The notes under the pieces were generated by a model. The model saw nothing but the letters and a program-made list of their open reading frames with translations. It had not been told where the DNA came from and searched no databases. A DNA stretch of 32,000 bases from Candidatus Jordarchaeales archaeon (GTDB lineage Archaea; Asgardarchaeota; Jordiarchaeia; Jordiarchaeales; Freyrarchaeaceae): assembly GCA_038858525.1 (NCBI GenBank), contig JAWCFL010000003.1:86088-118087 (forward strand), in the 5' to 3' direction. This document shows positions 1 through 32,000 of the stretch, in pieces; positions within the stretch are counted from its first letter, which is position 1; each line of letters starts with the position of its first letter. Both the position numbers and the translations under genes were made by a program.

Positions 1-226
1 TCTCCAGCTGTAGGTTGAGTTATATTATGAGAGGATGGACGATGGATGTTTTCCTTTTAGCCTTAGAGCTCCGTAGTAGACGCTTGAAGTTGCTTCATTC
101 ATTATTGTAAGAACTTCGATGTCCTTCGCTACAAGAAAAGCGTGAGCATTTTAATTTCAATGTTTTAGAGGGGGCGATTATAGTTGAAAAATAGTGTAAA
201 AATGCCGGAACTTAATTAATCGGAAA

Positions 227-1711
227 TTACCGTATGAGAGAAAAGGCTATTTCTTCTAGTTTGTGGAAAGCTTGTCTTATTTTTTCTTTCCTATGATTTA
301 GGTTTTCTCTCTCGATCCTCACTAGTTTTTCTCTTTCACTCAGCATTCTCGCTACTTCATCTGGTGAGGGAGCTCCCGCGTGACGGCGACGCTCTAGAGC
401 CTCGAGGGGATCAAGAGCTCGGGATAACTCTTCACTGGAGAGTTCAATTTGAATTTTAGATATGGTGGCTACGATCTTAGAGAGAAGTTCTGGGTCATGG
501 ATGTTGCTCGAAGACTTTTTAAGGTACTCGCCAACCGCCCTGTGAGCGATCCTGAAAGGTACTCCTTTCCTCACTAGAAGGTCTACGAGCTCTGTCGCTG
601 TGACCATGCCCAGCTTTGCCAGCTCGACCATTCTCTTCTCATTTACTTTGAGCGAACCGATTACTTGAATCATTATCGCTAACGTCTCCTTGACTATGTC
701 TATCGAGTTGAAAAGAAGGAATTTTGTTTCCTGTTGGTCTCGGTTGTAGCCTGATGGGAGAGATTTTAAGAGAGACAGCATGCTCACGAGGTTCCCTTGA
801 ATGCGGCTACTCCGCCCCCTCACGAGCTCCAGTACGTCAGGGTTTTTTTTCTGCGGCATTATGCTACTTCCAGTAGTGTATCGTTCATCTAATTCGACCA
901 TTGAGAATTCTGGTGTTGACCACCAGATCAAGTCCTCGCTGATTCTGCTGAGGTTTAGCATTATAAGGGAAAGTATGAAAAGCGTTTCAGCTTCCATCTC
1001 ACCACGAGAAGAAATGGCGTCAAGGGTATTTTCGTGTAACGCGTCGAAGCCGAGAAGTGAAGCGGTCAGCGTTCTGTCTATCGGCCACCCGACGCCGCTG
1101 ACGGCGCCTGCCCCCAGAGGGCATGTGTTCACGCGTTTATAGTGCTCGTTAAGGCGGGTGACACATCTCAGCAAGGAATCTGATGACGCTAGACACCAGT
1201 GAGCGAATGACGTTGGCTGGGCTGGACGCGTATGGGTGAAAGCAGGCATAACAGTTTTAACGTGCCCTTTTGCAAGAGAGATAAACGTTTCTATCAAATC
1301 AAGAAGAAGGCTGGTTAACTCGTTTATTTCGTCGCGAAGATACATTCGAATGTCAACCAAAACTTGATCGTTTCTAGATCTAGCTAGATGCATCATTCCT
1401 CCCGCTTCGCTCCCTGCGAGCTCGATAACCTTTTGCTCGATGTTCATATGTACGTCTTCAAATTCTATTTTGAGATGGAAGGATGATTTTTCGTGTTCCT
1501 CTTTAATCTTGAGAAGAGCAGAAATGATCTTTTTGAGAGCGTCTTCACCTAGTGCTCCTATTTTCCAGAGCATGTAGTCATGAGCTATTGTGCCAAAAAT
1601 ATCGTACCTCACTAAGCGTTCATCTAGCTGAATGTTTTCGCGGGAGGTGTATTGCTCAACATCTTTAAGAGACTTTTCTTTGAATACACCGCCCCATATC
1701 TTGTCGCTCAT
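227..1711 (-). CDS. argH: Argininosuccinate lyase
   Basis: 494 aa; fumarase/ASL superfamily signature GSSIMPQKKNPDVLELVRG, HLARSRNDQV, WGG N-terminus; 4-nt ATGA overlap with upstream argG. Confidence 0.97.
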   Translation of the reverse strand: MSDKIWGGVFKEKSLKDVEQYTSRENIQLDERLVRYDIFGTIAHDYMLWKIGALGEDALKKIISALLKIKEEHEKSSFHLKIEFEDVHMNIEQKVIELAGSEAGGMMHLARSRNDQVLVDIRMYLRDEINELTSLLLDLIETFISLAKGHVKTVMPAFTHTRPAQPTSFAHWCLASSDSLLRCVTRLNEHYKRVNTCPLGAGAVSGVGWPIDRTLTASLLGFDALHENTLDAISSRGEMEAETLFILSLIMLNLSRISEDLIWWSTPEFSMVELDERYTTGSSIMPQKKNPDVLELVRGRSSRIQGNLVSMLSLLKSLPSGYNRDQQETKFLLFNSIDIVKETLAIMIQVIGSLKVNEKRMVELAKLGMVTATELVDLLVRKGVPFRIAHRAVGEYLKKSSSNIHDPELLSKIVATISKIQIELSSEELSRALDPLEALERRRHAGAPSPDEVARMLSEREKLVRIERENLNHRKEKIRQAFHKLEEIAFSLIR

Positions 1712-2970
1712 GATTTCTCGTTCCTCTCCTCAACAGCTTTCCTCACTGTGAACGCCATTTTGGACTGAAGACCCCACAATTCTATAAAGCCAAGAGAGGC
1801 ATACTGGTTAAACGTGGATTCTTTACCATATGTTGCCAGCGTCTTATCGTAGAGTGCATAAGGCGATGTTCTGCCTACTACTTGGGCATTGCCCTTGAAT
1901 AATTTGACCTTGACCACACCGTTAACCTTCTCATTAACTTTATTTATGAATGCTTCTAAGTCTGCCCTTAGCGGGTCCACCCATAATCCAGAGTAAACGA
2001 GAAACGTCCACTGCTCATCGATAAGTTTCTTGAAAAAGTTTTCATGTCTTGTGCACACCATTTTCTCTAAGTCCTTGTGTGCTTTAAGAAGTATTGTGGC
2101 TGCTGGGGCTTCGTAGACCTCGCGTGACTTTAAACCAACGATGCGGTCCTCCATGTGATCTATTCTTCCTACTCCGTGAGTGCCTCCGATCTGATTTAGC
2201 TTTGATATCAATGAAACTCCATCCATTTCTTCACCATTTAGAGCAACGGGAACACCTTCACTAAACTCTATTTCTAAGTATTCTGGGGACAACGGAGCTT
2301 CTTCAGGAGGTGACGTCCAAGCGTATACCTCTTCAGGAGGTTCGAGAGATGGGTCTTCTAGTGGGCCACATTCTATGCTTCTCCCCCAGAGGTTTTCGTC
2401 TACACTGTAGGGGGAGTCTATATTGACCGGGATCGGTATTCCATGTTTCTTAGCGTATTCTATTGCTTGATCCCTGCTTAGGTTCCATTCCACTACGGGA
2501 GCGATTATTTTTAGGTCTGGTGCGAGAGTGGAAATTGTGACTGCAAAGCGGACTTGGTCGTTTCCTTTTCCTGTGCAGCCGTGCGCTATGGCGTCAGCAC
2601 CTTCTCTCCGAGCGATTTCTACACCCCACTTCGCGATGAGGGGACGTGAAAGGGATGTGCTTATGGGGTAGGCATCCTGGTATAGGGCATTGGCCTTTAT
2701 GGCTGGAAAGACGAAGTCTCTAACAAATTCCTCGCGAGCGTCTATGGTGTAATGTTTTTTGACTCCCAGCCGCCGGGCCTTCTCCTCTATCTCTCTGAAA
2801 TCCTTAGATTGCCCTAGGTTGAGGGTTAGGGAAATCACGTCTGCGTCGTAGTACTCCTGAATCCATTTAAGCATACAGCTGGTATCGAGTCCTCCCGAGT
2901 ACAGTAAAACACAAAGGTCAACTTCTCCAGGCGACGCGGAAAAAGACGCTATTTTTGCAGTCAAAGCCAA
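1708..2970 (-). CDS. argG: Argininosuccinate synthase
   Basis: YSGGLDTS PP-loop, HGCTGKGNDQVRF, ENLWGRSIE, GVGRIDHMEDRIVGLKSREVYEAP; start is TTG at 2970 or 2964 (the latter better spaced from a GGTG Shine-Dalgarno). Confidence 0.97.
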   Translation of the reverse strand: MALTAKIASFSASPGEVDLCVLLYSGGLDTSCMLKWIQEYYDADVISLTLNLGQSKDFREIEEKARRLGVKKHYTIDAREEFVRDFVFPAIKANALYQDAYPISTSLSRPLIAKWGVEIARREGADAIAHGCTGKGNDQVRFAVTISTLAPDLKIIAPVVEWNLSRDQAIEYAKKHGIPIPVNIDSPYSVDENLWGRSIECGPLEDPSLEPPEEVYAWTSPPEEAPLSPEYLEIEFSEGVPVALNGEEMDGVSLISKLNQIGGTHGVGRIDHMEDRIVGLKSREVYEAPAATILLKAHKDLEKMVCTRHENFFKKLIDEQWTFLVYSGLWVDPLRADLEAFINKVNEKVNGVVKVKLFKGNAQVVGRTSPYALYDKTLATYGKESTFNQYASLGFIELWGLQSKMAFTVRKAVEERNEKS

Positions 2971-3143
2971 AGCACCTTGCTTAAAAGTTTTGCGGCTTAT
3001 CTAAAAAAAGGCGATATTTCAAAATGACGTATTTAATAAAACACTTTAGAAAGATCTAGTTCCAAACAGCACAAACGTGTAAAAGCTTAAATTATGAAAG
3101 CCACTTAAACAAAAATTAAAGTTGCTTTCTATGAGGGGAGCTA

Positions 3144-3899
3144 ATGGTTGAGGAGTGCGAACAAAAAGTTAGGAAAGCCGAGGAACATTTGAGAAAGGTG
3201 ACCGACACCGTTGCAGGTCAAGAGTTTCTTGAAAAGGCGGCGGATACCATGAAGGAAGCAGGGGACTGCTACAGGCAACATGGTGCTTTTGAAAAAGCGA
3301 TAGAAGCCTACTCGAGGGCACTAGAAATGCATCTTAAACTGGGGTATGATATTTCGGCTGCAAAAGACTATGAGGATATGGCTTTTTGCTACGAGAAAAT
3401 GGGAAAGAGCGGAGAGTTTAAGCGTTTAGCATACAATGCAGCGAAAATATACGTTGAAAGAGGAAGAAAGCTTGAGGAAATGGGAAACCTTGGATCAGCA
3501 GCTCTTTCATACGTTAACGCCGCAACCATATACAAGAAAATAGGGGAAAGAGAGCAGTACATGGAAAAGCTTGCCCTAGCAGCTGAGAACTTTAAGCAAT
3601 ATGGGGAAATATGGTGTGACGAAGAGGACTATGATTATGGAGTCATGAATTTGAGCTGGGCAGTTATCTGTCGAATGGCTTTAGGAGAGATTGAAGTTGC
3701 AAAAGAACTGATCAATATGATTGTCTCTCTTTGCGAAGAGAAAAAAGTGGAGGAAGAGTCCAGAAAATTTATTGACGCAACTAGGAGGTTCGTCTACGGA
3801 GAGCTTAAAGCCAAAGAGTTTATTAAAATAATATCGTCAGAGCTCGACGAAGCCGAGGAAAAAGTAATCAGAGAAATGCTTTACGAAAGAGAGGAATAA
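3144..3899 (+). CDS. TPR/alpha-SNAP-like helical repeat protein
   Basis: 251 aa of repeated helix pairs such as EAGDCY..., RALEMHLKLGYDISAAKDYEDMAFCYE, AALSYVNAATIYKKIG; GGGGAG SD just upstream. Confidence 0.7.
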   Translation: MVEECEQKVRKAEEHLRKVTDTVAGQEFLEKAADTMKEAGDCYRQHGAFEKAIEAYSRALEMHLKLGYDISAAKDYEDMAFCYEKMGKSGEFKRLAYNAAKIYVERGRKLEEMGNLGSAALSYVNAATIYKKIGEREQYMEKLALAAENFKQYGEIWCDEEDYDYGVMNLSWAVICRMALGEIEVAKELINMIVSLCEEKKVEEESRKFIDATRRFVYGELKAKEFIKIISSELDEAEEKVIREMLYEREE

Positions 3900-4494
3900 A
3901 ATGAGATTTTTCTTCTAAAGAAGTATTCAGTTATGCAAAAGCAAGGTTGACGTTTCATTATCAAAACGGAATTTAGGTCTCCATAACTCGAGGAGGACTT
4001 GTACTGAAAAGTGCAGTACTAATTAAGATTCCTGCCGCATGTAAGAGCACTTCGCGTTCTTCGTTATTTTATTCTCTTAGAGTCAATCAATGTTTCAATG
4101 ACAGGCTTTTCAGCACCAGGAGGCCAGCACTGGAATATTCTACCGCAACAATACTGGATAGGACTACACTGAGATCCCTTTTAATCTATTCTACAGAGGG
4201 GGAACTCTTCACTTTCCAGAAAACAATATAGCAACAATGGGGAGTTCCACTTAAAACGCCCTCTAAGAACAGCAGTTTTTAAGTCTTAACGGAAATATAA
4301 TTGTCATTTTTGAATAAAGTTTCCTAGTTGAGGGGAGTGCAACTATTTCCTTTTAGATCTGAGTGGGAAATTTTTTCTCAAGACCCTAATGCATAAACTC
4401 TCACATAAAACTCTTTGTCTATCGAAAAATCGAGCGATGCCTGAAATGCTCCATACGTAGGGTTAAGCAGCAGTTCCTGAATAGTTAACTATAA

Positions 4495-4519
4495 ACAATT
4501 AGAGTAATGCTCTAATTGT
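4495..4519. repeat. Inverted repeat ACAATTAGAG-N5-CTCTAATTGT covering the tnpB start
   Basis: Perfect 10-bp stem read directly; adjacent 12-bp palindrome ATAGTTAACTAT at 4481-4492. Confidence 0.8.
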
Positions 4520-5660
4520 GGAAATAACACTTTCAGTACCGTTCGGTTATGAGCAGAGCGAGGAAATACGAAAACTCTTAGAAGACTTCAGAGATATGCT
4601 GAATTTCTGCATTGAAAGGGCGTTAAAGGATAACATAACCAGCTATGCTAGGCTGAGGAAGCATATCTATCGAGAATGGAAGTCGAGGTGGGGCTACTCA
4701 ACGCACTTCTGCCACTCAGCGTGTTTAATAGCCACCTCGATGCTTAAAAGCTGGAGAAAGCTTAAACGTAAAGGTATAGCTAAAGGTGAGAAGCCGTTAG
4801 CTAAAAAGCTCTTCATGCGACTGGATCCGCAGCTCTATAAGTTCTACGGCGATAAAATCCGGATATCGGTTAGACATAGGAAGTTCCTGTTCATAAATCT
4901 AAAGTATGGTGAGTACCAGAAAAGGTTCATAGAGGCTTGGAAAGAGGGTAAGCTGAAGACTGGCGAGATAACGATAAATGAAGGCAAAATAGTGGTGCCG
5001 TTCAAAAAGGATGTAGATTTATCGAGTCCCTGTGACTGGATAGCAATAGATATTAATGAGTCAAACGTTACGGCAGTAAGCTCCAACCCACACATCTTAA
5101 GAATTGAAAGCAGCCTCAGAACAATCCATACCACCTACTTCAACATTACCAGAAGAATCCAGAGGTTGAAGAAGTTTAAGCCTAAGACCGCTGAGAGGCT
5201 GCTTAAGAAGTATTCTGGCAGAGAGAAGCGCAAGGCTAAAGATGAATGCCACAAAATAGCCAGGAAAATCGTGAACTTCGCAAAGCAACACCACACGGGG
5301 ATAATCATGGAAGACCTCAAAGGAATTAGAAGAAGAATCAGCCACAATAAAAACCTCAACCGCAGACTACACTCATGGAACTTCACAAGACTACAGTTCT
5401 GCGTCGAGTATAAAGCAAAATTAAACGGATTACCCGTGATTCATGTTGAACCAAAAGGTACTTCAAGCCTGTGCCCGATATGTGGTGGGAAGCTGGCACC
5501 GAATGGGTACAGGCTTTCGAAGTGTAATGGTTGCGGCTATGAAAACGACAGGGACATAATAGCGTGCTTAAACATGCTCAGGATGTGGGGAGTCCCGCTG
5601 CCCCCGAAAGCCGCCCATGAGACTCCAGCCGAGGCGGAACGGATAGTTATAAAAAGCTAA
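4518..5660 (+). CDS. tnpB: TnpB RNA-guided endonuclease (IS200/IS605 OrfB, Cas12f-like)
   Basis: 380 aa; RuvC-I AIDINE, RuvC-II IIMEDL, Zn finger CPICG...CNGCG, RuvC-III NDRDIIACLN; basic, Lys/Arg-rich. Confidence 0.92.
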   Translation: MEITLSVPFGYEQSEEIRKLLEDFRDMLNFCIERALKDNITSYARLRKHIYREWKSRWGYSTHFCHSACLIATSMLKSWRKLKRKGIAKGEKPLAKKLFMRLDPQLYKFYGDKIRISVRHRKFLFINLKYGEYQKRFIEAWKEGKLKTGEITINEGKIVVPFKKDVDLSSPCDWIAIDINESNVTAVSSNPHILRIESSLRTIHTTYFNITRRIQRLKKFKPKTAERLLKKYSGREKRKAKDECHKIARKIVNFAKQHHTGIIMEDLKGIRRRISHNKNLNRRLHSWNFTRLQFCVEYKAKLNGLPVIHVEPKGTSSLCPICGGKLAPNGYRLSKCNGCGYENDRDIIACLNMLRMWGVPLPPKAAHETPAEAERIVIKS

Positions 5661-5700
5661 CTATCCGACAACGGTAATTCAAGTACCATACGCTAGTTAT
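5580..5700 (+). ncRNA. Putative TnpB omega-RNA (3' scaffold plus guide); 5' boundary uncertain
   Basis: GC-rich structured tail overlapping the last tnpB codons, terminal hairpin 5640-5667, element end TTCAA (5678-5682), flanking DNA from 5683 would be the guide; follows the known TnpB omega-RNA layout. Confidence 0.5.
5640..5667. repeat. Right-end subterminal inverted repeat CGGATAGTTA-N8-TAACTATCCG
   Basis: Perfect 10-bp stem with 8-nt loop read directly; preceded by GGAA (complementary to TTC of the TTCAA end). Confidence 0.85.
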
Positions 5701-5812
5701 TCACTATGTAAAGGAGCAATGTTGTTTGGTTTAGTGGAACAAAAATTTTCTCTTAATTTTTGAACCTTTTTTGAAATAAACAAATTTATATAAGTAAGAA
5801 AATGTTCTTAGA

Positions 5813-6724
5813 GTGGAGAACACTTTAGAGAGAGAGGGTGCAATATTGGTGGAAGAAGGAAGTGAAGACGCTAAGAAGAAAGCGGCGTACTATGAGGACA
5901 CGGCTAAGATACTATTAGAGGAAGGTATACACGACGTAGCAGTGGACTTTTACACGTTGGCGGGAATGTACAGCTTACTTGCTGGAGATGAAGATGGTAG
6001 AAAATACATTGACAAAGCTGTTGAGATCTGTAAGAATTATGGGGTTTCAGGTCATAGGGAAGTCTTTGCAAGCATAGGTGTACGAATATTTGAAGGGAAA
6101 TATGAGGGAATAGAAGAGGAGTGGAGTGAGATAAGAGGAGAGTATTCTGAGGAGGAGGACCAATTAGTTAGAGAGTTACTGGAAAAGTTAAAGAGAAGAT
6201 CCGTTGAGGTAGAACAAGTTGTTGTTCAAGAAGCAGAGGAGTGGGAGATAGCGGAGGGTGGTGAGGGGCAATTTGAGGGGCAGAGCAGTGAGCAAGCAAC
6301 TGAGGGAATACTCTTAGGGGAGGGAGCCAGAGTTGAGGAGGTTAAGACTGAGGAGGAAAGGGTTGAAGTAGCGGTAATAGACCCACGAAATGTTTACGGT
6401 AGAATAAAAATCAGCGAGATCGCTTGGCGTGCAGGGGAAAATACTGAGCGCGTAAGGCAAGTTTTATCTACTTTAATTCAAAGTGGAAGAATCCCAGGTA
6501 AGATTGAGGGAAATGAATACATTCAAGATGAAGGTATAGTATGCCAGACTATTCAAGCAATTTCTAAGCCTCAGCGGACTAACGAAAAAACGGGTTTCCT
6601 GTCAGCATTGAAGGAAAGGGATGTCGCTGCTCCTACCAAGCCAGGCTATAAGAGATGCGGGGTTTGCGGGGAAGAGATACCGGAGGCTTTTATGGTTTGC
6701 ACTTATTGTGGAGCGCGTCAGTAG
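5813..6724 (+). CDS. Hypothetical protein: N-terminal TPR/SNAP-like helices, acidic linker, PCI-like winged helix, C-terminal Zn ribbon
   Basis: AAYYEDTAKILLEEG...AVDFYTLAG helices; Glu-rich 115-180; IKISEIAWRAGENTERVRQVLSTLIQSGRIPGKIE winged helix; CGVCG...CTYCG ribbon; TTTATATA box upstream (~5785-5792). Confidence 0.65.
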   Translation: MENTLEREGAILVEEGSEDAKKKAAYYEDTAKILLEEGIHDVAVDFYTLAGMYSLLAGDEDGRKYIDKAVEICKNYGVSGHREVFASIGVRIFEGKYEGIEEEWSEIRGEYSEEEDQLVRELLEKLKRRSVEVEQVVVQEAEEWEIAEGGEGQFEGQSSEQATEGILLGEGARVEEVKTEEERVEVAVIDPRNVYGRIKISEIAWRAGENTERVRQVLSTLIQSGRIPGKIEGNEYIQDEGIVCQTIQAISKPQRTNEKTGFLSALKERDVAAPTKPGYKRCGVCGEEIPEAFMVCTYCGARQ

Positions 6725-6734
6725 CCGATTTTTC

Positions 6735-7460
6735 TTAAAGTGCCTCTCCGAATTGGGAGGCAAGTTTTCGCAGCAGAAGTATGCGATCTTCGAGTATTTT
6801 GTAGGCGCGGAGGGACTCGCTTCTTTTTACTATTAAAATAGTGTCTGTATAGCATGAAATAATTTGAGTAATGTTCACGTTATTACCAGCCAACAGGTCA
6901 GTTATGTATGAAATTACGCCTGGTACCTCAATTATCTGTGGAGGGCTTATGATTATTATTGCAGATTGGTCTTCTAAGATCTCTATTATGCTTTTTTTGT
7001 CTAAAAGTTCAATTATCTTTGACTTAGTTTTTAAGTCGGTTACCACGGTAAATGCCGATGTGCCTTGGGTGACTTGTAGGAAACGTGATGATTCGACTAG
7101 CTTCACGATTTTGTCTATGTAAATCGGGAAAGACGAGTAACTTATCGTTAGAACGGCTACATCGTTTTTAAGTTCAAGTATGCTACGCTCAAGGATCTTG
7201 GAGATCTGCTGCTCTACGGTTTGTCTCTTACGCCTTAGTTCCTCAGCATATCGCATTAAAGCCATCTTTATTGAGTCAACGTTAACCGATTTTCGTCCAC
7301 ATAAAGCTGCAACTTGATCCTTAATAGACTCCGCTAGCGCTGAGAAGTTCACTACACCCTGCTTAAGACAATCCATCACGGAAGGTTTAGTATCAATTAT
7401 CTGCCTTGACGCTTCAGCTACTGATAAAGGCTTTTCGGGCTGTGTAGAATTTATAGGCAT
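6735..7460 (-). CDS. Archaeal ACT-domain-containing protein
   Basis: N-terminal SVAEASRQIIDTKPSVMDCLKQGVVNFSALA helical domain; C-terminal ACT fold PGVISYITDLLAGNNVNITQIISCYTDTILIV; GAGGG SD. Confidence 0.75.
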   Translation of the reverse strand: MPINSTQPEKPLSVAEASRQIIDTKPSVMDCLKQGVVNFSALAESIKDQVAALCGRKSVNVDSIKMALMRYAEELRRKRQTVEQQISKILERSILELKNDVAVLTISYSSFPIYIDKIVKLVESSRFLQVTQGTSAFTVVTDLKTKSKIIELLDKKSIIEILEDQSAIIIISPPQIIEVPGVISYITDLLAGNNVNITQIISCYTDTILIVKRSESLRAYKILEDRILLLRKLASQFGEAL

Positions 7461-7474
7461 CTTTCTTCCCTCAC

Positions 7475-8584
7475 TTAATTATCTTCTTCAGCGTCACTCA
7501 CTAGGTTAGATGAGAGATGAGAGAGCTTTAACTTGAGTTCCTCTGGTGTTTGATTTAAAAGGAGGGTTTTAAGGGATTTCTTGAGATGCTGAAGTACTGC
7601 ATCTGGCAGATAATTTATTAAAAAAGTTCCCGATAGTTCTTTGAAAAGTAACTGTAGTAGTGATGATAAAAGGAAATTGTCTTGGTTTTTTGCAGAAAGA
7701 GAACTTATGAGGGACACTAATGAGATAGTTATGGGTGGCCTTTTTAGTATGTCTAGGGCTAAGGTAGGGTCAGAGCATAATAGAACATTTAACACCATCT
7801 GAACTATGTTTGGATTTTTAATTTTAAATGCGGCGTCGATACATTCAGAAACCAGTTTGGATGCTTGTTCTAAATGCTCCTTTGAATCATTATTACTGGT
7901 CAATGTGGCAAACCAATTCTTAATAAGAGACTGAGTGGAGGCAAATTGTTCTCTCGAGGACGTTACAGTTAACGAGTTTATGAGGCGGATGAGGGATTCT
8001 CTAACAAGAGAGTGAACTTGACGTTCTTTTTCCTTATCGCCCAGCTCTGTGCAGCATTTTATGGCGAAAAGATAGTGAGTTACGGCAGAGTCGTATTCAT
8101 TGTTAGAAAAAGAAGAAGCTGCAGAACTAAGTGAAAGGTCGCATGCTTTTAGTAGGAGGCGTTTAGCAGTATCTTGGTCCCCGAGTGATGAACTGCACTT
8201 GGCAGCTCTGAATAGAAAGGATGCTCTGTCGAGCACGGATATTTCAGACGTTCTTGATGCAAGGAGGAACTCTGTAAACGCCTTCCTTAGGCATGTTTTC
8301 TCATATGAGGCTTTCCCGGATAAGTTGAAGTACTTTGCTGCTTGTTCATATATGGCGGCTGCAGTCGCATGGTTGCCGCTCTTAAGCCAGCAATCCCCTG
8401 ATTTGGCGGCGAACTCTCCTGCAAGCTCAAATGCTCCGTCTTTTTCCGCCATGAGAGATAAAACTTGAAACTCTCTTGCAGCGCTAAGGAATCTGCCCAC
8501 TTCAAGATTCCTTTCAGCGTCTTTTTTCAGGTGCTCGTATGGAGGAGCATCCATGAAATCACCGTCCACTGAAAAGCGTTTCAA
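7475..8584 (-). CDS. TPR/SNAP-like helical repeat protein
   Basis: N-terminal ~200 aa of SNAP-like helix pairs (AAKSGDCW, AAAIYEQAAKYF, LFRAAKC, YDSAVTHYLFAIKC); Leu/Ser-rich helical C-terminus; 14 bp from the next gene. Confidence 0.6.
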   Translation of the reverse strand: MKRFSVDGDFMDAPPYEHLKKDAERNLEVGRFLSAAREFQVLSLMAEKDGAFELAGEFAAKSGDCWLKSGNHATAAAIYEQAAKYFNLSGKASYEKTCLRKAFTEFLLASRTSEISVLDRASFLFRAAKCSSSLGDQDTAKRLLLKACDLSLSSAASSFSNNEYDSAVTHYLFAIKCCTELGDKEKERQVHSLVRESLIRLINSLTVTSSREQFASTQSLIKNWFATLTSNNDSKEHLEQASKLVSECIDAAFKIKNPNIVQMVLNVLLCSDPTLALDILKRPPITISLVSLISSLSAKNQDNFLLSSLLQLLFKELSGTFLINYLPDAVLQHLKKSLKTLLLNQTPEELKLKLSHLSSNLVSDAEEDN

Positions 8585-8736
8585 TAAAAAGTAAGGGGCA
8601 CTTTACTTTTTAAGTTATTTATAAAATTGAAGTTTTTAATGTTCTAATAATATCCGAGAAGGCGGTGGATTGTTAAGCGAGGTGTAATTTTATATAGTGT
8701 TATTGCGAGTTTGTATTCTTGATGTAGGAAAGTTGA

Positions 8737-10986
<2,250 letters not shown>

Positions 10987-10997
10987 ACATTTTCATT

Positions 10998-11558
10998 TCA
11001 TTGTCCAATTGGCTGATTAACTGACCTTTTGCTTTTTCTATAAAGAATTAAACCAGTAGCTGAGAATATGCATGCCGGGGAAAAGCACACAATGAAAATT
11101 AGGCATGAAATGTAAACATCAAGGGGAAAGAGGGCCTGCAAGAGGTAGGGTGGGAAAAACTGAGTTACAGTATAGGAGTTCAGGAGGGGGCGGAGGAAGA
11201 GATATGCTAAAGGAAGTGTGGAAAGGCTCCCCAAAGATAAACCCATTTTAACTAGTTGCAAACCAATTCGTTCCGCCCTCTGGAATAGAAGAAACTTTTC
11301 TTCTAGGTTTTCCGCCACCTGCCTAGAGTAAATAAGCACACATAATGCACATGAAAATGCAAGTAAAATTCCGCCTATTGTTGCCATGTAGAGGAGTTCT
11401 GACGGCATAGGAAAGGCGTGTGCTGTTAGGTAAGCGGCAAATGCGGTTGTAACTCCTAGAGACGAGGAAGCAATACATATGAAAAATACTTTAGTCCAAT
11501 GATCAACGGCGCTAGAATGACGCAAAAGTCCCGCCTCCAGAGGCAGATAAACCAACAC
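10998..11558 (-). CDS. Hypothetical membrane protein (about 4 TM helices)
   Basis: 186 aa with four hydrophobic segments; fills the gap between cdc48 and the tRNA. Confidence 0.6.
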   Translation of the reverse strand: MLVYLPLEAGLLRHSSAVDHWTKVFFICIASSSLGVTTAFAAYLTAHAFPMPSELLYMATIGGILLAFSCALCVLIYSRQVAENLEEKFLLFQRAERIGLQLVKMGLSLGSLSTLPLAYLFLRPLLNSYTVTQFFPPYLLQALFPLDVYISCLIFIVCFSPACIFSATGLILYRKSKRSVNQPIGQ

Positions 11559-11610
11559 TTAAATCAAGGATAAAAGTTTTTCTAGAAAAAGCCGACGATG
11601 GCTTTCACAC

Positions 11611-11623
11611 CAAAAAATTATAA
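11611..11623 (+). promoter_or_regulatory. Candidate BRE-TATA for the tRNA gene
   Basis: CAAAAAATTATAA about 32-44 nt upstream of the mature 5' end; a second AT box (TTTAATAAA) at 11631-11639. Confidence 0.35.
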
Positions 11624-11669
11624 GGGCGAGTTTAATAAACATTAAACCCGAATGGGGCTGGTAGCTCAG

Positions 11670-11686
11670 AGGCTGCCGCCGGGAAA
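11670..11686 (+). other. tRNA intron 1 (17 nt, position 15/16, D-loop)
   Basis: BHB-like: central helix GCUC/GGGA (3 of 4 pairs), 3-nt bulges AG|A and AA|C, inner helix GGC-UGCC-GCC, outer UA/UA. Confidence 0.7.
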
Positions 11687-11694
11687 CTAGGTAG

Positions 11695-11716
11695 AGCTCC
11701 AAAGGAGCTCGCCTAA
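11695..11716 (+). other. tRNA intron 2 (22 nt, most likely position 22/23, D-stem)
   Basis: Central helix AGGU/GCCU (4 pairs incl. G-U), bulges AG|A and AA|A, inner hairpin GCUCC-AAA-GGAGC; junction can slide 1-2 nt without changing the mature sequence. Confidence 0.65.
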
Positions 11717-11724
11717 AGCGCCGG

Positions 11725-11740
11725 ACTAAATATGGGTGAA
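11725..11740 (+). other. tRNA intron 3 (16 nt, position 30/31, anticodon stem)
   Basis: Central helix CGCC/GGUG, bulges GG|A and AA|G, outer helix AAAG/CUUU; removal restores CCGGG/CCCGG stem. Confidence 0.75.
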
Positions 11741-11966
11741 GCTTTTAACCCGGCGGCCGCGGGTTCGAATCCCGCCCAGCCCGCTAATCTCCTTCTACGT
11801 TCTAAGTGAATGACCGCTTGTTTTGAGAGTGGAATCACATTATAGGCCCTTTGAGTGTTTTAGGAGGAGAAAAGAAAAAAAGATATATAGGAAGGAACGT
11901 TTTATTGACCGCATTTCCGGAAGGAGCTTTCTTACTTAAGTGTTCGTGGTGAAGAGGGGCTACGTT

Positions 11967-12434
11967 ATGCGAGACGGGGAAGTTGATGAGATTGACAGGA
12001 AAATTCTTTCGATTCTTCTTGATGATGGAAGAAAGAGTTTTAACGAGATTTCATTGATGGTTGGGGTTAGCACAGGGACTGTGGCGAATAGAGTTAGGAA
12101 GCTTATAGAGAGGGGGGTTATTAAGAGGTTTACCGTTGAACTGGATTGGAGGAAACTTGGTTTTGATGTTTTCGCCATTATTCTTATAGAAGCTGAGATC
12201 GGGAAAGTTAAGGATGTTTCTGAGGAGCTTTATTCTTATCCTGAAGTTGGTGAGGTATATACGGGTATTGGGGGGACGCCTCACATAGTAGCTTTTGTTA
12301 GAGCAAGTGAGGTTAATGATCTTTTTTCATTCATGCAGAATAAAGTAGCTGTGCTTGAAGGAATTAAGAGTGTCCGCTCAGTAATAGTTGGTGAAAGTAG
12401 GAAAAATAAGTCGAGCTTAGATTATTCCTTCTAA
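11967..12434 (+). CDS. Lrp/AsnC family transcriptional regulator
   Basis: [52 protein letters not shown] plus AsnC/RAM C-domain; ATG at 11967 preferred to GTG 11940; 18-bp convergent overlap with rpoB. Confidence 0.92.
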
Positions 12435-15400
12435 CTTTATCCTTGGGAAGATGCACATTGACATCAGTTCTTGAACGAGTAGTTTGAATGCATAACTTAC
12501 CACTGTTTTCGAGATGCGAGCCTTTTCGCCGCAAATTGGGCAGTATAGTTTTCTGTTTTGCGCTTGGACTGCTAGTGCACCGCACTCTTCGCAAATGTAA
12601 ATTTCTGTTCTGTCGGACTCGTCTACGAGTTTTTCTTTGAGTAGTAAGGCTGCACCCATTCCTATTAGGCAGTCGCGTTCCATCTCTCCGAACCTTAATC
12701 CGCCTTCTCTCGCTCTGCCTTCTGTTGGTTGTCTGGTTAGGATCTGTATTGGTCCTCTTGAGCGGGAGTGCATTTTGTCTGCTACCATGTGGTGTAATTT
12801 CTGGTAATAGACGACACCTATGAATATGTCTACCTCGTACTTTTCACCTGTAACGCCGTTATACATAACCTCTTTTCCGTTATACTTAAAACCTAGATTT
12901 TTAAGTTCTTGGCATAGGTCTTCTGGCTTTTCGCCGCAAAACGCGGTTCCATCTATTTTTCTTCCTGCTAGGCAGCCAACTTTTCCAGCGAGAGATTCTA
13001 TTATTTGTCCCAAGGTCATTCTTGACGGGAACGCGTGGGGGTTTATTATGAGGTCAGGGACTATGCCATCCTCGGTGAATGGCATGTCTTCTTGCGGAAC
13101 GATCATTCCTATTACTCCTTTTTGCCCGTGTCTTGTTGCAAACTTGTCTCCCAGTTCAGGTATTCTTTGGTCTCGGATCTTAACTTTTACAAGACGGTTT
13201 CCGTCTATGGTTTCCGTGAGTATTACGGTATCTACCGTACCTTTTTCTCCATGTCTTATGTTTATCGAAGTTTCTCTTCTTATTGGAGCTGTAACTTCGA
13301 ATTCCGCTCTTTCCTCGAGAAATCTTGGCGGGCTTGTTCTGCCAATTATCACTTCGCCTCCCTCTACTTCTGTTTCAGGTTCAACTATGCCGTCTTCAGA
13401 GAGGTGCCTGTAAACTTCAGACTGCCTGTGCCCTCTAACTTTTTGATCGGGTATTTCAAACTTGTCCTCTTGTCCTCCGGGATATTTCCTTTCTTCTGCT
13501 TCGTAGCACCTGAAGAAGAAGGAGCGGCCGATGCCACGCTCTATTGATGCTTTATTTATTATTAACGCATCTTCGATGTTATATCCTTCATAAGATAATA
13601 CAGCAACTATGAAGTTTTGCCCTGCAGGTCTTTTCTCGAAGCCGGATACCTTAGTAACTTTGGTGGTAACTATTGGGAGCTGAGGATAGTGAAGAATATG
13701 TGACCTTGTGTCCATTCGAAGTTTGTAGTTTGAAGCGAAGAGCCCTAGAGCTTGCTTGGCCATTCCCGCTTCGTAAGTGTTCCTTGGGCTTTGATTGTGT
13801 TCAGCGTAAGGTATTATTCCGGCGGAGATGCCTAGAATAGTTATTGGCGCAATCTCCAAGTGAGTGGTTTCTTCATCGATGTCTTCTGGGTTTAAAGCAA
13901 CATATACGTTCTCTTCTTCTTCTGCGTCGAGATATTCGACTATTCCTCTCCTAACTAAATCTGTAAATGACCATTCTCTTCTTCTTAGTTTCTCCACATG
14001 CTCCGATTTAAGCTTTGGAGCTCCATTTTCAACGATTATATATGGACGCCTAACGCGTCCTGCATCGCAATTGATCTGGACCTCGTTAGAGTCGTCGTAA
14101 TATGCTATGTTTACTTCATTATTAATTACGCCTGACCTTCGGAGTTCTCTAACGCGTTTTACAAATGTTTCCGGATTATCGTGGAAACCTATTAACCTAC
14201 CATTTAGAAATACCTTGGCACCTTCGACGCCAGCTATTTTGCCGAACTCTTCTATGGGATGGAGGCCGAGTTCTACCAGTTTATTTTCAACTTCACTTTC
14301 GTCTATTCCCACGGATATGTAAGCTAGTAAAGCAAGGTTTTTCACGAGGCCACAGTTGGGTCCTTCAGGTGTTTCATTAGGGCATACTTTACCCCAGTGA
14401 GTTGGGTGTAAGTCTCGGGCTTCAAAGTGTGGCTGACTGCGACTTAGTGGAGAGGTAACACGTCTAAGGTGGCTTAGGGATGCCATATAGTTTGTTCTGT
14501 CTAGGAGCTGGCTTACACCGGATTTCCCACCCACCCAGTTTCCAGTAGCGAGTGCATGGTAGAATCTGTCAGTTATTACGTCAGCGCGCACCGCGTTGGC
14601 TATGCTACGCCGTTTTCCTCTTGCCGCTATCCTTTCTAGTTGGTATTTTATGTCTTTGCACAGGTTTAGGAATGCAACTCTAAACAGGCTCAACAGTAAG
14701 CTGCCCGCTAACTTAAGGCGCTTATTAGCATAGTGGTCTTTATCGTCGGGTCCTCTTTTCTTTAATGCGAGTTCTATAAGGCGCTGGGCCATCTGACCCA
14801 AATAAAACGCCTTTTTTAAGCGGAATTCAGGCTCTGTTCCTATGTGGGGTAACAAGTACTTATCTAGAACTTGCTCTGCACGCTTGATTCTGTAGTCTCT
14901 AGTCTGGCCAACTGCAACTCGCTTTCCTATGTAATCAAGAGCATCCTCCCTTGTGGATAATGGCGAGGCTTCATCTATTGAAAGTATGAACTCGTTGAGT
15001 ATTTCCGGGTCACTAGAATCAATAGTGCTTGCCACTTGCTGATCCGTTACTAATCCAAGAGCACGTATTAAAACAACGAGAGGTATTTTCCCGGGAACTG
15101 AGGGGAAGGATACTTTTATGGTTCCGTCCCGCCTTCGTTCCATTGTTACTGGCGCCCTGAAACCTCTAGCAGTACTAAAAACCTTAGCTATGTGAGTTAC
15201 GGGTCCACTTTTATCTAGCTCCTCGACGAGAATCCTATTTGGAGCTAGGTCTTCTTGTGTGACGAGAACCCTTTCTGACCCGTTTATTATGAAGTATCCT
15301 CCAGGGTCATCTGGGTCTTCGCCTATTTCGACTAATTCTTCTCTACTCATATTTGAGAGAGGACATTTTACTGATTTTAGCATAATTGGTAATTGGCCTA

Positions 15401-15761
15401 TGTAGACTTGAACAGGCTCTTCTTCTATTTCTCTTCCGTCTCCTTTGTGTACTAAAGACATTTCTAAGTATATTGGGGCGGAGTATGTGAGATTTCTTAT
15501 TCTTGCCTCAGCGGGGGTTATAGGGTTTCGTGATCCATCAGCTTCCTTTATGGCGGGCTGTCCTACCTCTATTTTCCCCAATTTTACGTAATAATTTTCG
15601 CCTTCAATCTCTATTTTGCCTACTTCGTCCACTACGGATTGCATACCATGTTCTATAAAGTCATTGTATGAGTCAAGGTGTTGACGAACCAAGCCTTTTT
15701 CTTCGAGGAATGCTTCAACTACAGTCCATCTTTCCTCGATAGTTAAGTGGTGATCAGACAT
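12417..15761 (-). CDS. rpoB: DNA-directed RNA polymerase subunit B (Rpo2, unsplit)
   Basis: [91 protein letters not shown]-terminal CEECG...CPICG; ATG 15761 (MSDHH...) gives 1114 aa, behind GGGTGG SD. Confidence 0.98.
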
Positions 15762-15935
15762 GAAAACCACCCTTATTTTTCTAAGATTTAGGGGAACATA
15801 GCTACAATAATTTGTATGTAGGTAAGCTTTTAACGTCTCTTCTTCGAAGATGAAGCTAGGGAAAAAGGAGTATTGAAGAAGTATAAAATCTTTTTGGGAC
15901 AATAGTCTTAAGTGGAGTGGATGGTAAGGAAGGAT

Positions 15936-16400
<465 letters not shown>

Positions 16401-16577
16401 TTATATAACCCCATCAGTCAAACACTCTACTATATCTTAACTCATGAGGTTATTTAAACAGTTCGAATGATCCATTATATGTCTAATTGACTTTTCCTTT
16501 AAACTGCAATCTGGTGGAGTTTAAAAAGGGACGCGGAAAGAGAGTAGTAGAACTAATTTAGGAAAAAGGAATGAAGA

Positions 16578-18197
16578 ATGACTTTCTGGAAGAATTCCGG
16601 TTTTATTGAAAACTTTGGAGGAATTAAAGGGATAATTGATGAGTTTAATGGGAAAGGGGATAATACGACTGTGGTGGATGAGTATGAAGTAGGCCCATAC
16701 AGAGTTCGCATACTTTGCCTAGAAGGAGGAGAATTTAAGTATGTAGCTGAGGATGTTTTACTTGAGTCTTTTGGAAGAAGAATTATTGACCAAGTCGCAC
16801 GCGATGTTTCGGCGGTTCCTTTTAAAGTTGGGGTTCACAAGCTCGACGACATAATTTTTTCTGTTAAAGAAGCCGCTATTAAAGTGATTTCAAGATATTT
16901 TAAGTTGTCTTACGATGAAGTCGAGAGAATGGCTGAAAGTGCTACTTTCAATTGCATTGGGTTAGCTTCTATAGCTCCTTTTCTCTTGGACGATAAAGTG
17001 GAGGAAGTTTACTTTGATGGGAGAAATAGAAGCGCGTATCTAGATCATAGGGATTGGGGGAGGTGCATCACTGATGTGGTTCTTTCAGACGAGGAAGTTG
17101 AGCGTATTCTTTCAAGAATAAGACTTGAAAGCGGATTTCAGTTGGATGATGCAAATCCTTCTTTGAAAACGGAAGTGATCACTAGAAAGTTTCGTGTTAG
17201 AGTTTTGGCGACGACGACACCTTTAGCAGCGGAAGGTTTCATGATCAACTTTAGAAGAATGAGAGATGAGCCGTATACCATACCCGAGTTAATCTTTAAC
17301 GGAACAATATCCGCTAAAGCGGCGGCCTACCTTCTTTTCCTCATTCTGAGGAGGTTTAACATATGCGTTGTTGGGGAGCCAAAAACTGGAAAAACAACGC
17401 TTATTAATGCACTTGACATATTGGTTCCCTTAAGTTGGAGAAGAATTTACATTGAGGATGCTGTCGAGAGCCTTGCACTTCATAATTACGGCGCACATCA
17501 GGCTAAAGTCAAAGTGAAACCTCCAGAAGAAGGAGGGGAAAGAGAGAAAGCCAAAGAGATCACGCAACTTCTTCACCGCTCTCCTGATTGGGTTTATTTA
17601 GGAGAGATCAGAAGCGTAGAAGACAGCCAAGCGATGTTTCACGCTCTTACTTCAGGACTTGTTGGGCTTCAAACGTGCCATGGAAAGTCAGTAGAGGACG
17701 TGATTCTACGCTGGGTTATTCATCACAAAATTCCACCAGCTAGCCTTAAAAGTCTAGATGTGATAGTTGAGGTTAAACGTTACTTAACTCTTTACGGAGG
17801 AGTTAAGCGTAGGGTTGTAAGAATTACGGAAGCATGTGATGATCCAGACTTATTTTTCGACCTTGAAACAATTTTCTCGAAGAATGCATTTATTAGCACA
17901 TTCGTATGGGATCCCAAGCTGGAGACGCTACAGCTCACTACTTGTTTAACAGAGACGCCAAGTTTTAAGAAGACTTGCGAGATTTACGGCTTAGATGAAA
18001 ATGAAGTTTTAAACGAGATAGAAACTTATGAAGAGATTTTAAGGAGAATGTCTGAAAAACGGCTTTTCAATGTTAGGGACAACATCATTGTGATAAATCG
18101 CCTTTATAAGCTTCTTGAAAATAAAAAGAGGGAGTGTAATAAGTGGACAAAGATAAAAGAAGAAGTAGTGAAGTTTATAGAGGAAAGAGCTGGATAG
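16578..18197 (+). CDS. Type II/IV secretion (CpaF/TadA/VirB11-like) ATPase
   Basis: Walker A GEPKTGKTT, Asp box YIEDAVE, Walker B SPDWVYLGEIR, His box QTCHG, INFRR and TIPELI segments. Confidence 0.88.
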   Translation: MTFWKNSGFIENFGGIKGIIDEFNGKGDNTTVVDEYEVGPYRVRILCLEGGEFKYVAEDVLLESFGRRIIDQVARDVSAVPFKVGVHKLDDIIFSVKEAAIKVISRYFKLSYDEVERMAESATFNCIGLASIAPFLLDDKVEEVYFDGRNRSAYLDHRDWGRCITDVVLSDEEVERILSRIRLESGFQLDDANPSLKTEVITRKFRVRVLATTTPLAAEGFMINFRRMRDEPYTIPELIFNGTISAKAAAYLLFLILRRFNICVVGEPKTGKTTLINALDILVPLSWRRIYIEDAVESLALHNYGAHQAKVKVKPPEEGGEREKAKEITQLLHRSPDWVYLGEIRSVEDSQAMFHALTSGLVGLQTCHGKSVEDVILRWVIHHKIPPASLKSLDVIVEVKRYLTLYGGVKRRVVRITEACDDPDLFFDLETIFSKNAFISTFVWDPKLETLQLTTCLTETPSFKKTCEIYGLDENEVLNEIETYEEILRRMSEKRLFNVRDNIIVINRLYKLLENKKRECNKWTKIKEEVVKFIEERAG

Positions 18198-18997
18198 TCA
18201 ATTTGTGCAAGAGTTTATCTACTTGCATTCCATCTCAGGTGAAAAGAAAACTTAAAGGAAAAGTTACGGAGGACGTTAAGCTAGTCTTAGAAAGATACCA
18301 AATTAGCGAGGGGGAACTTTACGGTGGAAGTTTAGCTCTCGGTCTTGTTTTAAGTGTAATAGCTTTTCTCTGCATACTCATAATAGGGGGGGATTACATA
18401 CTCGCAATGACAGTTCTAGCCGTTACATTCATGATCTCGTCTAACCTGCCCATCATTATCTTTTTACGAGAGGCACGTCAGTTAAGAACAGCTTATCTTT
18501 CCTATGCAGACATAATCCTTGAGATTTTCTTGTTTTCAAAGATAGCAACAGGAGACGTTTACGATGCACTTGTATCAGTAGCTAACCTTGAGGAAGACGC
18601 GGTTTCTCCTTATTTCAAGGGAATACTAAAGAAAGTTTTATTGGAGGGGGAGAATACTGAGAAAGCCGTAATAAACTTTGTACATGGCAGCCCTTTCGAG
18701 GCGCTCGAAAAACATGTTTCTGTAATATTTAAGTCAAGTTCATTACATGAAGGTTGGCGTCAAGCAATAAGGGAAGCCAGAAAGGAGATCAGAGAGGATT
18801 ATCAGAGGTATACGTTAGAACTTGAAAGCAGAATCGTGATGATAGTTGGAGTGTCTATGTTTTTACCACTTCTCATAACTGTATGGCTTATTGCTCCAAA
18901 CAGTGAGGGTTTGCTCTACATGATATTACCACTCCAATCAGGTAGCGCTGCAATTTTAAGCAGACTTCTCTTAAACTCAAGGCAAAATATCTTCTAA
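18143..18997 (+). CDS. TadC/GspF-like inner-membrane platform protein
   Basis: Two N-terminal TM helices, cytoplasmic helical domain, two C-terminal TM helices; directly follows the ATPase; start uncertain (55-bp overlap). Confidence 0.6.
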   Translation: MDKDKRRSSEVYRGKSWIVNLCKSLSTCIPSQVKRKLKGKVTEDVKLVLERYQISEGELYGGSLALGLVLSVIAFLCILIIGGDYILAMTVLAVTFMISSNLPIIIFLREARQLRTAYLSYADIILEIFLFSKIATGDVYDALVSVANLEEDAVSPYFKGILKKVLLEGENTEKAVINFVHGSPFEALEKHVSVIFKSSSLHEGWRQAIREARKEIREDYQRYTLELESRIVMIVGVSMFLPLLITVWLIAPNSEGLLYMILPLQSGSAAILSRLLLNSRQNIF

Positions 18998-19388
18998 AAA
19001 CACCCAAAAAGAAGTTTGCTTCGGTTTCTGAAGAAAACTACAATTTTTATCTTCGATGTAATATGTGACGACGAGAAGCTTATGTTTCCCGGGGTGTTAG
19101 TAACTAAGGCTTAGGTGAAGAAGCCATGTTCACCTATTAAAACAATGAATCTAAGAAAGATTGTTAACTAGACGCTGATTAATAGGCTTTCATTTTAACA
19201 GGTTCTTCTCAACAAACTCTTTATGAGCAAAAAAGGAGCATGATTAATTAAAAAATAAGAGCAGCTAGCAACAATTAGGTGATTTTTTTATGAATTATGC
19301 TCATTGGTGAGTGATCGTAAGTCTCGAAGAGAATATTTTTATCGAGAATGAAATCGGAATCATAGTAAAACTGAAGGGGGAGAGAAAA

Positions 19389-20193
19389 ATGGTTAAAAGG
19401 AAACACGGGGCGAAGAGTAAAGAGGATGAAAAAAGCCCTAATTTTCTCGGGTTATTAATAGCTTACCTGTTGTCAGCATCTATAGTAGGAATAGTGCCAA
19501 TCATAGTTCTAGTTTACGTTCTGATGGAGGTCATTAAGTTACCATTGTTCTTGCTAGTAGCTTTAGCGCCTGCATACTATGTTGCTGCAAGATGGATTTT
19601 CAATTTGACGCTGTTGTTCATGGCAAGCCGCTCGATACGGCCGGTAGAGGAGGGGGTACATGAAATGGACATAAAGAACCCAAATGTGGTTAACTGGCTT
19701 CGTAATGGAATAGTAACGTGCCTTGCACTCCACTACATAGGGTTCGAGCCGGTGTAGAGCGTTCTACACTGGGAATAAACCGTTTGGCATGCCGGGACTT
19801 GGAGCTTTAGTGCTGAGGCGACTTGGGGCAAAAATGGGGCAGGGTGCTATAGCGTCATTTGTAGCGGATCCATACATGATAGAGATGGGAGATGGTTCTA
19901 TGGCTGGCGGCGGATCCATAATTTCGGGGCATATTTTTGACAGGGGAAAACTGCGTGTAGGGAAAATTAAAATAGGGAAAAACGTGGTAATAGGAGGAAA
20001 CAGCGTAGTGTTTCCAGACGTGGAGATAGGGGACAACTCTGTCGTAGGAGCATTGTCTCTGGTGACATCGGGTACGAGAATACCGCCTAATCAAGTTTGG
20101 GCGGGTATACCTGCAAGACCGATGATGACCATAGACGGGAAGCCTTTAAGAGAAGAAAAAGATAAAAATAGCGAAGCGGGTGGCCTCAGTTAG
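19389..20193 (+). pseudogene. Membrane-anchored hexapeptide-repeat (LbH) acyltransferase split by a +1 frameshift at about 19755
   Basis: ORF1 (TM helices) stops at TAG 19755-19757; the frame open from 19741 continues into RRLGAKMGQGA...IKIGKNVVIGGNSVVFPDVEIGDNSVVGALSLV...VWAGIPA; deleting T19755 gives one 267-aa ORF. Confidence 0.7.
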
Positions 20194-20939
20194 TGCATTA
20201 AACCGGGAAAGTAATATTTTTCTCCATACGCATAACTTTCTTCTTTTCTGGCAATACCGCTTTCCTCTAAAGCTTTTAATGCACGTTCAGCCCTTTCTTT
20301 CGACCACCCAGTTTTCACCATTAATTCTTCCAACGTAATAGATCCTTTTCCACTGACTAAGCCTAATACTTCATTCTGGTCGTCATTCAACTCGGCTGGA
20401 ATAAAGACTGCAATTTCGACGCCCGACTTAAGCCGCAACAAACCAGGGATCACTCGTTTTTTCTCTAACTCCTTAAGAGCGCGCCTGACATCGTCCATCT
20501 TGACTTTATCTTTTAACCTGCCTGTGCTTGCTAAAAGGTAAACCTCTCCAAGAGATAGAACTCCGCCTGTCTCCTTACGCTTAAAGAGCGCACGTTGATA
20601 GATCAGCAAACCAAGTTTTTCATGATCCACACTTTCAGATAGGCCAAACATCTTCCTCTTTAATACATCTTCTTCTTTTACTACTTGAGTTATGACTGCT
20701 TCTGCAGGTATCCCATACTTTTCTCTTAAAAATTCTACTTCGCTTCGGAATTTAGGACTAGTTGCTATAATAACGCCGTATTTTTCGGCGATGTCGGCTA
20801 TTTTCTCTTTGACAACCATAGCGGTTTCGAGCTCCTTCTCTAGCTCCTCTAGCTTCAACTCTGCAGCTTTTTTTTCCATGCTCCTCTTCTTTTCTATTCT
20901 CTCACGTATCTCGCGAAGACCCAAACAGACCCCCCTCAT
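20190..20939 (-). CDS. vps22: ESCRT-II Vps22/SNF8 (EAP30)-like tandem winged-helix protein
   Basis: N-terminal LGLREIRERIEKKR basic helix, IATSPKFRSEV...KYGI, GGVLSLGEV, two winged helices, C-terminal YYFPGL; resembles the SNF8/Vps22 pattern; ATGA-coupled to vps28. Confidence 0.8.
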   Translation of the reverse strand: MRGVCLGLREIRERIEKKRSMEKKAAELKLEELEKELETAMVVKEKIADIAEKYGVIIATSPKFRSEVEFLREKYGIPAEAVITQVVKEEDVLKRKMFGLSESVDHEKLGLLIYQRALFKRKETGGVLSLGEVYLLASTGRLKDKVKMDDVRRALKELEKKRVIPGLLRLKSGVEIAVFIPAELNDDQNEVLGLVSGKGSITLEELMVKTGWSKERAERALKALEESGIARKEESYAYGEKYYFPGLMH

Positions 20940-21604
20940 ATGTTTAAGTCTTTAAGACGCTGCTTAAAATCACGATACCATCGATAAGCTTCATACTCCA
21001 TTTTCTTTGCATCCTCTTGCTCGAGTATCATATCTGGGGGCAAATCATTTAGCTTATCTCTCCATTTACTTGCTTCCTTGTAAACCCAGTAATCCCTTCC
21101 TTCCAAACCAGGAAAGTTTTCGAGTTGAAGGAGTAATTCATCTAAAATAGGGACAACTATATCTACCCTAGCGTAGTCTTTTAGTTGCAGGGAATCGATT
21201 AAAGTTATTAAATTCGATATAATCTCAGCAGTTCTTGAAGCAAGTGATGAAGGAGAAACTTTAAGGGCTTCTATTGGAATTTCATCTTCAGATCTAACCG
21301 TAACACCATCAGAGGCCGCTAAACGAAGTTTAGCGGAAGCACGAGGATATTTTTCAAGTATTTGATTTTCTTCAAGAAACTTTTTTAAGTCAAAGCCTTT
21401 TTCCTCAAGTTTGGAACGTATGCTTACAATGCGTTTAATATGCCATTCTAGCTGTTTCTGATACGTGCTCGCATCAATTATCCCGCTTTCATAACTATTA
21501 CTCAGCATATTCAACGTGGCTATGCATCCATAAAGCTCCCCCTCAAGCTGAAGACGCGAATCTTCAGGCTTCTGCCGCTGTTTCACCCTTTCAACAGAAC
21601 TCAT
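20936..21604 (-). CDS. vps28: ESCRT-I Vps28-like protein (N-terminal hairpin plus C-terminal four-helix bundle)
   Basis: ELYGCIATLNMLSNSYESGIIDASTY, LKKFLEE...YPRASAKL, AEIISNLITLIDSLQL...VDIVVPILDEL, KWRDKLNDL...YRDFKQRL parallel eukaryotic Vps28; ATG 21604 behind GGAGG (track start 21622). Confidence 0.82.
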   Translation of the reverse strand: MSSVERVKQRQKPEDSRLQLEGELYGCIATLNMLSNSYESGIIDASTYQKQLEWHIKRIVSIRSKLEEKGFDLKKFLEENQILEKYPRASAKLRLAASDGVTVRSEDEIPIEALKVSPSSLASRTAEIISNLITLIDSLQLKDYARVDIVVPILDELLLQLENFPGLEGRDYWVYKEASKWRDKLNDLPPDMILEQEDAKKMEYEAYRWYRDFKQRLKDLNI

Positions 21605-21631
21605 CCAAACGCCTCCAGACATTATTATGAA

Positions 21632-22393
21632 CTATAAATTCTTAAACATCTGAAGCTTCTTTGTAACGATATACCACTCTTTTTTATACTTCCTGTAGAG
21701 TCGAGTGTATTCTGTGGGGTCTATTTCACCGCTCTCAAACTTCTCTTCAAGCGACTGCAAAAGGTCTTCTATGGCTATTTTTTCACTTTCTAACTCTAGC
21801 CGCGCGTCAATCTCCAGCTTAACTGTTCTAGTGCTTGAGGCAGGAGGCTCTTGTGCTATATGGGTCGTTAAGCGACCCTTTAGCAAGGCGATTTCTTCAT
21901 CTTTCTCCTGAAGCTTTCTCTGAAGCTCCTTAAGCTGTTTCTCCAGCATGCTCACTCTTTCAACTGCTTCTGAGGCTACGGTGAGCGACTGAACGCTCTC
22001 ACTAGGAGTAACAGCAGCCATTTTCTTTGTGGGAGGTTTAAAGAGAGGACGAGGTGGTACTTTAGCAAAAGTTCCTTTGAGAGTGTTGACAACATGATAA
22101 ACATGGTATTCTGGCCTCCATTGCTCTAAAATGCTTAGATGAACTCGGCCCGTTTCTGAGTCGACGTTAGGATGATCAGTAGGAGAAACCATTCTGACGG
22201 ATGGAGGGTCGAGTGGAAAAGTTGGGGGGATCTTAATTTCAACTTCAAATTTAAGTCCTCTATACTCGCCTCTGCCCGCTATCTCTCCTCGCCATACGGT
22301 TAAGTCGCCATTCAGAGGAGAGAAGCCCTTGGCTCGTTCATACATTAGCTGTGCTTCTCGCGCAAGTATAAGTTCAAAATCTTCGCTAGACAA
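21632..22393 (-). CDS. vps23: UEV-Vps23/TSG101-like ESCRT-I subunit (inactive E2 fold, Pro-rich linker, coiled coil, steadiness box)
   Basis: WRGEIAG...EYRG..FEVEIKIPPTFPLDPPSVRM...DHPNVD..GRVHLSILEQWRP E2 fold; VPPRPLFKPP; heptad QLKELQRKLQEKDEEIALLK; C-terminal LQSLEEKFESGEIDPTEYTRLYR. Confidence 0.8.
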   Translation of the reverse strand: MSSEDFELILAREAQLMYERAKGFSPLNGDLTVWRGEIAGRGEYRGLKFEVEIKIPPTFPLDPPSVRMVSPTDHPNVDSETGRVHLSILEQWRPEYHVYHVVNTLKGTFAKVPPRPLFKPPTKKMAAVTPSESVQSLTVASEAVERVSMLEKQLKELQRKLQEKDEEIALLKGRLTTHIAQEPPASSTRTVKLEIDARLELESEKIAIEDLLQSLEEKFESGEIDPTEYTRLYRKYKKEWYIVTKKLQMFKNL

Positions 22394-22622
22394 TTTCGTC
22401 GACCCCTACGTTTCCATTAAAACTAATGATCAACCATAGAAATTAAAACTTTTGATATAGACAAAGTTATTTTGCTTTCCTCGAAAGGTAGCAGTAACAC
22501 TTATGGAAATGAAAATAGCGAGTAGGCACCTACCACCATATTACAGGTATTTTTAAATAAAAAGCGTGAAAAAGATTTTCGTATTCTTGAAAAGTTAGAT
22601 TCCTCATTTGAGGGTGGTTGGG

Positions 22623-23177
22623 ATGGGGTGCACCCCGAAAGCAGAAGGAAATATAGTAATAGGTGGGAGAGTGTATCCTGCGGACAAAGTTTTTAATGCG
22701 CTTGTAAAGGAAGGCTTCGCCGATGTGAGAGTAGAGGCAGGGGGGGTTCTCGTCATCGGAAGTGAACGCATACAACCGGTTTTTCAGAGCCTTCAGGATA
22801 AAGCTATGGCTATAACTTGCTATGGTAGCCTTGCCTATTGTTGCGGCCTGGAAAAAAATTGCGCAACCAGAGATGAAGCATTAAGACTACTAGGATTATC
22901 AGATGAAGACTACTTAAAGATAAAGAAGTACATGCATAACAAGTTTATAGAGTATGCGAGAGGGCTCTGGGGGACCCGTGATGAACAACTAGAACAATAC
23001 TTTACGAGGGATAATACCAGTTTTAACGATGGAGGAAACTATTGTTTCCATAGACGCAACATAAATAATGAAGACGGAGTTGGTTCAGAGGGGAACAAGA
23101 TATTTTGTACTTTTTGTGGAGAGACGCTTCCTTTGGATGCAAGATTCTGTAAAAGATGTGGCCATGCGTTACGATAA
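22623..23177 (+). CDS. Cys-rich protein with a methanogenesis-marker-9 (COG4008)-like motif and C-terminal double Zn ribbon
   Basis: TCYGSLAYCCGLEKNCATRDEALRLLGLSDEDYLKIK; C-terminal CTFCG...CKRCG; ATG 22623 behind GAGGGTGG. Confidence 0.6.
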   Translation: MGCTPKAEGNIVIGGRVYPADKVFNALVKEGFADVRVEAGGVLVIGSERIQPVFQSLQDKAMAITCYGSLAYCCGLEKNCATRDEALRLLGLSDEDYLKIKKYMHNKFIEYARGLWGTRDEQLEQYFTRDNTSFNDGGNYCFHRRNINNEDGVGSEGNKIFCTFCGETLPLDARFCKRCGHALR

Positions 23178-23228
23178 AAAAGTAAGAAATAGAGTGACTG
23201 AAAGAAGTAGTTGGGGCTCTTTGCTGTT

Positions 23229-24227
23229 TTAAATGTTTAAATGAAGCTCGCGCCAGCGCTTGTAGTTACGTGGAAACTTAGGATATGTTATGAGCTTGGT
23301 CGCATTGAAAAAGCTGGCTATTTTTCTTATAGATTCAAATTCGTCTTCGTCGGTGAACGACCAATACATGAAGGAGATTCTCCTACGCCTAGCTGTTATG
23401 TTTCTGAGGAATAGAAGACGTTGATTTAGAGCATTAAATTCTGGCGTGTCGACTTTAGGCAAAATCGGAGACCATGCATTAAGATTTATCAGGACGTGAT
23501 TAGTTATGCCTGAAAGGGACTCTATTTCTTGTCCGAAATGCCTGTAAGCGCCATCCTGATAACCTGTTCCGGGATCAAGGTTTACTGTTGAAAGAACGTC
23601 AATACCTTTTCCCTTGACGGTTTCGTGTATCTTTGATACTGCAGCGCTAATCTTTTCAGCACGCCATTTGAACCATTTAGAGAGAACTTCTGGGTCGTCG
23701 CGCAGAGATTCAAAGCCCGCTACGAAGTCGAGGCCTGCAACTTTCGCGAACTCGTTTTTGCACGTATTACAGAAGCAGTAGTTCTCGCGGACATATGAGA
23801 GCCCCTGAAGAATTATACCTTTTATGGGAAAGTCTGACAACTCGTCCGCTATATTTGCCAAATAGCTCCAGAAAGCTTCTCTGTTTGGGCAAACAAATCC
23901 ATCTGCAGCTACGCCATCAGAATTATACGTTTTATAACTTGGGTCAACTGCATAATAATCATCGATAAACACGTTAATCACAGCATAAAGAGTGATCCCG
24001 GCTGCACCAGCAGCTTCGGCTATTGTTGAAAAGAAGTCTCCATACGTTTCATGTAGGGGAGCGTGTTTACTGTTGTAGAGGGCAAATCCACTCTCGTCTT
24101 TTGCAACTGCGGCAATTTGCCCCATGTAACCTCCGAAGTCAGCCATAAACTCATCAGCACTTTTCCCCAATGTATAGGGGTCTACAACTAAAAGCACGTT
24201 ACGAGCCAAAAGGTCACGTATCTCCAT
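23229..24227 (-). CDS. Glycoside-hydrolase-like TIM-barrel protein (GHL6/GHL10-like) with Cys cluster
   Basis: IAEAAGAAGITLYAVINV, GFVCPN, GIILQGLSY, YCFCNTCKNEF, WFKWRAEKIS; ATG 24227 behind GGTG (GTG 24239 alternative). Confidence 0.6.
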   Translation of the reverse strand: MEIRDLLARNVLLVVDPYTLGKSADEFMADFGGYMGQIAAVAKDESGFALYNSKHAPLHETYGDFFSTIAEAAGAAGITLYAVINVFIDDYYAVDPSYKTYNSDGVAADGFVCPNREAFWSYLANIADELSDFPIKGIILQGLSYVRENYCFCNTCKNEFAKVAGLDFVAGFESLRDDPEVLSKWFKWRAEKISAAVSKIHETVKGKGIDVLSTVNLDPGTGYQDGAYRHFGQEIESLSGITNHVLINLNAWSPILPKVDTPEFNALNQRLLFLRNITARRRRISFMYWSFTDEDEFESIRKIASFFNATKLITYPKFPRNYKRWRELHLNI

Positions 24228-24357
24228 TATTAACACCACGAAACTTCTACTCTTAAAAAATTAGGGAGATAACCAAATAAAAAAGTTTACTCTAATAAAG
24301 TTAAAGTCAAATAACAGGTCAAAAGATAAAAATTAGATACCTCCTATTTATGAGGGT

Positions 24358-26979
24358 TCATATCCATGATTCTAAACGGGTTAACCCAACAATTTTATCA
24401 AACTCCAGCCCTAGTGCATCTAAGACTTGTTCAAAGGTTGAACGGAGATATTCTTTGTATTTTTCGGTATCTATTTCCTCTTTCTTTGCCAATTCTACTG
24501 GTTTAACACCTTCTTTACCTTTAACTTTGACGAATGAGATTATGTCACCGGGTTTAATCTCTTTCCCAAACGATGAAAGTTGCCTTGCGGCTTTAACGTG
24601 TTGCGGAGTGGTTTTTACGTAACTTTTAAGAGACTTGGTTAACTGAACTCGAAATGCAAATTCTTCAAGGCTATATTCTTTTCTCTGAATTTTAAAGTAA
24701 CATGTGCGCGCGATATCTTCGATCATCGTTTTTGCCTCGTTGAAGTCTTTTTCTGAGCGTACTTTGCTTAGAGCCTCAACCATTTTGAGAAACGCCTCTT
24801 GGATGAACTGCGGAGAGTTGCGCTTTCTTCCAGTAAGACCTTTGATATCTACTGACCCGTCTTCAAAAACACCCAAATAATTTTTCTTCCTTTCAGAGAA
24901 AGCGACGTAACGGTAAACTTTATCTATATCTAGGTCTACACTTAGAGTTTTTTGAGCCCACCTGATTAGCTCCTCTATTTTTTCTTTTTGAGGGTTCTTT
25001 ATAAATACGCTGTCTGTGTCTCCATAGATGATTTCTAGGGAAAGCTCCTGTGCTTTACTTATTGTTGTCTCGATAGTATATCTGCCTATAGCCGCAGTAC
25101 TTTCCGCCACCGGTAAGCAATAGAAGGGGAAATGCTCTGCTCCAAAAACACCATAACTCGCGTTTATAAAGACTTTAAGTGCACGTTCAACGACCGAATA
25201 CCATTTTCGCAACCCTTCACTTAAACTTTTATCTTTAGATTTTGGTTTGAACCACTTAACGCGTATGTCTCTTAAGAAGCCGATTATAAGGGAGCTCATA
25301 CCCCGCCTCTTCGTACAAACCCAGTGGGTGGTTTCTGGAACAACGTTCACGCGGCACTCTTCATGTGGGCATCTTACGGTCTCATAGCTTAGATTATACT
25401 CTTTTATTATGCTAGGATACAGGGAGGCGAAGTCTAACACTGCAACGTTGAAGTGTACTCCTGGTTTTGGCTTAACCACCTTTGCTCCCTTAAACTTTTT
25501 ATCCTTAGTAATGGGTTTTGTATCGCTTACATTTTTCATTGATGCTATGTCCTCTGGTCTAGAGATTAGGTAACCTTTCGCTCTATGCTCGTAATAGAAG
25601 AGGCTTTTAATCCATGAGGATACGCCCTGCCTGACTAAGTCTTCCATGGATAAGCGCGAAATTCTCATTAGCAGAATTATTAGTTTCATCACTAAGTTAT
25701 CGTCGAACCGTGTTAACTCAAGAGTTATGTATGCGTCTTGCCAGCAGTATGCGGCTAGTTTAAGAAGCGGTAGCTGCGATAAATCCTCTTCAACTTCCAT
25801 TTTTCCTATGTTTATAAGTGACTTGGAAATGGCATCCAACGTTTCTTCCTTATACTTGTTTGAAAAAGCGTAAACTTGGATTGAACGATTATGGAAAAAC
25901 TTGTAAAGGTCAACGTGAACTCCGTAGTGAAGATAAGCAGCATCCTTAGTTAGGGTTATCGGAATCTCGTCTTTAGAAAAACCTAACTTTAAAGCTCTAT
26001 GATAAAGATAGTTTAAGTCAAAATTATCGCCGTTGAACGTCAAAACTACGGGATATTTGTTAATCTCGGCAAATATCTTTCTTAAGAGGTCACACTCATT
26101 AGTGAAGTATTCTACATTGAATTTACCAACTAGTTCGCTAGGCATTTCTCCTTCATCCATATCTTCCCTTTTTAAAATGAGGACAATAGATTTACCATCG
26201 TTTGACACTAAGGCGGCGCATATAACTTCGTTTTCCGCTGTTTCAGGATCAGGAATCCTGTCAATTACACTAGAAACTTCTATGTCCACAGCCACCCGCC
26301 TAATGTCTGGAACAGGAGCCATGAAAGATGGAAGGAAATCTGTTAGAATTTCCTGAAACTCCTCAGGTTCATCTCTAAATAGGTCCATAATTTCTTTTTC
26401 TTCCTTAAAATGGAGAGGGACAGGCTCTAAATTTCCTTCTTTGATTCTCCAAAACATGCCTGGAGTTAATCGCCTATCATAAGTGTAACAATGATGATAA
26501 GGTATTTTGTCCTCCCACGTGTTAGCAACAATTTCTCTAATAGAAGAAGAGGTACCACCTATCGCTAACGGGTTGCTTCCGATTATCTTTGTCATTTTAA
26601 TTTTTCTGTCATGAAGCAGGTCATACTTTTCTACAATTTCAAATCCAACCAGGCCATTGTGAGACATCAACCTTGGATTCTTCTTTAACTCTTCGGTACT
26701 CAAATCTGAAAGACAGTAAGGGCGATGCCCTGTATTATCATACCACCAGAAAAGCTTACCACTTTCAGGGTCATACAAGCGCACATAGGCACAATTTCGC
26801 TCACCGTCATAATCCACTGAAAGAAGAAGGCATGCTCCAGTGTTCTCCGGCGCATATGAAGCACCAAATGCCACCCCAACAGTACAACCGGCTTTGCTAT
26901 CAGCGTCGTTATTAATATCTTCTTTTTTTTCTGTTTCACGAGACGAGATAAACTGAAGAAGTGTAGTTTCCTTATACAT
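24358..26979 (-). CDS. polB1: Family B DNA polymerase, PolB1-type, intein-free
   Basis: Exo I VAVDIEV, Exo II FNGDNFD, Exo III YCWQDA; Pol DFASLYPSII, KVFINASYGVFG, YGDTDSVF, RKKNYLG; B1-type N-domain LLSVDYDG...WYDNTGHRPYCLS. Confidence 0.95.
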   Translation of the reverse strand: MYKETTLLQFISSRETEKKEDINNDADSKAGCTVGVAFGASYAPENTGACLLLSVDYDGERNCAYVRLYDPESGKLFWWYDNTGHRPYCLSDLSTEELKKNPRLMSHNGLVGFEIVEKYDLLHDRKIKMTKIIGSNPLAIGGTSSSIREIVANTWEDKIPYHHCYTYDRRLTPGMFWRIKEGNLEPVPLHFKEEKEIMDLFRDEPEEFQEILTDFLPSFMAPVPDIRRVAVDIEVSSVIDRIPDPETAENEVICAALVSNDGKSIVLILKREDMDEGEMPSELVGKFNVEYFTNECDLLRKIFAEINKYPVVLTFNGDNFDLNYLYHRALKLGFSKDEIPITLTKDAAYLHYGVHVDLYKFFHNRSIQVYAFSNKYKEETLDAISKSLINIGKMEVEEDLSQLPLLKLAAYCWQDAYITLELTRFDDNLVMKLIILLMRISRLSMEDLVRQGVSSWIKSLFYYEHRAKGYLISRPEDIASMKNVSDTKPITKDKKFKGAKVVKPKPGVHFNVAVLDFASLYPSIIKEYNLSYETVRCPHEECRVNVVPETTHWVCTKRRGMSSLIIGFLRDIRVKWFKPKSKDKSLSEGLRKWYSVVERALKVFINASYGVFGAEHFPFYCLPVAESTAAIGRYTIETTISKAQELSLEIIYGDTDSVFIKNPQKEKIEELIRWAQKTLSVDLDIDKVYRYVAFSERKKNYLGVFEDGSVDIKGLTGRKRNSPQFIQEAFLKMVEALSKVRSEKDFNEAKTMIEDIARTCYFKIQRKEYSLEEFAFRVQLTKSLKSYVKTTPQHVKAARQLSSFGKEIKPGDIISFVKVKGKEGVKPVELAKKEEIDTEKYKEYLRSTFEQVLDALGLEFDKIVGLTRLESWI

Positions 26980-27220
26980 TAAGGCTCCTCCCTAAAATTA
27001 AGGGAAAAGGGCCCCCTAAATAAGTTTATGTAACCGAAAATGCTGGTGGAATAGTGATTAGATTATTCAAAAAAGAAAAGTTATTATTGGGAGACGATTA
27101 TTTTTTCTTTTCCGAAAAATAAAAGAGAATAAGTGTTTAAATACTGCGAAAGAAAAAGAGTTACTTGTAAAAAGAGAGTTAACAAAGACATCAGCTTATA
27201 TAAAAAGGGAGGGAGAATCT

Positions 27221-28420
27221 ATGAGTTCTTTTAATTGGAAAATTCTTTTTAATGAAACTCAGAAAGAAAGGGGACGTTTAGCATTAAACTATCGTGGACT
27301 TAAGGGCCTACTGGAAGAAGCGGGATTCCAATGCATTAGACTGGTGGATTCTCCTATAACTGAAGATAAACTTGAAAAATTCGATATATTCGTAATTCCA
27401 TGCCCAGACCAGTCCAAGTTTAACCCGTCAGAAATAGATGTGATAGTGAATTTCGTATCTCGTGGAGGCGGCCTTTTAATCATGAGCCATGCAGGAGGAG
27501 ACCCTGGGTTAAGAACCAACCTGAATTCTATAGCGGAAAAGTTCGGAATATCTTTCCAAAACAATCAGGTTACAGACGAAAGACAGAATTTCGTCCATAG
27601 TAATATGCCTAAGATTACACGTTTTTCAAGCCACCCAATTACGCAGGGAATTAATGAAATATGTTATCCTGCAGGTTGTAGTTTAAAGATCGTTGGTGGA
27701 AACGCTGAAGGAGTAGCCTTTGCAAGTAAAACTGCAGAACCTCCGGAAGCGATAGTTGCTGCTACCGCTGAGTTTGGAGCGGGCAAAGTTGTGGCTTTAG
27801 GTTCATATGAAATCTTCAGAGACAGAACAGCTGGCGGATTAAACACAGCTCAGAACGCATCTTTCGCTTTAAACATTTTTAACTGGCTTAAAGAGAAGAA
27901 AATAGTTCATAAGGCTTCGCCTTTAAGAGAAACGAAAGAGGAGAGAGTTGCTATCACTTATGAGACGCCTGCAATTGCTTCGCTTGACAAGGAAACAATT
28001 ACGGAGACGCCTGGAATTACCGCGTACACCCCTCAGCTCGATAAGATTTTAATGGAGGTCACTAATTTACGAAAACGCTTTGATTCGTTCGTGAATGAGT
28101 TTAGAACGTTTGCTGCAAGAATGCTGTCCCAGAAAGGAGGGCCATCAATCGTCACGAGAATACCAACCGAGACACAAAAGGAGCAACTACCTCCGATGAT
28201 GGTCGAAGAAATAGAAGAACTTGAGGGCAGGCTTAAGTCTCTTAAAGATCAACTTGAATACATCACAATGAGGTATCAAGCAGGAGCTATAGAAAAAGCA
28301 GAGTACGCTGTTCAACGTTCAAAGTTGCGTGGAGAAATACGCACAATAATCGGAAAAATAAAGGCGCTAAAAGAGAAAGCAGGTATACCTTATGAAGAAT
28401 ATGAAATAGAGGAAGAGTGA
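27221..28420 (+). CDS. IFT52/GldG-like (class I glutamine-amidotransferase-like) domain protein with C-terminal coiled coil and steadiness-box-like hairpin
   Basis: KILFNETQKE, LEKFDIFVIPCP...FNPSEIDVIVNFVSRGGGLLIMS, HPITQGI, GAGKVVALGS..IF, NASFALNIFNWL; tail LKDQLEYITMRYQAGAIEKAEYAVQR. Confidence 0.7.
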   Translation: MSSFNWKILFNETQKERGRLALNYRGLKGLLEEAGFQCIRLVDSPITEDKLEKFDIFVIPCPDQSKFNPSEIDVIVNFVSRGGGLLIMSHAGGDPGLRTNLNSIAEKFGISFQNNQVTDERQNFVHSNMPKITRFSSHPITQGINEICYPAGCSLKIVGGNAEGVAFASKTAEPPEAIVAATAEFGAGKVVALGSYEIFRDRTAGGLNTAQNASFALNIFNWLKEKKIVHKASPLRETKEERVAITYETPAIASLDKETITETPGITAYTPQLDKILMEVTNLRKRFDSFVNEFRTFAARMLSQKGGPSIVTRIPTETQKEQLPPMMVEEIEELEGRLKSLKDQLEYITMRYQAGAIEKAEYAVQRSKLRGEIRTIIGKIKALKEKAGIPYEEYEIEEE

Positions 28421-28537
28421 GAACATTTTAGTCTCGTTTTAATTTTACCTTTATTTATCTAAAAAGGTCAGACGACTTTAAAGCAACAGAAATATTTTCA
28501 GAAATAACTTTTGGAAAGAGGCTCTGGATGAGGTAAG

Positions 28538-29119
28538 TCAATGCTTTCCTTTTTTTAACATTTCTCTTCGTTCTATTTCTTCCACTTTTTTTCGTATCCA
28601 AGAATTAAGAATCGATTTTGCTTCAGGCATCATTACTTTTACTTTGTCAAATAACCCTACTATGAAGGAAATTATTTCGTCTACTCTCCACCGGTCTTCA
28701 TGTGTGAAGAGAAAGCCGACATCATATTCTTCCTCTGGCTCGATAACATTAAGTTTCTTCCTAGAAAGCTCACGCACTAATTTCCTGATTAAGTATTTTT
28801 CGACCTCATCGTGCTTTTCGAATTTAAGAGAAATTGTAGAGCTGTTAATCGTTTTCCGCCCTTTTCCAAGTTTGCTTTCAACTTCTTGATAATTTGCACT
28901 GCTACATCGGTCTTCACATAAAATGCATGGAATGTCAACACCCCTTCCAGGGCATGTATGAGGCTCGAGGTCTAGGAGGAAACGGAGAGCATCGGCCAGC
29001 TCTTCCAATTCGAGAACAGTTATTTCTTCCATTTCATCGAAATTTTCATGGAGAAATGATGAGTCTAAATCATCTTTTACACCAAATCTAAACTCTCTTT
29101 TTTCCTCGTCAAAGCTCAA
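28538..29119 (-). CDS. Hypothetical protein with His/Cys cluster
   Basis: ~193 aa, HTCPGRGVDIPCILCEDRC; TTG 29119 behind GAGGTG SD (track start 29128). Confidence 0.6.
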   Translation of the reverse strand: MSFDEEKREFRFGVKDDLDSSFLHENFDEMEEITVLELEELADALRFLLDLEPHTCPGRGVDIPCILCEDRCSSANYQEVESKLGKGRKTINSSTISLKFEKHDEVEKYLIRKLVRELSRKKLNVIEPEEEYDVGFLFTHEDRWRVDEIISFIVGLFDKVKVMMPEAKSILNSWIRKKVEEIERREMLKKGKH

Positions 29120-29315
29120 AATAACCACCTCAACACTAGTAAGAAAACTCCCTTCCCCATAGGAGACTAATTACCAGAAACACTTTTATTTTTTCTTCTT
29201 ACATCTAGAAAAAAGAGTGATCATAAACAATTATTACTTAAAGAGCGCGAAGTAACTCAAATTTGGGGGTTTTCCAAAAAACGCATGGTCCCTTGAGAGG
29301 AGCGTATAAAAAATT

Positions 29316-30098
29316 ATGCAGATGGAGAAAGTAATGATTTTACATGTTCCAAGGTTTATGAATGCCAGCAGGCTGGCGGGAAAACGCATCCTTAATGTAT
29401 ATTTCGATGCATTCTTTCTTCCTCTACCGGAGGAAATGAATGAAGCTATGAGAAGCTTTTTGTTAAACGAAATAGAGGAGGACGAGATATGGAATGAATA
29501 CAGAATCTTGACAGGGGCAAATGAACCAATGACGCGTTTCTTGAAGAACTTCTTTTCACCTATTATTAACTCTCTTAAAGTAAAGTTTGGACAAAATGAA
29601 TTTGACATTTACTGTTATCATAACGCAACTACACATGCTGAAAACGCCAATCTTTCGGAGGAGCAACTACTCCTTGAATTTAGATGTAAAGCAACCGGGA
29701 AGCTCTTTTTGGATGAATGGAGACAACTGCTCAAAAAGCTTGTTGGAGAAAGCGAAGAGAACTATTATAGGAAGTTGCTAATCTTGCTCAGCAGGCATTA
29801 CGAGCCAGTTATCTTAACGTATGACGCCAGCGTCAGATTCTTGAAGGAAAAATTGAGTGATTGGAGAGTCAAAGTCGAGTATACTTATTATTATTGGCGT
29901 TCACCCATGGAACAGTTACTAGTTTACAGCATGATTCACGGAGTTGACGGTATAACGAAGGAAGACTTCGAAAAAGCCGTAAAGCAACAAATAGATTACC
30001 TCGATTTTATTTTAGCAGAGAAAAACATTGACATAGCCCACGAAAAATGGGCTGAAAAAGCTTCTAAGAGTTTAGTAAGGAGAAGGTATTTACGTTGA
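29316..30098 (+). CDS. Hypothetical protein (mainly helical)
   Basis: 260-aa ORF with protein-like composition, 36-60 bp upstream of fae-hps, same strand. Confidence 0.65.
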   Translation: MQMEKVMILHVPRFMNASRLAGKRILNVYFDAFFLPLPEEMNEAMRSFLLNEIEEDEIWNEYRILTGANEPMTRFLKNFFSPIINSLKVKFGQNEFDIYCYHNATTHAENANLSEEQLLLEFRCKATGKLFLDEWRQLLKKLVGESEENYYRKLLILLSRHYEPVILTYDASVRFLKEKLSDWRVKVEYTYYYWRSPMEQLLVYSMIHGVDGITKEDFEKAVKQQIDYLDFILAEKNIDIAHEKWAEKASKSLVRRRYLR

Positions 30099-30158
30099 TG
30101 GACGCTCAGAAAGTTTAAATCGATAATTAAACATATGGGAACATCCCAAGGAGGAGTC

Positions 30159-31370
30159 ATGATGGAGTTTTACATAGGTGAAGCGTTAGTCGGTAAGGGC
30201 GCGGAAGTGGCGCATGTGGATTTAATCATTGGGGACAAGCTTGGACCTGTCGGGTTGGCATTTGCTCAAGGGTTAACGCACATGTCTCAGGGCCACACGC
30301 CGCTTTTAGGTGTGATCAGACCGAACTTGCCGCCTAAACCACATGTACTGATAATTCCAAAGGTGACTGTTAAAAACATGGAGCAGGCAAATAAAATATT
30401 CGGCCCAGCTCAGTCTGCTGTAGCTAAAGCTGTAGCTGATGCTGTAGAGGAAGGAATTATTCCAGCGGATAAAGTTGACGATTGGGTTATAGTAGCAAGC
30501 GTTTTCGTTCATCCGGATGCTAAAGATTACAGGAAAATATATCATTACAATTATAGTGCAACAAAGCTTGCCCTGAGACGAGCGTTACAGGCATACCCAC
30601 CGTTGGAAAAGGTGATGTACGATAAAGATAGGGCGGTGCATCCAATAATGGGATTTAAAGTTCCTCGGCTGTGGCGGCCGCCTTACCTACAAATTGCACT
30701 TGACAATCCATCATTGGAGCAAGCGCTCCGAGTTGTTAGTGAGTTACCCAAGAGTGATATGATAATACTTGAGGCAGGTACTCCCTTGATAAAGAGGCAT
30801 GGAGTGAGTGCCGTTAGCAAACTTAGGGAGGTCGCTCCAGACACGTTTATAGTGGCTGACTTGAAAACACTGGATACTGCTCAGGTAGAAGTCGACTTGG
30901 CTTATGAAGAAACCGCTGATGGAGTAGTAGCTTCAGGGCTTGCTTCAAAAGAATCCATCGATAAGTTCATCTATGAGGCAAAACGACTAGGAATTTACGC
31001 GTTCTTAGATATGATGGATGTCCCAGACCCTATAGAGAAACTAAAATCACTTAAAGAACTTCCCGATGTTCTAATAATTCACAGAGCAATTGATACTGAG
31101 TCATCAGGAAGAAGGTCGAGATGGGAGTTAATAAATGAAATCAATAACGCTTTTAAAGGCAAAAAAATGCTTTTCGCTGTCGCAGGGGGTATAGTGCCGG
31201 AAACAGCCGATGAGGCACTTGATTCAGGGGCACATATACTTATCGTTGGGAGATATATAACACAGTCCAAGGACGTCAAGAGGTCTGTTAGAGAATTCCT
31301 TGAAATACTTAAGAAACGGATCCCAGGAGAACCAGGCGACGTGGACCTGCTGAGAATTCACGTCGAATGA
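30159..31370 (+). CDS. fae-hps: Bifunctional formaldehyde-activating enzyme / 3-hexulose-6-phosphate synthase
   Basis: Fae domain GEALVG..EVAHVDL..G.K.GPVG, KIFGPAQSAVAKAVAD, NYSATKLAL; HPS domain LQIALD, ILEAGTPLIKRHG, VADLKTLD, IVGRYIT; ATG 30159 behind GGAGG. Confidence 0.94.
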   Translation: MMEFYIGEALVGKGAEVAHVDLIIGDKLGPVGLAFAQGLTHMSQGHTPLLGVIRPNLPPKPHVLIIPKVTVKNMEQANKIFGPAQSAVAKAVADAVEEGIIPADKVDDWVIVASVFVHPDAKDYRKIYHYNYSATKLALRRALQAYPPLEKVMYDKDRAVHPIMGFKVPRLWRPPYLQIALDNPSLEQALRVVSELPKSDMIILEAGTPLIKRHGVSAVSKLREVAPDTFIVADLKTLDTAQVEVDLAYEETADGVVASGLASKESIDKFIYEAKRLGIYAFLDMMDVPDPIEKLKSLKELPDVLIIHRAIDTESSGRRSRWELINEINNAFKGKKMLFAVAGGIVPETADEALDSGAHILIVGRYITQSKDVKRSVREFLEILKKRIPGEPGDVDLLRIHVE

Positions 31371-31380
31371 CGGGGGGAAT

Positions 31381-31539
31381 TTATCTGCTTGGAAACTCAT
31401 ATTTACATCTTGGACAGCGAATAAAGCCGCAGTCTCCCAAGGCAGAAGCAGAACACCCACCACAAGCGAAAACACGAGAGTAGCTTACATCGAAGGAGAA
31501 ACCGCATTTGGGGCAAGTGATTAATTTTGAGGCAACCAT
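31381..31539 (-). CDS. Small 52-aa Cys-rich (7 Cys) metal-binding protein, absent from the ORF track
   Basis: MVASKLITCPKCGFSFDVSYSRVFACGGCSASALGDCGFIRCPRCKYEFPSR; strong SD AAAGGAGGT 6 nt before ATG 31539; TAA at 31381-31383. Confidence 0.85.
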   Translation of the reverse strand: MVASKLITCPKCGFSFDVSYSRVFACGGCSASALGDCGFIRCPRCKYEFPSR

Positions 31540-31685
31540 ATCAAAACCTCCTTTGAAACCTTTATTCAGGGAAACTTAAAAGGAACACCAAAACCTAAAA
31601 TTTTGCCTCCTTTTTCCAGGAGACTGTTGAGACTCGTATATTTAAAAAGGTTTACTTGCCAGATGACAATAAAGAAAGAGAGAAG

Positions 31686-32000
31686 CTATGTGATGCCTAC
31701 CTTTTTTATGGCTTCTTCATAATAACCAGTAATTATTTTCACGTATTTGCCTGTAAATTTAGCGTCTAGCTCTGGATCTCCCGTATCGACTCTAAGGAAG
31801 GGAAGGGATGAAAGTTTGTGCGGCGTTGCTACGATAATTACATTATTAATGCCTACTTTCCTTATAACCTCACTACTTATTTGCTGATTCCCTCTTCCAA
31901 AAATGAAGCCTTGTCTTCCAATCGGGGAAACTATTATTTTTACTTCTTTTTCAAATGAGAGAGCTTTGAGTATTTCTTCTTCTCCTGCATCCTTAACGAC
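31686..32000 (-). CDS. ATP-NAD/AcoX kinase family protein, C-terminal part (runs off the window)
   Basis: Open frame VVKDAGEEEILKAL...IIVSPIGRQGFIFGRGNQQISSEVIRKVG..NVIIVATPHKL...LRVDTGDPELD...KIITGY; TAG at 31686-31688. Confidence 0.85.
   Translation of the reverse strand, partial: VVKDAGEEEILKALSFEKEVKIIVSPIGRQGFIFGRGNQQISSEVIRKVGINNVIIVATPHKLSSLPFLRVDTGDPELDAKFTGKYVKIITGYYEEAIKKVGIT

Follow-up and report, generated by a model that had tools for sequence, protein, structure and literature searches.

We identified a three-gene operon in the genome of a Jordarchaeial Asgard archaeon that very probably constitutes one transcription unit, encoding a whole recognisable ESCRT-I (Vps23 and Vps28) together with the ESCRT-II stalk subunit Vps22. 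Read as open reading frames, the genes UEV-Vps23, Vps28 and Vps22 follow one another in this order and occupy positions 22393-20190 on the minus strand of the window (the whole stretch of DNA that was analysed, 32,000 nucleotides). The original prediction of three co-directional, tightly spaced genes agrees with the reading frame coordinates, which leave a first gap of 9 nt if Vps28 begins at ATG 21622 and of 27 nt if it begins at ATG 21604. The features of the locus, in the order of transcription, are:

22442..22456, minus strand: ATCAAAAGTTTTAAT, a box resembling a BRE/TATA promoter element, roughly 50 nt ahead of the TTG at which UEV-Vps23 begins
21632..22393, minus strand: UEV-Vps23 gene (first open reading frame, 22393-21632), 253 aa, TTG start
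22139..22141, minus strand: CAT codon of His85, the residue that aligns with the catalytic cysteine of E2 enzymes
21612..21616, minus strand: Shine-Dalgarno-like motif GGAGG, 7 nt ahead of the Vps28 ATG at 21604
20936..21604, minus strand: Vps28 gene, 222 aa; the frame is open back to ATG 21622 (longest reading 21622-20936, 228 aa)
20930..20937, minus strand: Shine-Dalgarno-like motif GAGGGGGG, which overlaps the stop codon of Vps28 and precedes TTG 20924 by 5 nt
20190..20924, minus strand: Vps22/EAP30 gene, 244 aa from TTG 20924; the frame is open back to ATG 20939 (longest reading 20939-20190, 249 aa)
20148..20170, minus strand: T-rich tract after the Vps22 stop, within the 3' end of a convergent hexapeptide-transferase gene

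The host genome is 92.7% complete, and a profile search of it returned a single VPS28 match and a single significant EAP30 match. The family matches of the trio are not due to chance, since none of 14 control genomes searched with the same Pfam families passes the cut-off. The closest named homologues belong to Jordarchaeales and Freyarchaeota metagenome-assembled genomes. All three reading frames are uninterrupted and agree over their full length with profiles and homologues, so that tRNA-type mini-introns, which were considered for these genes, are not required.

The operon is an ordinary further example of a gene order known in Asgard archaea, as the order of the trio, with vps22 co-directed with vps23 and vps28, has already been described there (Makarova 2024, PMC10936438). 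It adds a clean annotation, from a hot-spring Jordarchaeial archaeon, of the machinery from which ubiquitin-dependent membrane sorting in eukaryotes is believed to descend, and the practical gains include the corrected start codons of Vps28 and Vps22.

The three proteins and their families

The first protein consists of a UEV/UBC fold (residues 1-115), a proline-rich disordered linker (approximately 116-138), a stalk helix (139-178) and a steadiness-box hairpin (188-252). It is matched by the Pfam profiles UQ_con (6e-19), UEV (7e-6) and Vps23_core (PF09454, 2.8e-5), the first of them above its cut-off. The Vps23_core score of 24.5 bits is slightly below the Pfam cut-off of 26.8; all three profiles are matched by each of the 15 aligned family members, with Vps23_core E-values of at most 1e-3 and a best value of 7e-7. 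The AF2 model has a mean pLDDT of 83, with helices at 139-178, 188-220 and 226-252 and values above 90 within the hairpin. The steadiness box is assigned from Pfam and this predicted model, because a phmmer search of residues 125-253 against the PDB returned coiled-coil noise only and Foldseek with the whole model returned E2 folds only.

The Vps28 protein is covered nearly end to end by its profile (PF03997, 1.7e-18, 67.5 bits against a cut-off of 24.5, profile positions 3-188 of 188). In the AF2 model an N-terminal helical hairpin or core (13-96) is joined by a disordered linker (97-114) to a C-terminal four-helix bundle (118-219). The C-terminal domain superposes on the solved structures 2j9w, 2j9v and 2g3k (Foldseek TM 0.78-0.88, rmsd 1.3-1.9 A), the first of which was also found in a PDB sequence search, and the N-terminal part matches chains 2caz_E, 2f6m_D and 6vme (TM approximately 0.7, probability 0.94-0.99).

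Vps22 begins with a charged N-terminal helix that is followed by tandem winged helices. The EAP30 profile (PF04157) matches at 4e-18 with 66.3 bits against a cut-off of 26.8, over profile positions 5-215 of 219. The best PDB match is human SNF8 (1e-13 over 225 residues), with VPS36 weaker at 4e-6, and a GLUE domain is absent because 244 aa leave no space for one. Pfam profiles, solved-structure matches and predicted folds thus agree on the UEV-Vps23, Vps28 and Vps22 assignments that had been made earlier from the sequence.

In eukaryotes, ESCRT-I is composed of Vps23/TSG101, Vps28, Vps37 and Mvb12, and ESCRT-II of Vps22, Vps36 and two copies of Vps25. The host Vps23 has the identical order of UEV, proline-rich linker, stalk and steadiness box, Vps28 has both domains of its eukaryotic counterpart, and Vps22 aligns with human SNF8 over 225 residues. 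However, Vps37, Mvb12 and Vps36 are lacking, the genes lie in a prokaryotic operon, and the host UEV resembles ordinary E2 enzymes more closely than it does the UEV of TSG101, by Pfam, PDB sequence match and Foldseek alike. Compared with the Asgard UEV-Vps23 family (asCOG005829/asCOG007313; Lu 2023, bioRxiv 10.1101/2023.07.25.550441), in which UEV, stalk and steadiness box also occur in one chain, there is no substantive difference; the host has a histidine at the former cysteine position, a site that is variable in the family.

This resemblance to E2 enzymes raises the alternative that the first gene encodes an active ubiquitin-conjugating enzyme, so that the cluster would belong to a ubiquitylation cascade and not to ESCRT-I. 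UQ_con is indeed the strongest Pfam match, the HPN motif is retained (residues 74-76), and the homologues carry the NCBI name 'ubiquitin-conjugating enzyme E2'. However, the whole protein contains no cysteine. In an ungapped alignment to UBE2K, GRVHLSIL faces GAI(C92K)LDIL and places His85 opposite Cys92, and among the homologues this position is occupied by H, R, K, Q, N or S and in none by C; a role for His85 as a stand-in catalytic residue is ruled out, as the position is not conserved. Additionally, the fold ends after helix 2 and continues into the stalk and steadiness box, and a canonical E2 sits beside ubiquitin and E1 elsewhere in the host genome. An active enzyme is therefore extremely improbable, and given the missing cysteine and the histidine at the active-site position the protein is predicted to be a ubiquitin-binding variant, which corrects the public name carried by its relatives. 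The third gene might likewise be read as a winged-helix transcription regulator of the operon (MarR/TrmB-like) in place of an ESCRT-II subunit, and residues 191-235 do give weak MarR_2, HTH_24 and IclR matches (E 4e-4 to 0.01). These are all below their cut-offs and span one winged helix, whereas the EAP30 profile is matched end to end, SNF8 is the best solved relative, and the gene stays behind Vps28 across Asgard families, which makes a regulator very improbable.

Start codons, putative promoter and likely terminator

The core of the box upstream of the operon, CAAAAGTTTTAAT, recurs ahead of UEV-Vps23 in each of the seven relatives' loci with enough upstream sequence to show it. The 15-mer ATCAAAAGTTTTAAT occurs once in the genome, and we infer that the box would act as the operon promoter. 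It is not shared with Vps4 or Snf7, whose upstream regions contain no more than an A/T-rich stretch of generic promoter-like character. The TTG start of UEV-Vps23 is seen in eight relatives' loci and is kept across the class.

Both downstream genes appear to begin later than their longest reading frames. Every Vps28 homologue aligned begins at the residue equivalent to ATG 21604, and the arrangement of GGAGG, spacer and ATG is also present in the sister family. Similarly, all 13 aligned Vps22 homologues begin with MG[IL]R at the codon equivalent to TTG 20924, which is TTG in the three genomes of the host's family, whereas the sister family has ATG there. In a genome of the same genus the equivalent site reads GGGAGG and then TTG, and upstream of that TTG there is no in-frame ATG. 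On these homologue starts, Vps28 most likely begins at ATG 21604 and Vps22 at TTG 20924 behind GAGGGGGG, with spacers of 27 nt and 11 nt. The two genes had earlier been described as coupled by an ATGA overlap. The overlap of ATG 20939 with the Vps28 stop codon TGA does exist in the sequence, but it is probably incidental and ATG 20939 is probably not the true start of Vps22. Short spacers with Shine-Dalgarno-like motifs could allow coupled translation of the three subunits, consistent with their co-assembly. The T-rich tract that follows the Vps22 stop is likely an archaeal oligo-T terminator.

Placement of the partner genes

The remaining components of the pathway are all found in the host genome, on other contigs. 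Vps4 and Vps25 are on contig 21, with Vps25 (PF05871, 8e-12) following Vps4 by 17 nt; ESCRT-III (Snf7) is on contig 54; and a set of ubiquitin, E2 and E1 is on contig 53. The host thus has no 10 kb neighbourhood that unites ESCRT-I/II with Vps25, Vps4, ESCRT-III and the ubiquitin, E1 and E2 genes. A distance of 56 kb separates the trio from Vps4-Vps25 in a genome of the same genus (G003). In G005, a closed genome from the class, an E2 gene lies 15 kb from the trio, Vps4-Vps25 approximately 370 kb and ESCRT-III 377 kb. The order UEV-Vps23, Vps28, Vps22 is kept in all nine class genomes that carry the trio, one of them interrupted by a contig end. The trio had been proposed to be a stand-alone unit, and as the same split is present in a closed genome this is not an artefact of assembly; the arrangement is real and class-wide in Jordarchaeia.

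The Asgard module vps23-like, vps28, vps22-like (Makarova 2024, PMC10936438; Hatano 2022, PMC9192718) contains the same three families in the same co-directional order as the host. In both, vps22 travels with the ESCRT-I genes and vps25 with vps4, and Vps36, Vps37 and Mvb12 are missing. However, in all five other Asgard families sampled Vps4-Vps25 is 2-7 kb from the trio, whereas in the host's class the partner modules are separated from it by 15-370 kb or sit on different contigs. Where DNA was read in these other families, the trio adjoins ubiquitin (with or without E2 and E1), and the ubiquitin gene is divergent. In Odinarchaeum LCB_4 a ubiquitin-ESCRT supercluster is present at a single locus, in contrast to the dispersed genes of the host, and Jord/LC30 has been listed among the lineages in which UEV-Vps23 and ubiquitin genes are unclustered (Lu 2023, bioRxiv 10.1101/2023.07.25.550441).

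Thus the one-locus arrangement of other Asgard lineages is dispersed in this whole class, while the trio and the Vps4-Vps25 pair have each survived as units, which supports the published idea that both modules are units of co-assembly. The original prediction had taken the stand-alone trio to suggest separate regulation of cargo recognition and membrane scission. Separate regulation of this kind would not be peculiar to the host: Vps4-Vps25 is on the strand opposite to the trio in four of the five other families, and is therefore a separate transcription unit there too. The divergent neighbour at 22608-23177 (MM9-like, zinc ribbon) and the 336-aa gene at 23229-24239 were rejected as specific ESCRT partners because they form a conserved pair of their own across Asgard families, including one (22 genomes) without a Vps28 match.

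A possible sorting pathway

Biochemical studies of Asgard proteins (Hatano 2022, PMC9192718; Lu 2023, bioRxiv 10.1101/2023.07.25.550441) let us infer how the encoded proteins may act. Marked cargo would be recognised by the cysteine-free UEV domain through non-covalent binding of its ubiquitin. The N-terminal hairpin of Vps28 would associate with the stalk and steadiness box of Vps23 and, since Vps37 is lacking, probably in a ratio of two Vps23 per Vps28. ESCRT-I would then dock on Vps22, which in the absence of Vps36 would take its place, probably by forming a homodimer, and would recruit Vps25, encoded beside Vps4. Vps25 would in turn nucleate ESCRT-III, and Vps4 would recycle it. In other Asgard lineages, binding of ubiquitin by the UEV, a Vps23-Vps28 complex, Vps22 dimers and a contact between Vps25 and ESCRT-IIIB have been described (Hatano 2022, PMC9192718). 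However, Odinarchaeal Vps22 is monomeric and no ESCRT-I/II bridge was found there (Hatano 2022, PMC9192718), so the docking step is not universal. A complex prediction for the host Vps22 with Vps28 residues 112-222 scored 0.20 against a mark of 0.32 in a run without controls, a value that counts neither for nor against their binding.

The proteins could also be true ESCRT-I/II homologues that serve as a ubiquitin-independent scaffold, for example to position ESCRT-III during division of the cell or the release of vesicles, the UEV then having another ligand. The trio is unlinked to ubiquitin genes in the class (also Lu 2023), and Asgard cell biology links ESCRT-I/II to no defined process (Hatano 2022, discussion). 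However, micromolar or tighter binding of ubiquitin is known for the UEV domains of UEV-Vps23 proteins from several Asgard lineages (Lu 2023; Hatano 2022), the host genome retains the full ubiquitin, E2 and E1 set, and ubiquitin divergently adjoins the trio in other families, and we consider such a scaffold unlikely. A variant of the ubiquitin-dependent pathway, which we judge decidedly unlikely, is that an ancestral ubiquitin-ESCRT supercluster broke up in Jordarchaeia, that only the trio stayed together, and that the headpiece is completed not by a second Vps23 but by a lineage-specific steadiness-box protein. A candidate would be the GIFT-domain protein encoded at 27221-28420, 5 kb from the trio, whose presence in the headpiece would connect an IFT52-like module with the recognition of ubiquitin. 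The linkage of this gene to the trio is seen within one family only, and in the sister family the two are 97 kb apart.

Protein families of the UEV-Vps23, Vps28 and Vps22 genes

[quoted passage not shown]

22393-20190, minus strand: three back-to-back ORFs of 253, 228 and 249 amino acids (UEV-Vps23, Vps28 and Vps22)

Profile searches with Pfam matched the first protein to UQ_con (6e-19), UEV (7e-6) and Vps23_core (2.8e-5), the second to VPS28 (1.7e-18, spanning profile positions 3-188 of 188) and the third to EAP30 (4e-18, positions 5-215 of 219). None of 14 control genomes rose above the cut-offs for these families. The 2.09-Mb assembly, which is 92.7% complete, contains one VPS28 match and one significant EAP30 match, with no second EAP30 gene found in the profile search.

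The UEV-Vps23 protein contains no cysteine at all. In an ungapped alignment to UBE2K the HPN motif is retained and His85 occupies the E2 catalytic position. Across 15 UEV-Vps23 homologues the equivalent residue is variable (H, R, K, Q, N or S), and we therefore attach no special meaning to His85. The public name "ubiquitin-conjugating enzyme E2" is wrong, as the protein lacks cysteine and the catalytic position is C in none of the 15 homologues. Both the family memberships and this loss of the thiol are direct observations. All 15 family members match Vps23_core. In the AF2 model (mean pLDDT 83), residues 1-115 adopt an E2-like fold; a Pro-rich linker predicted to be disordered comes next, then a helix of 40 residues and finally a helical hairpin.

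In the predicted model of Vps28, a disordered linker connects the N-terminal hairpin/core to a four-helix bundle. Vps28 C-terminal domains make up the top four Foldseek matches to this model (TM 0.78-0.88, rmsd 1.3-1.9 A), and the Vps28 chains of the yeast and human ESCRT-I cores are also among the matches. A separate Vps28 C-terminal-domain gene has been described for some Asgard genomes (Makarova 2024, PMC10936438). It is absent from this trio locus; one locus of another family (L031, G036:C17) carries such a gene of 95 aa at 2840-3127, between full-length Vps28 and Vps22.

Vps22 matches human SNF8 (1e-13 over 225 residues) and, more weakly, VPS36 (4e-6). A same-order relative has a second Vps4_C match and a second EAP30-like gene (305-aa frame) approximately 4 kb apart (G007:C84:2345-6538). 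This extra pair, which is on another contig, was seen in no further genome of the class.

Gene starts and operon layout

The original prediction described a 9-27 bp gap followed by an ATGA overlap. In alignments with relatives, all Vps28 homologues start at the Met of ATG 21604, which is preceded by GGAGG at a distance of 7 nt, and the spacer between UEV-Vps23 and Vps28 is therefore most likely 27 nt. The ATGA overlap of Vps28 and Vps22 is present in the sequence, but the starts of the relatives indicate that it is most likely incidental. Each of the 13 Vps22 homologues in the alignment, which come from Jord-, Loki- and Thor-type sources, opens with MG[IL]R at the codon equivalent to TTG 20924. 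This family's three genomes have TTG at this codon (20922-20924), as against ATG in the sister family, and upstream of it the same-genus genome lacks any in-frame ATG. The sequence GAGGGGGG lies 5 nt ahead of the TTG and overlaps the Vps28 stop codon. The Vps28-to-Vps22 spacer is thus likely 11 nt.

The TTG start of UEV-Vps23 (22391-22393) is kept in 8/8 relatives' loci, and the Vps28 start is always ATG. This pattern of start codons may tune subunit ratios. Upstream of the first gene we identified a conserved element:

22442-22456: box ATCAAAAGTTTTAAT, approximately 50 nt upstream of the UEV-Vps23 start

The core CAAAAGTTTTAAT recurs in each of the seven loci for which the printed upstream sequence is long enough, and the box resembles an archaeal BRE/TATA element. 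Beyond the Vps22 stop codon lies a T-rich tract. Judged from these sequence features, the layout of starts, spacers, box and T-tract is that of a single operon.

Dispersal of ESCRT modules in Jordarchaeia

The remaining ESCRT and ubiquitin genes were sought in the rest of the genome and located on three contigs:

contig 21: Vps4 (MIT-AAA-Vps4_C) and Vps25, 17 nt apart, neighboured by lysyl-tRNA synthetase, a lipid synthase gene and cbiQ
contig 54: Snf7-type ESCRT-III gene
contig 53, at its start: ubiquitin, E2 and E1

The downstream partners are thus present. By analogy with published systems (Hatano 2022, PMC9192718; Lu 2023, bioRxiv 10.1101/2023.07.25.550441), the UEV domain would bind ubiquitin on cargo, the headpiece would be built from Vps28 and probably two copies of Vps23, ESCRT-I would dock on Vps22 standing in for the Vps22/Vps36 pair, and Vps25 would then connect to ESCRT-III and Vps4.

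The nearest named homologues are from Jordarchaeales and Freyarchaeota MAGs. The class comprises 11 genomes; the order UEV-Vps23, Vps28, Vps22 is found in all nine having the genes, one of them broken by a contig end, and Vps4 adjoins Vps25 in 9/9. The trio is 56 kb from Vps4-Vps25 in the same-genus genome (8 contigs). A closed 3.6-Mb genome has the trio at 1.894 Mb, an E2 at 1.910 Mb, Vps4-Vps25 at 1.523 Mb and ESCRT-III at 2.27 Mb. In five other Asgard families, by contrast, closed or near-closed genomes place Vps4-Vps25 2-7 kb from the trio. The stand-alone trio that had been proposed is therefore real and class-wide, rather than an assembly artefact.

Separate regulation had also been proposed. 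The two modules would be separately transcribed, but this is not special to the present genome: Vps4-Vps25 is on the strand opposite the trio in four of the five other families, which argues that separate transcription is the rule in Asgard. Ubiquitin, often with E2 and E1, is divergent from the trio in five fetched loci of four other families, and Vps25 is convergent after Vps22 in the three fetched other-family loci long enough to show it.

Lu 2023 (bioRxiv 10.1101/2023.07.25.550441) defined the UEV-Vps23 family and described UEV-Vps23 and ubiquitin genes as unclustered in Jord/LC30. Given the published descriptions, the locus is a further example of a known arrangement; new here are the corrected gene starts, the absence of cysteine, the conserved putative promoter box and the inter-module distances in closed genomes.

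Neighbouring genes

The other genes in the window encode RpoB, a nuclease, a T2SSE ATPase, a hexapeptide transferase, a zinc-ribbon protein, a 336-aa protein and PolB. Four features of the window are:

12417-15902, minus strand: rpoB, a single unsplit 1161-aa gene, in this window standing apart from other RNA polymerase genes
22608-23177, plus strand: 189-aa protein with a partial methanogenesis-marker-9 match (TIGR03277, 1e-10) and a C-terminal zinc ribbon
23229-24239, minus strand: 336-aa protein with no Pfam or PDB match
27221-28420, plus strand: GIFT-domain protein; its 5-kb distance from the trio is confined to this family (3 genomes)

The genes for the 189-aa and 336-aa proteins form a convergent pair that is adjacent or within approximately 2 kb in many Asgard families, and the 336-aa protein is present in 89 of 121 sampled genomes. 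The pair is often 0.2-14 kb from the ESCRT-I/II trio, yet it is not tied to it, and is kept even in one family (22 genomes) without a VPS28 match. In the sister family the GIFT-domain gene is 97 kb from the trio and approximately 6 kb from each of two genes, a second E2 gene and the 336-aa gene. At a locus of another Asgard family (L029, G021:C1, 14119-18180), PolB lies beside the MM9-like gene and is 1353 aa, compared with 873 aa here; an intein or other insertion would fit this length.
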